DNA of 64,000 nucleotides from an uncultured Candidatus Saccharibacteria bacterium (GTDB lineage: Bacteria; Patescibacteriota; Minisyncoccia; Phycocordibacterales; UBA9973). Positions 1 through 64,000 of this stretch are shown here, one piece after another (within the stretch, counting starts at the first letter, position 1; the number at the start of each line of letters is the position of its first letter). The position numbers and the translations under genes are program-made. The stretch spans positions 3,137-67,136 of the forward strand of contig CAYTXV010000003.1 of the NCBI GenBank assembly GCA_964441495.1, written 5' to 3'. Under the pieces are notes generated by a model. That model was not told where the DNA came from, searched no databases, and was given only the letters and a program-made list of their open reading frames with translations.

Positions 1-349
1 ATGCTCCTTCAAACACGCCACCGACGAGGGCTACCTGGTCTTTGTGTGTCTTTTGGAATTCATAGACGCCACGCGCTGATGCGATCGGGTCTGCACTTGC
101 AGCAACCGCGATCTCACCTTCGAGTAGAGGGAGCTGTCCCTGGATGCCCATATCGTCGAGCACGCGCTTGATGAGGGTTTTCTTTCCTACTTTGTAGGAG
201 ACACCTTCTGCACGAAGCTTGCGACGAAGCTCAATAGTTTCTCTGACCGAGAGACCTTTGAACTGCACAAATGCGATTGAGTGCGCATCTTTGAGCATAT
301 CTGTGAACGAAGCAACAATAGACTGTTTCTTGTCTTTTGTGATTGCCAT
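1..349 (-). CDS. rplJ: 50S ribosomal protein L10 (partial; C-terminus beyond window edge)
   Basis: Hand translation of minus strand from ATG (349-347): MAITKDKKQSIVASFTDMLKDAHSIAFVQFKGLSVRETIELRRKLRAEGVSYKVGKKTLIKRVL...; absent from ORF track because open at the edge. Confidence 0.85.
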   Translation of the reverse strand, partial: MAITKDKKQSIVASFTDMLKDAHSIAFVQFKGLSVRETIELRRKLRAEGVSYKVGKKTLIKRVLDDMGIQGQLPLLEGEIAVAASADPIASARGVYEFQKTHKDQVALVGGVFEGA

Positions 350-476
350 ACGTTTGTAAGTGAACAATATAAATACCGCCAATGACGGGTGTAGTCTCGG
401 AGAATTCGACCTCGGCAGGATATTAAGATCTTGCGATCACCCACTGTCTTTGATCTACACGAAAAGTACTGTACCA
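350..476 (-). promoter_or_regulatory. Candidate rplJ promoter plus ~110-nt structured 5' leader (possible L10 autoregulatory leader)
   Basis: Minus-strand TGGTACAGT extended -10-like element (476-468); GATC-GCAA-GATC GNRA hairpin (438-427); no ORF; position directly upstream of rplJ. Confidence 0.25.
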
Positions 477-492
477 AATCCTCTGGATAAGT

Positions 493-525
493 CAAACAAA
501 ACTACCCTCCGTTTCTGGAGGGTAG
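493..525 (-). terminator. Rho-independent terminator after gene 538-1065
   Basis: Minus strand CTACCCTCC-agaaac-GGAGGGTAG 9-bp stem followed by TTTTGTTT. Confidence 0.7.
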
Positions 526-537
526 TTTGAGTGCAAA

Positions 538-1065
538 TTACTTGACTGAAATGGTTGCTACAGGAGCGCCGTTACATTTGACCGACACTTCACCAGCTAC
601 GCTGAGTGGGTAGGTAAAGTAGCGGTAGCTATCAAGTGCCTGAGTACGTCCAGGAACTTCAACGGTGATCTGCTTGGCTGAGTTGTTGGCGATCAAGATG
701 CGTGTTCCAACCTTTTGGGATTGTGCTGTAGGAAGCGCCTTGCATCCCTCGCCAAAGAACACGAGTTTACCCCCATAACTTCGGATTGCATCTTCGTATG
801 CAGAAGGCTTTGCAGTCTCTGCTATAGGAGTCGCTGTTTCATCTTTGGGACATGGCTTGCCTGTCGTCTCACTAAAGAGGAATCCTGGCTTACATCCTTC
901 AGGCATGCCAGTATCGATAGCTTGCTCAGTAGCCTTTTTGGTTTGTGCGCCACGGCCGATAAGTGCTGCGATCACAACAACGATGAAGATCGCACCTGCG
1001 ATCTTGAGTATGTTTTTCTTGCGAGTATCTGCGGTCTGTGCCTGTTTGGGTGTATTGTTTTCCAT
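538..1065 (-). CDS. Hypothetical membrane-anchored extracytoplasmic protein
   Basis: 175-aa ORF; N-terminal basic stretch then hydrophobic helix (ILKIAGAIFIVVVIAALIG); no recognisable catalytic motif. Confidence 0.6.
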   Translation of the reverse strand: MENNTPKQAQTADTRKKNILKIAGAIFIVVVIAALIGRGAQTKKATEQAIDTGMPEGCKPGFLFSETTGKPCPKDETATPIAETAKPSAYEDAIRSYGGKLVFFGEGCKALPTAQSQKVGTRILIANNSAKQITVEVPGRTQALDSYRYFTYPLSVAGEVSVKCNGAPVATISVK

Positions 1066-1153
1066 AAATCTGCGTACGATTCACTTATAGTAATACCCTA
1101 GATTGTACCGAACTTGACCCGTTGTCCATACTGTACAAATTGGGAAAATATCA

Positions 1154-1159
1154 TATAAT
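1154..1159 (+). promoter_or_regulatory. -10 box (TATAAT) 7 nt upstream of the sugar transferase ATG; leaderless-type promoter
   Basis: TATAAT at 1154-1159, ATG at 1167; no Shine-Dalgarno sequence. Confidence 0.45.
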
Positions 1160-1166
1160 TTGAAGT

Positions 1167-2459
1167 ATGTTACAATCTCGACATACACTTCTTGTTCTGG
1201 GAGATGTCGTGGTACTCCTCGCGACGTTTTGTGTCATGGTAGCGATTAGGTTTGATCTTGCGACTCAGGCATCGTTTGTCACGCTCCAAGCGCAGCGATT
1301 TGCATGGATATTTGCATTGTGGCTCATCGTATTTTTTATCTTTGACCTCTACTCGATCAGACGTATCAACCCCAACCCTCGCACTATAGGACTCATCATC
1401 GCAGCGATGGGACTCAACACGCTCCTTGGTGTACTCATCTTTTATCTCTTCCCCCAAAACGGGATCACTCCCAAGACAAACCTCGCGATCATCGCCGGGA
1501 GCGCATTTGTACTCCTGGTTGCATGGCGTCGTGCGTACCACATCATCTCATCCAAACACTTGACGAGACGCATCATCCTGCTCGGCCAAAACCCACTCAT
1601 GGAGCATCTCGCAGAAGAGTTTCGCAAGCACCCACACTTTGGGACTGTCGTCGCACAATGGAGCACGCTTCCACAAACGGCTCAAGGTATCGATGCGGAT
1701 CTTGTGGTTGCGCATGGGATAGACCCTCAGACACTCGTGAACCTGACGCGCTCTACCCGCGCAGAGACCCTCACGCTCGACGAAGCGTACGAACTCATCT
1801 TTGCCAAAATCCCGCTCGAGCTCATGACGGATGAACGCGCACTCGCTTATATGACACAGCACACGAGTACACCAATGCGACTCGTATACCGCACACTTGA
1901 GATCCTCGGGGCATCGATTGTACTTCTCATTACCGCACCGTTTGTTGCACTTGGTGCACTTCTCGTATGGATTGAAGATAATGGACCTATGTTTATCAAA
2001 CAATCCCGCGTTGGCAAAAATGGAAATCGGTTTTTCATATATAAACTACGAAGCATGAAAGCGCTCAACAAAGACGGTTCCGCAGAAACAGGCGGTGCTG
2101 TATGGGCAGACAAACACGATCCTCGCATCACACGAGTCGGCCGGATCTTGCGCACAACACACCTCGACGAAGTCCCACAGATGTGGAACATCATCCGGGG
2201 CGATCTTGCAGCTATCGGTCCGCGCGCCGAACGCCCAGAGTTTGTCGCAACACTTGAAGAGCAGATCCCCTACTACTACCTTCGCCACACGATCAAACCT
2301 GGATTTACTGGGTGGGCACAGATCAAGTTTCGCTACGCGCGGTCAATAGAAGACTCAAAAGAAAAGTTTGAGTACGATCTATACTATCTCAAGAACAAAT
2401 CACCACTCCTTGATATCGGTATCGTCCTTAAAACACTCCAGATCATCTTTACGCACTAA
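1167..2459 (+). CDS. Polyprenyl-phosphate glycosylphosphotransferase (bacterial sugar transferase, WbaP/EpsB-like priming enzyme)
   Basis: Multi-TM N-terminus; C-terminal motifs KQSRVGKNGNRFFIYKLRSM, DPRITRVGRILRTTHLDEVPQ, GDLAAIGPRAERPEF typical of the PF02397 family. Confidence 0.9.
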   Translation: MLQSRHTLLVLGDVVVLLATFCVMVAIRFDLATQASFVTLQAQRFAWIFALWLIVFFIFDLYSIRRINPNPRTIGLIIAAMGLNTLLGVLIFYLFPQNGITPKTNLAIIAGSAFVLLVAWRRAYHIISSKHLTRRIILLGQNPLMEHLAEEFRKHPHFGTVVAQWSTLPQTAQGIDADLVVAHGIDPQTLVNLTRSTRAETLTLDEAYELIFAKIPLELMTDERALAYMTQHTSTPMRLVYRTLEILGASIVLLITAPFVALGALLVWIEDNGPMFIKQSRVGKNGNRFFIYKLRSMKALNKDGSAETGGAVWADKHDPRITRVGRILRTTHLDEVPQMWNIIRGDLAAIGPRAERPEFVATLEEQIPYYYLRHTIKPGFTGWAQIKFRYARSIEDSKEKFEYDLYYLKNKSPLLDIGIVLKTLQIIFTH

Positions 2460-2497
2460 GCTCGTAAAATAAGGGTAAAAATGCTATCGTACTAAGT

Positions 2498-3322
2498 GTG
2501 AAATCAGCAACAACTGTTATCAAACCCAAGAAACTTTTTAGCTTCTCGGATATCAAAGAGGTCTGGTTGTATCGAGAGTTGCTCTACTTTTTTACTTGGA
2601 GAGATCTCAAGGTGCGCTACAAACAAACAGCGGTAGGAGTTGCCTGGGCGGTGTTTCAACCATTTGTAACGATGGTGGTGTTTAGTTTGTTTTTTGGAAC
2701 CCTTGCAAAAGTCCCTTCTGATGGCGTACCGTATCCAATCTTTGTATATGTTGGACTATTGTTTTGGCAGTTTTTTTCTGGAGCACTGCTCGACACAAGC
2801 AACGCACTCATCAGCAATCAGTCCATCATCACCAAGGTGTACTTCCCTCGACTCGTGCTTCCAATCTCAAGTGTGATCACGCAGTTTATAGACTTTTTGA
2901 TTGGGACAGTTATCTTGGTAGGACTTATGATATATTATGGCTACACACCCAACCTTGGCGGGCTCGCACTTATCCCACTACTTCTTGCGATCACGTTTAT
3001 GGCATCGATTGGACTCGGGCTTGTCCTGACATCGCTTAACGTCAAGTACCGTGATGTACGCTACGTGCTTCCCTTTTTTATCCAAATGCTTTTGTTTGTC
3101 ACACCTGTTATCTATCCTGCAGGTATCGCAGGCAAATACTCATGGATCCTCGCACTTAACCCGATGATGGGTGTCATCCAAAGTGCCCGCGCAGCACTTC
3201 TGGGCACCACAGTGCTAAACTGGACACTCATAGGACTTTCTCTTGTTGCAACAGCGACACTCCTTGTAGTTGGACTGTATGTATTTAAAAAAACCGAACG
3301 ATACTTTGCAGATATCATCTAA
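2498..3322 (+). CDS. wzm: ABC-2 type polysaccharide export permease (Wzm/TagG-like)
   Basis: GTG start; 6-TM profile; N-terminal motif RELLYFFTWRDLKVRYKQTAVGVAWAVFQP typical of ABC-2 O-antigen/teichoic acid permeases; adjacent ATPase. Confidence 0.85.
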   Translation: MKSATTVIKPKKLFSFSDIKEVWLYRELLYFFTWRDLKVRYKQTAVGVAWAVFQPFVTMVVFSLFFGTLAKVPSDGVPYPIFVYVGLLFWQFFSGALLDTSNALISNQSIITKVYFPRLVLPISSVITQFIDFLIGTVILVGLMIYYGYTPNLGGLALIPLLLAITFMASIGLGLVLTSLNVKYRDVRYVLPFFIQMLLFVTPVIYPAGIAGKYSWILALNPMMGVIQSARAALLGTTVLNWTLIGLSLVATATLLVVGLYVFKKTERYFADII

Positions 3323-3326
3323 CACT

Positions 3327-4529
3327 ATGAAGCCGATTATTGAAGTAAAACATATTGGTAAGCGCTATACGATCAAGCATACCCAGGGGTCATACATCAC
3401 GCTTCGTGATACACTCACTGATTTGTTTCGCCGAACCAAAAGCAAGAAAGAATCTTTTTGGGCACTCAAAGATGTCTCGTTTACTGTCCCGCAGGGTGAG
3501 ATCATCGGCATCATCGGCAAAAACGGAGCTGGCAAATCTACGCTTCTCAAGATCCTTTCACAAATCACCCCGCCTACTACTGGTGAAGTGATACTGCGTG
3601 GTCGCGTCGGAAGCTTGCTTGAAGTAGGGACCGGATTTCACCCAGAACTGACTGGCCGAGAAAACATATTTCTCAACGGTGCAATCCTCGGCATGAGCCG
3701 GAAAGAAATCGCCGAAAAATTTGATCAAATCGTCTCGTTTGCTGGTATCGAGCGTTTCCTGGATACTCCAGTGAAGCGATACTCGAGCGGTATGTATGTG
3801 CGCCTCGCCTTCTCTGTTGCTGCACACATGGAGCCAGACATACTGATCATCGATGAAGTACTCGCTGTAGGAGATGCTGAGTTTCAAAAAAAATGTTTAG
3901 GTAAAATGGAAGAGGTGACCTCAGAGGCAGGGCGCACAATCCTCTTTGTTAGTCACAATCTCGATGCAGTCAGAAGGATCTGTACCAAAACAATCTGGAT
4001 TCATGATGGTGAGGTTGTTATGCATGGAGATACGAGTGATGTACTTGCTGCATATGCACGCCATGGCAATGCTGGTACCCAAGAAAACCGCTGGGAAAAT
4101 ACCGGTACCCTTACTCATGAACACTTTGAACCACACCTACTTGAAGTAACAGGCTCAGATGAATCGCTCACCGTACGTATCACCGGCAACCTCAAGCAAG
4201 ATACTCCTGACCTCACTATCGGATACGCACTGTTTGATGAAAACGAAGAGCTTTTGTATTGGTCATACCAAACTGATGCGGATCCCACAATGCGTCTTGT
4301 TGTTGGGACCAACACGATCGAATCAAAGATTCCAGTCAAATTTCTCAACAGTGGAACATACCGTGTAGAACTCATCGGCGGGATCCACGGTACACAATGG
4401 TTTTTTGAGCCAGGTAAAGGTAATCCAAGTGTTATGATTGGTATCGAGCGAGACTTTGGCGATCATCCGTACCTCAACCAGAAACGCCCAGGCATCCTCG
4501 CCCCTATACTTCCATGGAAAAACTCGTAA
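3327..4529 (+). CDS. wzt: Polysaccharide ABC exporter ATP-binding protein (Wzt/TagH-like) with ~170-aa C-terminal extension
   Basis: Start trimmed to ATG 3327 (MKPIIEVKHIGKRY), just past the wzm stop; Walker A GKNGAGKST, signature YSSGM, Walker B ILIIDE; extra C-terminal beta-rich domain. Confidence 0.9.
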   Translation: MKPIIEVKHIGKRYTIKHTQGSYITLRDTLTDLFRRTKSKKESFWALKDVSFTVPQGEIIGIIGKNGAGKSTLLKILSQITPPTTGEVILRGRVGSLLEVGTGFHPELTGRENIFLNGAILGMSRKEIAEKFDQIVSFAGIERFLDTPVKRYSSGMYVRLAFSVAAHMEPDILIIDEVLAVGDAEFQKKCLGKMEEVTSEAGRTILFVSHNLDAVRRICTKTIWIHDGEVVMHGDTSDVLAAYARHGNAGTQENRWENTGTLTHEHFEPHLLEVTGSDESLTVRITGNLKQDTPDLTIGYALFDENEELLYWSYQTDADPTMRLVVGTNTIESKIPVKFLNSGTYRVELIGGIHGTQWFFEPGKGNPSVMIGIERDFGDHPYLNQKRPGILAPILPWKNS

Positions 4530-5233
4530 CCTTAGTGCAAAGATTCTTCCCTCGTGTGGGCACAAAAACATACGCACAGTATGGTGAAGATGTGATTATC
4601 CAAGGTCTCTGTCATGCAGTTGGTATCAAAACACCGCGCTATATCGACATCGGCACACATCACGCGACACACTTGAGTAATACTTATCTCTTTTATACCA
4701 AAGGAGCTTCGGGGGTGTGCATCGAACCAAGCCCTGATCTTGCACGAGCAATCGCACATAGGCGCCCTCGCGACATCGTGCGCGCTGTTGGCGTCGGAGC
4801 AAAAAGCAGTAGTACTCCGCTTGCATACTATGTACTCACTGCACAAACAATGAACACCTTTTCCAAAGAGGATGCAGAACAAACCATCGCCGCACCAGCT
4901 GTATATGGAAACCAAAAGATAGAGCGAGTTGAACATATCCCTATCGTCGGAATAAACGATATTTTGAAAGAGTATGCATCGTACACGGATATAGTCTCGA
5001 TCGATACAGAAGGAATGGACGAAGAGATAGTTCGTGCAATTGACTTTGCAACATATCGACCAAAGATTTTTTGTATTGAAACCGTAACACAAACAACAGA
5101 TAACCGTTTTGAGAAAAACATATCGCTTATCTCATTTCTGAAAGAGCAAGGATATATCGTATATGCTGATACATATGTCAACACTATAGTTGTCGATAAA
5201 ACACTTTGGGGCTACGGTAGTACTATCATATGA
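4514..5233 (+). CDS. FkbM-family methyltransferase
   Basis: YAQYGEDVII, YIDIGTHH (SAM-binding G-rich loop), DIVSIDTEGMDEEI resemble FkbM-family motifs; overlaps wzt stop by 16 nt. Confidence 0.7.
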   Translation: MEKLVTLVQRFFPRVGTKTYAQYGEDVIIQGLCHAVGIKTPRYIDIGTHHATHLSNTYLFYTKGASGVCIEPSPDLARAIAHRRPRDIVRAVGVGAKSSSTPLAYYVLTAQTMNTFSKEDAEQTIAAPAVYGNQKIERVEHIPIVGINDILKEYASYTDIVSIDTEGMDEEIVRAIDFATYRPKIFCIETVTQTTDNRFEKNISLISFLKEQGYIVYADTYVNTIVVDKTLWGYGSTII

Positions 5234-5901
5234 ACACAATCATCTCACTAGTTCAAAAACTATATCGACATTTCTTCCCTCGCCCCAAAACACCTCGCGA
5301 ACTGGTCGTAGCGCAGTGGGAAGCTGCTGCTGGCGACAAAACGCTACGCCTCACATATCCACTCACATCAGAGGACATCGTATGGGACGTTGGTGGGTAT
5401 GAGGGACAATGGGCGAGCGATCTCTTTGCCAAGTATCAACCAACAATCCATGTCTTTGAACCGGTAGCAGTTTTTGCACAAAACATTAGTGAGCGCTTTG
5501 CAAAAAATCCAAAAATACATGTACACCGATACGGCGTCTCAGATCGTAACACTACCGAGACGATTTCAATCATAGGCGATCGAGCGTCAACATTTGTACG
5601 AGACCAAACAACCGAGCATGCCCCCTTTCGAAGTGCGCATGAAGTAGTGCGCGAACTTGGTACTCCTACCCTCATCAAACTCAACATCGAGGGTGGCGAG
5701 TACCCGCTTCTTGAAAACCTCATCGCAACAAACCACATCAAAGATATCGCGCACATACAAGTACAGTTTCATGACTTTGTGCCAAACGCAGTAGTACGTA
5801 TGCAAAACATACAACAAGAACTTGCAAAAACACATACTCGAACCTATCACTATCCATTTGTATGGGAAAGTTGGACACGCAATGAAAAAACTCATCGTTA
5901 A
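5230..5901 (+). CDS. FkbM-family methyltransferase (paralog)
   Basis: VWDVGGYEGQW, IKLNIEGGEYPLLENL; N-terminus LVQKLYRHFFPR similar to preceding gene; ATGA overlap with upstream gene. Confidence 0.7.
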   Translation: MNTIISLVQKLYRHFFPRPKTPRELVVAQWEAAAGDKTLRLTYPLTSEDIVWDVGGYEGQWASDLFAKYQPTIHVFEPVAVFAQNISERFAKNPKIHVHRYGVSDRNTTETISIIGDRASTFVRDQTTEHAPFRSAHEVVRELGTPTLIKLNIEGGEYPLLENLIATNHIKDIAHIQVQFHDFVPNAVVRMQNIQQELAKTHTRTYHYPFVWESWTRNEKTHR

Positions 5902-6847
5902 AATCTCAACTGCAGGTGGTGGTACACCCTTTATGCGCCAAGCGCCCAGCGGTGTTGCAGTGTGGGATAAATGCGAATTTCTTATAAATAAAGATACCGA
6001 TGAGTGTGATCTCTGGGTCGTCTACGGAGGGCTTGGTAAGGACGAAACAGTGCGTGCTCGACACACACTGTTTGTGTCAAACGAACCACCAACCGTGAAG
6101 CGGTACAGCGCAAAGTTTTTGCAGCAGTTTGACACTGTTATGACATGTAAGCAATCAATCAAACATCCGCATGTTATATACAACCAACAGGCACTTCCCT
6201 GGCTCGTCGGACACAACTTCCGAGATGATGCGCACAACTCCAAAACATATGATGAACTAACATCTATCAAAGAAATCTCTAAAACAAAACGTATCTCTGT
6301 TATCACTTCAAACAAAACATTTACCAAAGGACATCGAGCACGAGTTTCTTTTGTACAAAAGCTACAACAAGAGTTTGGTGACATGATCGATGTGTTTGGT
6401 ATCGACAAGCAGGTAGATGACAAGTGGGACGCGATCGCGCCATACAAGTACCACATCGTGATCGAAAACGCCTCTCTTGATGATTATTGGACGGAGAAGC
6501 TTGCAGATGCATTTCTTGGACTTTCGTTTCCGATATACTATGGTGCTCCCAATATCACGACATACTTTGCATCAGATTCTCTCGTCAGTATCGATATCAC
6601 CAAACCTGACCAGGCACTACGCACCATCCGAGAGCTCGTCGCCTCTGATAGATACGAGCACTCTATACCAGCCCTACAGATTGCCAAAACCCAGATTTTG
6701 GATACGTATCAACTCTTCCCCATGCTTGCCCGCTATGCACAGAGCCTTGATCAAAAGGCTCATCGTACCATCACCCTTGCTCCAGAGCGTGAATCGGGTA
6801 TAGTGAGATATGTCAAACGTCTCTACCGCTATGTCAAAAGGTTCTAA
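5882..6847 (+). CDS. GT10-like glycosyltransferase (alpha-1,3/4-fucosyltransferase-like)
   Basis: Start trimmed to ATG 5882 (MKKLIVK); C-terminal block YKYHIVIENASLDDYWTEKLADAFLGLSFPIYYGAPN matches GT10 FucT motif (ENS..GYvTEK..DA....iPiYwG). Confidence 0.7.
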   Translation: MKKLIVKISTAGGGTPFMRQAPSGVAVWDKCEFLINKDTDECDLWVVYGGLGKDETVRARHTLFVSNEPPTVKRYSAKFLQQFDTVMTCKQSIKHPHVIYNQQALPWLVGHNFRDDAHNSKTYDELTSIKEISKTKRISVITSNKTFTKGHRARVSFVQKLQQEFGDMIDVFGIDKQVDDKWDAIAPYKYHIVIENASLDDYWTEKLADAFLGLSFPIYYGAPNITTYFASDSLVSIDITKPDQALRTIRELVASDRYEHSIPALQIAKTQILDTYQLFPMLARYAQSLDQKAHRTITLAPERESGIVRYVKRLYRYVKRF

Positions 6848-7826
6848 CGTATACATCTACACCGAAATCGTCAACTGCGGCAAGATCGGCAAAATCGCAC
6901 TTGATTCATTTCACAAGTACCATGACTATCCTGTGCATGTGTACGGAACAAAAGAAGATTTTGACTGGATTATCCCTCACAAAAACAATATTTTTATCGA
7001 AGTAGACGATACTGTACTAAACGGCTATGAGCGTGGACATGTCGGTACTGCACTACTCTGGGAAAAGGTTATCAAGGAGTGTCCAACCGACACAATGATT
7101 CACTTTGATAGTGACGTGATATTTCGTGCAAACATACTTGATGAGATGATTGCGCACTCTGCTACGTACGACCTCATCGGCCCCATCCGCAACTACCACA
7201 GGAACCCTCATGATCGCAGCGATATCAGTCACCTCACCGATATCTGCCAAACAAACTGCACGCTTTGGAAAAAATCCAAGATATCTGCCCACTATCTCAC
7301 GGGCAAAACAACATGGTCAGTACAATCACTGTTTATCAAGTCACCACTGCAGCTTGCGCGAGGACTCAAATGGCAACTCAAACACTTGCTTGGCAAAAAC
7401 AAACTCTCGACATTTGCCCGTATGATTCATGGTACGTATAACCCATTTCCGTTCCCGACTATCGATTTCTTTGACCCGGTCATGTTTGATATGATTCACA
7501 ATGGTGCAAAGATACTCCACCTCCCCTCGGACGAAGTTGGTGGTTGGGATACTCATGGATCACGTGACAATGCGTACAAAGACATCAACAACTTCCCAAC
7601 TCCCTACAAACTCGATTTTGGAAGCAAACTGGTTCATTTTTCTTGTGTCGGAAGTGGAATGAACTTTTACCTCCACCCAGAGCGAACACTTCATGTTGGC
7701 AGTGCATATGTTGCAGCATCACTTGATCGCTATGCACTCTTTTGCAAGATCTTTTACAATGAAACCCTTCCTGGTATATCGGTCGAGCAGTACGGTGCGC
7801 TGCTGGCAATAAAAACATGGTACTAA
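6810..7826 (+). CDS. Uncharacterised putative glycosyltransferase (DxD-containing)
   Basis: 338-aa ORF in glycan operon; HFDSDVIF DxD-like motif; start uncertain (6810 or 6831); no confident family assignment. Confidence 0.5.
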   Translation: MSNVSTAMSKGSNVYIYTEIVNCGKIGKIALDSFHKYHDYPVHVYGTKEDFDWIIPHKNNIFIEVDDTVLNGYERGHVGTALLWEKVIKECPTDTMIHFDSDVIFRANILDEMIAHSATYDLIGPIRNYHRNPHDRSDISHLTDICQTNCTLWKKSKISAHYLTGKTTWSVQSLFIKSPLQLARGLKWQLKHLLGKNKLSTFARMIHGTYNPFPFPTIDFFDPVMFDMIHNGAKILHLPSDEVGGWDTHGSRDNAYKDINNFPTPYKLDFGSKLVHFSCVGSGMNFYLHPERTLHVGSAYVAASLDRYALFCKIFYNETLPGISVEQYGALLAIKTWY

Positions 7827-7827
7827 T

Positions 7828-8781
7828 ATGACTATCGACGTTATCATCCCGACATACAACAATGCTCGCTTTTTGAAAGAAGCTATTGCTTCTGTGCAAT
7901 CGCAAACATATAAACCAACACAGATCATTGTTGTAGACGATGGTTCAACTGACGATACTGAGACCATGATCAAAGCAATCACTGATGATCGTATCGTGTA
8001 CATCAAAAAAGAAAACGGTGGCCCCAACAGTGCGCGCAACCGAGGCCTCACCCAAGCAACAGCAGAACTCGTGGCGTTCCTCGATGCAGATGACCGCTGG
8101 GAACCTTTCAAACTTGAACGCCAAATGAAACTATTTCAAGAAGATAAAACTGGTACCCTCGGACTGGTGTATGGCAACTACAAAAACATTGATGAAACAG
8201 GCGCTGATCGCCCCGACATCCCGACGGTACCGTTTGATCCTGATATTTGTGGAAATGCATTTATTCCTCTTCTTTCCAAAAACATGATATTAGGAAGTGC
8301 AAGTAATGTACTCATACGACGTAGCGTGTTTGACGCAGTAGGGGGATTTGACGAGACACTACGCGTTGGTGAAGACTGGGACATGTGGCTACGCATTGCA
8401 AAACAATACATGGTTGAATACGTAGACGCGGTACTTGTTTCGATTCGTCGTCATCAACAAAATCAAACAAGTAGCAGACTGTTTCTCATCAAAGGAGATA
8501 TTGCGTTTATAGAAACATGGCTTCCTCGTATCGAGGGTATATACTCTGTGCCCCAGATGTGGAGTGATCGTATTATCTTTAACATCGTTCGAGGGTTGCC
8601 CCACCTAGACGGCTTACGTCTTGCACAAAACACACTTTCAAAACACACAAAGAGTGTTCTATTCAAACATACATTGGGGTCTCTGACGCTTGCGTGCCTA
8701 CTTGCGCCTATCCGAGTACTTACTAACAACAAGCTCCGTCCGCAATTACTACGAGCTATAAAACGCTATGCCATACGATAA
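7828..8781 (+). CDS. Glycosyltransferase family 2
   Basis: IDVIIPTYNNARFLKEAIASVQSQTY...IIVVDDGSTDDT, FLDADD, GEDWDMW motifs. Confidence 0.9.
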   Translation: MTIDVIIPTYNNARFLKEAIASVQSQTYKPTQIIVVDDGSTDDTETMIKAITDDRIVYIKKENGGPNSARNRGLTQATAELVAFLDADDRWEPFKLERQMKLFQEDKTGTLGLVYGNYKNIDETGADRPDIPTVPFDPDICGNAFIPLLSKNMILGSASNVLIRRSVFDAVGGFDETLRVGEDWDMWLRIAKQYMVEYVDAVLVSIRRHQQNQTSSRLFLIKGDIAFIETWLPRIEGIYSVPQMWSDRIIFNIVRGLPHLDGLRLAQNTLSKHTKSVLFKHTLGSLTLACLLAPIRVLTNNKLRPQLLRAIKRYAIR

Positions 8782-9694
8782 CCCGACCATCAGTATCATC
8801 ATGCCACTGTACAATAGTGGCGCATACCTAGGCGATGCTATCGAGAGCATTGTTGCGCAAACGTTTACCGATTGGGAGCTGATCATAGTCAATGACTCAT
8901 CAACCGACAATGGTCCCGCTATAGCAGAAGTCTGGGCAACAAAAGACCGTCGTATCAGACTTATCAACAATACAAACACAAAAGGCCTCGCGGGAGCTAT
9001 CAATTGTGGTCTCAGAGTCGCACGTGGTACCTACATCGCACGCGCAGATGGTGATGATATCAACCACCCCGATCGACTTACGCTACAATGTCGTTTCCTC
9101 AAAACTCATCCAAACATCGCAATTGTCGGTGCGTGGTACGAGACGTTTGGTGAAGGACTTCTACGCATAGTCCGTAAACACCCAACCAGCTCAGTAGTCA
9201 TTGCATGGAAATTCCTCACCAACACATACTTTTGCCATCCGACGACAGTGTACAGACGATCTGTACTACAGGATGTTCCTGAGTATCCATACACTGGGAG
9301 CGAAGACTTTGGGTTCTTTTCTCAGGTAGTGCATCACTACCCTGGTGCCAATATCCCACGTGTACTCCTTGACTATCGACAGCACGGAGCCAACTACTCT
9401 CATACAGAGAAACCAGCTATCACTAAAAGTATCCAAGAAATCTATCAAAAAAATATAAAGTGGTATCTTGGCACTACTACTGATATGGATATCTTTTTTG
9501 CATTTCATGCACGATACGATCTCCCATTCAAACACCTCTGGAAAGTCATCCGCATGAGTATGTCTATCGCACGCAAAATAGCAAAAGACTATGACGCAAC
9601 ACTAGGACAAAAGATATGCCTCTATGGCACGATTAAACTTCACATCATCCTCGCACTTGGCGCGCACTATGTCCGCAAACTCAAGAAACTATAG
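8768..9694 (+). CDS. Glycosyltransferase family 2
   Basis: ISIIMPLYNSGAYLGDAIESIVAQTFTDWELIIVNDSSTDNG; ARADGDD. Confidence 0.9.
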   Translation: MPYDNPTISIIMPLYNSGAYLGDAIESIVAQTFTDWELIIVNDSSTDNGPAIAEVWATKDRRIRLINNTNTKGLAGAINCGLRVARGTYIARADGDDINHPDRLTLQCRFLKTHPNIAIVGAWYETFGEGLLRIVRKHPTSSVVIAWKFLTNTYFCHPTTVYRRSVLQDVPEYPYTGSEDFGFFSQVVHHYPGANIPRVLLDYRQHGANYSHTEKPAITKSIQEIYQKNIKWYLGTTTDMDIFFAFHARYDLPFKHLWKVIRMSMSIARKIAKDYDATLGQKICLYGTIKLHIILALGAHYVRKLKKL

Positions 9695-10492
9695 CGAACG
9701 AATAGCTTTTTGAATCCAATACAAAAGTTTCTTGGGGAATGGGATATATTGTATGAACCAAAAAAACATATATCTCATACTTGCAATAGCAATGCCGGAA
9801 ATTGCATGCGGATATTTATTTCTATACTTGTATGCAATAGCCAGTATTCGCTTGGCTTGCGCTACTCTATTGCGAGCAGTGACTGTACTCGGGGTCACTG
9901 TGAGCGTAGTCATATACTGCGCAATATTTGCCATACTGCCAGCAAGCCCCAATCTCATCCATAAGTCATAGTCTTCGGCATGGCGCACCGATATGTCTTC
10001 ACTATACCTATCAACTCCCTTTCGAAAAAGTACTGATGAATGAGCAAAGCAATTTTTGCCAAGTATCCGCTCCCTGATATCCTGATCAGTCTCAGGTAGC
10101 AGCGTACGCGTGAGCTCTCTACCATTCGCATCAATCGTAATGATACCTGTCCCTACCAGTACATGGTCACGATGAGCATCGAGAAATGACACTTGCGTTT
10201 GGAGTTTGTCTGGATCATTCCAGAAGTCATCCGCGTCGATACGTGCGATGTACTCGCCTTTTGCAAGCGCGAGACCATGATTGAGCGTCTTTTGTAGACC
10301 GAGATTTTGCTCTTGCTTGATATAGATAATCCGTGGATCGGTGAGTGCTTTTACCGTACCATCGGTATCGTCAGTTGAACCATCATCGATCACTAGTAGC
10401 TCCCAATCCGTATATGTCTGCGCAAGGACACTTCTCACTGCTCGAGCAATAGTGTGGGCACTGTTGTAGGTTGGGAGAATAATGGAGATCAT
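9689..10492 (-). CDS. Glycosyltransferase family 2
   Basis: Start trimmed to ATG 10492 ([43 protein letters not shown]), ATGA overlap with upstream GT11 stop; RIDADD, AEDYDLW. Confidence 0.9.
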   Translation of the reverse strand: MISIILPTYNSAHTIARAVRSVLAQTYTDWELLVIDDGSTDDTDGTVKALTDPRIIYIKQEQNLGLQKTLNHGLALAKGEYIARIDADDFWNDPDKLQTQVSFLDAHRDHVLVGTGIITIDANGRELTRTLLPETDQDIRERILGKNCFAHSSVLFRKGVDRYSEDISVRHAEDYDLWMRLGLAGSMANIAQYMTTLTVTPSTVTARNRVAQAKRILAIAYKYRNKYPHAISGIAIASMRYMFFWFIQYIPFPKKLLYWIQKAIRSL

Positions 10493-11358
10493 ATACGTAT
10501 CCACTCTGGTGGAATAAGATCCCTGGTATCGATAGAAGTATCTGCAAACCACTGCTTGGGTGCGACCACTACCTTTTGGGGATGTTGTCCGAGCCACGCC
10601 ACCCACCATGACAAACTACTATTTGCCATAACAAAATGATTGCATGAACTCATAATACTCACTACTTCTGCCATTGAAGTATCATTCTCGACAAAGATCG
10701 TAGGGTACTTAAACGTAAGATGTTGCTTACACCACTCAATATCATCACGATCAAATACATACAGGCAATCAATAGGTTTTTCTTGGGAAATAATCTCAAG
10801 TGCTTTTTCGTAATATGCAATATCCACTACTGGATGGAATTCATTGCCTACATAATCACCCCGTCGAATATGAACGCAGACAGAATTTTGTGACTTGATA
10901 GTATCTATGACAGTCGCCACTTTTGGAGATATTTGTTTGAGGGTTATATCTTTTCGAATCGTATCAGCAATCTCATTAAAGTATTTGGGGCTCTGCCAAA
11001 AGCCATCGAGATAAGCATTTGGTCCAATACTCAGTATCGCAGGATCAAATGAATACTTTTTTTCTATTCCTGGTAATGGAAAAAGTTTTGCTCGAATTTT
11101 ATCGAAAAGTATTCCAAGCATTCCTGGAAATATATTCTTATATAAAAATGGAATCTGTTTCTTTGAAACAATTGTAGCTTGTATATTAAAATCACCTAAA
11201 TTGTATTCTCGAAATGTAAAATTTTTGCGAGGAGTTCGGTCAAGTAAGTACTCTACATCAAGTCCGAGTGTCGTATTGTATTTGATCGCAAGTGCTCGCC
11301 CCAGTGCATACTGGAACAACTGGTTTCCCATTCCCCCTTTGAGTCTAACGATAATCAT
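10489..11358 (-). CDS. Alpha-1,2-fucosyltransferase (GT11)
   Basis: [24 protein letters not shown]-terminus, HIRRGDY motif, SLSWWVAWL; visibly AT-richer than flanks. Confidence 0.85.
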
Positions 11359-12284
11359 TGCTTATGTGTTTGATACCACTCATATGTACGCGCAACCCCG
11401 TCTCGAAGCCCTATCGTGTGGTGCCACCCAAGCTGATGTAGTTTGGATACATCAAGCAGCTTGCGGGGTGTCCCGTCTGGTTTTGTATCGTCCCAGACGA
11501 TATCACCTTGATACCCTACTATCTCTTTGACAAGCTCAGCGAGTTCTTTGATGGAGACGTCTTCTCCTGTGCCAATGTTTACGATATCGGGATCTGTGTA
11601 TGTTTCCATCAAAAACACGACCGCACGAGCCAAATCATCAACATGCAAGAACTCGCGCTTTGCGCTTCCTGTCCCCCATAGTTCTACTGAAGGTGCTTGT
11701 GCGACTTTTGCATCATCAAACTTGCGAATAAGGGCTGGGAGTACATGAGAAGAGAGTAGATCAAAATTGTCATTTGGACCATACAGATTGGTAGGCATAA
11801 CACTGATCGTTTGCATACCATACTGCGCATTGTATGCTTGGGCCATCACAATACCTGCTATTTTGGCAAGTGCATATGCTTTGTTTGTTGGCTCAAGTTC
11901 TCCAGTCAAAAGAGAGGATTCGTGGATAGGCTGTGCTGCATACTTGGGATAAATACATGAGCTCCCGAGAAATAAAAGTTTCTGTACACCATGACGATGC
12001 GCGCTATCGAGTACATTGGTTTGTACTTGTAGATTTTCTCGGATAAAGTCTGCAGGGTATGTACTGTTTGCAAGTATCCCTCCAACCTTTGCCGCTGCGA
12101 GAAACACATAAGCCGGTTTTTCTTTTGCAAAAAACGTATCGACTGCTGCCTGTTGTGTCAGATCAAGCTCTGCATGTGTTCGAACAATGATGTTGGTATA
12201 CCCAGCACTAGTAAGTGTTCGTACAATAGCAGAACCAACAAGTCCGCGATGTCCCGCTACATAAATTTTTGCATCTTTTTCCAT
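11355..12284 (-). CDS. fcl: GDP-L-fucose synthase (GDP-4-keto-6-deoxymannose epimerase/reductase)
   Basis: [15 protein letters not shown] Rossmann motif, SSCIYP, YALAK catalytic Tyr-x3-Lys; adjacent to gmd. Confidence 0.92.
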
Positions 12285-12288
12285 ACAG

Positions 12289-13341
12289 TTATACGAGGTA
12301 TTCTTGTGGGTCTACACCCTGATCAAGTAGTTCTTGTCTGAGCATGACATCAGCAAGCTCCGCCCAAGTAACTTTTGGCTCCCATCCAAGAACCCGCTTT
12401 GCTTTTGTTGCATCTCCGAGAAGTAGGTCGACTTCTGTTGGTCGATAATACACCGGATCGATACGGATAAGCGGCACCCCGCTATGTTCATCTTTGCCCA
12501 TTTCATCAAGTCCTTCACCTTCCCAGACAAGCTCATACCCGAGACGTTTTGCAACGTATTGTGCAAACGAGCGAACTGTCTGTGTCTGCCCTGTTGCAAT
12601 AACATAATCATCAGGAGTATCATGCTGCATCATAAGCCACATAGCCTCTACATACTCTTTGGCATACCCCCAATCACGTTTGGCATCAAGGTTGCCAAGA
12701 AATAACTCTTTTTGCTTCCCTAGTCGTATCGCAACGAGTCCTGCAACAATCTTTTTGGTGACAAATGTACCTCCTCGACGTGGAGACTCATGATTAAACA
12801 AGATACCATTACAAACAAACATCTCGTATGACTCACGATAGTTGATACTGATATGATGCGCAAATACTTTTGCACATGCATATGGGCTCCGTGGATAAAA
12901 AGGTGTTGTTTCTTTTTGTGGTGTTTCAAGTACTTTGCCAAACATCTCACTTGATCCCGCTTGATAAAACTTGATCTTTTTGCCGGTCGCCCTGATAGCT
13001 TCAAGGATACGAAGTGTACCAAGCGCATCAATGTCTGCGGTGTATTCTGGCATATCAAAACTAACACGAACATGGCTCTGAGCACCCAAGTGATATATCT
13101 CGTCCGGAGATACTGTGCCGATGATTTGATTGATGTTACTACTATCAGAGAGGTCTCCGTAATGAAGCACAAGTTTACGTCCGTTCTTGTGTGGGTCTTC
13201 ATATATATGTTCGATTCTGCCTGTATTGAAACTCGAAGAACGGCGGATAATGCCATGCACCTCATAGCCTTTTGCGATCAGCAGCTCCGCTAGATATGAA
13301 CCGTCTTGTCCCGTGATCCCTGTGATGAGGGCCTTTTTCAT
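12289..13341 (-). CDS. gmd: GDP-mannose 4,6-dehydratase
   Basis: [47 protein letters not shown]; SPYACAK; [10 protein letters not shown]. Confidence 0.95.
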
Positions 13342-13347
13342 ACTAGC

Positions 13348-13356
13348 ATTATACCA
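13348..13356 (-). promoter_or_regulatory. Extended -10 promoter (TGGTATAAT) 6 nt upstream of gmd ATG; leaderless-type
   Basis: Minus strand TGGTATAAT-gctagt-ATG. Confidence 0.5.
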
Positions 13357-13430
13357 TATTTAACTTTTCTTGACCTCGCCTCGATACACTAGACAACAAA
13401 CAATTTTGTATCACTTTAAAAAATTATGTT

Positions 13431-14285
13431 ATGAAACATGTACTTTGGATGTGCCTTTTGGCAACTACCAACACACACGCACAAGTTGCTGTCAATCTAC
13501 CGACAGGGCAATCGATCGACCCTCTTGCTGCCTTTCAGGTATGCGGAACAACACGCCTCGATTCACTTCCATTTGCACCAAACCCAACTCATGTCCTGGT
13601 CCTTGACCAAAACGACTCTATCTTGCACAAACTTACCCTTGCCTCTTTTGTTGTACTCATCCAACAATCACTTGCCTCCCCTCCTCCTGTTATTCGCGTA
13701 TTTGAGCACGACACAGTATGGAGCAAACCACCCGGCCTCAAATATATCGTCGTTGAAATGGTGGGTGGCGGTGGAGGTGGGGGTGGTTGCTATAACTATG
13801 GCGGGGGCGCCGGTGCGGCTGCTGGGTATACCAAAAAGATTATTTCTAAAGCATCACTCAGCGCAACAGAAACAGTAACTATTGGTATCGGTGGAGCTGG
13901 TGGGGCGCCACAATCTCCAGGAGATGACGGTGGTACAAGTTCTTTTGGAGCACATTGTTCTGCAACAGGCGGGCAAGGTGGGAAAGCGCAAACCACATCA
14001 GTCTCTTCTACTATTGGGTCAGCGGGTGGCATCGGGCTTAACGGAGATATAAATCTCACCGGTTCTGGGAGTGGAGGTGTAACAGGACCATCGGAGCCAA
14101 GATATATTGGAGCAAATTCAGTTTTTGGAGGCAGCGCGCAAGCAAATGGTAGTTATTCATCCAATGATGGGTTCAGCGCCACAAGTTATGGCGCAGGTGG
14201 CAGTGGTGGAAGTTGTTATAATATCCTAAACAAAAAAGGAGGCAGCGGTAGTAATGGGATTATAATTGTTACTGAGTATTATTAA
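13431..14285 (+). CDS. Secreted glycine-rich domain protein
   Basis: Signal-like N-terminus MKHVLWMCLLATTNTHAQ; VVEMVGGGGGGGGCYNYGGGAGAAAGY...IGIGGAGGAP...SSFG...ATGGQGG...GSGSNGIIIVTEYY, the pattern of 'glycine-rich domain' proteins. Confidence 0.7.
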   Translation: MKHVLWMCLLATTNTHAQVAVNLPTGQSIDPLAAFQVCGTTRLDSLPFAPNPTHVLVLDQNDSILHKLTLASFVVLIQQSLASPPPVIRVFEHDTVWSKPPGLKYIVVEMVGGGGGGGGCYNYGGGAGAAAGYTKKIISKASLSATETVTIGIGGAGGAPQSPGDDGGTSSFGAHCSATGGQGGKAQTTSVSSTIGSAGGIGLNGDINLTGSGSGGVTGPSEPRYIGANSVFGGSAQANGSYSSNDGFSATSYGAGGSGGSCYNILNKKGGSGSNGIIIVTEYY

Positions 14286-14287
14286 CC

Positions 14288-14318
14288 AAAAACGCTCGAG
14301 ATATCTCGAGCGTTTTAT
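14288..14318. terminator. Bidirectional rho-independent terminator between convergent genes
   Basis: AACGCTCGAG-atat-CTCGAGCGTT perfect 10-bp stem flanked by A-run and T-run. Confidence 0.75.
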
Positions 14319-16321
14319 TAATTTACCGTAAAATTAGGAACCTGTGATTGTGCATACTGAAATGCTTGTTTGTAAAGCTTTTCATTGCCGATCCCTTTGA
14401 GAAACTGTAGTAACAATTTATGAGAAACAGGAAGTGTCGGATCAATCGCTATCCCTGATTGATATGCGCTGATAACCGCTGGTATATCCCCTTTCCATGC
14501 TGCAAGTTGTGCATAGAGCCAGTAGATACGCGGATCGGTTGGAGCAAGTATCTGGGCATAGTCAATGTAATCACGAATATGCTGTGCAAGTGATGCGTCA
14601 TATGAGATATCAGAAAGAAAAATCTTGGTATTGTAGAGATTGACGAGTGTAAAATAGAGTCGGTAGTCCGTCTTGTTTGTTTGTGCAAGCTGTTCAAGGT
14701 ATGCAATGTACGCATCGACATCTTTTATTGCATGTGGAAGTACTTTTTGATCCTGCTTAATCACAAGCGGGTTTGCAGCATAGAGTTTGTATTCATCATA
14801 TGCAAAACCACTCACATCCCAATAGTTACCAACCGAAGATCCCTCCAGAAACTCTCGATATCGCGGGTACCGTTCGTTGAGCTTTGAACCAAGAACTTCT
14901 CCAAAAAGTTTTGCTTTCTGGGCTGGTTGATACGCGACTACATACATAGCAACAACAGAAACTGCAAGTAACATCACAAGTAAGTACTGATGTCTAGATG
15001 TTTCTTTTTTTTGAATTGTATCTTGAGTTTGAGGTATCACCCTATTGCCATACGCGACCGCTGCATAAATACCAACTATATAGATAGTGATGAACCCATC
15101 AAACGAAACAAGATCTTGAACAAGGTATGCAACGAGTGTGCTGATCAAAACTGACTTTTGTGTAGCGGTGAGCTTAGCATTGCGATAGATAAGGACAACA
15201 AGTGATCCAACAAAAAGTACGTAAAAGAGTACTCCTGGATATCCTCCAGCGACAGCATTGTTGTAGTACACATTGTGCGGTTGATCGGTCCATGCCTCAA
15301 ACGCAAGATTGCGCGAGAGAAATTGCGGATCAAAGTATCGTGCCTGTGCTATCGGGAAGTTTTCGGGGCCGTACCCCAGTAGTGGCCGCTCAGTCAGTAC
15401 CTTTTGTGAAATCTCCCAAAATGCAAATCGTGTCCCAGAAGCAAGTTCAACAAACTTATTATGTAGACTTGTTCCTGGGGTGACGAACTGGTGCCAGACA
15501 ACAACAAACATCCCTACCCCTGCAATGATCCCTGTCCATCCTATTGTACGGAGAGCTTTTTTTGTACTTTGCATCAAATACACCAGCGCCCCAACACCTC
15601 CTCCTACTACTATAGCGCCCAGCGCTGCACGCGCACTTCCAAGCACGCCACTTCCGGTAAACATACCATAAAGACTTAGAAACACTGGTGAGAACACGGC
15701 GCCTCCCACAAGTACCCATAACCATCCAGAGCGTTTGTTGCGCTCTGTTGCGATTAGGAACGTAAATCCCAGGATAAAGATAAGGTATGCGCCTGCAAGT
15801 GTTGAGTTGCCAGTGACTCCGCCTCCACTTGCTTTCCGTAGAATGTTCATCGGGATATGTAAACCTTCATCACCGAACCATACACTCAGAGCCACCACCG
15901 CTCCGCCAGCAACAACCCACTTGAGATATGTAGTGATAAACCCGGCATATCGCTTCGCAAGCGATACAAGCATCGTTGTGTGTACTGTGATCATGCCAAG
16001 CGTCATGAGTCCGGTGCCTCGCATGAGCGATCCCCAGATCGCAAGTCCGCTGTTGCGAGCAGTAACAGCAGTGATACCCATCCATACTAGATAAACAAAA
16101 AGTGGCGTCATCATATACCACTCGTTGCGCTTGAGTCGATATCGCGAGTCAACGATCAGTGCATAGAACCAAAATGCAAGTAAAAACAAGACACCGCCGT
16201 AGAACAAAAATACCTTTGATGTTGCGTGGGTAAAGACCCATCGCTCCCAAGTGATCCAAGGGATGAGGAACGCAAGTATATATAATCCGTATTTGAGCAC
16301 TGTTTCATATCGTGTATCCAT
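14318..16321 (-). CDS. O-antigen ligase/polymerase-like membrane protein with C-terminal TPR-like region
   Basis: ~10 TM helices; FAFWEISQKVLTERPLLGYGPENF typical of Wzy_C/O-antigen ligase family; start set to ATG 16321 (MDTRYE) 6 nt after a TGGTATACT -10 box. Confidence 0.75.
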   Translation of the reverse strand: MDTRYETVLKYGLYILAFLIPWITWERWVFTHATSKVFLFYGGVLFLLAFWFYALIVDSRYRLKRNEWYMMTPLFVYLVWMGITAVTARNSGLAIWGSLMRGTGLMTLGMITVHTTMLVSLAKRYAGFITTYLKWVVAGGAVVALSVWFGDEGLHIPMNILRKASGGGVTGNSTLAGAYLIFILGFTFLIATERNKRSGWLWVLVGGAVFSPVFLSLYGMFTGSGVLGSARAALGAIVVGGGVGALVYLMQSTKKALRTIGWTGIIAGVGMFVVVWHQFVTPGTSLHNKFVELASGTRFAFWEISQKVLTERPLLGYGPENFPIAQARYFDPQFLSRNLAFEAWTDQPHNVYYNNAVAGGYPGVLFYVLFVGSLVVLIYRNAKLTATQKSVLISTLVAYLVQDLVSFDGFITIYIVGIYAAVAYGNRVIPQTQDTIQKKETSRHQYLLVMLLAVSVVAMYVVAYQPAQKAKLFGEVLGSKLNERYPRYREFLEGSSVGNYWDVSGFAYDEYKLYAANPLVIKQDQKVLPHAIKDVDAYIAYLEQLAQTNKTDYRLYFTLVNLYNTKIFLSDISYDASLAQHIRDYIDYAQILAPTDPRIYWLYAQLAAWKGDIPAVISAYQSGIAIDPTLPVSHKLLLQFLKGIGNEKLYKQAFQYAQSQVPNFTVN

Positions 16322-16327
16322 ATCAAC

Positions 16328-16336
16328 AGTATACCA
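16328..16336 (-). promoter_or_regulatory. Extended -10 promoter (TGGTATACT), leaderless-type
   Basis: Minus strand TGGTATACT-gttgat-ATG immediately downstream of terminator. Confidence 0.5.
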
Positions 16337-16340
16337 AAAC

Positions 16341-16366
16341 AAAAAACCGCCCGAAGGCGGCTTTTT
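16341..16366 (-). terminator. Rho-independent terminator after surface protein gene
   Basis: Minus strand GCCGCC-ttcg-GGCGGT stem followed by TTTTTTG; T-run also on plus strand. Confidence 0.75.
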
Positions 16367-16399
16367 GTGTTCATACTGAACTCAGTCGATCAAGAGCGA

Positions 16400-18388
16400 T
16401 TAGCTGTTGATGAACTGGTAGTCAGTGCGGAACTGCTCTGCAGGGAGAAGAGTACTTGATGTAGCGCCTGTGTAAAGTGCTGCATTAGTAAATGTCTGAG
16501 CCTGTTTGAGCTGAACACGGTAGTTAGCATTTGTAGTTGCTGGAGTGTTCAAAGTAACAGTGATTGTGAAGTTCTTTGTAGAACCATCATCAATACGGAA
16601 TGCACCTGATTCGATCGTAGCGTTCGATGAAGAAAGCGCGATTGAAGCAGAACTGATAACTTCATCAGTTGTCGCAGCACCTGATTGCTGGAATGCAAGC
16701 GCAAATGCGTTTGAACCAGAAACAGAAGTTGCAAGCTGAGCGTTTTGACTCATGTAGAGCGTGTTACCGAATGAACTTACAGATACAGGGATAGTGTAGG
16801 TTACAGAAGTAACAGCACCATTTTGATCAGTAGTTCGAGCGTAACTTGCTGAACCCATAGTAACGTTCACACCTGTTGAGCGGAAGGTCATGAGTTCACC
16901 GATAGCTGAACCTGTTCGGTCGCCAGTTACAAGCTGATCACCATTTACATCTTCTGCATCAATAGACCAAATGCCGCTTGTTGCAGTTACGTATGAAGAT
17001 GGGATTTCAGCGTAGAGAGTGGTTCCCTCTGTGTATCCAGAGACACTGTTGATATCAGCAGAAACAGTACCTGTAAGGGTTTCTCCTTCGGCGATGTCAA
17101 GATCAAGATCATCAAACGTAACAGTAAATGTCGACGATGAAGTTGTTGATACTGATTCACTGAATTCTGAACCGCCAATGTTAAGAGTAACATTACCGGT
17201 TACATCAGAGATATTGTTATCGCTGGTTGTAAATCGAACTGGGACCTGATCGATGTGCATCTTGCCACCCTGAGCCTTCATGGTGAACTTGAGAAGTTCA
17301 ACATCGTTGGTCTGAGTAGTAGTTGATACTTTAACAGTCTGAGCTTTCAAGTTTGAACTTGCAAGGTTGACCTTGAGTTCGAGATCATTTGCAGTTGCAA
17401 GTGATGTGAAGTTGAAAGTCTTTGTAAGGTTAGTGTCCTCTGTAAGGATAGCACCTGAAGCGTCGTTGAAACGAACACTATCAAGTGTAGCTACCCAGCT
17501 GTCAGAACTGTAGTCTGAAGAATCGATGTTCTCAAGTGCAGAAACTGCAACGAAGAAACGCATCTTTTGGTCTGCTCGGATCACTACGTTTGAAAGCGCA
17601 ATTGATCGTGAGTAAACGTTTGAAGACTCTGAGAAGTCTGAAGAGTTTGAAGAACCAACTTTGTTACCATTCTGATCCCAAACAGAGACAGTTGAAGCAT
17701 ATCGTGAGAGACGCTTTGAGCCTGAGCCCTGGTTTTCGAGATTGATTTTTACAGAGTTGATAGCAACATCTGATCCAGCGTCAGCTTCGATTTCGAAGCC
17801 GAGCACCTTCTTGTTGTTGTCGCCTTCACCAACATTGGTCTCAAGACCAGATGTGTATGAAGAAACAGTGATGTCACCAGCAGTACCAGAAAGTGCACCA
17901 CCATTGTTTGATGATGAACCGTTACATGGCTGACCATTGATTGGAGAGTATCCAGTCATTGAAGTACAACCAGGTACTGATGATCCACCTGAGCAAGGCA
18001 TACCAGTAGTAGTACTGTAACCTGAGTTAGAAGTACAACCTGCTGGATATGAACCGCCAGTTGAAGTGCCACCAAGCATTGCGAGCTGTCCGCCAGTTGT
18101 AGGACCGACAACACCGTCAGCCTTGAGGCCACGTGACATTTGGAATGACATTACTGCAGCCTTGGTCTTTGCACCGAAGTACATTGACTCCATACCTGGA
18201 GAACCAGCGCCTGTAGTTGAAACTACGAAGCCGCCTGCGTTAAGAGCTTTTTGGAGCTCCATAACTTGTGAACTAGATACACCCATTTTGAGGGTACTAG
18301 TGTGCATGTAAGCAGCAGAAGCTGAAGTTGCAACAAAGAGTGCAAGAGCAGCTGCCACGCCTACAACGAATTTAAAAGTTTTAGACAT
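16400..18388 (-). CDS. Cell-surface protein: signal peptide, peptidoglycan-binding domain, two Cys-loop repeats, long Ser/Thr-rich beta region
   Basis: Start trimmed to ATG 18388 (MSKTFKFVVGVAAALALFVATSASA); PG_binding_1-like SSSQVMELQKALN...AVMSFQMSRGLKADGVVGPTTG; GCTSNSGYSTTTGMPCSGG / GCTSMTGYSPINGQPCNG. Confidence 0.8.
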   Translation of the reverse strand: MSKTFKFVVGVAAALALFVATSASAAYMHTSTLKMGVSSSQVMELQKALNAGGFVVSTTGAGSPGMESMYFGAKTKAAVMSFQMSRGLKADGVVGPTTGGQLAMLGGTSTGGSYPAGCTSNSGYSTTTGMPCSGGSSVPGCTSMTGYSPINGQPCNGSSSNNGGALSGTAGDITVSSYTSGLETNVGEGDNNKKVLGFEIEADAGSDVAINSVKINLENQGSGSKRLSRYASTVSVWDQNGNKVGSSNSSDFSESSNVYSRSIALSNVVIRADQKMRFFVAVSALENIDSSDYSSDSWVATLDSVRFNDASGAILTEDTNLTKTFNFTSLATANDLELKVNLASSNLKAQTVKVSTTTQTNDVELLKFTMKAQGGKMHIDQVPVRFTTSDNNISDVTGNVTLNIGGSEFSESVSTTSSSTFTVTFDDLDLDIAEGETLTGTVSADINSVSGYTEGTTLYAEIPSSYVTATSGIWSIDAEDVNGDQLVTGDRTGSAIGELMTFRSTGVNVTMGSASYARTTDQNGAVTSVTYTIPVSVSSFGNTLYMSQNAQLATSVSGSNAFALAFQQSGAATTDEVISSASIALSSSNATIESGAFRIDDGSTKNFTITVTLNTPATTNANYRVQLKQAQTFTNAALYTGATSSTLLPAEQFRTDYQFINS

Positions 18389-18419
18389 AGTGTAATTAAT
18401 GCTTAGTAATCGCCGTGTG

Positions 18420-18431
18420 TATATAGCACAT
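18420..18431 (-). promoter_or_regulatory. Extended -10 promoter (TGTGCTATATAC) for surface protein gene, ~30-nt leader
   Basis: Minus strand TGTGCTATATA ~35 nt upstream of ATG 18388. Confidence 0.4.
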
Positions 18432-18876
18432 GGCGTTTGTACTTTGTGCGCGGTCTTTATCATCGCGCAGCATCGTACAAAAATTGAGCTAATTGCAGAT
18501 GAGCAGTAACGAGCTGCCATATCTGCCGTGTCGACAAGGCCGATATATGCCCTGGGGTAGTTGCCTATCCCAAAACAAAATCACGGCACGTCGAAAGCTT
18601 GTAATAACGTACTTGGATAAGTCGCTTTGAAGTTTTCAACGAGCCGTCGAGCGTGCCACGAAGGGCGCCTCGCTCGTACTTTTGCCCTTATCCTGATCAC
18701 TCAGAACAGGTGTCAAAAGACATATCATACTACCATAGATATGGCGTTTCGGCCATACCCAAGCGGGTAGTAGATGGGACAAAGTATATCGTCCCGCTAT
18801 CTTTTGTGCAAAAGAAACGCACGAAGTTCGCTCGATATGGATGACTGGGCAAATCCCCTTTTATTACAAGCTCTAT

Positions 18877-19482
18877 CTAGGAAACCGCGAGATAGATACT
18901 CCAGCGCTTACTGCCGCGTTTGGTGATCTTGCCAGACTCTACAAGTGCGCCGAGTTCGCGTTGGATAGTCTTTTCGCTCACATCCGGAAACAGTGCGGCG
19001 ATGTCTTTTATAACGACTGATTTGCGCTGATTGATAAAAGACAATATATCAGACTGTCTTTTATTTTTTTGTTCATTATTTATATTGTTTTTTTGAATTG
19101 TCTGATATGAAGATACCTGAGAAAAAGACATTCGGGCGGGTGTCTGTGGTACCTGCTCTGTCTCAAAGAGATGTGCGATAGTGCTTGTATCGGCACCGAG
19201 GCGAGCACGGTATGCGAGGAGTTCTTGACTGATGAGAAGTGCGTTTTGTTGACGGATAATACCAGAAAGTACTGCTACCTCTAGGAGAGCAAGGATATCT
19301 GCGATGAGTGTTCCACTGTAGTCTTGTACGGATGCAAAGGCAACAGCCTTGTGTCTGAGTGCGTGTTTGATCGGATCTGCATCAGGGACATGGTTGGTTA
19401 CAAGATAAATCGCTGCGGATATTTTGTGTCCTTTTGATTGGTGAGGTGTTGATATAGCTTTATTTTGGTATGTTTTTTCCAT
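18877..19482 (-). CDS. Putative transcriptional regulator with C-terminal winged-helix (DeoR-like HTH)
   Basis: C-terminus ILSFINQRKSVVIKDIAALFPDVSEKTIQRELGALVESGKITKRGSKRWSIY; start trimmed to ATG 19482 (MEKTYQNK). Confidence 0.6.
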   Translation of the reverse strand: MEKTYQNKAISTPHQSKGHKISAAIYLVTNHVPDADPIKHALRHKAVAFASVQDYSGTLIADILALLEVAVLSGIIRQQNALLISQELLAYRARLGADTSTIAHLFETEQVPQTPARMSFSQVSSYQTIQKNNINNEQKNKRQSDILSFINQRKSVVIKDIAALFPDVSEKTIQRELGALVESGKITKRGSKRWSIYLAVS

Positions 19483-19634
19483 AATGTCCGTGACTTTTAT
19501 ACTGTCTTTTATAAGACAATCATATCGGACAGTATATGGGACAGTCACTACTTCCACAAGTGTATCCGTGTGTCCAAATAATCCTTATATTGCAATGGTT
19601 TTTTACTTGAGCGAGTGTTATACTCTTGTAACGA

Positions 19635-21797
19635 TTGACTATGGCCAAACCCAAGAAAAAAGCCAAACAAGAAACAGGAAGTCGGACCAACAAAGTAGTA
19701 CTTGGTCTTGTACTTATCCTTATCGCACTCGTTGTTGTTGGTGGTATGGCAGGAAGTGCAGGTGTTGGTGGATTTCTCCTATTTAAACTCTCCTACGGAC
19801 TCCTTGGCACAGGGAGCGTCATCATCCCGATCGCGCTCGGTACTGCGGGGATATTCATCCTTCGCAACAAACGCTTTGAGGTGACATCTCGCGAAATCAT
19901 CAGTGGTTCTATAGGGCTCATCTCGCTACTAACCCTTGTTGCAATCGGCAACCCAAGTTATGGCGGACTCCTTGGACGACTCGTATCGATACCACTTGTC
20001 GGTGCGTTTGATACAGTGTTTGCAACGATCATCCTTCTCTTTGTTGTGGTGTGCTCGTTTGCTATCTTCTTTGATCGGACACCGAACCTCTTCCCATTCT
20101 TTAGTAGTATCTGGGCTCGTATCCGCGCACTCTTTGCGCAAAAAGAGCACGCTGAAGTGCTTGACGATACTACAGGGCTTTCTCCAGAAGATGCGCAAGA
20201 AGACACCTACCAAGAACCTGAGCAAGCTCAGCCAGCGGTAGCTGCAAAAGCAGCTCCGGTCAAGATAACCGATGCTTCAGCAAATGAGCTCGTCATCGAT
20301 ACCAAGAAACGTCCTGTATCATACGGCACCTATACCCCACCACCACTTTCACTCCTTGAAGGAGATCGCGGCAAAGCAAACGTCGGGGATGTCAAAGCAA
20401 ACACCAACATCATACGCCGGACCCTTGGCAACTTTGGGATTGAGGTTGAGATGGATGAAGTCACCATCGGCCCAACTGTCACTCGCTATGCGCTCAAACC
20501 AGCCCAGGGCGTCAAACTCTCGCGCATCGTTGGGCTCCAGAACGATCTCGCGCTCTCCCTTGCTGCACACCCGCTACGTATCGAAGCACCGATCCCAGGC
20601 AAATCACTCGTCGGTATCGAGATACCCAACAAGACCAAAGCAACTGTGGGACTCGCAAGCCTACTTGCTGATCCTGGGTTCACCGGAAGTACAAAACCTC
20701 TCACTGTCGCGCTCGGACGCAACATCGCTGGTAAACCAGTCCTCAAGAGCGTCGCGAGTATGCCGCACCTCCTCATCGCTGGTACCACTGGTTCTGGTAA
20801 GTCCGTGACTATCCATGCAATCATCGCATCACTCTTGTACCGACATGGACCTGACGATCTGCGATTTATCTTTGTCGATCCTAAGCGCGTCGAACTCACC
20901 CTCTACAACGGTATCCCACATCTCCTGACCCCAGTACTCACCGATCCCAAAAAGGCGATCCTCGCGCTCAAATGGGCAGCAACAGAGATGAACCGCCGCT
21001 ACGATATCCTTGAGCAAGAATCAGCCCGCGACATCACTTCGTACCACAAAAAGTACGCTCAAGACTTTGCCAAAAACAGCGAAGATGGTCCTGAACGCAT
21101 GCCGTATATCGTGATCGTCATCGATGAGCTCGCCGATATCATGCAGGCGTTCCCACGTGAACTCGAAGCTGCAATCGTACGTCTCGCACAGATGTCTCGT
21201 GCGGTTGGTATCCACCTTATCCTTTCGACCCAGCGTCCAGAAGTCAACGTCATCACCGGTCTCATCAAGGCAAACGTCCCAAGTCGTATCGCGCTCCGTG
21301 TCCCCACAGGTATCGACTCTCGCACCATCCTCGACACGACTGGCGCCGAGAAACTCCTTGGGCAAGGAGACATGCTCGCAATCGTCGGCGAGAACCAGCC
21401 TGAGCGCCTCCAGAGTGCCTTTATCACCGAGGAGGAAGTAAAGAGTGTCGTGAAGTATCTCAAAGATGCGTTCAAAGACGACATCCGCGACACCATTGAA
21501 CTCTCTGGAAACGTTTCTCCTGGAGACCGTCCAATGTTTGGAGATTCTATGGAAGAAGACGCTGACGACCCCCTCTACGAAGATGCTCGTGCGTGTGTCA
21601 TCGAGGCAGGCAAGGCATCGACTTCATACATCCAGCGCAAGCTCCGCGTGGGCTATGGCCGCGCAGCGAGACTCATAGATATACTCGAACAACGAGGCGT
21701 GATCGGACCTGCAGACGGTGCCAAACCTCGGGTGATCCTCGAGGGTGGTATCAAAGACGCAGTCAGCGATACTGTTGCAGAAGAAATGGGTATATAA
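19635..21797 (+). CDS. ftsK: DNA translocase FtsK/SpoIIIE
   Basis: N-terminal TM helices; Walker A GTTGSGKS; VIVIDELADI; C-terminal gamma wHTH (SYIQRKLRVGYGRAARLIDILE). Confidence 0.93.
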   Translation: MTMAKPKKKAKQETGSRTNKVVLGLVLILIALVVVGGMAGSAGVGGFLLFKLSYGLLGTGSVIIPIALGTAGIFILRNKRFEVTSREIISGSIGLISLLTLVAIGNPSYGGLLGRLVSIPLVGAFDTVFATIILLFVVVCSFAIFFDRTPNLFPFFSSIWARIRALFAQKEHAEVLDDTTGLSPEDAQEDTYQEPEQAQPAVAAKAAPVKITDASANELVIDTKKRPVSYGTYTPPPLSLLEGDRGKANVGDVKANTNIIRRTLGNFGIEVEMDEVTIGPTVTRYALKPAQGVKLSRIVGLQNDLALSLAAHPLRIEAPIPGKSLVGIEIPNKTKATVGLASLLADPGFTGSTKPLTVALGRNIAGKPVLKSVASMPHLLIAGTTGSGKSVTIHAIIASLLYRHGPDDLRFIFVDPKRVELTLYNGIPHLLTPVLTDPKKAILALKWAATEMNRRYDILEQESARDITSYHKKYAQDFAKNSEDGPERMPYIVIVIDELADIMQAFPRELEAAIVRLAQMSRAVGIHLILSTQRPEVNVITGLIKANVPSRIALRVPTGIDSRTILDTTGAEKLLGQGDMLAIVGENQPERLQSAFITEEEVKSVVKYLKDAFKDDIRDTIELSGNVSPGDRPMFGDSMEEDADDPLYEDARACVIEAGKASTSYIQRKLRVGYGRAARLIDILEQRGVIGPADGAKPRVILEGGIKDAVSDTVAEEMGI

Positions 21798-21798
21798 T

Positions 21799-22200
21799 AT
21801 GAAGACCACCACACGTATGCAGCTACGACTCACACTTCGATCTGGACTCTACATTATCGGCGGGATCGCCATCCTCGCACTTGTGTGGATAAACATGCGC
21901 GACAGCATCCTCGGCACCCCGCTCGTTGTCCGTACAGCACCTGATGGTACGACACTCACCTCTGCAGTGCTTCCTATCAAAGGCAGCGCGCGCCATGCCC
22001 GAGAACTCCTCATCAACGGCAGACCAATCACCATGAACCGTGACGGTTCGTTTGCAGACGAGATACTGCTCTCTCCTGGATACAACATCGTCGAAGTCGC
22101 ACTTCGCGATCAGTTTGGTAATCAAAAAACAAAAACATATCAGTTTGTCATGAACCCCGCGACAACTGTTGCGGTCAATCCTGACACGCCTTATCAATAA
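21799..22200 (+). CDS. Hypothetical membrane-anchored protein with small beta (Ig-like) ectodomain
   Basis: Start trimmed to ATG 21799 (MKTTTRMQLRL), just past the ftsK stop; one TM helix (LYIIGGIAILALVWI). Confidence 0.55.
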   Translation: MKTTTRMQLRLTLRSGLYIIGGIAILALVWINMRDSILGTPLVVRTAPDGTTLTSAVLPIKGSARHARELLINGRPITMNRDGSFADEILLSPGYNIVEVALRDQFGNQKTKTYQFVMNPATTVAVNPDTPYQ

Positions 22201-22215
22201 TCATTTATATTCTGT

Positions 22216-23268
22216 ATGCCCAAAAAAGCTTCAAAAGAACCAAAAACAATGGATCGCTCATCGGTAGAAGAGACGATCCGCTCTATCCAAACCAAGTTTG
22301 GTGAAGGTGCAATCATGAAGCTCGGCGAAGCTCCAAAAGTCGACATCTCTACTATCCCTACCGGATCGATCGGACTCGACATCGCGCTCGGTATCGGTGG
22401 ACTGCCTCGTGGACGTATCATTGAGATCTTTGGTCCTGAATCATCCGGAAAGACTACCCTTGCCCTCCATGTCGTTGCAGAAGCACAAAAGATGGGAGGT
22501 ATCTGTGCATATATCGACGCAGAGCATGCGATGGATCCTGACTACGCTGCAAAGATCGGCGTCAAAATAAATGAGCTCCTCATCTCGCAGCCAGATACTG
22601 GCGAGCAAGGACTTGAGATCTGTGAATCGCTCGTGCGCAGTGGCAAGATAGACGTCGTTGTGGTTGACTCAGTTGCAGCACTCACTCCCAAAGACGAGAT
22701 CGAAGGCGACATGGGTCAGCAACACGTCGGCAAACAAGCGCGCCTCATGTCACAAGCGCTCCGCAAGCTCACCGCGATCGTCCACAAGTCCAAAACTATC
22801 GTGATATTTATCAACCAGATCCGTATGCAGATCGGTGTCATGTTTGGCAACCCAGAGACGACTCCAGGTGGCAAAGCGCTCAAGTTTTATACATCAGTGC
22901 GTCTCGATATCCGTCGTATCGCTCAAATCAAAAAGGGTGAAGAAGTGGTCGGCTCTCGCACTCGCGTCAAAGTCGTCAAAAACAAAGTCGCTTCCCCGTT
23001 CAAACAAACAGAGTTTGACATCATCTACGGTGAAGGCATCTCGCTCGAAGGCGAACTCCTCGCACTCGGTGAGAAGCTCGGCGTCATCACCAAAAGCGGT
23101 ACGTCATACACGTACAACCCTGATGGTGGCAAAGAAGAAGTGAAACTCGGCCGTGGCTATGATGCGTCACGCGTGTTCATGCGCGAGAACCCCAAAGTCC
23201 GCGACGCGATCACCAAAGACGTCCGCAAGCGTATGAAAGAGGTCGTAATGGAAAGCTCTGGAGAATAG
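22216..23268 (+). CDS. recA: Recombinase RecA
   Basis: [19 protein letters not shown] Walker [32 protein letters not shown]. Confidence 0.97.
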
Positions 23269-23435
23269 ACTTTTCCCTCCTCTTGGGCTACAATCTCACC
23301 GTTATTAGGAACAAAAAGGTGTGTTCCAAAAAATGCCTTGCGCAGGCTGACTGAGCCGAGCAGAGCAAGAATCCAGCAGGATTTTATGCGAGCATTTTGA
23401 GGAATATACCTTTTTGTTTAATTACAAAAACTATT

Positions 23436-24020
23436 ATGGCAATGCTTGAATACAACGAAGTGCGCGAAAAGAAGATTATCCTCTGGGAGGGACAGCCGTA
23501 TGAAGTGATCCACTCACATGTGTTTCGCAAACAACAGCGTAAGCCGGTGAACGCTACCAAGATCAAAAACCTCATCACTGGACGTGTCGCTGAGATCTCA
23601 TTTGGTTCATCTGAAAAGGTAGAAGAAGCAGACATCATGACACGCCCAGCGCTCTACCTCTACAAAGCAAAAGGTGAAGTCTGGCTCTGCGACCCCAAAG
23701 ACCGTGCAAAGCGCTTCTCTCTCAAAGAAGACGTTGTTGGTGAGAAACTCAAATTCATCAAAGAAAACACCGAAGTTGAACTCATCATCTTTACCGACGA
23801 GGACGACGAGGAACAGGTCATCGGTATCAAAACACCAATCAAGGTTGAACTCAAAATCACCGATGCCCCACCATCGATCAAAGGCTCAACCGTGACTGGT
23901 GGCAACAAAGTCGCAACAGTCGAAACGGGTGCAACAGTCCAAGTCCCCCTCTTCATCAACATCGGTGAAACAATCCGTATCAATACCGAAACCGGCGAGT
24001 ACGTCGAACGAGCGAACTAA
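23436..24020 (+). CDS. efp: Elongation factor P
   Basis: Start trimmed to ATG 23436 (MAMLEYNEVREKKIILWEGQPYEVIHSHVF...); three-domain EF-P length; C-terminal GATVQVPLFINIGETIRINTETGEYVERA. Confidence 0.9.
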   Translation: MAMLEYNEVREKKIILWEGQPYEVIHSHVFRKQQRKPVNATKIKNLITGRVAEISFGSSEKVEEADIMTRPALYLYKAKGEVWLCDPKDRAKRFSLKEDVVGEKLKFIKENTEVELIIFTDEDDEEQVIGIKTPIKVELKITDAPPSIKGSTVTGGNKVATVETGATVQVPLFINIGETIRINTETGEYVERAN

Positions 24021-24028
24021 TCACGCAC

Positions 24029-24059
24029 TAAAAATCCCGTCAGTTTGACGGGATTTTTT
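24029..24059. terminator. Bidirectional rho-independent terminator (efp / small minus-strand ORF)
   Basis: ATCCCGTC-agtt-TGACGGGAT stem flanked by AAAAA and TTTTTT. Confidence 0.8.
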
Positions 24060-24237
24060 CATGATAATCTATTGCTTTGTTGATTACGCGTACTGAGGCG
24101 CAGAGCGTTGCCAGGAAAAAAAGTGCTTTTAAGGTTTTTATAAAAATCAAACCTAAAACAACGCTTAAAATAAGCCCACTAACACCTAACATAAGCATAT
24201 TGCCGTATCTAGTACGCAAACGATCGTTTTTATCCAT
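24040..24237 (-). CDS. Small hypothetical membrane protein (65 aa, two hydrophobic helices)
   Basis: ATG 24237 (MDKNDRL...); own TGTGCTATAGT promoter 18 nt upstream and own terminator; no homology recognised. Confidence 0.45.
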   Translation of the reverse strand: MDKNDRLRTRYGNMLMLGVSGLILSVVLGLIFIKTLKALFFLATLCASVRVINKAIDYHEKIPSN

Positions 24238-24255
24238 TGGTAACAAATTTGCGAC

Positions 24256-24266
24256 ACTATAGCACA
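24256..24266 (-). promoter_or_regulatory. Extended -10 promoter (TGTGCTATAGT)
   Basis: Minus strand TGTGCTATAGT immediately downstream of the rpsR terminator. Confidence 0.45.
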
Positions 24267-24292
24267 AAACCGCCCAAAATGGGCGGTTTTGT
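24265..24292. terminator. Rho-independent terminator of the rpsF-ssb-rpsR operon (bidirectional shape)
   Basis: ACCGCCC-aaaat-GGGCGGT stem flanked by AAAA / TTTT. Confidence 0.8.
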
Positions 24293-24303
24293 CTAAGGGG
24301 TGG

Positions 24304-24504
24304 TTAGTTTGCAACGAATGGGAGGAGTCCCATAAATCGTGCACGCTTCACTGCCTCGGCAAGCATACGCTGGTTCTTGGCTGCAAGTCCAGTGCGCTTG
24401 CGGTTCAAGATACGACCGTTTGGATTCAAAAATCGCTTGAGATTTTCGACATCCTTGTAGTCAATGAACCGGATGTTGTTTGCGTTAAAGTAATCTTGTT
24501 TCAT
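24304..24504 (-). CDS. rpsR: 30S ribosomal protein S18
   Basis: [50 protein letters not shown]. Confidence 0.95.
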
Positions 24505-24513
24505 ACGTACTGA

Positions 24514-24972
24514 TTAAAACGGAATGTCTTCTAAATTGATCTCTTCGTCAGGGTATTCGATCGTGTCGATATCAGGTGCAGCATCTTTTTGTGGTGCTTC
24601 TGCGTCGCTTGGGCGATCTGTCATTGGTGCACTTGGACCCATTGAGCCTTTGGGGCCAAACTGGAAGTTTTCAAGGATGATTTCAGTACGGTACTTTTTG
24701 CTACCGTCTGGAGCATCCCAGCTTCGTGTCTGGAGTCGTCCTTCTACATAGAGCGATGAACCTTTCTTGCAGTACTGCGCGATAAGGTCTGCGGCTCTCG
24801 CAAATGCGACGACGTTGTGGTATTCGACACTTTCCTTTTTGTTCCCCTGGGCATCTTTCCAGCTTCGATTTGTGGCAAGCGAGAAACTTGCAACACGAGT
24901 ACCTGCAGGGAGTGATTTGATCTCTGGATCGCGCGTAAGGTTACCAATGATGAATACTTTATTGAGATACAT
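24514..24972 (-). CDS. ssb: Single-stranded DNA-binding protein
   Basis: Start trimmed to ATG 24972 (MYLNKVFIIGNLTRDPEIKSLPAGTRVASFSLATNRSWKD); acidic tail ending DIPF. Confidence 0.92.
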   Translation of the reverse strand: MYLNKVFIIGNLTRDPEIKSLPAGTRVASFSLATNRSWKDAQGNKKESVEYHNVVAFARAADLIAQYCKKGSSLYVEGRLQTRSWDAPDGSKKYRTEIILENFQFGPKGSMGPSAPMTDRPSDAEAPQKDAAPDIDTIEYPDEEINLEDIPF

Positions 24973-24976
24973 ATGT

Positions 24977-25495
24977 TTATTGTGCTGATGAATCGGTAGA
25001 TTCTGAAGCGGAATCAACTTCGAGGTCAGGAAGTTTTTCGTGCTCTGCCACCTCTCCTTGTGCTGCTTCTGCTTCACTCGCCGAGATGAGGGCTTCCATT
25101 TCTTCCTCGCTCAAGGCGGTTTCGCGTTTCGCATCTACTTTTGGCTTTTTAAAGACAATCGTATTTTCGACGCTTGTCTTTACTAGTATATACCGGATGA
25201 GGTCAGTATTGCCATCGAGAGACTTTTTGAGTCCTTCGAGTGCTGCAGGATCAGCTTCAAACTTGATCCAGCCAAAGTACCCCTGACTCCACTTCATCTT
25301 CTTGCTTGCGACGTCTTTTTCCATCGTATAGGCAAGGTCGATAAACTCTGGAGCTCCTTCACTCTGGACGCTCCCACCGATTGTGGCGATTGCTCCAGTA
25401 AGCCCTGCAACGACTCCTGCAACCGCTGATTCGTTGGTCGTCGGAGTGATGAGGTAGCCAAGCTCGTAGAGACGAGTTGTTGTTTCTGTTGACAT
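24977..25495 (-). CDS. rpsF: 30S ribosomal protein S6 with long acidic C-terminal extension
   Basis: RLYELGYLITP S6-like N-terminus; canonical rpsF-ssb-rpsR synteny. Confidence 0.75.
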   Translation of the reverse strand: MSTETTTRLYELGYLITPTTNESAVAGVVAGLTGAIATIGGSVQSEGAPEFIDLAYTMEKDVASKKMKWSQGYFGWIKFEADPAALEGLKKSLDGNTDLIRYILVKTSVENTIVFKKPKVDAKRETALSEEEMEALISASEAEAAQGEVAEHEKLPDLEVDSASESTDSSAQ

Positions 25496-25645
25496 TGAAA
25501 TATTTGCTTTTTTGATAATTAAAGACCTGCTTCGGACATATCCTATGGCAAGAGGGTCTACTAGACTCCTCGGCCGCTCTGGGCAAAACCCGGGCCACCA
25601 TAGGAAACAGGGCTACGGGTCGTATACTACCCTACTTTGGGAGGT
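25496..25645 (-). promoter_or_regulatory. Candidate promoter (GGTAGTAT) and ~140-nt structured 5' leader of rpsF operon
   Basis: Minus strand GGGTAGTATacg -10-like box; CCTATGG...CCATAGG 7-bp helix enclosing GC-rich internal stems; no ORF. Confidence 0.3.
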
Positions 25646-25689
25646 TTGTAAAATAATAGAATTTAGTCTATAGTTTCGAAAAAACTCTT

Positions 25690-25869
25690 ATGTTAATCAA
25701 AATAACCAAATCAAGCGAGTTATTTGCGAAGTTCAAAAAAGAAGGTGTTTCAGAAATTTTGAAACCAATGTCAGAGACCTTAACTATTTTTTTAAATAAA
25801 GTTACAAAAGATAGCCAACGGTTAAGCGCATTGTCTGAAATACACGCAAGAAAAATAACTTTACGATGA
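25690..25869 (+). CDS. Possible small protein (59 aa) in AT-rich islet
   Basis: Hand-found ORF just below the track cutoff: MLIKITKSSELFAKFKKEGVSEILKPMSETLTIFLNKVTKDSQRLSALSEIHARKITLR; TATAGT box 15 nt upstream; abuts tatD stop. Confidence 0.3.
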   Translation: MLIKITKSSELFAKFKKEGVSEILKPMSETLTIFLNKVTKDSQRLSALSEIHARKITLR

Positions 25870-26652
25870 TTAGATCTTAAAAAGATGTTTACTATTTTTA
25901 AGTAACTGCTCTTGGGTTTCTTCAAGCGGCAGTTTTTTTATTTCAGCTATTTTCTTCACCACCTCTACGACATACGCAGGCTCATTTCTTTTGCCACGGT
26001 ACGGCAGCGGTGCCGCAAACGGCGCATCAGTTTCTGGGAGGATGCGATCGATTGGCACGCTTTGCACGAGGCTTTCATACTCGGGAAATATTGTGACTAC
26101 ACCAGAAAACGAGATATAAAATCCGAGGTCAACAAACTGCGCTGCGATTTCTTTACTTCCTACAAAAAAGTGCGCTGTGCCTCGCATACTCGACCATGTG
26201 TCTCTGTACTCCTTGAGTATCTCAAGCGCATCCTCGTATGCATCCATGGTGCCCTGCTTGGGACGGATGTGGAGCATGAGTGGTAGATCGTGCGCACGTG
26301 CAAGTTCAATCTGCGCAACAAAAACCTCTCGTTGTATCGCACTACGCAGTCGATCTTCTTCGCGGAAGTAATCAAGTCCGCACTCACCAATCGCAACAAC
26401 ACGTGGCGCTTGTGCAAGTGCTATAAATGCATCTCTATCAAATCCCTTCTCCCACTCAGTCGGATGCTGTCCGATACATGCCCAGATACAGTCGTGGGTG
26501 GCCGCAAGCATTACTGCGTGCTCACTCGTCTCTATATCGATACCAACACAGATCGTCCCAACACCTGCTGCCTGCATCCGTAGGATAGCGTCCTCTCGAT
26601 CATGTGCGAACTGGTGCAAGTTCAAATGTGAATGTGTATCGATCGTGTGCAT
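25870..26652 (-). CDS. tatD: TatD-family metal-dependent hydrolase/DNase
   Basis: Start trimmed to ATG 26652 (MHTIDTHSHLN...), just past the metG stop; IGECGLDY, LMLHIR, ETDAPF motifs. Confidence 0.88.
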   Translation of the reverse strand: MHTIDTHSHLNLHQFAHDREDAILRMQAAGVGTICVGIDIETSEHAVMLAATHDCIWACIGQHPTEWEKGFDRDAFIALAQAPRVVAIGECGLDYFREEDRLRSAIQREVFVAQIELARAHDLPLMLHIRPKQGTMDAYEDALEILKEYRDTWSSMRGTAHFFVGSKEIAAQFVDLGFYISFSGVVTIFPEYESLVQSVPIDRILPETDAPFAAPLPYRGKRNEPAYVVEVVKKIAEIKKLPLEETQEQLLKNSKHLFKI

Positions 26653-26653
26653 G

Positions 26654-28087
26654 TTAGCGTCGAACAAACAGTGGCGTGTCTGGCTTTTTGTTTTCTTTGA
26701 TAAGCTCAAGTATCTTTTGTGCAGTAGTTGGGAGAAATGGTCTGAGCGCACGCGCGATGAAGTACAAGTCTGAGACAAGTTTGTGTATCATTTCTTTCCC
26801 TTTTGATTCGTCTTCTTTGATCACAGAGAACGGCTTTTCATTTGCGATGTACGCATCGAGCTCTCCGATCCCTGTCCAGATCTCATTGATAGCTTTTTGC
26901 AAATCAAATGCGTTAAACGCATAGTCGTACGGGAACTCTTCGTGTGCTTCTGGTGGGACAAATGCTTCGCAATATGTCTGAGAGAGCGTCATGATGCGCG
27001 AGACGAGATTGCCGAGACCGTTTGCAAGGTGTGCATTGTACGCATCACGAAACCGCTCGATGGTGAACGGACTATCTTCAAAGCTTGAGATTTCTTTGAG
27101 GAGAAACATGCGAAGCGCATCAGTACCGTACTCCTCTACGAGTGCGAGTGGATCGACAGTGTTGCCGAGTGTTTTGGACATACGAACCCCACCCTCTGCA
27201 GTGACAAAGCCGTTGACGATGACCTGCGCAGAGTTGGGAAGGTCAGCTGCAAGGAGCATCGCCTGCCACATCACTCCCTGGAACCGAGTATTGTCTTTGC
27301 CGCAGTACTGTGTCGGTGTACCCTCTTGCCAATACCGAGTAAACTGCTCAATGTTCTCTGGCCAACCAAGCGTCGAGATGTAGTTGGTAAGTGCATCAAA
27401 CCACACATACATCACATGCTCATCATCCCCTGGCACTGGGATACCCCATGACATTTTTGATTTGAGTCGTGATATAGAAAAGTCTTCGAGTCCACGCGCA
27501 ACAAATGCTTTCATCTCGTTGAACCGAAACACGGGAACGATAAATGTAGGATGTGCTTCATAAAACGCAAGCAGTTTGTCTTGGAGTGCAGAGAGTTTGA
27601 AAAAGTAGTTTTCTTCATCGATGGTCTCAAGTGCGGTACCTGGATGGAGCGGACACTCACCAGCAACAAGTTCTGAATCAGTCTTTTCTGCTTCACACCC
27701 GACACAGTACTTGGCATGATAGGTCTTTTTGTAGATATATCCGTTGCGCGCAACCCGCTCCCAAAAGGCTTGTGCTGCACGTATGTGTGCTGGATCAGTC
27801 GTCCGGACAAAGTGCACATCCTCATGTATCCCAAATGCACGCACTTGTGCTCGAAACACTGCGTATGCCTCATCGACAAATGTCTGTGCGTCTTTGCCTG
27901 CATCGAGCGCTTTCGTATATATCTTTTGTCCGTGTTCATCGGTCCCTGTGTTGAAAAACACATCATAGCCTTGGAGCTGTTTGTACCGCGCGATAGTATC
28001 TGCACGTACAAATTCAAGTGCGTGACCCATATGCAGTGGCGCGTTTACATACGGCAATGTTGTCGTGATATAGAAAGGTTTGTTCAT
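26654..28087 (-). CDS. metG: Methionyl-tRNA synthetase (minimal form)
   Basis: FYITTTLPYVNAPLHMGHALE (HIGH), KMSKTLGN (KMSKS), CVGCEAEK...CPLH zinc knuckle. Confidence 0.95.
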   Translation of the reverse strand: MNKPFYITTTLPYVNAPLHMGHALEFVRADTIARYKQLQGYDVFFNTGTDEHGQKIYTKALDAGKDAQTFVDEAYAVFRAQVRAFGIHEDVHFVRTTDPAHIRAAQAFWERVARNGYIYKKTYHAKYCVGCEAEKTDSELVAGECPLHPGTALETIDEENYFFKLSALQDKLLAFYEAHPTFIVPVFRFNEMKAFVARGLEDFSISRLKSKMSWGIPVPGDDEHVMYVWFDALTNYISTLGWPENIEQFTRYWQEGTPTQYCGKDNTRFQGVMWQAMLLAADLPNSAQVIVNGFVTAEGGVRMSKTLGNTVDPLALVEEYGTDALRMFLLKEISSFEDSPFTIERFRDAYNAHLANGLGNLVSRIMTLSQTYCEAFVPPEAHEEFPYDYAFNAFDLQKAINEIWTGIGELDAYIANEKPFSVIKEDESKGKEMIHKLVSDLYFIARALRPFLPTTAQKILELIKENKKPDTPLFVRR

Positions 28088-28091
28088 AGGA

Positions 28092-29168
28092 TTAACGACT
28101 CAGTGGGTTTTCGATAGGGTTGGTAGTAACAGGGATAAGTTTGCGCTTCTCGACATCGCTCATGTACTCAAGGATAAACACTGCAACTGGCATCGCAACA
28201 AGCGCTCCCCAGAATCCTGCAAGGGTGATACCTACGAGGAGCGCGAGGAGGACAACGAGTGGCGGGATACCAACAACACGTTTAGAAATAATAGGATTGA
28301 GGATGTAGTTTTCGAGTTGCTGAATGACAATATAATAGATAAATACCTTAAGTCCAAGCAGTACTCCACCATCAATCACCGAAAGCAATATCGCTGGTAC
28401 CGCTGCAAAGATAATCCCAAACGGGATGAGCTCTGCGATACCTGATATCAAACCAATGAGAAATGCGTACTGTACTCCCAGGAGAGCGAGCACAATCGCC
28501 GTGATCGCGCCCACGATAAATCCGAGCAACAGCTGTCCCTTGAACCAAAGCCCGATCTTGCGCTGTGTTCTACTCCATAGATCAAGTACGTAGCGCTCAT
28601 TTTTGGAAGGAGTAAGGAGGCGCAAAAAGGTATCGATCCCCTTTTCTTGGATCGAAAGATAAAACGACATCACAATGATCAATATGAAGTTGAGTAGTCC
28701 ACCAAATGTCGATCCGATAAATGATGTTGCACCCTGCGAGAGCATTGTGCTTGCGTTTTTGACACTTGCGAGTATGTCATTGATAGATGATTGCTTGGTG
28801 ATTGTACTGACAAAATCACTTGCACCTTGGATAGATTGCTGACTGATCGTTGTATCTGTCGGCAAGTATTTAAATAGAAGTGCGAGCATATCCGAGAGCT
28901 CTCGAACAATGATCGGCACAAACGCATAAAAGATGGCAATGATGATAAGGATGATCACCGCAAAGATCATCGGTACAGAGACCATGCGATTCATCTTGTA
29001 CTTGGCAAGTGCCTGTACCCCCGCCTCAACAAACGATGCGATCACGATAGAGACAAGTACAAGCAGGAGCACATCTCGGAGCAAAAACAGTACGTATGAC
29101 GCAAAGATAAGAAGTAGTACTTTGACAATAGAGCCGGTACTCAAACGGACCGTGTTACTTTCATGCAT
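28092..29168 (-). CDS. AI-2E family transporter (PerM/UPF0118)
   Basis: 8-TM profile; AELIPFGIIFAAVPAILL and VVGIPPLVVLLALLVG blocks typical of the family. Confidence 0.85.
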   Translation of the reverse strand: MHESNTVRLSTGSIVKVLLLIFASYVLFLLRDVLLLVLVSIVIASFVEAGVQALAKYKMNRMVSVPMIFAVIILIIIAIFYAFVPIIVRELSDMLALLFKYLPTDTTISQQSIQGASDFVSTITKQSSINDILASVKNASTMLSQGATSFIGSTFGGLLNFILIIVMSFYLSIQEKGIDTFLRLLTPSKNERYVLDLWSRTQRKIGLWFKGQLLLGFIVGAITAIVLALLGVQYAFLIGLISGIAELIPFGIIFAAVPAILLSVIDGGVLLGLKVFIYYIVIQQLENYILNPIISKRVVGIPPLVVLLALLVGITLAGFWGALVAMPVAVFILEYMSDVEKRKLIPVTTNPIENPLSR

Positions 29169-29187
29169 AGAGATATCGTACCACTAG

Positions 29188-30522
29188 TTACCCCAGACGT
29201 GAAGCAATGTAGGACTCGAGATCTGCAATAGCAATGCGTTCTTGGGCACCAGTATCGCGATCTCGGACAGTAACCGTGTCGATGAGGGACGGCGTCTCTC
29301 CGAGGGTGTCAAAATCTATCACGATACACCATGGGGTACCGATCTCATCTTGGCGACGGTAGCGCTTGCCGATGTTGCCGTTGTCATCCCATGCGATAGC
29401 CCCGAACGTGCGCTTGAGCGTCCCAAATACTTCTTGAGCTTTTGCGACAAGCTCTGTTTTGTTCTTAAGAAGCGGCGAAACGCATGCTTTGTACGGAGCG
29501 ATACGCGGAGCAAGAGCAAGCACTGTACGGATATCGTCACCCTCACCTTCTTCTTTGTAACTATTTGCAAGAACTGCAAGCACAAGCCTATCAACACCGA
29601 ACGTTGGCTCGATACAGTGTGGAACAAATCGCTCTTTGGTTTCTTCATCAAAGTACGATAGGTCAGCACCACTTGCTTCTCGATGCGCAGCAAGGTCGTA
29701 ATCAGTACGGTATGCAAGTCCAAGGAGTTCCTTTTGTCCAAACGGGAAATCATACTCTGTATCAACACTTCGCTTTGAGTAGTGTGCGCGATCAGCTTCA
29801 GGGACTTCTATCTTGTGCACTTTGTCGGGAGAGAGACCGATGGTTTTGAGAAACGCCATCTGCTCATCAAAAAGTGCGTCAAATACCTCATTTACTTTGT
29901 CTTGGTCGCGCGGATCAACGAAGTATTCGATTTCCATTTGCTCAAACTCTCGTACGCGAAATACAAAGTCTCTCGGCGCAATCTCGTTACGAAACGCCTT
30001 ACCAATCTGCGCCATACCAAACGGGAGCTTGGGTTGGTATGCATCGAGAATGTTTTTGAAGTTCACAAACATACCCTGTGCAGTTTCTGGGCGAAGGTAT
30101 GAAATAGAGTCTTCACTTTCGACGGCGCCGACAGAAGTTTTGAACATCATGTTGAACTGACGCGCTTCGCCAAACGATCCTACTGCACCACATGCTGAAC
30201 AAGTATCACTCTCGAGGTGATCCGCACGAAATCGTGCATTACATTTTGCGCATTCAACCAACGGATCAGAAAATCCTCCCACGTGCCCACTTGCCTGCCA
30301 CACACGTGGGTTCATAAGTATCGCAGCATCGATACCGTACATATCGGTACGATCAGTCACAAACTGCTTCCACCAGAGCTGTTTGATATTGTTTTTGAGC
30401 GCAAGGCCAAGCGGTCCATAGTCCCACGTCCCGGCGAGTCCCCCATAGATCTCCGATCCTTGAAAGATAAAGCCTCGGCGCTTACAGAGACTGACGAGTT
30501 GTTCCATGGTGGGGGTGTTCAT
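29188..30522 (-). CDS. glyQS: Glycyl-tRNA synthetase (dimeric class II, GlyQS type)
   Basis: LCKRRGFIFQGSEIYGGLAGTWDYGPLG; FRNEIAPR; CIEPTFGVDR. Confidence 0.95.
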   Translation of the reverse strand: MNTPTMEQLVSLCKRRGFIFQGSEIYGGLAGTWDYGPLGLALKNNIKQLWWKQFVTDRTDMYGIDAAILMNPRVWQASGHVGGFSDPLVECAKCNARFRADHLESDTCSACGAVGSFGEARQFNMMFKTSVGAVESEDSISYLRPETAQGMFVNFKNILDAYQPKLPFGMAQIGKAFRNEIAPRDFVFRVREFEQMEIEYFVDPRDQDKVNEVFDALFDEQMAFLKTIGLSPDKVHKIEVPEADRAHYSKRSVDTEYDFPFGQKELLGLAYRTDYDLAAHREASGADLSYFDEETKERFVPHCIEPTFGVDRLVLAVLANSYKEEGEGDDIRTVLALAPRIAPYKACVSPLLKNKTELVAKAQEVFGTLKRTFGAIAWDDNGNIGKRYRRQDEIGTPWCIVIDFDTLGETPSLIDTVTVRDRDTGAQERIAIADLESYIASRLG

Positions 30523-30528
30523 AGGTCC

Positions 30529-32412
30529 CTATCGTACCACACGATCGGCTCCTTCGGTATAGATGGGGTCAGTGGCAAATTTGGTGGTAAGTTTAGGTCT
30601 TGTTGAGACAATATTTGTCTGAGTTACTGCATCAGTTGCCGAGACGGTAGTATCTCCGAGGAGCATAATGTCACTTCCTACCGCGGATCGAGTCGGTTTG
30701 TTTGCAACCTGAAACGATACAGAACGACTCTTTGGAGTACTTGTAAGTGCTTTGGGGAGCACACCGACGTTCCAAGTCACGATGCGTGTATCGGGGTTGT
30801 ATGAGATGGTCTCAGTGCTCGGTATTATCGTCCCTGTCCAGCTGACACCTTGCGGGAGCTCAGCACTTGCAACAACATTGGTAAGTGGGTTTTCTGATGG
30901 GAGGACGGTCCACATGATCGTGTACGTTGTCTGCGCATCTGCTTTGGGTGGATACGGACCAGAATTTTTGATAGGACCTATAGAGTAGAGCGACTGTGCG
31001 GCGAACTGTATGTTTGATGCAAAGCGTACTGTTTTGGTATCGATGTTCTCGATGGTGCCCACACGTCCACCCTGATCAGGAACAGTACCCTGGATGGAGA
31101 GCGCGAGAGTGACATCCTTACCTATCTCAGTGGGGGTAAATCCAAACGACAGTGTCCCCTTTGCACCAGAGGGAAGCGCGACGAGTCCCGGATCTGAATC
31201 TGCTGTCCAAGTGATAGTGCGCGTCAGTGGATCATAATAGCTGTTGGGAGCAGTCAGTGAGTTTACATCTATCGCGCCTCCACCAAGAACAAGTGAAAAG
31301 GTCGGATTGGTGATTGTGTAGGACGAGTTATTGACCCAGGAGACAGTGCCATTGATGTCGCTCCCGATAGTGAGCGCGATGGTATCATCTGTTTTGCCAT
31401 CAACAGCGATCGAGCCTGCAACAAACGGTTCTGCTATCTTGAGTGTCGAAAGGACTGAGTTGTACGCAACAGCAATCTTGGTGCTCGTTGCATCCGGTGG
31501 CGTACCCACATAGATACGAAATGCCTTTTCATCATTGATCTCTCCGAGAAGTTTACCCTGGATCGATATGGTACGTTGATCGCCCTTTTGTAAATCACCG
31601 AGATTCCAGACATTGTTGCCACTCATCGGCGCAGGTGTTGCAGATTGAAACACAAACCCGTTTGGATACTCGACACGTGCAATCACACTCGGGAGCATCT
31701 TGTCTCCAGAAAACGAGTTGGTGATGTTGAGTGTAAACGTTTGATTTGCAACAACAGCACTTGGTACATCGACGACAAGTCCAACAGGGCTTGAACTTAC
31801 CATCACCGAAAACGTTGCCTCTTTTTGAAATGTTGCAGTCGATCCTTCGAGCTGATACGTGAGGAGTGCAGTGAGCGTGCGACTGATACCCTGCTCTCCA
31901 TAGAGGATTGCGGTGAAGTCTTCGCTACGCGTCTTGCCAGAGCCGACAGTACCTATCGTACGCTCGATGCGCATCACATCAGAACCCGTCTCATCGGTTG
32001 CACCCTTGGGATAGTTGAGTGTGAGGACTGCATTTACGAGGTTTGCAGCGTTTTTGTTTGCTATCCCCACCTGGATGGGAAGCTCTTCGCCACCTGCAAC
32101 AAATGAATTCCCGAGGATGACGAGGTCGACGTTTTTGCTCGAGAGTGTCACCGCACCACGATAGAGCGAAAAGAATGCCGCTCCAAGCGCTGCCAAGAAA
32201 AACAGGAGCGCAATCACAAAAAATCGCTTATATCCCGCAACCGATCGACGAAGTGTGATTGGTTCTTCGGGAAGTGATGTCGATCCCCATGCTGATTGCA
32301 CCTTTTGCTTGATCGGGTGCAAGATACCAAACTTACGCTTGGGCAAGTTGTCAGGGTCGCGTGTATAGAGTCGCTGTTGCAACTGTGCGATATGGTCTAT
32401 GTCTTCGGACAT
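30529..32412 (-). CDS. Hypothetical membrane-anchored protein with repeated Ig-like/beta-sandwich domains
   Basis: 627 aa; cytoplasmic N-tail, one TM (FFVIALLFFLAALGAAFFSL), then T/S/V-rich repeated beta segments. Confidence 0.65.
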   Translation of the reverse strand: MSEDIDHIAQLQQRLYTRDPDNLPKRKFGILHPIKQKVQSAWGSTSLPEEPITLRRSVAGYKRFFVIALLFFLAALGAAFFSLYRGAVTLSSKNVDLVILGNSFVAGGEELPIQVGIANKNAANLVNAVLTLNYPKGATDETGSDVMRIERTIGTVGSGKTRSEDFTAILYGEQGISRTLTALLTYQLEGSTATFQKEATFSVMVSSSPVGLVVDVPSAVVANQTFTLNITNSFSGDKMLPSVIARVEYPNGFVFQSATPAPMSGNNVWNLGDLQKGDQRTISIQGKLLGEINDEKAFRIYVGTPPDATSTKIAVAYNSVLSTLKIAEPFVAGSIAVDGKTDDTIALTIGSDINGTVSWVNNSSYTITNPTFSLVLGGGAIDVNSLTAPNSYYDPLTRTITWTADSDPGLVALPSGAKGTLSFGFTPTEIGKDVTLALSIQGTVPDQGGRVGTIENIDTKTVRFASNIQFAAQSLYSIGPIKNSGPYPPKADAQTTYTIMWTVLPSENPLTNVVASAELPQGVSWTGTIIPSTETISYNPDTRIVTWNVGVLPKALTSTPKSRSVSFQVANKPTRSAVGSDIMLLGDTTVSATDAVTQTNIVSTRPKLTTKFATDPIYTEGADRVVR

Positions 32413-32438
32413 ACTACGCTACAGTATAGCAAAGATAC

Positions 32439-32990
32439 TCACAGATGCGTCTGTTTGATTGTTTCGTTTACTGTGTGCACGAGTGCGGTGATAGCAGCAT
32501 CGTCGAGCGAGCGCGCCGCATCAGTAAAGGGTGCGGTGATTGTTCCATCGATATATCCCAGATGCACCAGTATCCGCCATATCGCAAGCGCATCGTATGC
32601 ACGCGGATCGAGCCCGCTACCCATCGCACGCGCAATTTCTAGGATATGTGCAAAGAGTGCTCGGTGTTCCCCTTCATCCACAAGAAACCGCACGAGTGTC
32701 CCAAGCGCGCGCACGTATGGCCTCACGCAAGGACTGCGTGTATCTGTGATCGGGTTGTACAACGCTGTCGCAGAAACAAGTCTCCAGACATCTCTCCCCT
32801 GTACTAGATCGACATCGACAAAGGCGTACTCAACGAGTTGACTCTTGAGTTTGGCAGTAGGTTTGCGGATCCCTGTTGTCACTGCACGTACAAGTCCAAA
32901 GTCCTCGGTGAAAAGCCACCATGTCTTGTCGTACTCACCGCGTGGTTCGCTCTTGAGTATGACCGCCTTTGTATGATGAATCGTGTGCAT
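32439..32990 (-). CDS. recO: DNA repair protein RecO (short form)
   Basis: HHTKAVILKSEPRGEYDKTWWLFTEDFGLVRAVTTGIRKPTAKLKSQL resembles RecO N-terminal OB-fold; only 183 aa. Confidence 0.65.
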   Translation of the reverse strand: MHTIHHTKAVILKSEPRGEYDKTWWLFTEDFGLVRAVTTGIRKPTAKLKSQLVEYAFVDVDLVQGRDVWRLVSATALYNPITDTRSPCVRPYVRALGTLVRFLVDEGEHRALFAHILEIARAMGSGLDPRAYDALAIWRILVHLGYIDGTITAPFTDAARSLDDAAITALVHTVNETIKQTHL

Positions 32991-33009
32991 GTGTCTGTAT
33001 TGTACACCC

Positions 33010-33037
33010 TTGACTTTTATGAGTTTTCTGATATTTT
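33010..33037 (+). promoter_or_regulatory. Sigma70-like promoter (TTGACT-N16-TATTTT)
   Basis: TTGACT 33010-33015, TATTTT 33032-33037, 18 nt before ATG 33056. Confidence 0.4.
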
Positions 33038-33055
33038 GTAAAAAACTTTATCCCC

Positions 33056-33397
33056 ATGCTCGTTGTAAAAATTTACTACCCAAACAGACAATTCACCAAA
33101 ATCTCTCAACGTAAACACTTCTCTGAAGAACTGGAAGAAATAATCAAAAGTGCTTCTCCTCCAAAAACAGAGGTATGTTTTTATTTTTTAAAAACAGAAA
33201 AGTACACCCCAAAACAGGAAAACATCCTTGTAGAAATCGATGCCTGTAGTAAAAAGGGTTCTTTTCATATCAAAAAAATTGAATCTCGGGTATCCGAGTT
33301 TTTAAAAAATCGTTTCGGTGATGTTACTCTCAAGGTAACGAGTGCTGTGCATAGCAACTTTCATCATCTCAAAAACCTGCAAGTTACTAAAAAATAA
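33056..33397 (+). CDS. Hypothetical protein (113 aa), AT-rich
   Basis: ORF with own promoter-like element and strong terminator; no family recognised. Confidence 0.5.
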   Translation: MLVVKIYYPNRQFTKISQRKHFSEELEEIIKSASPPKTEVCFYFLKTEKYTPKQENILVEIDACSKKGSFHIKKIESRVSEFLKNRFGDVTLKVTSAVHSNFHHLKNLQVTKK

Positions 33398-33412
33398 CTT
33401 GTAAGCTTCCCT

Positions 33413-33439
33413 GCCGCCCTTTTCTGGGGCGGCTTTTTT
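33413..33439 (+). terminator. Rho-independent terminator
   Basis: GCCGCCC-ttttct-GGGGCGGC stem followed by TTTTTT. Confidence 0.8.
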
Positions 33440-34001
33440 ATTTCAAAATCTCTTCGAGGAGTTCTGGAAACTCTGACACGCCATCTTCTGATGTGAAGTG
33501 TCCTTTGGTGGTAAATTCTTTCACTACTATCTCTGGTAGAGCATCTTTTACTTTTTTCACACTCTCAAGTATACCCCCCTCATCATCAGTAGAATAAAAC
33601 ATCACTACCCTACCTACTTTGTGTGTAAGCCGAGGATCAATAGTAAATTCAGAAAACCCAACCTCAACAGGATAGTTTGGTGTGATCGAGGGCGCAACGA
33701 GCATCACTTTGCCAACGCGCACATCGTGCTCTGAAAGCCACCGCAAGAGAAACGCTCCTCCTCGACTGTGCCCGACAAGCACTGTGTCTTGATCGATCGG
33801 ATATGTTTCAAGCACTTCTTGCCAATCCTCATATCTCGGTTCATATGGTCGAGGCATCTCGGGTATATATGCTTGATACCCACGTGCTTCAAGTGATCGC
33901 TTGAGCCATGGCAGCCAGTGCGCTTCTGTCGGCTTTGGGAGCGTGCCGTCAAAATACTCTTCCTTGTCTGGCCTGCCGTGAATGATTATTGCGGTTTTCA
34001 T
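33438..34001 (-). CDS. Alpha/beta serine hydrolase (YdeN/RBBP9-like)
   Basis: IIIHGRPDKEEY..., nucleophile elbow LVGHSRGG, ~190 aa size typical of the PF06821 family. Confidence 0.75.
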   Translation of the reverse strand: MKTAIIIHGRPDKEEYFDGTLPKPTEAHWLPWLKRSLEARGYQAYIPEMPRPYEPRYEDWQEVLETYPIDQDTVLVGHSRGGAFLLRWLSEHDVRVGKVMLVAPSITPNYPVEVGFSEFTIDPRLTHKVGRVVMFYSTDDEGGILESVKKVKDALPEIVVKEFTTKGHFTSEDGVSEFPELLEEILK

Positions 34002-34002
34002 G

Positions 34003-37000
34003 TTACTCGATACTTATCTCTCCCCCACCTAGCACAACTTCTTGTGCACCTACTGTTTTTTTCAATTCCTCACCAAACTTCTCATATATCTCTTGATACT
34101 GAGTCGGGAGCGTAAGCGTGATCATATCTTGTGGCATGAGGCCCTTTTCTTTGCGCAGATCTTGGATCATGCGGATGAGTTCGCGGTAGTCACCTTCGAG
34201 TTTGAGGTCAGGAGTAATGGTCATATCAAATCCAATTTCTCCTACCTTGATTTCTTTTACGTTCAACTCATCTTTGAGTAATTCATAATATGACTCCAAT
34301 CCTTCTGTGTTGATCGTAAATGATTGAAGTGGTTGGCGCACGGGCACTGCTTCTTTTTTTCGAAGTGCATTTCCTTCGGTGCAAAGATCTCTGACTTTTT
34401 GCATATCTACAGTTATTTTTTCATCCACACTTCCCGCTTGTGGCCACACGCTCAAATGCACGCTCTCTTCATCATTTTCTAGTTTCAATTTCTGCCAGAG
34501 GTCTTCTGCCATAAACGGTGCAAATGGCGCAAGGAGTTGTGCAGTGGTTTTGAGTACTGCATATAGAGTACTTTTGGCATCTATATCTCCATCCTTGAGA
34601 CGATCACGACTTCGGCGCAGGTACCATGTGGAGAGATCATCGATGAAGTCTCGCAGGATACGTGTCGGGGTAAACAGATCATACGCATCAAGACCTTGTG
34701 TCACTTCTATCGTCGCCTGAGCGAGTCGTGCCATGATCCACTGATCGAGGACATGCGTGCTTTCTTTTGCGGCTCCCTCTACCGCTGTATCACGATACTG
34801 TTCGTAGAATGCATACACATTGCCGAGCAGGTTGAATACTTTGTTGTTGATCTCTGCGACTGACTTTTCGTCATAGTTCTTACCTTCTCCAGGAGCATTG
34901 ACTGAATACATCCAGTAGCGCACTGCGTCTACTCCAAACTTCTCGATCTGATCAAACGGTTCAATCACGTTGCCGACTGACTTACTCATCTTCTTGCCGT
35001 CTTTGTCGAGCAAGTGCCCGAGACAGATCACGTTCTTGTACGGCGTGCCGCGCCCCATGAGCACACCCACTGCAAGGAGTGTATAGAACCACCCGCGTGT
35101 CTGATCGATCGCTTCAGATATGAAGTCTGCTGGATATGGCAAATCGTCCTTGTGCTCAAACGGATAGTGATCTTGCGCAAACGGCATCGAGCCACTATCA
35201 AACCACACGTCCATCACCTCTTTGACACGCGTGTAGTCTTTGCCATCTTTGTGGAGGATGACATCGTCGATATGTGGACGGTGTAAGTCAAGCTCGTACT
35301 CCTCGTTGTGTGGAAGTGGTACGAAATCAATCTGTCTGATTTCTGCATTATCAAAGTTGCGATATGCACGCGTCTCATCAAACAGCTTGTCCAATGAAAC
35401 ACCTTTGGCATGCAGATCAAGCGCGCGAGTCACTGCGCCATGTGAGATGATGAGTATCTTTTTGCCCTGATACTGCCGTTCAATATCGTAGATACACGCA
35501 CCTGCTCGAGCAAGCACCTGTGCATATGATTCACCATCTACTGTTTTGAACTTGTACCGATCATCGCTTGCGTTTCGCAGTGCAAAAAAGTCTTCATGCA
35601 CCTTACCATTGAACTCACGTCCCACATTCCATTCACCGATTCGCGCATCGGTGATGATTTGAGCTGGATCCATACCAAGCACTTCTGCGACAAGACGTGC
35701 AGTTTCTTGGGTACGAGCAAATGGTGATGCAATAATGAGGTCGACACTACCGAGAGTAGTTGCCGCAGTGTGCACCTGCTCCCTACCTTGTGCAGTGAGA
35801 GGATCTGCAGAAGTACTGTCTATACTCCAAATGTTTTGGGTGTTGCTCTGTGACTGGCCATGGCGCATCACGTAGTAGGTGTTACCAGACTTCTTGGCAT
35901 ACTGCTTGAGCGTCGCGACACTATCGACGACGATGCGCTCACCATCACTGCTCTGCCAGATCGGAAGCGGTGTCCCCCAGTATCGCTCACGCGAGATTGC
36001 CCAGTCTTTGAGTCCATCGAGCCACTCACCAAATCGCCCTTCACGGATATGCGCTGGCTCCCAGTTGATAGTGTTGTTTTCTGCGATGAGCTTGTCTTTG
36101 AGAGAAGACATACGGATATACCACGAGTCACGCGCGTAGTAGATGAGCGCAGTCTTGCATCTCCAACAGTGTGGATATGAGTGTTCGTACTTTTCTTTTT
36201 TGAACAAGAGTCCTCTGTGTGCCAAGTCTTTGATGATATCGACTGCAACCTCTTCGTCTTTGACAAAGCGCCCTTTCAAGAAATCGATATCGCAGGTGAA
36301 GTGCCCTGCCTCGTCCACAGTATGCACCTTGGGGAGCTGGTGCTTGGTCGCAACCTCAAAGTCATCTGCTCCATACATCGACGCGATGTGCACGATACCG
36401 GTACCATCACTTGTGGTCACAAAGTCTGCTGCATAGACTTTGTATGAGTGTTCTGACTGAAGTGCTGGTACAGCATAGAGCGGGGTGTACTCCATGCCCA
36501 CCATCTCACTTCCCTTGTGCTGAGCAACGATTTCGTATTCTGTCCCGATCACCGAAAGCCTATCTTTTGCAACAACAAGTATTTCATCTCCCACTTTTGC
36601 TTCCACATACTCGATATCACTTCCAACAGCAAGCGCAACATTGCCCGGAAGCGTCCACGGAGTCGTTGTCCATGCGACAAAGTACGCGTTTTCAAATCCT
36701 TTGATTGGGAACTTCGCGTAGACCGTGAGGTCCTTGTCATCTTGATATCCTTGTGCAAGCTCGTGTGATGCAAGTGTCGTACCACAGCGCGCGCACCATG
36801 GGAGCACGCGATAGTCTTTGTACAGGAGCCCATCATTGTGCACCTTGGCGATGATAGACCAGAGACCTTCCATATAGGAGGCATTGAACGTGTAGTACGC
36901 ACTGCGCTTGTCGACCCAGTAGCCGATACGATCGGTGAAGTCTTCCCAGTCTTTGATGTAGGTAAACACTGAGTCCTTGCAGGCTTTGTTGAACGCGGCG

Positions 37001-37350
37001 ATGCCGTAGGTTTCGATATCTTTTTTGTTTGTAAGTCCGAGCGCCTTTTCGATCTGAAGCTCTACCGGGAGTCCGTGCGTGTCCCACCCTGCTCTTCGTG
37101 GTACATAAAACCCTTGCATCGTTTTGTACCGCGGGATCACATCTTTGAATGCACGCGCTTCGAGGTGGTGCAGTGCTGGCTTTGCGTTTGCGGTCGGTGG
37201 TCCTTCAAAGAACACAAATTCTTTTTGTCCTTTGTTCTTTGCAACAGTCTTTTCAAAAATCTTGTTTTCCTTCCAAAACTCAAGTACCGCCTCTTCGCGA
37301 AGCGCTGCGCTACTTTTTTGTCTTGATGTGTGTGTGTCTGTTTGTTCCAT
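34003..37350 (-). CDS. ileS: Isoleucyl-tRNA synthetase carrying an internal histidine-phosphatase domain
   Basis: Start set to ATG 37350 (MEQTDTH), downstream of the T-box leader; PPTANAKPALHH (HIGH), KMSKSVGN, WCARC / CWRC motifs, editing-domain TTTPWTLPGN; 1115 aa. Confidence 0.93.
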   Translation of the reverse strand: MEQTDTHTSRQKSSAALREEAVLEFWKENKIFEKTVAKNKGQKEFVFFEGPPTANAKPALHHLEARAFKDVIPRYKTMQGFYVPRRAGWDTHGLPVELQIEKALGLTNKKDIETYGIAAFNKACKDSVFTYIKDWEDFTDRIGYWVDKRSAYYTFNASYMEGLWSIIAKVHNDGLLYKDYRVLPWCARCGTTLASHELAQGYQDDKDLTVYAKFPIKGFENAYFVAWTTTPWTLPGNVALAVGSDIEYVEAKVGDEILVVAKDRLSVIGTEYEIVAQHKGSEMVGMEYTPLYAVPALQSEHSYKVYAADFVTTSDGTGIVHIASMYGADDFEVATKHQLPKVHTVDEAGHFTCDIDFLKGRFVKDEEVAVDIIKDLAHRGLLFKKEKYEHSYPHCWRCKTALIYYARDSWYIRMSSLKDKLIAENNTINWEPAHIREGRFGEWLDGLKDWAISRERYWGTPLPIWQSSDGERIVVDSVATLKQYAKKSGNTYYVMRHGQSQSNTQNIWSIDSTSADPLTAQGREQVHTAATTLGSVDLIIASPFARTQETARLVAEVLGMDPAQIITDARIGEWNVGREFNGKVHEDFFALRNASDDRYKFKTVDGESYAQVLARAGACIYDIERQYQGKKILIISHGAVTRALDLHAKGVSLDKLFDETRAYRNFDNAEIRQIDFVPLPHNEEYELDLHRPHIDDVILHKDGKDYTRVKEVMDVWFDSGSMPFAQDHYPFEHKDDLPYPADFISEAIDQTRGWFYTLLAVGVLMGRGTPYKNVICLGHLLDKDGKKMSKSVGNVIEPFDQIEKFGVDAVRYWMYSVNAPGEGKNYDEKSVAEINNKVFNLLGNVYAFYEQYRDTAVEGAAKESTHVLDQWIMARLAQATIEVTQGLDAYDLFTPTRILRDFIDDLSTWYLRRSRDRLKDGDIDAKSTLYAVLKTTAQLLAPFAPFMAEDLWQKLKLENDEESVHLSVWPQAGSVDEKITVDMQKVRDLCTEGNALRKKEAVPVRQPLQSFTINTEGLESYYELLKDELNVKEIKVGEIGFDMTITPDLKLEGDYRELIRMIQDLRKEKGLMPQDMITLTLPTQYQEIYEKFGEELKKTVGAQEVVLGGGEISIE
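35326..35883 (-). other. Histidine phosphatase (phosphoglycerate-mutase-like) domain nested within IleRS
   Basis: YYVMRHGQSQSN (RHG), LTAQGREQ, IASPFARTQETA, RIGEWNVG, DGESYAQV, ILIISHGAVTRAL; in frame between YWGTPLPIW and DLHRPHIDD...VWFDSGSMP. Confidence 0.85.
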
Positions 37351-37540
37351 ATATAAAATAAAACTCGCCCTTAGAAAATAATCATGTTGACTACTTTCCA
37401 AGGACGAGTCTCTAGGTATAGAGTCGTGGTACCACCTTGGTTACTTCTCATTTGGATGGGTTCTACTCCCCTCTTATCAGGTTTCTTCCCAGAAGCTCGG
37501 GGTTGATAGCCCCTCAGACGCTTATGTCACCATACTACCA
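37351..37540 (-). promoter_or_regulatory. T-box riboswitch leader (Ile specifier) with its promoter, controlling ileS
   Basis: Minus strand: TGGTAGTAT -10 (37540-37532); hairpin GGGG-CUAUCAA-CCCC with AUC+A in the loop (37513-37499); T-box core GGUGGUACCACG (37436-37425); antiterminator CCAAGG[UGGUACC]...CCUUGG; alternative ACUCGUCC/GGGCGAGU helix followed by UUUAUUUU. Confidence 0.8.
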
Positions 37541-37557
37541 CACCGTGCTTGGTGTTG

Positions 37558-38196
37558 CTAGATAGAGCGCCCGTTTGCTGCATCTGCGTGATCCTGTTCG
37601 ATCATGGCGATGATGCGCTCAACGAGTCGCTTGGGATCATCGTCAAATATCACGCGATCCCCGGGACGGTTGCCTTTTGCGATCATGTCTTTGATCTGCT
37701 CTGCCATGGTCCACGGACCTTCGAGGACACCGATCGGTTTACCATCTTCAAATGCGATCGTAAACTCATGGATTGTACCGATGCGTCCACACCCGATGAT
37801 GATCGCGTCGCAGCTGCGCGTGAACAAGATGTCTCGTCCCGGAAATCCAAAGCCGGTATAGATGATGAGATCCATGTAGTCGACCGGGAGTCGATAGGTC
37901 TCAAGGTGCTCGCGTTGTGTTGCAGCTGGTGAAAGCCCGATAGAGACACCGTGCTCTTCTTTGGCACCCATACACGCCCACAGTGGGAACCCTGTCGTTG
38001 CACCACTGATGATGATCCCGCCTTGTCTGATGATCTCTCGTCCAAGTTCCTTGGCCTTGTCGAGCGCATTGAGTCCGCAGTGTCCTGTTTCTGCAGCACC
38101 AGAGACGCCGATTTTCAATTTGAGGTGTCCATGCTTCTCATCGTTTGCAAGTGGACCGTTATAACAAACGTATTTTTGTGCTGTTGTATCACTCAT
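37558..38196 (-). CDS. SLOG/LOG-family Rossmann protein (TIGR00725-like)
   Basis: KIGVSGAAETGHCG, IISGATTGFP, IIIGCGRIGTIHEF resemble the LOG/TIGR00725 PGGxGTxxE-type motif. Confidence 0.65.
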   Translation of the reverse strand: MSDTTAQKYVCYNGPLANDEKHGHLKLKIGVSGAAETGHCGLNALDKAKELGREIIRQGGIIISGATTGFPLWACMGAKEEHGVSIGLSPAATQREHLETYRLPVDYMDLIIYTGFGFPGRDILFTRSCDAIIIGCGRIGTIHEFTIAFEDGKPIGVLEGPWTMAEQIKDMIAKGNRPGDRVIFDDDPKRLVERIIAMIEQDHADAANGRSI

Positions 38197-38199
38197 AGA

Positions 38200-39582
38200 T
38201 TAGTTGCAATCCAATTCTACCACATCACCTTCTTGTGGTGCATATGCTTCAACACCGAGATAGTCACGTAGACGCTGCGTGAGATACAGAGAGCTCTTGG
38301 GTTCACCCATTGCAACGTATACCTTTTTGAGTGAGTCTGCAGTTTGCTCAACAAATTCGATGAGGTGATCAGAGTCTTTGTGTCCAGAGTATCCATCGAT
38401 GAACACCACGTGTGCTTTGACTGGGATCGTCTTGCCGTTGATGGTGACCTCTTTGGCACCATCTTGGATTGCGCGCCCCATTGTGCCGAGCGATTGATAT
38501 CCCGTGAGGAGGAGTGTGTTGTTAGGATCAGGGAGATAGTTTGCCTCGTGGTGCAGGACTCGACCGCCGTTACTCATGCCGCTCCCTGCGATCACAATCT
38601 TGGGGTTGGTAGTGTGAAGGATGTCTTTTGATTCCTCGGTGAGCAGTGTCGACTTGAGTCCAGGGAAACTAAAGATGTCATCACCTGCTCCGACGAGTGT
38701 GCGTGCAAAGTCGTTAAAGTATCGCGCATGCTTTGCATATACTTTGGTAAGTTTAATGCCAAGCGGTGAATCAAAAAAGATAGGCATCTGCGGCACGCGA
38801 TCATGCTCGACGAGCTGATCTATCTCAAAAAGGAGCTCTTGGCTTCGTTCAAGTGAAAACGTCGGGATAATCAGTGTCCCCTTTCGTTTGTAGTTGTCTT
38901 CGATGGTTGCTTCGAGCCGCTCGCGCCGGACTGCACGCTCGGTGTGGTTGCGGTCACCATACACACTCTCCATGAGGAGATAGTCGACTTTTGTAAGCGC
39001 TTCGGTATCGCGCAAGAGCGGTGAGGGAGAGTTTCCGAGATCTCCAGTAAAGACAATCTTTTTGTTGTTGTAGATGAGCTCGAGCATCCCCGATCCGAGC
39101 ACGTGGCCTGCATCACGATAGCGAAACACATATTCTCCGATAGTAAGGTCTTGATGGTAATCAATCACGTTCCAGAGTTTCATCACCTCTTGCATTGTCT
39201 TGGGGCTATAGATGTCTTTGAGCGCTTCGTTTTCGCTATGTGAGAGGATGTTTGCGGTATCTTCGAGCATGAGCTCTGCGATGTCTTTTGTAGGGATTGT
39301 TGAATATATTTTGCCTTTGAACCCATCGTGCACAAGTTTGGGAATGCGTCCGATGTGATCAATGTGCGCATGGGTCACAAAGAGTATATCGATCGAAGAC
39401 AGATCATATGGAAATGGATTCCAGTTCCAATCATCAGCCATCTTGGTTCCTTGGTTGAGTCCGCAATCAACGAGAAACTTGATCCCTGCTCCTTCAACAA
39501 GGAAGTTTGCACCGGTCACACTTCCTGTACCACCAGCAAAGGTGAGTGTGAGTGTATGATTTTTTTGCGCAGCGTCAGGCAT
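38200..39582 (-). CDS. MBL-fold beta-CASP family hydrolase (RNA-metabolising type)
   Basis: FVTHAHIDHIGRIP (HxHxDH), AGHVLGS, beta-CASP-length insert, SGHKDSDHL C-terminal motif. Confidence 0.85.
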   Translation of the reverse strand: MPDAAQKNHTLTLTFAGGTGSVTGANFLVEGAGIKFLVDCGLNQGTKMADDWNWNPFPYDLSSIDILFVTHAHIDHIGRIPKLVHDGFKGKIYSTIPTKDIAELMLEDTANILSHSENEALKDIYSPKTMQEVMKLWNVIDYHQDLTIGEYVFRYRDAGHVLGSGMLELIYNNKKIVFTGDLGNSPSPLLRDTEALTKVDYLLMESVYGDRNHTERAVRRERLEATIEDNYKRKGTLIIPTFSLERSQELLFEIDQLVEHDRVPQMPIFFDSPLGIKLTKVYAKHARYFNDFARTLVGAGDDIFSFPGLKSTLLTEESKDILHTTNPKIVIAGSGMSNGGRVLHHEANYLPDPNNTLLLTGYQSLGTMGRAIQDGAKEVTINGKTIPVKAHVVFIDGYSGHKDSDHLIEFVEQTADSLKKVYVAMGEPKSSLYLTQRLRDYLGVEAYAPQEGDVVELDCN

Positions 39583-39980
39583 TAGTCTTTATTGTACCGT
39601 TTCTGCAAGAGAAGCACAAAAGATACGCCAACAACTCCACCAATCATATCGCAGATGAGATCTGAGATAGAGTCACTGATGCTCGCAAGTTGTACACCTT
39701 TGACAAAAAACTGCACAATGTACTCGTAGTACTCCCATGCAAGTCCGACAACAAACACAAACAGGAGTATCGTGATGAGTAGCTCACTTGTAGTAAGCAC
39801 GCTCTTTCTCTTTGCAAGCGCAGCGGCGCCACACAGCGCAACAAACACTCCCCCGATCCCGTGCATGGGCATATCAAACCAACCAATAGTGACGTACCAA
39901 TAAAACGTATTGGCAAGCCAGTTGACCACACACAACCCGATCCCAGTGAGCGCCGAAGCGGTAAGTACACGTCGATACAT
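39582..39980 (-). CDS. Hypothetical integral membrane protein
   Basis: Start trimmed to ATG 39980 (MYRRVLT), 6 nt after a TGGCATACT box; 4 predicted TM helices; TAATG overlap with downstream gene. Confidence 0.6.
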   Translation of the reverse strand: MYRRVLTASALTGIGLCVVNWLANTFYWYVTIGWFDMPMHGIGGVFVALCGAAALAKRKSVLTTSELLITILLFVFVVGLAWEYYEYIVQFFVKGVQLASISDSISDLICDMIGGVVGVSFVLLLQKRYNKD

Positions 39981-39986
39981 ACCCCT

Positions 39987-39995
39987 AGTATGCCA
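39987..39995 (-). promoter_or_regulatory. Extended -10 promoter (TGGCATACT), leaderless-type, for the membrane protein/beta-CASP/SLOG operon
   Basis: Minus strand TGGCATACT-aggggt-ATG. Confidence 0.45.
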
Positions 39996-39996
39996 T

Positions 39997-40195
39997 ACAA
40001 AAAATCCCCTCACTATGCGTGAGAGGATCTCATTACGGCTATTTAGGAAATAGTACCTTAGCTTTGATGCCAAGTGGGCCACGCGAGATACAAAGATGCT
40101 TCGATGCAAAATTATTACTTCACACCCATAGCTTCCAGGTATCTACAACGGTTGCCCTGATAAACATGTTCTAAGTACTATTTGTAAATAGCCGT
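39997..40195 (-). ncRNA. Candidate ~200-nt small RNA (long irregular hairpin closed by its 5' and 3' ends, plus intrinsic terminator)
   Basis: TATACT box (40207-40202) 6-7 nt upstream of the 5' arm; arms 40195-40171 and 40061-40035 pair over ~23 bp; terminator CCTCTCAC-gcata-GTGAGGGG + TTTTTT at 40026-39997; no ORF. Confidence 0.45.
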
Positions 40196-40288
40196 ACCTC
40201 TAGTATACCTGCTCTGTGGTACGCAACAAGATAGACAGTGGATAAATCTAGTGTCTCGTTACCTCACAAGCACACAACAGCGCGGTTG

Positions 40289-40768
40289 TTACATCAAGTC
40301 GTCCGAAAATACGAATTTGGTATCAACCTTTTCGTATGCGACGAGCTCATCGACAGTGAAAAATCGCTCGATTTCTCGTGCGCCGTTTTCGACTGAGTCA
40401 GATGCGTGGACAACGTTGGACTGCATCGAGAGTGCGTAGTCGCCGCGGATCGTACCACCTTGTGCTTCATATCCCTTGGTAGGACCGACGATAGTGCGGA
40501 TAGCATCGACTGCCTTGATACCGGCAACCGCCATCACCACAACAGGCGATGACATCATGAACCGCTCAATGCGTGGATAGAACGGCTTGTCAGCAACGTG
40601 TGCGTAGTGTTCGCGTAGAAGCGCTTCTTTGAGCTCCATCATCTTCATCCCGATGATTTTGAGCCCCTTGCGTTCAAAGCGAGTAATGATCTCCCCGACG
40701 AGGGATCGCTGCACTGCGTCTGGCTTGATGATGATAAGTGATCGTTCTTCTGTTTCGTGGATTTTCAT
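40289..40768 (-). CDS. ndk: Nucleoside diphosphate kinase
   Basis: ERSLIIIKPDAVQRSLVGEIITRFERKGLKIIG; NVVHASDS active-site His. Confidence 0.95.
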   Translation of the reverse strand: MKIHETEERSLIIIKPDAVQRSLVGEIITRFERKGLKIIGMKMMELKEALLREHYAHVADKPFYPRIERFMMSSPVVVMAVAGIKAVDAIRTIVGPTKGYEAQGGTIRGDYALSMQSNVVHASDSVENGAREIERFFTVDELVAYEKVDTKFVFSDDLM

Positions 40769-40791
40769 ACCCGAGCATCATATATGCAAAT

Positions 40792-40821
40792 AAAAAAAGC
40801 CGCAAATGGTGAGTTTGCTGC
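40792..40821 (-). terminator. Rho-independent terminator after the DUF4406-like gene
   Basis: Minus strand GCAGCAAA-ctcacca-TTTGCGGC (7 of 8 bp) followed by TTTTTTT. Confidence 0.55.
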
Positions 40822-40834
40822 TTTGTTTAATTTG

Positions 40835-41371
40835 CTAGACGGAATCTTCCGGTAGATAGATAATTTCGCTTTTCAGTTTTGTAAAAATTGCATGTTCCAT
40901 TGCCGCACCGATTGAATGTTCCCATCCGACAATAAAGTGGGGCTTCCATTCTTTGTCTGAATAAAATATGTCCCGGTAAAAATGGTCAATAAAAAACTTT
41001 GAGGTTTTATTACCCGGACACAGCTCTTTATTGTCTTTGATTAATTCATGTACTTTTGCAAACAATGGCTCAAAAGGCATCTGATTGAAAATTGGCATTT
41101 GATTTGAAATCTTTACAACGGTCTGGTTGAAAATTTCCAGATTTCTTTCCACGGAATATTTCCCGGTAGATATGGGACCGCAAACTATACCCAGCTGATG
41201 CGGCAGTCTTTTCAAATAATCCTTTGCAATAAGGGATGCCTTTTCCATAATAACCATTGCGTCTTCTAAGGAAGATAATGCTTCCAGTTCATCAATCATT
41301 GATTGATCCCATTGCTCGAAATAAAAAATACCGTTTTGTGCAGATGGTGTCCAATTTTTGAAATGTACCAT
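40835..41371 (-). CDS. Nucleoside 2-deoxyribosyltransferase-like / DUF4406-like protein
   Basis: CGPISTG early motif and C-terminal GWEHSIGAAMEHAIFTKLKSEIIYL resemble the W..S.GA..E...A signature; AT-rich gene. Confidence 0.5.
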   Translation of the reverse strand: MVHFKNWTPSAQNGIFYFEQWDQSMIDELEALSSLEDAMVIMEKASLIAKDYLKRLPHQLGIVCGPISTGKYSVERNLEIFNQTVVKISNQMPIFNQMPFEPLFAKVHELIKDNKELCPGNKTSKFFIDHFYRDIFYSDKEWKPHFIVGWEHSIGAAMEHAIFTKLKSEIIYLPEDSV

Positions 41372-41420
41372 AGTGATTTGTTTTCGTGGATACTACTCTT
41401 AAAAAACAAATAGTCAATAA

Positions 41421-43079
41421 CTACATCCTTTCCGGCACCTCAATCCCAAGCACATGAAGTCCATTTACGAGTGTCTGTCTGACTGCGTGCACAACTGCGA
41501 GTCTGTATGCGGTGGCGGACGCGTCTTCATCGATGATCTTGCCCTGTCCATACCAGCTGTTGAACGCTTGCGCAAGCTCAAGCAGGTAGCCGACGATATG
41601 GTGAGGTGACCACTCGTGTTGCGCGTCTGTGATCACTTCTGGGAACCGCGCGATGAGCCGTTCGATCAGCTCAGTGCCAGTAGTCGGTACTCCTGCATCA
41701 GAGACTATCCCAGCCTCAGCACCCTTGTGCACGAGTGACTGCGCGCGCACTGCTGTGTACTGCACGTACGGGCCACTGTCCCCTTCAAACGAAAGTGAGG
41801 TGTCAGGATCAAAGTCGATGTTCTTGCCCGCAGCTGCTCTGAGGATCGCAAACTTGATAGCAGCGATACCGATCTGCTCTGCAGCAGTGTCTGAGATGTC
41901 AGGATTCTTTTCTTTGACTTCGGCGATCACGGTGTCGAGCACATCAGTTGCAAGTGGTACCCCGCCAAGACGCGAAGACATTTTCTGGCCTTTGAACGAC
42001 ATACGTCCATGATATCGATGCAAACTTTTTGCCTTCCAATCTGGATTGATATGAGATCCTGCATCAAGGACAACAGCAAAGTGCGATACCTGCTGCGCAT
42101 CAGTGATAAATATCGAAAGGTCGGGGTTGTATTTCTTGAACTTGAGATCAAGGAGTCCGATATCTTTGGCTTCGTATGTGGGATTGCCTTGGCTATTGAT
42201 AAAGACTGCAGTGTGAAGCTTGGGGTCAGCTGGTTCATAAATGATTGCACCTTCACTTTGCTTGAATACGCTTGGCACATTGTCCTGCACGATCTTCTTG
42301 CCTTCTTCACCTGCCTCACTTTCATATATGTATGCATCAAAGTGTGAGCCGAGCTTTGCAACGATTGATTCGAAGTATGCGATGTTTAATTTCTTGCATG
42401 TTTGAAAAAGCTCTAGTTCAGGACTTTCTTTGCCTGCATAGAGGTTATCTGCGATTTCTTTGACGCGAGCTTGCACGGTTTCATCTTCTTCATAGCACTT
42501 CGTGCCTTCGACATATGCATCACCAAGCACTGTCACCTCTGTTGGTTGGATATCTTTTTCAAGAAGTATATATATCGCCTTTGCGACACCGAGTGAGATA
42601 TCCGACGGAAACGACATCGTGGTCACGTGCGCACCAGAAACACGTGCCAGGCGCGTGATCGCTTCACCTATCGTGTTGTTCATGAGATGCCCGATGTGAA
42701 ATGGCTTGAATAGGTTAGGAGATGAATGCTCTACGAGAACCTTCTTGCCAGCATAGACATCAGTGCGCCCATACGATTGGGTAGATGCCTCACGAACTGC
42801 ATCGACGAAGTGTGTACGCGCAAGGGTGAAGTTGATAAACCCTGGACCTGCAACGGTGACAGACTCGATGAGTCCTTCCTTGTACTCACTCATATGTGTA
42901 GCAAGCGCCTCAGCAATTTCTTTGGGGTTTTTGCCAAGTGACTTACTCGCAACGAGTGCTGCATTGGTCGCATAGTCACCACGAGCCATATCCTTGGGAT
43001 GTTCAATCACAAAGTCAGCGCTCACACCAAAGAGTTCACCGAGCGCTTTGGAGACGAGTGTATGGAGATAGTCGTTCAT
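41421..43079 (-). CDS. argS: Arginyl-tRNA synthetase
   Basis: SSPNLFKPFHIGHLMN (HIGH), FKGQKMSSRLG, C-terminal DALR anticodon-binding region ending ...ERM. Confidence 0.95.
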   Translation of the reverse strand: MNDYLHTLVSKALGELFGVSADFVIEHPKDMARGDYATNAALVASKSLGKNPKEIAEALATHMSEYKEGLIESVTVAGPGFINFTLARTHFVDAVREASTQSYGRTDVYAGKKVLVEHSSPNLFKPFHIGHLMNNTIGEAITRLARVSGAHVTTMSFPSDISLGVAKAIYILLEKDIQPTEVTVLGDAYVEGTKCYEEDETVQARVKEIADNLYAGKESPELELFQTCKKLNIAYFESIVAKLGSHFDAYIYESEAGEEGKKIVQDNVPSVFKQSEGAIIYEPADPKLHTAVFINSQGNPTYEAKDIGLLDLKFKKYNPDLSIFITDAQQVSHFAVVLDAGSHINPDWKAKSLHRYHGRMSFKGQKMSSRLGGVPLATDVLDTVIAEVKEKNPDISDTAAEQIGIAAIKFAILRAAAGKNIDFDPDTSLSFEGDSGPYVQYTAVRAQSLVHKGAEAGIVSDAGVPTTGTELIERLIARFPEVITDAQHEWSPHHIVGYLLELAQAFNSWYGQGKIIDEDASATAYRLAVVHAVRQTLVNGLHVLGIEVPERM

Positions 43080-43111
43080 ACCAAGGATAATAGCAGAAAA
43101 TGCAGGTTTTG

Positions 43112-43534
43112 CTATTTGCCACTACTGCCAAACCCTGTCGCACCCCGCTCGGTCTCAGAGAGCTGGTCCACCATCTCAAATGTCACGTGCTCTACCCTTT
43201 GGATCAGCATTTGGGCGACTTTGTCACCCTTTTCAAACACATACTCTGTTGCCGAGAGATTGATCATCCCTACCATGACTTCCCCGCGATACCCTGCATC
43301 AACGACACCACCGAGCACCTTGAGTCCGTGTTTGATACTGAGCCCGCTTTTGTCCCACACAAGCCCCACATAGCCCTCAGGTATCTCGAGTGCCACCCCG
43401 CTCGGTACCAGGGTCTGTACCCCTGGAGCAAGCACGGTGCGCTCCCGTGCGTACAAATCAAACCCCGCATCCCCCGGCTTGGCATACGAGAGATCCGGGA
43501 GTGACGAGTCGAGCTTTTTGATACGGATGTGCAT
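43112..43534 (-). CDS. dut: dUTP diphosphatase
   Basis: AGFDLYA, GLVWDKSGLSIKHG, GVVDAGYRGEV, RGATGFGSSG. Confidence 0.93.
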   Translation of the reverse strand: MHIRIKKLDSSLPDLSYAKPGDAGFDLYARERTVLAPGVQTLVPSGVALEIPEGYVGLVWDKSGLSIKHGLKVLGGVVDAGYRGEVMVGMINLSATEYVFEKGDKVAQMLIQRVEHVTFEMVDQLSETERGATGFGSSGK

Positions 43535-43606
43535 AGGGAGATTGTAGCATTTGGTATTAGTTTGACTTTCAAGATGTAAAAGGTAGTATTTGGAAAAAAT
43601 TACATT

Positions 43607-44566
43607 ATGAAAAGAAATATTGTTATTTACAAACCTTATGCAGAAAGAATTCCTGATTCACAGTATAAAAATCTTCTGAAAGATATACTGGAAAACGGTT
43701 ATCAAAAAACTAGTATCCATGCTTCTTTACCCGAAAATGCCGGTTCAGGGCATAAACATTGTCTTGAACTACCTGGCAGAATGCTTCAATATAATCTCGC
43801 GAATGGCGCTCCAATAGAGCCTATCCGCGACCTTACAAAGCACGGACTTATTAAGGGGGCAATTGGTGAGATTATCGGATTCTTGAATGGAGCACGAACG
43901 CTTGACGAGCTTATCTCGTTTGGCTGCAAGAAAAATTTCTGGGAAAACTGGGTGACCGCAAAAAAATGTGGAGACTTCGGCCTGAACGAAGGAGATCTTG
44001 GCCCTGGTTCGTATGGACCTGTTCTCACGGCAATACCTATGGAGAATGGGAAAACTTTCAATCAGGTTGAAGCTGTATTCAAGAAGATGATAAAAAATCC
44101 ACTTGGACGAACAAATTTATTGAGTACCTGGTATCCACCTCTTGCTGTCGGAGATGAAGAACAAGGGTCGCCGAGGAAAGTTGTTGTTGCACCGTGTCAT
44201 GGCAACATTGTTCAATTTGATGTGATGGATAATACGACCATGCATATGGCGGTCTATCAACGATCTGCGGATTGCCCTGTTGGATTAGTCCTAAATCTTA
44301 CGGAATGGATTTCATGCGGTTTGATGGCAGCGTATATGACCAATACACAACTTACGTATTACACGCATTTTTTGCCGGACCCACAGATCTATGACATTCA
44401 AATCGAAAAAGTACAGCAACTACTTTCTAGAGACCCCTTAAGGCTTCCAAGCCTTTATCTCCGCCCTAAAAGAAAAATCAAATCGATTACCGACTTCAGG
44501 ATTGAAGATTTCGAGGTTGAGGATTATCACCCGCACTCGTGGATTTCTATTCCTTCTGCAATTTAG
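43607..44566 (+). CDS. Thymidylate synthase (ThyA) family protein, highly divergent
   Basis: VAPCHGNIVQFDV (catalytic Cys), YQRSADCPVGLVLNLTEW, C-terminus SRDPLRLPSLYLRPKRKIKSITDFRIEDFEVEDYHPHSWISIPSAI colinear with E. coli ThyA C-terminus; AT-rich. Confidence 0.8.
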   Translation: MKRNIVIYKPYAERIPDSQYKNLLKDILENGYQKTSIHASLPENAGSGHKHCLELPGRMLQYNLANGAPIEPIRDLTKHGLIKGAIGEIIGFLNGARTLDELISFGCKKNFWENWVTAKKCGDFGLNEGDLGPGSYGPVLTAIPMENGKTFNQVEAVFKKMIKNPLGRTNLLSTWYPPLAVGDEEQGSPRKVVVAPCHGNIVQFDVMDNTTMHMAVYQRSADCPVGLVLNLTEWISCGLMAAYMTNTQLTYYTHFLPDPQIYDIQIEKVQQLLSRDPLRLPSLYLRPKRKIKSITDFRIEDFEVEDYHPHSWISIPSAI

Positions 44567-44635
44567 TATTTATTATGTCCACTATCTTTTTGGTGGACAT
44601 TTTTTATAAATGATGTATGATAAAAAAATAATTTT

Positions 44636-45082
44636 ATGAGTACAAAAAAATACGTTGATATAACCAACACTCGAGGTGAAGAAATGCGAAAAAAATGGGA
44701 AAAAATTATTAATGATGCTGTCGACCCATTTGATCCAACTCATGTCGAAAAATACATCGGTGGAAAAATCCTTCACCAAGGTAAATATTGGTACGTGTTC
44801 AAAAATGATCATCCTTATACGGGTATAAAACATCAATTGGTTATTGTTACAAATGAGTTTTATGAAACCGATGAAGATTTACCATCCGAAGTTTGGCTTG
44901 AGCTTCAAACCATTAAAAGAATATTATGTGCTAAATATAATATTACCGGCGGTGGTTTGATTATGAGATTTGGTGATACATCATTTTCAGGAGGATCAGT
45001 TACTCACTTACACGCACAACTTATTATGCCAGAGGAAAATACAAAAGTTCCTGTGTGGTTTGGTTCTAAAAAAGAAGAATAG
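44636..45082 (+). CDS. HIT-superfamily-like protein with HxHxQ motif (GalT/Ap4A-phosphorylase branch-like)
   Basis: GGSVTHLHAQLIMP near the C-terminus; 148 aa; assignment rests on this motif and on size only. Confidence 0.5.
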   Translation: MSTKKYVDITNTRGEEMRKKWEKIINDAVDPFDPTHVEKYIGGKILHQGKYWYVFKNDHPYTGIKHQLVIVTNEFYETDEDLPSEVWLELQTIKRILCAKYNITGGGLIMRFGDTSFSGGSVTHLHAQLIMPEENTKVPVWFGSKKEE

Positions 45083-45087
45083 TAAAA

Positions 45088-45116
45088 AAGGTTCGTCGAA
45101 ATTATCGACGAACCTT
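45088..45116. terminator. Bidirectional rho-independent terminator between convergent genes
   Basis: AAGGTTCGTCGA-aatta-TCGACGAACCTT perfect 12-bp stem flanked by A-run and T-run. Confidence 0.85.
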
Positions 45117-45117
45117 T

Positions 45118-45951
45118 TTATTTTACCTGGATAATTTCAACTTTTGCTGCCCGTAGAAGTTCTACGGCATTTTGATTTGAATACCCTTCTTTGAAGAACA
45201 ATCGCTTGATACCAACCCTGGATATCATTTGTGCACATGGGAGACATGGAAACGTCGTTACGTACATATCTTCACCATACAAAGCAATTCCTTTTCGAAG
45301 CGCTTTTGCAAACAATGCTTTTTCTGCGTGAATTGCTCCACATATTTCGGGTTTTTCTCCTGGCTTCATAATGAGACGCATATCACCAGTCTCATATGGT
45401 TCCATAGATGTAGGTAGGTGTTCGTTATAGGCTACAAGAAATCCTTCTTTGAGCGGTATAAGTGCACCTACTTGTCTCCAGAAATCAGAGCTTTTTTGTG
45501 CTTCGTTTTGTGCAATACCCATCAACTCCTTATCTAAATCCGATGTTGATATCTTATAATCCGCAACTACTTCTTTAGGAGTATTAGTATTTCTCCAATC
45601 CCATCTTAGAAATGCGTTATCAAATACAACACTGGTTGAAGATGACACCTTTGCAGCAAGGATACGAGAGATATCTTCATCTGGCATTACCAATACATTG
45701 AAACGAGTAAGGTTTTCCACTTCTTCAAACTCGCGAATATTTAAAGCTGGAAATTTGCAGTGCAAATACGCTGCAACTTCGTGAGTAGGAATAGTACGGA
45801 TATCTCTACTGAATTGATCCGCAATAACCTGATCAATACTTTTTAAGTTTTGTGCAGAAAGTAATATAACATCTACTGGTTGATGTCGCTCGATAAGCGA
45901 AACGTATCCCTGATGAATTACTGGCATATAGAGCACGATTGCTTTTGTCAT
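45118..45951 (-). CDS. dCMP/cytidine deaminase-family protein with ~130-aa N-terminal domain of unknown function
   Basis: C-terminal half: GAIHAEKALF (HAE zinc site) and TFPCLPCAQMI (PCxxC); N-terminal half MTKAIVLYMPVIHQGYVSLIE... unassigned. Confidence 0.8.
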   Translation of the reverse strand: MTKAIVLYMPVIHQGYVSLIERHQPVDVILLSAQNLKSIDQVIADQFSRDIRTIPTHEVAAYLHCKFPALNIREFEEVENLTRFNVLVMPDEDISRILAAKVSSSTSVVFDNAFLRWDWRNTNTPKEVVADYKISTSDLDKELMGIAQNEAQKSSDFWRQVGALIPLKEGFLVAYNEHLPTSMEPYETGDMRLIMKPGEKPEICGAIHAEKALFAKALRKGIALYGEDMYVTTFPCLPCAQMISRVGIKRLFFKEGYSNQNAVELLRAAKVEIIQVK

Positions 45952-46646
45952 ACCGAACCTCCTTTTTGTTTAAAAAATTTAGTAATAGCATCTTCCAACC
46001 TGTCCAAATCTGCCGCACCATCCAATTCTTGCTTGAGAAATAAAGCAAGCTCATTTGATCCGTTTCCTGAAACCTTACGAATTTTTGCAGTAGTAGAGTT
46101 TGCTGATTGGGGTTCAAAAAATACAAGTTCTCCTGTGTAATCAGTAAGTGCGGCTCTAATTTTTTTCTCAAATGCAACAGGATCTTTGTCTGTTCCATAA
46201 GAAAAAACAGCTACATCAGGAAGTATATCCATTACCAGCTGGTCGGGGTGCTCTTTAACAGAACGAACGCAAACAATGTTTGTTGATCTGTTGTGTGCAA
46301 GTAGTTTTAATCGAACACTGATATCATCAATAGGTCGGTTTTTTTCATCTGGCTTTCGGAGTCGAGTAAGCTCATTGTCATCTACACCAACAATCAATAC
46401 ATCACCGAGTTTTTTGGCTTTTGCGAGATAGTCTACATGTCCATCATGCATCATGTCATAAACACCGCTGGTATAGACAATTTTTAGACCTTCTTTTTTA
46501 AGAAAACCAACAATGTACTTTAATTTCTTTCTATTGTTGATAATCCGATGTTCTTCACTTGGTTCATTACCCATGATCTTAAGAATACTTACATCTCCAT
46601 GATCAGGAAGTAGTTTAAAATACTTCTTTTCTTGATTATTATTCAT
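45948..46646 (-). CDS. Cytidylyltransferase-like nucleotidyltransferase (RfaE domain II / TagD-like)
   Basis: KIVYTSGVYDMMHDGHVDYLAKAKKLGDVLIVGVDDN...RPI...R...L; STTAKIRK near the C-terminus; ATGA overlap with the deaminase gene. Confidence 0.75.
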   Translation of the reverse strand: MNNNQEKKYFKLLPDHGDVSILKIMGNEPSEEHRIINNRKKLKYIVGFLKKEGLKIVYTSGVYDMMHDGHVDYLAKAKKLGDVLIVGVDDNELTRLRKPDEKNRPIDDISVRLKLLAHNRSTNIVCVRSVKEHPDQLVMDILPDVAVFSYGTDKDPVAFEKKIRAALTDYTGELVFFEPQSANSTTAKIRKVSGNGSNELALFLKQELDGAADLDRLEDAITKFFKQKGGSV

Positions 46647-46721
46647 TTTTAAAAGAATTTTTTAGTTTAAGAATGTTGTTTAGTTTCTCAAACATTACCT
46701 TTTTCTTTAGATAAGTCAAAT

Positions 46722-46749
46722 TTGACAAAATAAAAAAAATTGGTAATGT
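46722..46749 (+). promoter_or_regulatory. Sigma70 promoter for folA (TTGACA-N16-TGgTAATGT)
   Basis: TTGACA 46722-46727; extended -10 TGGTAATGT 46741-46749; 19 nt to ATG. Confidence 0.55.
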
Positions 46750-46768
46750 AAGTGCAAATTGAAACACT

Positions 46769-47305
46769 ATGCAAATAATCATTATTGTTGCCTACGCTCT
46801 TCCGTTCAGGTACATCGGTAAAGATTTGGAAATGTTGTGGCGTTTACCCAAAGATTTTCAAAACTTTAAAAAAGAAACTTTGCACCACACTGTGTCTATG
46901 GGCAGAAAAACCTTTGAATCACTACCTGGTCAAAAACCTCTCATTGATCGTGAAAACCACATCATCACGAGAGATGTAATGTACAGACCCGAACATGCAA
47001 ATGATCAAACAAAAATATTTCATTCGCTCAAAGAGTCTGTACTGCACGCCGAGCGTTCAGGGTGTGAAAAGTATTTCATTGCTGGTGGAGGAGAAATCTA
47101 TGCGCAAGCACTCACGCAAACAGATTTTGAAATAACCAAAATCCTTGCAACAGAAGTACACCTTGGTATTGATTCCCCGGTCACTGGCAATGTGTTTTTT
47201 CCAAAAATCACAAAGTTTCCTGTACATCGCCGAGTACTAGCCGAGCATGCACCCGACGAAAAGCACGCCCATGCATTTACTTTTGTTGAGTATGTACCTA
47301 TGTAA
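46769..47305 (+). CDS. folA: Dihydrofolate reductase
   Basis: IGKDLEMLWRLPKDFQNFKKETLHHTVSMGRKTFESLP..., FIAGGGEIY. Confidence 0.88.
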   Translation: MQIIIIVAYALPFRYIGKDLEMLWRLPKDFQNFKKETLHHTVSMGRKTFESLPGQKPLIDRENHIITRDVMYRPEHANDQTKIFHSLKESVLHAERSGCEKYFIAGGGEIYAQALTQTDFEITKILATEVHLGIDSPVTGNVFFPKITKFPVHRRVLAEHAPDEKHAHAFTFVEYVPM

Positions 47306-47320
47306 AAAGTTCTTTAGCAC

Positions 47321-47352
47321 AAAAAGCCACTCCCTTTCGGAAGCGGCTTTTT
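47321..47352. terminator. Bidirectional terminator between folA and rplK
   Basis: AGCCACTCC-ctttc-GGAAGCGGCT imperfect stem flanked by AAAAA and TTTTTT. Confidence 0.65.
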
Positions 47353-47376
47353 TATTGCTCAAAGTTGTTTGGAGGA

Positions 47377-47802
47377 TTATCCAACCACTTCGATGCCTGC
47401 ACTGCGTGCTGAACCTTCGACGATCTTCATCGCGCCTTCGATATCGTTGGCGTTGAGGTCTGGCATCTTGCGCTCTGCGATCGCGCGGACTTGATCACGA
47501 GTGATCTTGCCTGCCTTTGAGGTGCGAGGTTTACCTGAACCCTTTTCGATACCTGCAGCTTTGAAGATAAGTGAGGTAACAGTCGGCTGTGTGACGACGA
47601 AATCATATGATCGGTCATCGTATACCGAGATCTTGATACCTACCTTTTCTCCGCGCTGTTCAGCAGTTGCAGCGTTGAACTTCTGGACGAAGTCACCGAT
47701 GTTCACCCCTGCCTGACCGAGTGCGGGTCCAAGTGGTGGAGCTGGGGTTGCCATGCCACCCATCGCTTGGAGTTTGATCTTTTTTGTAATGTTTTTTGCC
47801 AT
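47377..47802 (-). CDS. rplK: 50S ribosomal protein L11
   Basis: IKLQAMGGMATPAPPLGPALGQAGVNIGDFVQKFN. Confidence 0.97.
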   Translation of the reverse strand: MAKNITKKIKLQAMGGMATPAPPLGPALGQAGVNIGDFVQKFNAATAEQRGEKVGIKISVYDDRSYDFVVTQPTVTSLIFKAAGIEKGSGKPRTSKAGKITRDQVRAIAERKMPDLNANDIEGAMKIVEGSARSAGIEVVG

Positions 47803-47869
47803 ATTGTGTGTGCCCTAGAAAGGGTGTAATGCTAATGTAGAAGCAGTAGCGTAACGGTTGTGATTATAC

Positions 47870-48418
47870 CTATAGTTTCTTAACTTGCAAGAAGTCGAGC
47901 TCTACCGGAGTCTCACGGCCAAAGAGTGAGACCATGACTTTGACTTTGCCACGCTCACTGTCCACCTCTGACACGCGCCCTTCGAGATCTTTGAACGGAC
48001 CGTCGTTGATGGTGATCGTCTCACCTACTTCAAGGTCGATAGTATGCTTTGCTGCCTCATCACTATCCATGCGGCCGAGGAAGTAATCGATTTCTTTTTG
48101 TGAAAGCGGTACTGGTACTGTTCCAGAACCAACAAATCCTGTCACGCGTGGTGTGTTGCGCACTACAAACCAACTTTCTTCGTCCACAATCATATCGACA
48201 AGTACGTATCCGGGGTATACCTTTTCGTCTACTTCAACTCGCTTTCCTGCCTTGATTTTGATTTTCTTTTCGGTTGGAACGACCACATTAAAGATTTTGT
48301 CTTGCATACCGAGACTCTCGATACGCTGACGAAGGTTACGAAGCACCGCATTCTCATACCCCGAGTATGTGTGGATCGTATACCAGTGACGTTCACCTGT
48401 GTGTTCTTGTTTTGCCAT
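47870..48418 (-). CDS. nusG: Transcription termination/antitermination factor NusG
   Basis: [25 protein letters not shown] motif [18 protein letters not shown]. Confidence 0.95.
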
Positions 48419-48423
48419 AACGA

Positions 48424-48606
48424 TTATTTGATGAAGAGGACTTTGAGTACTTCTTTGAAGAGCATATCAAATGCCCCGAGCACGTACCCGAGCCCAAGTG
48501 AAAAACCGATAATAATAAGCGCGTACATGATCGCACGTGTGCGTGTCGGCCACGTAACATTGCGCAGTTCTGTGCGAGTGTCTTTGAGGAATTGGATTGG
48601 CTTCAT
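48424..48606 (-). CDS. secE: Preprotein translocase subunit SecE
   Basis: 60 aa, [19 protein letters not shown] then a single TM; secE-nusG-rplK synteny. Confidence 0.85.
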
Positions 48607-48623
48607 ACTAAAATACTTGTATT

Positions 48624-48677
48624 AAAAAATCGCCCCGGAAGGCTGATGTATATCAGTATACCGTAGGGGCGATTTTT
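48624..48677. terminator. Terminator after the SIMPL gene (bidirectional shape, nested hairpin in loop)
   Basis: TCGCCCC...GGGGCGA 7-bp stem with inner CTGAT-gtat-ATCAG, flanked by AAAAAA and TTTTT. Confidence 0.6.
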
Positions 48678-48690
48678 CGTCAAGAAAGTG

Positions 48691-49494
48691 TTATTGGATC
48701 TCGTAGACAACAGTAACGTTTGCAGTGATATTTTGCTCTCCCACAGGGAGTGTAGGCGCGGTTGCCTTTTCTGGAGCAGCGCCAGCTACCGCATCTCGCA
48801 TATAGATAGGGTTTGGATACCCACCGCCATTTTCACTAAAGGATACGATGCGGACGATGCTTACCCCCAGACTCTTGGCGAGTTTCTCTGCTTCAGCGCG
48901 AGCATCTGCGATTGCCAGATCTCGAGCTTCTCGAGCGATAGCCTTGTCATCTTCAAACCCAAAGTTCGGACCGCTGATATTGGTTACCCCAGCATCCCCA
49001 AGCGCGCCGAGTACCTGCGGAACGATGTCGAGTTGCTTGATGTTAATGAGCACATTGTGCGAAACCTGATATCCACGAAGGACGGGTGTGTTGTTGTTGG
49101 GGCATGGTGTTGTGATACAACGAATCGTGTTGGTGTAGTCGTACTGTGGATATGAATCATAACTTTCGGTCTTGATGTATTTATCATCGATACCGAGCGC
49201 TTTGAGCGCTTTTGTTACTTGATCCATTTTTTTGCTCACGTTTGCTTGCGCAACCGCAACATCTTTTTGTTCGTCCATGATTGTAAATGAGACCTTTGCA
49301 GTGTCGGGAGCACGGTTTACTTTGCCTGTACCACTCACGGTGATGGTGTTGGTTGCAGTAACGCCTGATCCAACAAACCGGTACTCTTTCATTTTGACAA
49401 GTGTCGCCGCAAGGAGAAAGAGCGCAAGGAGTACTCCCACCCCAACAATGATACGAATGATAATGGTGTGATATTTTTCGATAAATGGTTGCAT
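48691..49494 (-). CDS. SIMPL-domain (DUF541) membrane-anchored protein
   Basis: N-terminal TM; ITVSGTGKV...PDTAKVSFTI; C-terminal PTLPVGEQNITANVTVVYEI typical of the family. Confidence 0.85.
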   Translation of the reverse strand: MQPFIEKYHTIIIRIIVGVGVLLALFLLAATLVKMKEYRFVGSGVTATNTITVSGTGKVNRAPDTAKVSFTIMDEQKDVAVAQANVSKKMDQVTKALKALGIDDKYIKTESYDSYPQYDYTNTIRCITTPCPNNNTPVLRGYQVSHNVLINIKQLDIVPQVLGALGDAGVTNISGPNFGFEDDKAIAREARDLAIADARAEAEKLAKSLGVSIVRIVSFSENGGGYPNPIYMRDAVAGAAPEKATAPTLPVGEQNITANVTVVYEIQ

Positions 49495-49502
49495 ACGTTC
49501 CT

Positions 49503-49511
49503 AGTATAGCA
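49503..49511 (-). promoter_or_regulatory. Extended -10 promoter TGCTATACT(AG), 8 nt before ATG; leaderless-type
   Basis: Minus strand TGCTATACTAG-gaacgt-ATG. Confidence 0.55.
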
Positions 49512-49513
49512 AA

Positions 49514-50191
49514 TCAGCGGTTACGTTTGTCCTCGACAATCTTGCCATCTGCTAGGGTAATGATACGGTCTGCAAGCGCTGCGTACTCCGGTTCGTGCGT
49601 CACCATGACGATGGTTTGACCTTCTTTGTTAAGCTCAACAAACGCATCAAGTACTGTTTTGGATGTTTCGCTGTCGAGGTTTGCAGTTGGTTCATCAGCA
49701 AAGACTATCTTGGGGTTGTGTCCGATCGCACGCGCGATCGAGACACGTTGCTGTTGTCCTCCCGAGAGTTGTCCTGGGACATTGTGCATGCGGTCACCGA
49801 GTCCGACACGCCTAAGCGCTTCCATTGCTTTTGTTTTTGCTTGCATCTCGGGGACACCTTGCATGAGGAGTGGAACCATGACGTTCTCAAGCGCGGTGAG
49901 TGTCGGAAGTACTGCATAGTCTTGGAAGATATATCCGAGCGCGTGCAGGCGCATGATTGTTTGCTCGTTTTCGGTAAGTGCGGTGACGTCGACTCCGTCT
50001 ATCGTGATTGTCCCATGTGTCGGGTGGTCAAGGAGACCGAGCTGATACAGGAGTGTACTTTTACCCGATCCACTACGCCCTGTGATCGCGACAAACTGCC
50101 CTTCCGGAATCACAAACGACACATTGTCTACCGCGCGGATCTCTGCGTCTCCTGAAGTAAATATTTTGGAAAGATTGGTAACGGTGATCAT
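49514..50191 (-). CDS. ABC transporter ATP-binding protein (MacB/LolD-type)
   Basis: GRSGSGKSTLL, LSGGQQQRVSIARA, IVFADEPTANLD. Confidence 0.93.
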   Translation of the reverse strand: MITVTNLSKIFTSGDAEIRAVDNVSFVIPEGQFVAITGRSGSGKSTLLYQLGLLDHPTHGTITIDGVDVTALTENEQTIMRLHALGYIFQDYAVLPTLTALENVMVPLLMQGVPEMQAKTKAMEALRRVGLGDRMHNVPGQLSGGQQQRVSIARAIGHNPKIVFADEPTANLDSETSKTVLDAFVELNKEGQTIVMVTHEPEYAALADRIITLADGKIVEDKRNR

Positions 50192-50194
50192 ATA

Positions 50195-51472
50195 TTATCG
50201 GCCCAAGATGGCGCTGAGTGTATTTTGTCTGATAACCATACGTGCGGGGATGTACCCAGCAACGATCGTCGCGCCCAGAAGGATGACGGTACGCACAAGT
50301 GTCCCCGGAACTGTCGCAACAAGTATCCCATCAGAAAACGGAAAGTCGATAGGATTTGCAACAAAGAGTGGCTTGAGAAACGCAAACACTACGACGATAC
50401 CGATAAGTGATCCTGCGAGCGCGTAAAAGATAGACTGTACCATGTACGACACCGCAATTGCTCGTGGTGTGATCCCGATCCCCTTCAAGATACCGATGTA
50501 TCGTCTGCGCGTGATTGCGTTGACAAAGATAACGATAAATATAGTGATCGCGGCAACAACGAGTCCGATACTTGAGATTGCATTTCCGAGTATGCCAAAC
50601 GTTGCCTGGATATCTTTGAGGAACTTGGGGAGTGCTTCATCATGTGTCTGTACTCGACCAAATGCGCCGACACCGCTATCGATGAGTAACTGTTTGGCAA
50701 CAGTAGCGTCTGTGCCTGGGACGAGCTGGATCGCAATCTGGTTTGCATTGTAGTCACTGCGTCCGATAAGTTTGCGCGCTTCATTATCGAGCATGATGAT
50801 TGAACTATCAAATGTATCTACCTTGCTCTTGATGATACCTTTGACATAATACTCCTTGCGAACGTTTCCGATAGTGATCCGTACACGTGATCCGATAGAA
50901 ACATCTTTGAGTGTTTGAAATCCTGGCGCTTCGATTGGTGTGTATTTGTACAACAAGTTTTTGCCAAGGACAACCGAATCACTATCACCTGGTTCGATGA
51001 AGCTTCCTTCGACAACAAACGTATCGATCCCGGAGAACGTGCGTTCCGCAACAGGGTCGATCCCGAGAAGCGATCCACCCGCACCATCACGAAGCTCATC
51101 TGGCGCAATCGTTGTACGGTAGTTACTCTCGATGCGAGCACTTCCGGTATACCGAACAACAGACGCTCTGTACCCTGGGATAGTCTTTGCGATTGCAACT
51201 GCCTCGGGGGTGTGTTCGATGTATGGCTTGTTGAGAAATGACGAGACGACAATGTCCCCCGAAGAGTACTGCTTGTCTGCACTCACTGATCCTTCGATGA
51301 GTCCCACAAGGATACCGGAAACAACTACGAGGTTGAGAAATGTGAGTAGCATCACAAACACAATGAGTGTCGTTGTCCACGGATTTGCGCGCTTGAGATC
51401 TCGCTTTGCGAGAAACATCCCAACACGCACATCAGTCTGAAAGATCTTCCACCACCCTCCCTTTTTGGGCAT
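50195..51472 (-). CDS. ABC transporter permease, FtsX/MacB-like
   Basis: Start trimmed to ATG 51472 (MPKKGGWW), just past the upstream stop; 4 TM with large extracytoplasmic loop; RRRYIGILKGIGITPR motif. Confidence 0.88.
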   Translation of the reverse strand: MPKKGGWWKIFQTDVRVGMFLAKRDLKRANPWTTTLIVFVMLLTFLNLVVVSGILVGLIEGSVSADKQYSSGDIVVSSFLNKPYIEHTPEAVAIAKTIPGYRASVVRYTGSARIESNYRTTIAPDELRDGAGGSLLGIDPVAERTFSGIDTFVVEGSFIEPGDSDSVVLGKNLLYKYTPIEAPGFQTLKDVSIGSRVRITIGNVRKEYYVKGIIKSKVDTFDSSIIMLDNEARKLIGRSDYNANQIAIQLVPGTDATVAKQLLIDSGVGAFGRVQTHDEALPKFLKDIQATFGILGNAISSIGLVVAAITIFIVIFVNAITRRRYIGILKGIGITPRAIAVSYMVQSIFYALAGSLIGIVVVFAFLKPLFVANPIDFPFSDGILVATVPGTLVRTVILLGATIVAGYIPARMVIRQNTLSAILGR

Positions 51473-51473
51473 A

Positions 51474-52913
51474 TTACTTACTACTCCACAAGACCTTGTC
51501 TCCCTCTGCGAGACCGCTTGTGATCTCGACCAGATCACCGTCGCCCTTGAGTCCTGTTGTTATCTGTTGCACTACTGTCTTTTTGCGTCGCTCATCAACA
51601 ACACGCGCCACCTTTTGTGCTCCGTCAGTAGTAGTGATCACACGCGCTGGAAGCACAAGTGCATTTGCGACCTCTGCTGTTTTGACAACCATGTTTGCGG
51701 TCATGCCAGGGCGAACTGTTGCGGTATCTGTCAGAAGCGCTTTGATCTTGTAGTTAACGACATTGTCTTTGATCGTTGCGGCAGGATCGATCGAAGAGAC
51801 AGTTGCGTAGTACATATCTCCCGGAAATGCATCAAATGTCACGGTGACTGGCTGGCCGATAGCAACACTTTTGATACTACTTTCATTGACATCTGCTTCG
51901 AGGTACAAGTTGGAGACATCTTGGAGCGCGATTGCGCCGTCACCAACCTGAGCTATCTCACCTACCTTGACGTTGACTGCTGTGATTGTGCCGTCTGCTG
52001 GCGCGCGAAGGATTGTCTTTTCGAGTGTTGCAGTTGCAGTGTCGACACCAGCTTGTGCAGTGATCACTTCTGCAAGCGCTGCGTCGATATCGGGCTGCCG
52101 CGCAGTTGCTTGGGTGAGCGCAAGTTGCGCCTCCTTTTCATCAACGACTGCTTTGTTGGCGATATATGATGCACCTTCAACGTTGGGGATAGTGATAGTC
52201 CATACTGTTCCGTTTGAAAGCTGGTCAAACGAACCAGATGCAAACTGCAGATACAGACCTTTTGTACCAAGCTTTTGAAGGAGACCTTCGCTCATGCGGA
52301 CACTTCCCCGTTCGATGCCGCTATACTCGATGGTGTTTTGCGCGAGCTTATCAAACTCGAGTCGGTAAACACCCTCAGCGCCAGTATAGGTACCTGAGAT
52401 TGTAGGAGCGATTGTTGTCAGTGGATCTTCTGGTTTTGCCTCAAGATCTTTTGAAAAGAGAGTTCGCTTTGCATTATCGAGCTGCACTTGCGCGAGTTTG
52501 ATTTCTTGGCTCGATGAACCTTCAAGTACTTTTTTGTACCGAGCTTGTGCTGCAAGGAGTGCACCTCGAGCTGATGCAAGCGCTGCGCGCTCATTACCAT
52601 TTGAAAGTGTCGCAAGGATATCTCCCTGTTTAACCTTTTGCCCGACAACGACACGGATACTTGAGATCATCTTGCTCTGCTCAAACCCAAGCGAAAGGTC
52701 GGTCGATGACACAACTGTCCCCGATGCACTGATTGAACGCACGAGTGTCTCGCGCTTCACCGTCTCGATCACTGTTGTACTGTCAGCAGCACCGTTTTTG
52801 GACGCGATCGCAACGATGATACCTAGAACAACGCCATACAGTACTTTGCGACGTAGTGACTGCTTACCCCACCATAGTTTTATTTTTGAAAAAAGTGTTT
52901 TGATGCGCTCCAT
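51474..52913 (-). CDS. HlyD-family membrane fusion / periplasmic adaptor protein
   Basis: N-terminal TM, biotinyl-lipoyl-like GQKVKQGDILATL, long coiled-coil, beta-barrel C-terminus. Confidence 0.85.
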   Translation of the reverse strand: MERIKTLFSKIKLWWGKQSLRRKVLYGVVLGIIVAIASKNGAADSTTVIETVKRETLVRSISASGTVVSSTDLSLGFEQSKMISSIRVVVGQKVKQGDILATLSNGNERAALASARGALLAAQARYKKVLEGSSSQEIKLAQVQLDNAKRTLFSKDLEAKPEDPLTTIAPTISGTYTGAEGVYRLEFDKLAQNTIEYSGIERGSVRMSEGLLQKLGTKGLYLQFASGSFDQLSNGTVWTITIPNVEGASYIANKAVVDEKEAQLALTQATARQPDIDAALAEVITAQAGVDTATATLEKTILRAPADGTITAVNVKVGEIAQVGDGAIALQDVSNLYLEADVNESSIKSVAIGQPVTVTFDAFPGDMYYATVSSIDPAATIKDNVVNYKIKALLTDTATVRPGMTANMVVKTAEVANALVLPARVITTTDGAQKVARVVDERRKKTVVQQITTGLKGDGDLVEITSGLAEGDKVLWSSK

Positions 52914-52915
52914 GA

Positions 52916-53425
52916 CTATTTGATTGCGATAAGCGAAACCTCAAAGATAAGCGTTGCGTTTGGTGGGATCACTCCAGGGATACCACCTGGTCCATACGCA
53001 AGATCTGATGGGATAGTAAGTACTCGAGTTTCGCCAAGCTGCATACCGAGCACACCCTGATCCCATCCCTTGATCACTTGACCTGCACCAACGACAAATG
53101 AGAATGTGCCGTCTCCTCGGTTTTTGCTTGCGTCAAAGACTGTGCCGTTTTCGAGTTTGCCGATATAGCTCACAACTGCAGTTTGTCCGTTTCTGATAGC
53201 TGGTCCGTTTCCTTCTTGGGTGATGTCGATATTCATAGTTACTTTTTTAGGTTTTGATAATGGGGTTGTTGGGTTGTACATTGTGTCAGGAAGCGCGTCT
53301 TGTTGTCCGACGAGCGCTGTACTGTCCGGCTCTGGAAGCTGCGCTTGGTTGTGTTTGCGCACTGCAACTATCACAACCGCAAGAACGATAAGCCCGATCC
53401 CGATCCATAGTTTGGGGTGCTTCAT
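52916..53425 (-). CDS. FKBP-type peptidyl-prolyl cis-trans isomerase, membrane-anchored
   Basis: FVVGAGQVIKGWDQGVLGMQLGETRVLTIPSDLAYG...ATLIFEV. Confidence 0.9.
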   Translation of the reverse strand: MKHPKLWIGIGLIVLAVVIVAVRKHNQAQLPEPDSTALVGQQDALPDTMYNPTTPLSKPKKVTMNIDITQEGNGPAIRNGQTAVVSYIGKLENGTVFDASKNRGDGTFSFVVGAGQVIKGWDQGVLGMQLGETRVLTIPSDLAYGPGGIPGVIPPNATLIFEVSLIAIK

Positions 53426-53433
53426 AGAACGCT

Positions 53434-53442
53434 AGTATAGCA
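53434..53442 (-). promoter_or_regulatory. Extended -10 promoter TGCTATACT(AG), 8 nt before ATG; leaderless-type
   Basis: Minus strand TGTGCTATACTAG-cgttct-ATG. Confidence 0.55.
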
Positions 53443-53452
53443 CAGGTTTTGA

Positions 53453-55306
53453 CTACCTGATGGTGAGCCCTGCTTGTGTAACTTGCTGTACGAGCTCACT
53501 CCACGACTTCTCGACTTCTTGATCGGTGAGTGTGTGATCCATGGACTGAAAAACAAATCTATATGCAACACTAGTCATACCTTCTTTGGTAAAGCGGTCA
53601 AAGCACACTGGTTCACGGAGTGCATGTACAGTTGCAAAACTCTGCACTATTTCTCCAAGCCGTGCTTCCTCTTGCTCATCCTTTACCCACACCGCAACGT
53701 CTCGCACGATAAATGGGTACACAGACCATGGAGCAAATGTACTGTCGGTTGCCGTAGTATCGAGTGTTGTGTGTTCAGTCACAATCTTGTGCTCTGCGAT
53801 GTATGCATCGAGTGTTGTTTCTTGGACTACACCGCCGGCAACAGTTGTAACATGTACCACCTCTTTGTCGCCAACAAACACAGTGCCTACCTCAAAGAGT
53901 TTGATTTCTGATTGTCCGAGGAGCGGTGCGTTGCGCTGATTGAGCTCATAGCTTTCTTTGAGTGCATCAGAGAGATTGGTGCGAAGCGCGCTCTTGTCTT
54001 TGGGGCCACGCGCGACATACACTTCCCCTTTTTTGCGAAACGTATATGTCTGCACCTCACGATACCCGTCGTGAACAAGCCATGCTTTTGCAGCACGGAT
54101 CGCCAGGTACTCAGGCACATGCGCGACACTGTGCACCTCTGGAAGCGGTGTCGCCGGGATCATATCGTACCCAACAACACGACCGATCTCTTCTGCGATA
54201 TCGTGCACCCCTGTGAGATCTGGCCGCTCAAACGGCACAGTGAGTGTATACGTATCACCTTCTACGCTGTACTGATATCGGTATCGATCAAATACCTCGT
54301 TGATGTGTTGCGCAGTTATTGTGCTGCCGAGGAGTCTCGCGATGTCTGTGTGTGTAAACAAAAGTGTGCGCTCGATGGGTTTGTTGGGGAAATGTTCATA
54401 CACTCCGGCAACAGTACCACCGGCGAGTTCTTGGATGAGCGCAACAACTTGTTGCGCAGCATCAAATGCAACAGAAGTGCTCAGGTTGTTTTCAAACCGC
54501 TTGGATGCGTCGGTAACGAGCCCGAGTGATCGAGAGGTTTTGCGGACAGACACTGGATCAAAGTTTGCAATCTCCAAAATGATAGATGTGGTCGCCGGCG
54601 AGGAAACAGGTGATTCTGTTGTGTCTGGTGAACTGACCCGAGGACCAACGGAATCGTTTGTTTCCGAGCCGGCGCTTTTCACTTGTGCATTCTTGCCCCC
54701 TTTTACACCAGCGATTGCAAGCGGTCCGATGTAGTCTGCAACGACAAGCATGTCTGACCTGAGTTCTTTTTGCTCTTCAGAAAGCGTGATGATCTTTTCT
54801 CCTTCTTTAGCGAGACGTACGACGATCCCTCCATCGATGTTTGCACTGTCGTACGCATGGACTGGTTGCCCTCGGTCAAGGAGTACATAGTTGGTTGCAT
54901 CAACGATGTTGTTGATAGACTTTTGCCCGACTGACTCGAGCGCCTGGACAAGCCACGCAGGTGATGGCGCTACCTTTACACCGTCAACCTTGATCGCGAT
55001 ATACCTGCGGCAGAGGTCGCTTGTGATGTCGACTTTTGTATCAAGGTCAGTCGCAGGCAGGAGTTTGTACTTGCGCTGTTTGAGTGTGAACTTGCACAGT
55101 CCCGCAATCTCGCGCGCCATACCATAGTGCGACAAACAATCACTCGCACGATCAGGGAGTACTTTGATATCAAATATCGTATCATCACCTTTTGCCTCAA
55201 GAGACTCCACCTCAAACGCACCAAAGATAATCTTTTCTTTCAAAGCTTCTGGTGTCGGGAGCGGCTCCTCGATATGTGATTGTAACCAGTTATACGAATA
55301 CTTCAT
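53453..55306 (-). CDS. pheT: Phenylalanyl-tRNA synthetase beta subunit (short form)
   Basis: MKYSYNWLQSHI N-terminus, B3/4 region AGVKGG...LEIANFDP, B5 and C-terminal FDX-ACB-like region; no OB-fold tRNA-binding segment after the first ~40 aa. Confidence 0.9.
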   Translation of the reverse strand: MKYSYNWLQSHIEEPLPTPEALKEKIIFGAFEVESLEAKGDDTIFDIKVLPDRASDCLSHYGMAREIAGLCKFTLKQRKYKLLPATDLDTKVDITSDLCRRYIAIKVDGVKVAPSPAWLVQALESVGQKSINNIVDATNYVLLDRGQPVHAYDSANIDGGIVVRLAKEGEKIITLSEEQKELRSDMLVVADYIGPLAIAGVKGGKNAQVKSAGSETNDSVGPRVSSPDTTESPVSSPATTSIILEIANFDPVSVRKTSRSLGLVTDASKRFENNLSTSVAFDAAQQVVALIQELAGGTVAGVYEHFPNKPIERTLLFTHTDIARLLGSTITAQHINEVFDRYRYQYSVEGDTYTLTVPFERPDLTGVHDIAEEIGRVVGYDMIPATPLPEVHSVAHVPEYLAIRAAKAWLVHDGYREVQTYTFRKKGEVYVARGPKDKSALRTNLSDALKESYELNQRNAPLLGQSEIKLFEVGTVFVGDKEVVHVTTVAGGVVQETTLDAYIAEHKIVTEHTTLDTTATDSTFAPWSVYPFIVRDVAVWVKDEQEEARLGEIVQSFATVHALREPVCFDRFTKEGMTSVAYRFVFQSMDHTLTDQEVEKSWSELVQQVTQAGLTIR

Positions 55307-55308
55307 AC

Positions 55309-55998
55309 TTAAAATTGATTGAACCGCAGATCACCCTGGTATGCGAGTCGCACATCAGTGATGCCGTACTTTACATTTGCGAGACGATCGAGTCCCATAC
55401 CAAATGCAAATCCAGTGACCTTGTCTGGATCGTACTTCACATTCCTGAGCACATTGGGATGCACCATACCTGCACCACAGACCTCAAGCCACTTTTCTCC
55501 AACTTTCACATCTACCTCAAATCCTGGTTCCACAAATGGAAAGAAGCTCGGACGAAGTCTGATCTCGGTTGCTTCCCCAAAGAGTTCTTTAAAAAATGAA
55601 AGTAGTGTTCCCTTGAGATGCTCAACAGTGATACCCTCTCCTACGACGAGCCCCTCGAGCTGATGAAACTGCATCTCATGTGTGGCATCTGTTGCTTCAT
55701 TGCGAAACACCTTTCCAGGTACGACGATTGCAAATGGTGGTTTATGGTTTTCCATATAACGAATCTGCACCGGGGAGGTATGTGTGCGGAGCACTTTGCC
55801 CTCTTGTCCCTTAATCCAAAACGTATCCTGCATGTCACGAGCCGGATGATCCTTGGGGACATTGAGCGCGTCAAAGTTGTGCCACTCATCCTCAAGCTCT
55901 GGCCCAAGTGCGACTGAGAAGCCTTGTTTGGCAAGGATGTTGACTGCTTCTTCGGTGACGAGGGTGAGTGGGTGGAGCGCTCCTTTAGGTATTTCCAT
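55309..55998 (-). CDS. pheS: Phenylalanyl-tRNA synthetase alpha subunit, catalytic core only (229 aa)
   Basis: HPLTLV..., [68 protein letters not shown]. Confidence 0.92.
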
Positions 55999-56005
55999 TA
56001 GGGAA

Positions 56006-56013
56006 ACTATACA
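56006..56013 (-). promoter_or_regulatory. Extended -10 promoter TGTATAGT, 7 nt before pheS ATG; leaderless-type
   Basis: Minus strand TGTATAGT-ttcccta-ATG. Confidence 0.5.
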
Positions 56014-56035
56014 GAAAATATGGGGTTTTTACAAT

Positions 56036-56977
56036 TTACTTAAATAGATGTTTGATTTTTTGAAGCATCTTCCCAAACGAACTCTTCACTTTCCCTGGAC
56101 ACCCTTTCGGGCAATGGGTAAATCCTTTCTTTTCTAGTTGTATCTTTTCGCAAGACTCACAAATGATGAACTGTCCATTGCAGCCACCGTCTCGACAATC
56201 GACGATGTTTTCTGATTGTGCGCCGCAACTCTCACACTTGCCCACGATCACGTGCTTAGGATCATCGGTGTAGAACCCCATCGCAACACGCGCATCAAAG
56301 ACATAGAGCTTGCCATGAAAGTCTTCGTTCGGATACTTCTCCATATACGAGACGATGCCGCCATCGAGCTGGTACACATCTTTGAACCCTTGGGTGATGA
56401 GGTAGCCACTTGCCTTCTCACAGCGCACGCCACCAGTACACACCGTGAGCACTGTCTTGTCTTTGAGATGCGCGAGACTTTTGATGAATTTGGGCAAGTC
56501 GCGGAAGTTGTCCATCGGAGGACAGATCGAGTCTTTGAAGTGTCCGATCGCGTGCTCGTATGCGTTGCGCATATCAACGATGTAGAACTCTTTGCCGGTT
56601 TTGATCCACTCGTGAAGTTCTTCTGGTTTGAGGTGTACCCCCGTCGTTTGATTGGGATCGACATCACATACACCGAGATGGAGTGACACAATCTCTGGGC
56701 GCACTTTTACAGAGAGCCTCGGGAAGGCATTACCTGTGCCAACACTTCGCTTCATGTGGATGTTCAGGAATCTCGGATCAGCCTCCATTTCTTTGATGAA
56801 GGCTTCGGTGTTTTCTACTGTACCTTCGAGTGTGATATTGATGCCTTCCGATGCGACAATCAATCGTCCTTTAAGGCCAAGATTCTCACAGAGCGCGCGA
56901 AGCCAATCCCGCACTACTTCAGGGTTGTCGATGTGCACGTATTTATAGAAAAGGAGGATTTGATACTGACTATTCAT
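56036..56977 (-). CDS. trhO: Rhodanese-domain protein UPF0176 (TrhO-like tRNA U34 hydroxylase)
   Basis: ILLFYKYVHIDNPE..., LKGRLIVASEGINITLEG, rhodanese CTGGVRCEKA, C-terminal Cys cluster. Confidence 0.85.
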   Translation of the reverse strand: MNSQYQILLFYKYVHIDNPEVVRDWLRALCENLGLKGRLIVASEGINITLEGTVENTEAFIKEMEADPRFLNIHMKRSVGTGNAFPRLSVKVRPEIVSLHLGVCDVDPNQTTGVHLKPEELHEWIKTGKEFYIVDMRNAYEHAIGHFKDSICPPMDNFRDLPKFIKSLAHLKDKTVLTVCTGGVRCEKASGYLITQGFKDVYQLDGGIVSYMEKYPNEDFHGKLYVFDARVAMGFYTDDPKHVIVGKCESCGAQSENIVDCRDGGCNGQFIICESCEKIQLEKKGFTHCPKGCPGKVKSSFGKMLQKIKHLFK

Positions 56978-57006
56978 AGACGAGAGCTTAGCAAATTTCT
57001 ATCAAT

Positions 57007-57441
57007 TTACCAATTGTGCTCCCCTTCTTCATCTTCACGAATTTCAGTATCACTCTTTTGTAAATCAAGACAGACACCGTTCATGCAGTACCGCTTCCCA
57101 GTTGCAGTTGGACCATCCGGGAAGACGTGGCCGAGGTGTGAACCACATCGGGCACAGACGACTTCAGTCCGGTGCATACCGTGACTGTCATCTACTCGTT
57201 CCTCTACCGAGCCAGGGATCGCCTGATCAAAACTTGGCCACCCTGTGCCCGAGTCAAACTTCGCATCACTTGCAAAGAGCGGGTTGCCGCACGCCGCACA
57301 CATATATGTACCGTCGGCTTTTTCATGTACAAGCGCACTACTCATCGGTGCTTCTGTTCCCTTTCCACGGAGTACTTCGTACTGCTCCGGTGTGAGCTCA
57401 ACCTTCCACTCTTCTTCGGTTTTGATGATTTTGTTTACCAT
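57007..57441 (-). CDS. msrB: Peptide-methionine (R)-S-oxide reductase
   Basis: YMCAACGNPLF, GWPSF, CARCGSHLGHVF, RYCMNG. Confidence 0.95.
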   Translation of the reverse strand: MVNKIIKTEEEWKVELTPEQYEVLRGKGTEAPMSSALVHEKADGTYMCAACGNPLFASDAKFDSGTGWPSFDQAIPGSVEERVDDSHGMHRTEVVCARCGSHLGHVFPDGPTATGKRYCMNGVCLDLQKSDTEIREDEEGEHNW

Positions 57442-57446
57442 AAAAA

Positions 57447-57998
57447 TTATTTCTTATAGATATCTTGCAATAGATCTGCGTACTTTGCCTGCACCTTCTC
57501 AAGTTTGGGATTAATCACTGCAATACAGTACCCGGCGTTCTGGTGATTTGAATAATAGTCCTTGTGATAGTCTTCTGCTTCATAAAACGTCGGAAGTGGT
57601 TCGACTGTGGTGACAATCGGCGCGCCGTGTTCGTTTGACGCATTTGCTTCCGCGATGAACTTTTCTACGGCAACCTTTTGCTCCTCGGTCGTATAAAAGA
57701 CAACTGACCGATACTGCGTACCGATATCTGCACCTTGCTGATTGAGTGTCGTCGGGTCGTGACTACCAAAGAATACCGTGAGTAAATCTTCGTACTTCAC
57801 AAGCGATGGATCATACTCGACCTGCACCACTTCGACGTGCCCAGTCGTACCCGTACACACTTGTTCATATGTCGGGTTTGGCATGCTTCCACCTGCATAT
57901 CCAGGTACAACACTGCTAACCCCTTTCATCATCTTGAACACTGCCTCCGTGCACCAAAAGCATCCTCCTCCAAATACCGCTGTGTTTGTCTTTTTCAC
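57447..57998 (-). CDS. msrA: Peptide-methionine (S)-S-oxide reductase
   Basis: GTG start; AVFGGGCFWCTEAVF, GYAGG, GHVEVVQVEYDP, QYRS. Confidence 0.95.
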   Translation of the reverse strand: MKKTNTAVFGGGCFWCTEAVFKMMKGVSSVVPGYAGGSMPNPTYEQVCTGTTGHVEVVQVEYDPSLVKYEDLLTVFFGSHDPTTLNQQGADIGTQYRSVVFYTTEEQKVAVEKFIAEANASNEHGAPIVTTVEPLPTFYEAEDYHKDYYSNHQNAGYCIAVINPKLEKVQAKYADLLQDIYKK

Positions 57999-58032
57999 AT
58001 CTTTACTATAACAGAGTTGTTAAGTAAAAGTT

Positions 58033-58548
58033 TTAGATATTTAATTCCTTTCTCAAAAGAAGTTCTTTCACCTTATCGCGAAGTCCGTAAATATTTGTTA
58101 CTTTTTTCAGATTCTCATCATTACTTCCCTTAAGGTTAACAATAATTTCAATTAGATAATCTTTTTTATAGACATATCCATCCGGAGCAACTATATCACC
58201 TATTTCATTTAAATTTTGTGTAAGACCTCGAAGATCAAAAGAGGTGTTGATTTTACTTTTATTTATTGTTTCTAAATCAGACTTTTCTACTTTTGAATCA
58301 GCGTAAAACTCTTTCTCTGGTTGATCTTCTACTGATTCAACACTCTCTGGTTTGACAGTGGTAGCTTCTCGAATCTTGGTAATTAAAGCATTTAATTCTC
58401 CTTGTTTTACTTCTAATTCGGTATCAATGCTTTCACCAGCAATTTTTCTATCTATCAGATTTCTCACCTCCTCAGAAAGAGTAGGTAGTTGAAGCTTTAA
58501 TGCTTCTATAGAATCATTGTTCGTAAGATTTTCTATTGTGTTTTCCAT
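58033..58548 (-). CDS. Hypothetical protein, coiled-coil rich, AT-rich gene
   Basis: 171 aa from ATG 58548 (MENTIEN); no family recognised. Confidence 0.5.
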   Translation of the reverse strand: MENTIENLTNNDSIEALKLQLPTLSEEVRNLIDRKIAGESIDTELEVKQGELNALITKIREATTVKPESVESVEDQPEKEFYADSKVEKSDLETINKSKINTSFDLRGLTQNLNEIGDIVAPDGYVYKKDYLIEIIVNLKGSNDENLKKVTNIYGLRDKVKELLLRKELNI

Positions 58549-58569
58549 ATAATGACAGTATACCACTTA

Positions 58570-60309
58570 CTACCGCTCCCCGACCTGTTGGCGCCACATC
58601 GCTTGGTACAGTCCTTGTTTTGCAATGAGCTCATCGTGCGTACCGCTTTCACTGATAGACCCCTTTTCGAGTACATAGATCCGATCTGCGTGCATGATGG
58701 TCGAGAGTCGGTGCGCGATGAGGATCGTGATGCGTTCGTTTGTCCCAGAGACATCTTTGATTGTCTTACTGATTTCTTCTTCGGTGATACTATCGAGCGC
58801 ACTTGTCGCCTCATCAAAGATAAGAATGTTAGGATTGCGCAAAAGCGCGCGAGCGATCGAGAGGCGCTGTTTCTCTCCACCAGAGACCTTCACGCCACCT
58901 TCGCCGATGACTGTGTCGAGTCCTTTGCCGCCGCGCTCAAGAAGGTTGGCACATTGTGCTTTGTAGAGCGCATTGAGACACTCTGCGTCGGTTGCGCGTG
59001 GATTTACAAACAACAAGTTTTCACGAATAGTTCCTGAGAAAAGCTGCGTGTCTTGTGTCACAAAGCCGATCTGTGTGCGAAGCTCGTCTTTGTCGATGTC
59101 TTTGTATGAGATGCCGTTGTAGACAATGTCGCCGGTTGTTGGCTCGTAGAGGCCAACGAGGAGCTTCACGAGCGAGGTCTTGCCTGATCCTGATGGCCCG
59201 ACAAATGCAATCGTCTCTCCTTGTTTAACACTGTAGCTGATATCCGTGAGCGCTTGAGTAGAAGCAGATTTATAACCAAATGAGACATCCTTAAATGAAA
59301 GCGTGGTCACTTCTCCTACCTGAACAGGACTCTCAGGCCGAGGCTCGGGTTTGGTCTCCATAAGCGCTTGATAGTTAGCAAGGGACGCTTCTGCCTGGCG
59401 ATAGGTTGCGATATATCCTGCAATCTGAGTAAGCGGGAAAAACAATATCCATGAATAAATATTGAGAGAAAAATACTGCCCCAGTGTGATACGCTGCGTA
59501 AAGATGAGGTAGAACAAAAAGAAATACAGTCCTGCGCGTACTGCGTTGGTCACAGTACCCTGGATGAAATCAAGCATGCGCAGATATTTGAGTTTCTTGA
59601 GCTCGAGTTTCAAAATTTTTTCGGTTGTTGTATTGAGTCGATCAACCTCCTGCCCAGTGAGTCCTAGGCTTTTTACCAATTCAATATTGCGCAAACTTTC
59701 GGTGGTTGCTCCAGCGAGCGCTGTTGTTTCTGCAACAATAACCTTTTGAATCGTTTTAATTTTCTTTGAAAAAAGTACTGTAATCGTACCGATAATGACA
59801 ATCATGCCTATGTACACTACTGGTATCAACCAAAAGATAGTTGCTGCATACACCATGATGAAGACAAGGATGATCGCAGAAATGAGAATCACATTGATTG
59901 TATCCTGAAGTAACTTTTCGGTATCCTGTCGAGCTTTTTGCAATTTACCAAGCGTCTCCCCGCTTCGTTCATCTTCAAAGACTCCGTACGGCAGCTCGAG
60001 CGAGTGACGAACACCTTCGCGATACATATCTGCACCACTGCGCTGTGTTACTGTGTTGAGATAATAGTCTTGGAAGTTTTTGGCAATGCGAGACACGAGT
60101 GCGGTACCCATAAATGCAAGCAGAAGAAGTCCTGTTCCACGGAAAAACTCAGCCCGAGTAAGCTCACTAAATCGTAGCGCGTAGTTGTCGATGATGCGCT
60201 GATAGATGATCGGTTCAACAAGTGAAAAAAGTTGATTGATGATCGCAAGGACGATCACCAAGAGACACATCTTCCAGTATTTGCGCAGGTATTGTTTGAG
60301 GATTTGCAT
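58570..60309 (-). CDS. ABC exporter, fused permease/ATPase (MsbA/multidrug type)
   Basis: 6-TM N-domain; GPSGSGKTSL, VSGGEKQRLSIARA, ILIFDEATSALD. Confidence 0.92.
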   Translation of the reverse strand: MQILKQYLRKYWKMCLLVIVLAIINQLFSLVEPIIYQRIIDNYALRFSELTRAEFFRGTGLLLLAFMGTALVSRIAKNFQDYYLNTVTQRSGADMYREGVRHSLELPYGVFEDERSGETLGKLQKARQDTEKLLQDTINVILISAIILVFIMVYAATIFWLIPVVYIGMIVIIGTITVLFSKKIKTIQKVIVAETTALAGATTESLRNIELVKSLGLTGQEVDRLNTTTEKILKLELKKLKYLRMLDFIQGTVTNAVRAGLYFFLFYLIFTQRITLGQYFSLNIYSWILFFPLTQIAGYIATYRQAEASLANYQALMETKPEPRPESPVQVGEVTTLSFKDVSFGYKSASTQALTDISYSVKQGETIAFVGPSGSGKTSLVKLLVGLYEPTTGDIVYNGISYKDIDKDELRTQIGFVTQDTQLFSGTIRENLLFVNPRATDAECLNALYKAQCANLLERGGKGLDTVIGEGGVKVSGGEKQRLSIARALLRNPNILIFDEATSALDSITEEEISKTIKDVSGTNERITILIAHRLSTIMHADRIYVLEKGSISESGTHDELIAKQGLYQAMWRQQVGER

Positions 60310-60317
60310 AGGCGGCT

Positions 60318-60326
60318 AGTATAGCA
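60318..60326 (-). promoter_or_regulatory. Extended -10 promoter TGCTATACT(AG), 8 nt before ATG; leaderless-type
   Basis: Minus strand TGCTATACTAG-ccgcct-ATG. Confidence 0.55.
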
Positions 60327-60357
60327 GAAAGCCCCCGATTCGGGAGCTTCGCACTAC

Positions 60358-60858
60358 CTATTGATTCATCGGCATATCGACACCACCCCAGAGGTTTGAG
60401 GTACCAAGCGATGTGTTACCAGAAGCTTTGATGTAGAGGAAGAGCTGCATTTTGTACGCAGCAAGCCACTTGAGTATACTCTCGACAAGATACACCGCCT
60501 TTGGTTTGTCCCCCATGCCATACATGTTGATCACTGTCGCAAAGTCTTCATCAGTATACTGCGCGAGAATTTCTTTGAACTTCGCTTCTTGTCTATCCAT
60601 CATGTCAGCAAAGTTTGCAACGCTAACCTCTGCACTCGAGGGCATAAGTGTGCTGTAGAGCGACATGTCGTTTTTCAATATAACTTCAGCAGTTGCTGCA
60701 AAAACAACCGCGACATATTGGAGGAGTTCGAGTGTGCTTCGCTGTCCTTCAGTCGGTTTGTATCCGTCGGTACCTGCAGGGATCTTTTCTGCAAGGTGTT
60801 TATAGATACGAAACTCATTGGTGACAGCGTCGAGAAATTGTTCTTTGGTGTATAGCAT
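60358..60858 (-). CDS. Hypothetical protein, possibly DinB-like four-helix bundle
   Basis: 166 aa, helical; weak resemblance only. Confidence 0.4.
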   Translation of the reverse strand: MLYTKEQFLDAVTNEFRIYKHLAEKIPAGTDGYKPTEGQRSTLELLQYVAVVFAATAEVILKNDMSLYSTLMPSSAEVSVANFADMMDRQEAKFKEILAQYTDEDFATVINMYGMGDKPKAVYLVESILKWLAAYKMQLFLYIKASGNTSLGTSNLWGGVDMPMNQ

Positions 60859-60866
60859 AGAGTGCT

Positions 60867-60875
60867 AGTATAGCA
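60867..60875 (-). promoter_or_regulatory. Extended -10 promoter TGCTATACT(AG), 8 nt before ATG; leaderless-type
   Basis: Minus strand TGCTATACTAG-cactct-ATG. Confidence 0.55.
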
Positions 60876-60877
60876 GA

Positions 60878-61498
60878 CTACGGCAATGTGAAGAATCCAA
60901 GCCACACTGATACAAAGTTGAGCACTGCATGCATGGCGCAGACAAGTACAATGTTTGGATAGCGTTCATACAGATATGAAAACGTCACCCCTGCTACTGC
61001 TGCAAGCGGAAGCCCGATGAGTGGGAACGGATACATGATATGCAGAAACGTAAAAAGTGCGGTGTTCAGGAGTACTCGTACCCATAAACGATCAGTGAGT
61101 ACTCGCAACCGCTGGACGAGAAATGTTCGATACGCGATTTCTTGTAGCACCGAAAGCGGAATAAAAAAGAGGATCAGTTCTGGACGAGCTCGAAGTGCAA
61201 AGGTGTCGAGCGGTACAAACCCAACGACTGCCGCAAACCATTTGAGTGCTACCACGCCGACAATAGTGATGCTACTGTACCAAACCACTGCGCGCCCAAG
61301 TCGTATCGGGCCAAGCCCTACCATCTCTTTGGTCCACCGTTCATGTTTGATGATAGACAAAAGGATGAGCGAAACTGATAGAAGTACAATCACCCGCCAC
61401 TCAATCGGGATGATGTTGAAGTAGATAAGGAGTACCGGCGCAACAAAAAACGTGATGATTTCGATACCTATATCCTTTTTGGAATGTGTGGGATGCAT
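60878..61498 (-). CDS. CPBP-family intramembrane glutamic endopeptidase (CAAX protease-like)
   Basis: LQEIAYRTFL (EExxxR-like), FTFLHIMY, AMHAVLNF motifs. Confidence 0.8.
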   Translation of the reverse strand: MHPTHSKKDIGIEIITFFVAPVLLIYFNIIPIEWRVIVLLSVSLILLSIIKHERWTKEMVGLGPIRLGRAVVWYSSITIVGVVALKWFAAVVGFVPLDTFALRARPELILFFIPLSVLQEIAYRTFLVQRLRVLTDRLWVRVLLNTALFTFLHIMYPFPLIGLPLAAVAGVTFSYLYERYPNIVLVCAMHAVLNFVSVWLGFFTLP

Positions 61499-61505
61499 GT
61501 AATTG

Positions 61506-61578
61506 GGGGCCTATCGGGAATCGAACCCGAATCGAAGGTTCCACAAACCTCAGTGTTAACCGTTACACCATAAGCCCC
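61506..61578 (-). tRNA. tRNA-His (GUG) with genomically encoded G-1; CCA not encoded
   Basis: Hand-folded cloverleaf: G(-1)+GGGCTTA acceptor, D stem GTGT/ACAC, anticodon loop TTGTGGA, T arm TCGGG-TTCGATT-CCCGA, discriminator C. Confidence 0.9.
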
Positions 61579-61607
61579 ATGTGGCGCGACTTTCGTTATA
61601 CCAGATT

Positions 61608-62591
61608 TTATTGCCCTTGACTAGGAGGCTGCTGGTAACGGACAACGACTCGTTCGTAGACCTGTGAAATGAGAACAATGGTCGCCACCACTACAACGTA
61701 CAGTGCAATACCCTCTCGAAGTGGGAGTGCGATCCGTCGAAGTGAACCGAGTATAAACGCGGTATACCAACTCGTGATAGAGATTGCTCCGAGCGCAAAT
61801 GCAAGTCTACGAAATCGTCGCGCAGGAACGATGTTTTGAAATGAGAACATGCGCATTCGTGGCGCCACAAGCAGGTTGAGCAAAAATCCATTGATCGTGA
61901 TCACTGATACGACAACGAGTTTGAGAAGGAACTTTGCCGACACGTCTAGTCGTGCTTGGTCTGGCAAGTACAACATGATGCCACTTGCAACAAGTATCGC
62001 AAGTCCAATCCATATAACTGCAGAGAGCATATCCATAGTCGCCTTTTCTTGCTCGGTGATGACATGGTCGCGCAAAAATCTGAAAAAGAGTACGTCGGTG
62101 ATCGTCGCACCACCAAGGCCAAGCACAAATCCGATGTTGTGCACGATCACCCAAAATAATCGCTGTGAACCGATAAGTGCAAACAGTTCTGTTGTTGGTA
62201 GGCCCCAGAGCGATAGGACAAGAAGTACGTTTGCTGCTGCAGATCCGAGGCACCACAGACACCACGCACGGATCACAAGAGCTTGGAGCGCAATGAGATA
62301 GATACTAAAGAGCGCTCCTGCAATAGTAAGTGCAACAAGTACCCACAAAAGCCCTGGTGCCACGACCCCAAATCCAACCGCACTCCAGAGTACGAGCTGT
62401 AGTACATAGTAGCCGATACCGAGTACTTCGTTGTTGATACCAAGCGTCGTTGCGTGTGTACTATGTACAACCTTGTCGCAGTTACTCTCTCTCGGACAAA
62501 CGAGTCGTGTCTTGGTTTGTTTCTTTTTGAAAATATAGAGCGATACTCCGAGTCCGAGTATCGCACCGATGATCCCGAGGATTGTTACCAT
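61608..62591 (-). CDS. Vitamin K epoxide reductase (VKOR)-family protein fused to an additional polytopic membrane domain
   Basis: N-terminal loop Cys pair CPRESNC, CLWC redox motif in a TM helix; ~190-aa C-terminal TM domain unassigned. Confidence 0.7.
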   Translation of the reverse strand: MVTILGIIGAILGLGVSLYIFKKKQTKTRLVCPRESNCDKVVHSTHATTLGINNEVLGIGYYVLQLVLWSAVGFGVVAPGLLWVLVALTIAGALFSIYLIALQALVIRAWCLWCLGSAAANVLLVLSLWGLPTTELFALIGSQRLFWVIVHNIGFVLGLGGATITDVLFFRFLRDHVITEQEKATMDMLSAVIWIGLAILVASGIMLYLPDQARLDVSAKFLLKLVVVSVITINGFLLNLLVAPRMRMFSFQNIVPARRFRRLAFALGAISITSWYTAFILGSLRRIALPLREGIALYVVVVATIVLISQVYERVVVRYQQPPSQGQ

Positions 62592-62604
62592 ACGCAGTAG
62601 TATA

Positions 62605-63612
62605 TCAAATCATCGTTTCTGTTTTGTACACACTCACAAGTGCATACATAAATGAAATCGCAAGTGGACCAATGAGTATACCAATAGGACCCATGAGTGC
62701 GAGTGCCCCAAGGATAGAAAAAAGTACAAGAAGCGGATGGATGTCTATCTTGCGTCCCACCAAAAGCGGGTTGAGCATGTTGTCGACTGTGCCAACAAGC
62801 GCAGCTGCCCAGATACCAAGCCCGATAGCCTGAGCACTATCGCCCGAAACGATAAGGTAGAGCACCGCAGGGATAGCAACGAGTGCAGTGCCGATCGTCG
62901 GGATGAGTGATGCGATACCAGAGAGCACTCCCCAGAGCGCAGCGTTGGGTACACCAAATATCCACAAACCAACACCCATGAGCACTCCCTGAACAATCGC
63001 AATAAGCAAGTAGCCTTTGACGATACCGTTCACCGCAAGGCGCATCTTTTCGATGATGGCGTGATCACTTGCATCCGAAAGTGGACTCAGTCGAAGCAGT
63101 GTCTCTTTCCAACGAAGTCCGTCTTTGAGGAAGTAAAACATTGAGAGTATCACAAGTGTAAATCCAAACAGTGTTGAAAGTGTGGCACTAAACGCACTCC
63201 CTACCCGAGCAGAAAGATTTCCTACTACAGAAGTGATACTCTCGTTGAGATTGATCACACCACCGGGGACCATACGACTTATCGATTGATTAAAGAGGCT
63301 CGTGATGTTGTCGAACCCTCCATGCTGGACAACCCATGTTTGGATATTTTGTGTTTGTTGAAACACAAGCGTCCCCACGGTCAGGAGCGGGATGCATAGC
63401 ACAATAATAAAAAGAATAATCGTCAGCAGTGCCGCAACCCACGAAACACCGAGTTTGCGCTTCAAAAAGCGATGCACAGGATACAACACTGCAGAAAGCG
63501 CAAGTGAAAGAATGATCACTTTTACAAACGGCCATAGTATGAGTACGGTGAGTACTCCCCCAACCAACAATAGTCCCCCATAAAAGTATCGTCGCACAGC
63601 GTGGTCTTGCAT
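62605..63612 (-). CDS. AI-2E family transporter (second paralog)
   Basis: 8-TM profile; GIASLIPTIGTALVAIPAVL and HPLLVLFSILGALALMGPIGILIGP blocks. Confidence 0.85.
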   Translation of the reverse strand: MQDHAVRRYFYGGLLLVGGVLTVLILWPFVKVIILSLALSAVLYPVHRFLKRKLGVSWVAALLTIILFIIVLCIPLLTVGTLVFQQTQNIQTWVVQHGGFDNITSLFNQSISRMVPGGVINLNESITSVVGNLSARVGSAFSATLSTLFGFTLVILSMFYFLKDGLRWKETLLRLSPLSDASDHAIIEKMRLAVNGIVKGYLLIAIVQGVLMGVGLWIFGVPNAALWGVLSGIASLIPTIGTALVAIPAVLYLIVSGDSAQAIGLGIWAAALVGTVDNMLNPLLVGRKIDIHPLLVLFSILGALALMGPIGILIGPLAISFMYALVSVYKTETMI

Positions 63613-63661
63613 ATAAACAAAGTATACACTATAGTACCCAGTACATTCTTTTCAAGAATTT

Positions 63662-63745
63662 GCGCGGGTGGCGAAACTGGTAGACGCACTACCTTGAGGT
63701 GGTAGCGGGAGCAATCCTATGGAGGTTCAAGTCCTCTCTCGCGCA
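63662..63745 (+). tRNA. tRNA-Leu (GAG), class II long variable arm; CCA not encoded
   Basis: Hand-folded: acceptor GCGCGGG/CTCGCGC, D arm GCG-AAACTGGTAGA-CGC, anticodon loop TTGAGGT, variable arm, T arm GGAGG-TTCAAGT-CCTCT. Confidence 0.92.
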
Positions 63746-63750
63746 CAATG

Positions 63751-63778
63751 CAAAATCCCCACATGTGGGGATTTTGTT
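63751..63778. terminator. Bidirectional terminator between tRNA-Leu and rplS
   Basis: ATCCCCA-catg-TGGGGAT stem flanked by AAAA and TTTT. Confidence 0.75.
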
Positions 63779-63779
63779 A

Positions 63780-64000
63780 TTACTCTTGAGTTTCTGTTGC
63801 CACTTCTTCTGTGGGAGCTTCTTCGATAGGTCCTGCTACTTTGCCTCCGAGGATTTGCTTCATCTTGCGACGAACTTCTTTGGCTGCCTTGTCTCGGATG
63901 TAGTAGAGCTTGCTTCGGCGAGTCTTTGCACGCTTGACGACCTCTATCTTGTCGATCATCGGAGAGTAGAGTGGGAAGATACGCTCAACACCTACTGAGT
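63780..64000 (-). CDS. rplS: 50S ribosomal protein L19 (partial; N-terminus beyond window end)
   Basis: Hand translation of minus strand: ...[50 protein letters not shown]...TQE*. Confidence 0.9.

Follow-up and report, generated by a model that had tools for sequence, protein, structure and literature searches.

Ultrashort (US) ileS T-boxes of Actinobacteria (M. tuberculosis, M. smegmatis, N. farcinica) were reportedly described by Sherwood et al. in 2015, and are represented by the structures 6UFG and 6UFH. Current models hold that transcriptional T-boxes need a long Stem I platform for fast tRNA capture and that ileS T-boxes with a short Stem I rely on the IIA/B pseudoknot, deletion of which from such a T-box causes a ~1,200-fold loss of tRNA binding (PMC7583486). 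Stem III, which is flanked by a purine-string motif (5'-RRRxG-Stem III-AA-3'), has been called indispensable for the aminoacylation sensor, and in the T-boxes that have been studied the main steric sensor for the 3'-aminoacyl group is described as a G-U wobble beside the T-box bulge (PMC7583486). The S-turn residues quoted for the N. farcinica structure are GAA / GUAGA (PMC7583486). In TBDB, the short-Stem-I model was searched in Actinobacteria only. Here we describe a leader upstream of ileS in a 64,000-nucleotide stretch of patescibacterial DNA (the window) that keeps some of these modules and dispenses with others, and that is very probably, judging from its sequence and that of its relatives, an Ile-specific T-box riboswitch controlling ileS by transcription attenuation.

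The gene downstream of the leader encodes an isoleucyl-tRNA synthetase with the Pfam domains tRNA-synt_1, Anticodon_1 and His_Phos_1, the last of which (PF00300, RHG motif, E 1.4e-30) is inserted at aa 493-658 (window 35377-35874, minus strand). At least 120 IleS homologs were found, with identities of 61-100%, the named ones belonging to Nomurabacteria, Paceibacterota, Minisyncoccia or Patescibacteria. The combination of IleS and His_Phos_1 is common to all 120 homologs among the matches listed, and this shared domain set implies a clade-wide His_Phos_1 fusion. The co-directional genes located 5' of ileS (37558-39582 and 40289-40768, minus strand) encode a SLOG cluster4 (LDcluster4) protein, a beta-CASP metallo-beta-lactamase nuclease with an RNase J-like domain set and a nucleoside diphosphate kinase, and the SLOG-family gene, which adjoins the leader, ends with a TAG stop codon at 37560-37558 (minus strand). 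A serine hydrolase and a RecO_N protein are encoded 3' of ileS. Only two tRNA genes are present in the 64-kb window, tRNA-His(GUG) at 61505-61577 (minus strand) and tRNA-Leu(GAG) at 63662-63746 (plus strand), and no tRNA-Ile gene was found in the window or in ~98 related loci. Coordinates of the leader elements, the promoter-like elements and the gene are as follows.

37555-37560, minus strand: weak -35-like hexamer TAGCAA, overlapping the stop codon of the SLOG gene
37532-37540, minus strand: extended -10 element TG-G-TAGTAT, 18 nt past the upstream stop, with a putative promoter function
37398-37526, minus strand: T-box leader in the antiterminator conformation, as delimited by covariance-model matches
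37493-37523, minus strand: ultrashort Stem I, with covarying helices recovered de novo by RNAalifold
37504-37507, minus strand: terminal-loop specifier AUC (Ile, 37507-37505) with A (37504) as its 3' purine, upstream of ileS
37458-37490, minus strand: Stem II with S-turn, its upper helix covarying at 3/3 pairs
37441-37457, minus strand: purine-rich single-stranded linker AUCCAAAUGAGAAGUAA, 17 nt, near-invariant in relatives
37398-37440, minus strand: antiterminator CCAAGG[UGGUACC]ACGA…UCGUCCUUGG, -14 kcal/mol alone
37355-37412, minus strand: intrinsic terminator, a 25-bp hairpin with U-tract, -34 kcal/mol, z -9.8, called by a terminator scan
34003-37350, minus strand: ileS, 1115 aa, ATG at 37350-37348, the proposed T-box-regulated gene

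Stem I consists of a basal helix, AAGC (37523-37520) / GCUU (37496-37493), a K-turn-like part, GUCUGA (37519-37514) / GA (37498-37497), and a specifier hairpin, GGGG (37513-37510)-CUAUCAA-CCCC (37502-37499), which combines a 4-bp stem with a 7-nt terminal loop. This hairpin, at 37513-37499, is the one in which a sequence-only reading of the window had seen AUC displayed together with a purine. Both the basal helix and the specifier stem show two-sided changes in 3/4 pairs, and the tandem GA/GA between these two covarying helices (GUCUGA/GA in the window, GUUGAA/GGA in the consensus) is K-turn-like in sequence. Stem II has a lower helix, GGG (37490-37488) / CCC (37460-37458), an internal loop, AAGAAA (37487-37482) / GGAGUAGAA (37469-37461), whose S-turn strands are near-invariant in relatives, and an upper helix, CCU (37481-37479) / AGG (37472-37470), closed by the loop GAUAAG. 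The 17-nt linker that follows in the window contains neither the IIA/B pseudoknot nor a Stem III helix, and retains the purine string AGAAG-U-AA that normally flanks Stem III. An all-column covariation scan detected no stacked extra helix that might substitute for the missing modules. GAGAAG in the linker can pair with GCUUCU at the Stem I/II junction in the window, but the pairing is broken in relatives, and this candidate pseudoknot was rejected.

The T-box core predicted by the same reading, GGUGGUACCACG, occurs once in the window, at 37436-37425 (minus strand); taken alone, this 12-mer is not significant in 64 kb, since 0.34 occurrences are expected at one mismatch or fewer and 29/100 shuffles gave at least one match. 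The antiterminator geometry proposed around it is also present in every part. The A1 helix is formed by CCAAGG (37440-37435) and CCUUGG (37403-37398), the T-box bulge is the 7-nt sequence UGGUACC (37434-37428), and the upper helix A2, ACGA (37427-37424) / UCGU (37407-37404), carries an inserted hairpin, CUCUA-UACC-UAGAG (37423-37410); A1 and A2 each covary at 3 pairs. Bacterial tRNA-Ile generally has A73 as its discriminator, and the U that occupies the N of UGGN in the window leader predicts a tRNA with discriminator A73.

Searches with the Rfam T-box model RF00230 gave no match in the window at the gathering score (93 bits). A permissive search of 401 nt returned 17.5 bits (E 0.084), in an alignment that places the T-box core and antiterminator (the 3' half) at high posterior probability and deletes ~78 Stem I positions as well as Stem III. 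No match at gathering was obtained in 23 related patescibacterial loci, fuller members included. For controls we used ileS loci of other phyla: Firmicute ileS leaders and one from Chloroflexi, placed likewise with respect to the gene, scored 94-144 bits, but RF00230 missed both actinobacterial ileS control loci, where short-Stem-I T-boxes are established. Since known actinobacterial ileS T-box loci are missed as well, failure with RF00230 does not refute a T-box, and the sub-gathering score of 17.5 bits is uninformative as the test that the sequence-only reading had suggested. Weak Rfam matches to CRISPR-DR66, AniS and snoRNAs near the leader were rejected as chance matches to U-rich and (CA)n sequence; the (CA)n run ACACACACACA (37327-37337, minus strand), which gave the spurious AniS match, forms part of the first ileS codons and encodes TDTHTS.

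Covariance models built for this family performed differently. Model R1, constructed from 11 simple leaders including that of the window and applied with a cut-off of E <= 1e-3, identified a single site in the window (99.2 bits) and 37 loci among relatives, every match lying 5' of ileS and co-directional with it. A leader used as a seed is bound to match the resulting model, so model R2 was built from relatives only, with the window sequence left out; in the 64-kb window it matched only 37526-37398, with 84.9 bits and an E-value of 3e-18. The distribution of the leader is patchy, with 37 of ~98 patescibacterial ileS loci carrying it, and loci with and without the leader have similar IleS identity to the window (53-68%). 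A locus labelled Saccharibacteria (L001, 48% IleS identity) contains a full version with both IIA/F-box and Stem III.

An exact core, GGUGGUACC(A/G)CG, is found no more than 400 nt upstream in 36/91 related ileS loci, and leaders anchored on this core share the basal helix, a GA-rich K-turn-like loop and a 4-bp stem with an NN-AUC-A loop, followed by GGG-AAGAAA-[variable helix]-AGUAGAA-CCC, a linker ending in AAAUGAGAAG(U/C)AA, the T-box core and a terminator. Among 34 confident leaders, with pairs counted on the model-fitted alignment, 94.2% of cells are paired, against 34-53% when the partners are slid, and compensatory (two-sided) changes occur in 16/25 pairs; none of 500 shuffles matched any of five covariation measures. 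Given an unfitted MAFFT alignment, RNAalifold also arrives de novo at the two helices of Stem I (basal and specifier), the two parts of Stem II, and A1. The antiterminator and specifier helices, for which the earlier reading had asked for covariation in homologous leaders, do covary. In each of the 34 leaders AUC is followed by a purine (A in 33 and G in the other), while the two loop positions before AUC vary freely, and UGGU, indeed the whole of UGGUACC, is invariant. The recurrence of the leader at 37 related loci, its covarying helices and its invariant AUC-purine and UGGUACC support the Ile-specific T-box that had been proposed upstream of ileS. The A2 pair next to the bulge (alignment A4 columns 304/351; window 37427/37404) is A-U in 30/34 leaders, G-C in 3 and G-U in 1.

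The leader is probably transcribed from a promoter of its own. The element TG-G-TAGTAT that was proposed as a -10 box just after the upstream stop is present, and would place the transcription start at ~37526-37524. Most of 33 relatives have a TAnnnT, as a rule with TG in front, equally far from the first modelled base, and this fixed position supports the promoter call, although the -35 element of the window is weak. A spacer of 17 nt separates TAGCAA from the -10, relatives often have TTGCAA or TTGAAA in its place, and a consensus promoter scan made no call at the window promoter. Seven loci (L100, L104, L107, L108, L112, L129 and L146) share a near-identical promoter, TTGCAA-N16-TGTTATTAT, located ~50 nt 5' of the leader at fixed spacing, pointing to conservation of a sigma-70-type promoter among these CPR bacteria.

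Downstream of the T-box core, the sequence can adopt a second structure. The pairing of CUCGUCCUUGG (37408-37398) with CUAAGGGCGAG (37374-37364), followed by UUUUAUUUU, had been recognised in the sequence-only reading, and turns out to be part of a 25-bp hairpin with its 5' arm at 37412-37388, a loop, ACA, and its 3' arm at 37384-37360; the U-tract, UUUUAUUUU, lies at 37363-37355. The 5' arm takes up the 3' strands of A2 and A1, so that the two conformers are mutually exclusive, and folding of both gives -34 kcal/mol for the terminator and -14 kcal/mol for the antiterminator. An equivalent terminator of 17-23 bp, built on the A2/A1 3' strands, is present in 34/34 leaders, and in 33/34 at least 5 U are found within the next 8 nt.

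These observations bear on the possibility that the leader is a translational ultrashort ileS T-box, with a sequestrator/anti-sequestrator switch in which the hairpin hides the ribosome-binding site. The decoding module is indeed ultrashort, a type described as translational (10.1101/2023.02.28.530422; PMC7583486), and in the window just 13 nt lie between the end of the hairpin and the ATG, and 5 nt between the U-tract and the ATG (the U-tract is followed by AUAU-AUG). However, a hairpin of 17-23 bp in 34/34 leaders with a U-rich tail directly after it in 33 is the signature of an intrinsic terminator, and no Shine-Dalgarno-like sequence is found between the hairpin and the ATG in the window. 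Among relatives, moreover, leader and start codon lie ~31 to ~800 nt apart, with whole ORFs between them in two loci (L135 and L150), spacings at which occlusion could not work. The U-tract, the lack of a Shine-Dalgarno sequence and the variable distance to the start codon make a translational mechanism very unlikely; of the two alternatives earlier proposed for this hairpin, terminator or sequestrator, the first stands and the second, for which there is no SD/anti-SD logic, falls away. The ORFs that lie between the T-box terminator and ileS encode 246 aa in L135 (1614-2354) and a hydrophobic protein of 86 aa in L150 (1826-2086), and their presence implies that the T-box in these loci would control a two-gene unit.

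The elements and mutually exclusive helices of the leader, their covariation and conservation 5' of ileS, the unchanging AUC-purine and UGGU, and the terminators present in all relatives are consistent with the following transcriptional mechanism. Transcription would begin at the extended -10 promoter just past the upstream gene, and the nascent leader would form the ultrashort Stem I on its K-turn-like base, with AUC-A exposed in the terminal loop; Stem II would fold alongside, its S-turn purines buttressing the codon-anticodon duplex when tRNA-Ile(GAU) docks via its anticodon. If this tRNA is uncharged, its 3' NCCA end would pair with UGGU of the T-box bulge, helped by the single-stranded purine string (AGAAG-U-AA), and the antiterminator (A1 and A2) would be locked, allowing RNA polymerase to read into ileS. 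With charged tRNA, or none, the A2/A1 3' strands would join the far more stable 25-bp terminator and transcription would stop at the U-tract, 5 nt before the ATG. We infer the binding of tRNA, the sensing of its charge, the contribution of a purine string without its Stem III helix and the use of the promoter from the arrangement and conservation of these elements.

Between Stem II and A1, the window and 14/33 relatives have an unfolded linker of 15-17 nt, and the tally of modules across the 34 leaders is 15 with neither, 6 with Stem III only, 8 with the IIA hairpin only and 5 with both, as exemplified by L123, L127, L121 and L105, respectively. The IIA hairpin, with an F-box-like CCCGUUAUAGC, is thus found in 13/34 leaders, IIA/B being absent from the window and 20 others; in the relatives that have the hairpin, no consistent register for the IIB pairing was seen by eye. 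In the 11/34 leaders with Stem III, the insertion falls precisely between GAAG(U) and an A-run, which implies that the reduced forms keep the 5'-RRRxG…AA-3' purine string, as AGAAG-U-AA, minus the helix. On a rough NJ tree of IleS, without support values, the reduced state is interspersed among module-bearing sisters in at least 5 places, implying that the modules have been lost or gained repeatedly; the loci L123 and L127, for example, are nearly identical except in Stem III and in the length of Stem II.

With the Stem I platform, IIA/B and the Stem III helix all missing, the competence of the minimal form is not self-evident. The leader could accordingly be regarded as a decaying T-box relic that binds no tRNA and survives as a leaky terminator, since three modules reported to be functionally important (the Stem I distal elements, IIA/B and Stem III; PMC7583486) have gone. 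Yet the reduced subgroup is itself under structural selection, with 95.9% of its cells paired and compensatory changes in 11/25 pairs. The invariance of AUC-purine and UGGUACC and the near-invariance of the S-turn strands and purine linker speak against decay, as does the recurrence of the reduced state in at least 5 separate places on the IleS tree. In addition, a constitutive terminator of -34 kcal/mol before an essential, single-copy synthetase gene would be expected to be strongly deleterious without antitermination. A relic is consequently a highly improbable explanation.

A further alternative retains the attenuator and replaces its ligand, so that a T-box-like switch would be thrown by a protein, either a K-turn-binding member of the L7Ae family or IleS itself, and not by tRNA. 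Such a protein could, speculatively, take the place of the missing RNA modules, and the K-turn-like motif at the base of Stem I is conserved. This reading is scarcely credible, given that an invariant Ile codon in the loop and a UGGU complementary to NCCA are explained specifically by tRNA recognition, and that no candidate gene is consistently linked to the leader, its neighbours in the window encoding a SLOG-family protein, a beta-CASP nuclease and a serine hydrolase. A mini-ORF of four codons, two of them for Ile, precedes ileS within the terminator loop and 3' arm: AUG-AUU-AUU-UUC-UAA (Met-Ile-Ile-Phe; 37385-37371, minus strand). Attenuation through such a leader peptide has almost nothing to recommend it, as the mini-ORF lacks an evident ribosome-binding site and is conserved in no relative, the terminator loops and arms of which differ and contain no AUG there, so that it probably arose by chance.

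For the preferred reading, a transcriptional T-box that responds to tRNA-Ile, the question that follows is how little RNA such a switch requires. We regard it as an evenly balanced possibility that a minimal T-box of ~110-130 nt, in which the K-turn and ultrashort specifier hairpin, the S-turn of Stem II, the purine string and the bulge act together, would decide co-transcriptionally (kinetically) on the charging of tRNA-Ile. Should RNA alone suffice, then the tRNA-elbow platform would not be required for transcriptional T-boxes, the IIA/B pseudoknot would not be required for short-Stem-I decoding, and the Stem III helix, unlike the purines that flank it, would not be required for aminoacylation sensing. 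With all four combinations of modules present among close relatives, the patescibacterial family amounts to a natural deletion series, and its reduced members offer a very small scaffold for structural work and engineering. If correct, our interpretation extends T-box regulation into the Patescibacteria/CPR, where it has probably been under-counted because Rfam misses the whole family and the short-Stem-I model of TBDB was confined in scope. In the literature searched, which for US T-boxes consisted of later open-access papers, we found no paper on a T-box in CPR/Patescibacteria, and that literature likewise contained no description of a natural T-box without Stem III; an earlier mention of transcriptional ultrashort forms may exist.

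Membership of the leader in the T-box class in the broad sense is well supported, but assignment to RF00230 or to the translational US class fails on specific features. Canonical RF00230 members, exemplified by Firmicute ileS, have in common with it the terminator/antiterminator switch, the T-box sequence, the purine after the specifier and the S-turn in Stem II; the K-turn at the base of their Stem I corresponds to the K-turn-like part here. In contrast to them, the window leader is without the S-turn of the Specifier loop, the AG bulge and, at the distal end, the interdigitated T-loops that form the tRNA-elbow platform, has no IIA/B or Stem III, and measures ~110-130 nt rather than ~220 nt. 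The actinobacterial US ileS T-boxes also regulate ileS and present AUC and a purine in a terminal loop, on a very short Stem I, K-turn-based in their case, that has no tRNA-elbow platform (as defined in 10.1101/2023.02.28.530422); the Stem II S-turn strands GAA / GUAGA are alike, and the UGGUACC bulge, the A1 and A2 helices and the occurrence of insertions in A2 are common to both. The likeness to reduced actinobacterial ileS T-boxes pointed out in the sequence-only reading is borne out by a Kitasatospora ileS leader, the whole decoding module of which aligns under R1 (CGGG-AAGAUCA-CCCC-GGAGC…CCGGAAGA…UUAGAACCGG). The two differ in host, which here is a patescibacterium (CPR), and in output, a terminator with U-tract here and an SD sequestrator there. 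The IIA/B pseudoknot/F-box and Stem III of the actinobacterial class are absent from the window leader, which is therefore the more reduced of the two, since these modules are missing in addition to the platform. The A2 pair by the bulge, A-U in 30/34 leaders, differs moreover from the G-U wobble described as steric sensor elsewhere (PMC7583486). With the glyQS-type, finally, the leader shares the character of a reduced transcriptional T-box without the IIA/B pseudoknot, but the two have been pared down in different ways: glyQS retains Stem III together with a long, elbow-binding Stem I platform and is without Stem II (PMC7583486), whereas the window leader keeps Stem II and drops both the Stem I platform and Stem III.

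Follow-up and report, generated by a model that had tools for sequence, protein, structure and literature searches.

The intergenic region that follows the ndk gene in the 64-kb stretch of DNA analysed here (referred to below as the window) raises the question of whether it encodes an RNA and, if so, to what class this RNA may belong. The initial annotation had read the region as an independent minus-strand gene, complete with promoter and terminator, for an sRNA of approximately 200 nt that resembled 6S RNA in its architecture, and had retained a MITE or a pair of protein operators as fallback readings. The first part of this proposal is borne out by the fixed spacing of the promoter, the terminators, and the strong covariation found in 41 copies of the element, and comparative sequence evidence identifies the locus as a real, independently transcribed structured RNA gene of ~165-200 nt, conserved in many ultra-small bacteria of the CPR/Paceibacteria. 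The second part, the resemblance to 6S RNA, rests on the size of the central bubble, a GGG/CCC-ACYU motif, and the potential to form a release hairpin, and is put forward as no more than probable, since the covariance models fail in both directions. The best explanation proposed here is that of a housekeeping small RNA gene of the Paceibacteria (CPR/Patescibacteria). Judged by analogy of structure, its product is probably a divergent 6S-like RNA, and possibly a divergent homologue, rather than a demonstrated member of the 6S family.

The ndk gene is identified by the Ndk Pfam model (E = 1.9e-50), and its stop codon lies at 40289-40291. The gap between ndk and the next gene, which had been put at about 250 nt, in fact extends for 308 nt to the next plausible start codon (ATG 39980). 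Two potential coding sequences in this region were considered and rejected. A 175-aa TTG ORF (39582-40109) crosses the structure, but the indels and the RNA-type covariation in its upstream part make coding there implausible, and a short AUG ORF within the bubble of the window copy is not conserved. All of the features of the RNA gene described below are located on the minus strand.

Promoter, proposed start, and terminator of the RNA gene

The -10 box recognised by the initial annotation, TATACT, is present at 40207-40202 and represents a hexamer conserved at positions -12 to -7. Among 38 distinct upstream regions, this hexamer reads TATAAT in 21, TATACT in 13, CATAAT in three, and TAAAAT in one. 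An upstream block, CACTGTCTATCTTGT (40226-40240), holds a -35-like TTG (TTGTTG, 40229-40224), which is situated 16-17 nt before the -10 box, and the consensus ctgtctatcTTgt recurs at a constant distance in the 38 distinct upstream regions. The promoter of the RNA gene is proposed to be of the sigma-70 type.

Transcription would begin at the A at 40195, which opens an invariant 5'-ACGG and lies 7 nt beyond the -10 box, with 6 nt between the box and the ACGG in all copies. This start is assigned by analogy with the downstream gene of the window, which encodes a VanZ-like membrane protein, and in which a CATACT (39992-39987) precedes the ATG (39980) with the same -10-to-start spacing. The -10 box of the downstream gene is located after the terminator, 6-8 nt before its ATG and 6 nt before it in the window, an arrangement that suggests a leaderless VanZ-like mRNA.

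The intrinsic terminator that had been proposed, GAGAUCCUCUCAC-GCAUA-GUGAGGGGAU followed by a tract of six U residues, was found at 40031-39999, where a GC-rich hairpin is apparent from both the sequence and the RNAfold prediction. A hairpin and a U-run are found 1-6 nt past the invariant AGCCGUAA in every homologous copy, with stem sequences that are unrelated between lineages. Both the promoter and the terminator were assigned from conservation, and not from a generic promoter/terminator scan, which missed the true promoter, where the -35 element consists of TTG only, together with the true terminator, and selected a small internal hairpin (CUUGGC/GCUAAG) as the terminator instead. The transcript is proposed to end near 39999, which would give a core of ~163 nt, or ~197 nt with the terminator hairpin.

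Distribution and fold of the RNA family

Related loci were fetched with an Ndk protein query, which provided 30 contigs from CPR/Paceibacteria MAGs, and 18 of these have a homologue of the window element downstream of ndk, with the best conservation in the two arms. The set was enlarged with a covariance model (R1) and a pattern scan of metagenome contigs, to reach a total of 41 copies, 36 of them distinct, which measure 127-163 nt and originate from Paceibacteria MAGs and metagenomes. Each locus carries one copy, which is found directly after ndk in every contig that reaches far enough upstream. Wherever the contig is long enough, the genes follow the order ArgRS-(ORF)-Ndk-RNA-(VanZ-like)-beta-CASP nuclease, all on one strand. 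The gene immediately downstream of the RNA differs among loci, being VanZ-like in some and beta-CASP in others, and the Ndk proteins of the species that carry the RNA share 38-94% identity with the window protein. The R1 model scores 66-161 bits on the sense strand versus 22-52 bits on the antisense strand, a difference that is consistent with the presence of strand-specific G-U pairs.

The initial annotation had placed two complementary arms near the ends of the RNA, a 5' arm, ACGGCUAUUUACAAAUAGUACUUAG (40195-40171), and a 3' arm, CUAAGGUACUAUUUCCUAAAUAGCCGU (40061-40035), both of which are present, with some 110 nt of additional structure between them, and the long helix predicted to join the arms is borne out by the fold and by compensatory changes. 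The window RNA, as folded with RNAfold, has an energy of -80.6 kcal/mol, far more stable than the -51.8 +/- 4.5 kcal/mol of 200 dinucleotide shuffles, none of which (0/200) is as stable (z = -6.45). In the family as a whole, the RNA is a rod, formed by a closing helix of 21-23 bp (P1a and P1b), then a bubble of ~13 x 13 nt, and finally a terminal arm that varies among members. In the RNAalifold structure of the first 19 sequences, compensatory changes are seen in 20 of the 37 pairs. When all 36 distinct sequences are considered, 96.6% of the cells pair, versus 34-46% for shifted partners, and 22 of the 37 pairs have compensatory (double) changes; none of 500 shuffles reaches any of these measures.

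The outer closing helix, P1a, pairs the 5' strand ACGGCUAUUU (40186-40195) with the 3' strand AAAUAGCCGU (40044-40035) over 10 bp, and the latter is followed by an invariant AA. This helix is almost invariant in the family, with 99.4% of the cells paired and compensatory changes in three pairs. The near-invariance of the end of the closing helix (ACGGCUAU/AUAGCCGUAA) is atypical of 6S RNA, and hints at either a specific partner or a signal for processing or stability. A small internal loop of 2-4 x 3-7 nt separates P1a from the inner closing helix, P1b, in which AAAUAGUACUUAG (40171-40183) pairs with CUAAGGUACUAUUU (40061-40048), which has a 1-nt bulge. In the family, P1b comprises 11 pairs, six of them with compensatory changes, and 99.2% of the cells are paired, with the pair beside the bulge varying among C-G, U-G, and U-A.

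In the rod, P1b and P2 are separated by the bubble, which is unpaired. The 5' strand, AACAUGUUUAUCA (40158-40170), measures 13-15 nt in the family, is 76% A+U, and begins with a conserved AAC(A), with an invariant A at columns 28-29, while 32 of the 36 sequences have a C at column 30. The 3' strand, ACUUGGCAUCAAAG (40062-40075), measures 12-14 nt, and its ACYURGC is invariant or near-invariant, with columns 142-146, 148, 150, and 151 identical in all 36 distinct sequences. Between these strands lies the terminal arm, P2 (40076-40157), an irregular hairpin that runs from GGGC to GCCC and has a variable tip. The length of P2 ranges from 46 to 82 nt across the family, its basal GG/CC pairs are invariant, and its helices 3-5 contain 16 pairs, of which 13 have compensatory changes. 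In the L027-like members, GGGAGC...CCCACCUAG is retained and the closing stem is changed.

The initial annotation had recommended a comparison with all Rfam models, RF00013 included, and no family recognises the RNA. At the gathering threshold, Rfam 15 returned only two tRNAs from the whole window, and at E <= 10 it returned only noise from positions 39900-40350 of the window (451 nt) and from L031:3845-4000 (156 nt). On ten loci, comprising L027 and loci of fam-2, a second RNA described below, Rfam 15 at E <= 10 likewise provided no family for the RNAs, and the yield of all the Rfam searches together was limited to tRNAs, an SSU rRNA fragment, and noise. The R1 model, with default filters, found no match in fam-2 or L027. 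The RNA constitutes a new family, missing from Rfam 15, and the covariation support is sufficient for the submission of this family to Rfam.

Comparison with 6S RNA

The E. coli ssrS gene was fetched, and the RF00013 consensus and structure were printed for comparison. As a positive control, E. coli ssrS scored 139.8 bits with RF00013, for which the gathering threshold is 46.4 bits. With the same model, the window gave no match at the gathering threshold, the fam-2 loci that were scanned gave none, and window positions 39900-40350 and L031:3845-4000 gave none even at E <= 10; a canonical 6S gene may lie elsewhere in these genomes. In the opposite direction, a search of the E. coli ssrS locus by R1, with all filters off, had a best hit of 4 bits, which fell outside ssrS. 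As both searches fail, homology with 6S RNA is not statistically demonstrable.

Both RNAs are independently transcribed molecules of ~130-200 nt, in which a central bubble separates a closing stem from a terminal arm. The RF00013 consensus reads ...gcccCuGAgCC, followed by gAaaauuuuuauaaua, GGG-a-gccc...gggc-a-CCC, ACCUggaAcagCa, and GGuUCaAgggc... in succession. In this consensus, the bubble is formed by a 16-nt A/U-rich 5' strand (gAaaauuuuuauaaua) and a 13-nt 3' strand, in comparison with 13-15 and 12-14 nt in the Paceibacteria RNA, with the caveat that 22 of the 36 predicted MFEs place part of the 3' strand in a small hairpin. The 10-11-bp downstream duplex of 6S RNA, which has a single-nucleotide irregularity, resembles P1b, with its 11 bp and its 1-nt bulge, and P1b is predicted to be the counterpart of this duplex (P2 in the 6S nomenclature) and to serve as a template for the product RNA. 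In both RNAs, three G-C pairs (GGG/CCC) form the base of the terminal arm and are followed by a small internal loop.

A specific correspondence is found at the junction between the terminal arm and the 3' bubble strand, where the CCC-ACYURGC of the Paceibacteria RNA is matched by the CCC-ACCUgga of RF00013; no fully conserved run of the RF00013 consensus is longer than CCCACCUgg. In E. coli 6S, the A of this motif is A131, with which the 3' bubble strand begins and which is part of the "-10-like" region, and the A of ACYURG likewise comes first in the 3' bubble strand of the Paceibacteria RNA. The product RNA of E. coli 6S starts at U44, which the RF00013 annotation places third in the 5' bubble strand, and in the Paceibacteria RNA the third position of this strand is occupied by the conserved C (40168), the candidate start.

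A further possible parallel is the potential for an alternative pairing. The ACUUGGC of the 3' bubble strand and positions 40062-40054 (GCUAAGGU), at the top of the 3' side of P1b, have complementary sequences. In the family alignment, pairing between columns 145-151 and 158-167 is possible in 97.2% of the cells, versus 12-44% for shifted partners, and there are no compensatory changes, given that both strands are conserved. This hairpin is approximately iso-energetic with the top of P1b (mean ddG -1.3 +/- 2.5 kcal/mol). The predicted MFE contains it in 22 of the 36 members, including the window copy, which gives these members a three-way junction (P1, P2, and a small P3 hairpin) as the predicted ground state. 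When a 14-nt footprint of the product RNA on the 5' strand is masked, the alternative hairpin forms in 34 of the 36 members. These folding models point to a conserved potential, and not to a proven structure. In the 6S:product-RNA hybrid of E. coli, nt 132-136 are paired to the 3' side of the downstream duplex, and the 9-bp hairpin that contains these pairs is important for release (PMC8876501). The alternative hairpin of the Paceibacteria RNA is located in positions equivalent to those of the 132-136 hairpin of E. coli 6S.

Considered as a whole, and by analogy, a 6S-like mechanism appears reasonably probable. As a mimic of an open promoter, the bubble with its flanking helices would occupy the RNA polymerase holoenzyme that contains the primary sigma factor, and the invariant A-C-Y-U-R-G that opens the 3' bubble strand would act as the "-10-like" non-template strand. 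In the presence of NTPs, the polymerase would copy the 5' bubble strand, starting at the conserved C (40168) and proceeding into P1b, to generate a short product RNA, predicted to be 5'-GUUCUAAGUACUAU. This product would unzip P1b, and the freed 3' strand, GCUAAGGU, would pair with ACUUGGC as a hairpin, which would collapse the bubble and may, in turn, lead to the release of the polymerase, as in E. coli 6S.

The 6S-1 RNA of Bacillus subtilis provides additional points of comparison. The product RNA of 6S-1 starts at a C (C40), the free RNA is already able to form a small 3'-bubble hairpin, and a truncated 6S-1, in which the bubble is left with only two short arms, is still able to go through the whole 6S cycle (PMC8876501). 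The predicted start of the Paceibacteria RNA is also a C (40168), and a small hairpin similar to that of free 6S-1 is predicted in 22 of the 36 members. As the truncated 6S-1 is still functional, natural members of only 127 nt are compatible with 6S function. The release of 6S-1 differs in its use of a central bubble collapse helix, where the 5' bubble strand pairs with the 3' side of P2, and of which no conserved equivalent was seen in the Paceibacteria RNA, and the conserved alternative pairing of the latter is of the E. coli type.

Other differences separate the Paceibacteria RNA from 6S RNA in general. Its closing stem is much shorter, with the loop of 2-4 x 3-7 nt replacing one of ~12 x 13. 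Its terminal arm is as short as 46 nt, so that the "-35-like" region, of which none is assignable, may be missing. Its 3' end is formed by an intrinsic terminator, in contrast with the processed 3' end of 6S RNA.

An RNA that stands in a similar relationship to the 6S models is Ms1, which has a length of ~300 nt. The Ms1 of the Actinobacteria is described as a 6S-related, rod-shaped RNA that binds RNA polymerase, specifically the core enzyme and not the holoenzyme, and which is missed by 6S models and was located by synteny (PMC9130861). Both Ms1 and the Paceibacteria RNA are rod-shaped and escape the 6S models, a likeness of description in which no similarity of sequence or motif was noted.

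Competing explanations and significance

The principal alternative to a 6S-like RNA is a lineage-specific structured sRNA unrelated to 6S, whether a protein-binding, a scaffold, or a bistable regulatory RNA, which is possible, if rather unlikely. In this case, the end of the closing helix and the single strands UAGAACA and CCCACYURGC would recognise a partner other than RNA polymerase, which might be linked to Ndk or the beta-CASP protein. The failure of the covariance models in both directions, the near-invariance of ACGGCUAU/AUAGCCGUAA, the strict synteny of the RNA between ndk and a gene of the beta-CASP ribonuclease family, and the three-way junction predicted as the MFE in 22 of the 36 members all favour this explanation. 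It is weakened by the coincidence of the bubble geometry, the GGG/CCC-ACYU motif, and the layout of the release hairpin with the positions of the 6S consensus. The chance of a 7-nt motif match at the junction is estimated here at ~1e-3 to 1e-4, and another partner is not indicated by any data.

A related proposal, which seems slightly less probable still, would group this RNA with fam-2 in a class of CPR housekeeping RNAs that is neither 6S nor any known type, bistable as a three-way junction or a rod, in which the invariant end of the closing helix and the single-stranded motifs would bind a partner other than RNA polymerase, with a possible connection to Ndk or beta-CASP. The fam-2 RNA occupies the same site after ndk in other Paceibacteria (L017, L020-L022, L024-L026, L029, and L030), where it is likewise equipped with a TATAAT/TATACT box and a terminator. 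It measures ~130 nt and is closed by its 5' and 3' ends. A long 5' segment is single-stranded and is accompanied by a main hairpin and another hairpin on the 3' side, with compensatory changes in 16 of the 34 pairs. Its conserved core differs from that of the window RNA, and is formed by UAGGGAAUCCGnGU, a loop CYYGUGGG, and CAGGACAACCA. In the fam-2 sequences, no CCCACYU motif was found, and there was no match to R1 or any Rfam family. Motifs similar to those of the P4 helix of RNase P were looked for by eye in fam-2, and dismissed.

That the element may be a cis-regulatory leader, that is, a riboswitch or an attenuator of the downstream VanZ-like or beta-CASP genes, is a very unlikely reading. 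A domain closed by P1 and followed by an intrinsic terminator before a gene is the classic layout of a riboswitch, and a beta-CASP gene is found downstream in every locus that extends far enough. However, the presence of a terminator of its own, a separate and apparently leaderless promoter beyond this terminator, and a downstream gene that varies between VanZ-like and beta-CASP argues against a leader. The closing helix of 21-23 bp is also very stable and does not overlap the terminator, no anti-terminator is visible, and the riboswitch and cis-regulatory families of Rfam gave no match.

The fallback readings of the initial annotation invoked an element acting as DNA, either two palindromic operators or the remnant of a transposon or MITE, bounded by terminal inverted repeats, and this is the least probable of the explanations considered. 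The arms are indeed inverted repeats, the arms of the window copy are each palindromic (CTATTT-n-AAATAG), as had been noted, and a 15-nt direct repeat, GGYATACTAGRGGTA, is present at 40209-40195 and 39994-39980. The MITE is nevertheless ruled out by copy number and synteny: a search of the 64-kb window returned a single occurrence of the arm, where zero are expected by chance, and there is one element per locus, at a constant syntenic site. The direct repeat represents two similar -10 regions, and not a target-site duplication, and it does not abut the inverted repeat, given the 40-nt terminator that intervenes on the 3' side. The operators are ruled out by the loss of the palindrome within the arms in L012, L015, and L027, where the pairing between the arms is retained through compensatory changes; the palindrome, while present in the window copy, is not conserved, and the pairs covary as RNA, including strand-specific G-U pairs.

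Among the known structured RNAs, the initial annotation recognised no SRP, tmRNA, or RNase P motif, and the Rfam models of these RNAs gave no match either; the apical part of the RNA is its most variable in both sequence and length, unsuited to SRP RNA (4.5S), in which the apical domain IV, with a GNRA tetraloop and internal loops, is conserved, and the conserved and variable regions are wrongly placed for RNase P, tmRNA, or Y RNA, the last of which was also without a match.

A divergent 6S-like RNA is the reading preferred here, and no relevant account of 6S RNA in the CPR, Patescibacteria, or Parcubacteria was found in the literature searched, where the single paper to mention both 6S RNA and Patescibacteria deals with SRP RNA. 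Genomes of the CPR/Patescibacteria are tiny, and hardly any of their regulators have been characterised. If the RNA is a 6S, which would be no conceptual surprise, the global control of RNA polymerase by an open-promoter mimic would have been kept even in reduced genomes. The family would also provide naturally minimal variants (127-163 nt), in parallel with the engineered truncated 6S-1, and the covariance model, together with a synteny rule (downstream of ndk), would permit the annotation of this RNA in Paceibacteria MAGs. If it is not a 6S, the locus would represent a new, strongly conserved class of structured RNA with a built-in alternative pairing, and this RNA and its sister fam-2 would constitute new classes of housekeeping RNA.

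A second RNA at the post-ndk site

In another set of Paceibacteria loci, the site directly 3' of ndk, which is used elsewhere by the candidate 6S-like RNA of the window (family 1), is occupied by an RNA of approximately 130 nt that looks unrelated to family 1. Copies of this second RNA lie at L017:3494-3623, L020:2012-2141, L021:3496-3625, L022:3487-3618, L024:3505-3634, L025:3429-3558, L026:3539-3667, L029:3494-3631, and L030:203-336, and were matched neither by R1, the covariance model built from family-1 copies, nor by any Rfam family. The RNA has its own TATAAT/TATACT box and its own terminator, and its closing stem shows covariation. Over the whole RNA, 16 of the 34 pairs have compensatory changes. 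The conserved core consists of UAGGGAAUCCGnGU, a hairpin loop CYYGUGGG, and CAGGACAACCA. The 5' segment AAAAAGAUU has two potential pairing partners, the 3' arm or a local AAUYUUUU segment, and this alternative pairing is possibly another switch.

A variant of family 1

Downstream of the ndk match in locus L027 (match end 953), a variant at approximately 590-715 retains the family-1 core, GGGAGC ... GCACCCACCUAG, in which the CCCACCU of the Rfam 6S consensus (RF00013) is exact. The closing stem is wholly different in sequence (AGGGUUGUUUGA.../...UCAAAUGACCCU). With default filters, R1 did not match the variant, which may serve as a bridge in iterative searches.

Sequences flanking the RNA

The interval that separates the RNA promoter from the ndk stop contains an inverted repeat, (A)GACA-N12-14-TGTC(T) (minus strand of the window, 40233-40256), which is conserved at the homologous positions in most loci. 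Its left half is GTTCGACAGTATTTTTT in many loci, and its 3' half shares positions with CTGTCTATCTTG, a conserved block at the -35 region. This repeat could be either a weak terminator of ndk or an operator through which the RNA promoter is regulated. Farther upstream, a 178-aa ORF (40835-41371, minus strand) lies between ArgRS and ndk; no Pfam family matches it at E <= 0.01.

The only Rfam matches in the window at the gathering threshold are two tRNA genes (61506-61577, minus strand; 63662-63745, plus strand). Two compositional outliers of the window are 20001-22000 (GC 0.535) and 44001-46000 (0.379), with values of approximately 0.46-0.49 elsewhere.

Genes downstream of the RNA

A metallo-beta-lactamase/beta-CASP/RMMBL-type protein of 460 aa, of the RNase J/CPSF-like ribonuclease family, is encoded at 38200-39582 (minus strand), and in all loci of sufficient length its gene is the first or second after the RNA. 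Processing of 6S RNAs by RNase J1 is described in B. subtilis (PMC10578484).

The product of the gene directly downstream of the RNA is a VanZ-like membrane protein; its match to Pfam VanZ (E = 0.003) falls below the cut-off. The listed 175-aa ORF with a TTG start (39582-40109) reaches into the RNA and was probably over-called. A -10-like box (CATACT, GATACT, GATAAT, or TACAAT) lies just 6-8 nt 5' of the ATG of the downstream gene, both in the window (39978-39994, minus strand) and at the equivalent sites in the related loci L001-L052, with no Shine-Dalgarno spacing upstream of this ATG, an arrangement which suggests that mRNAs in these Paceibacteria are leaderless.
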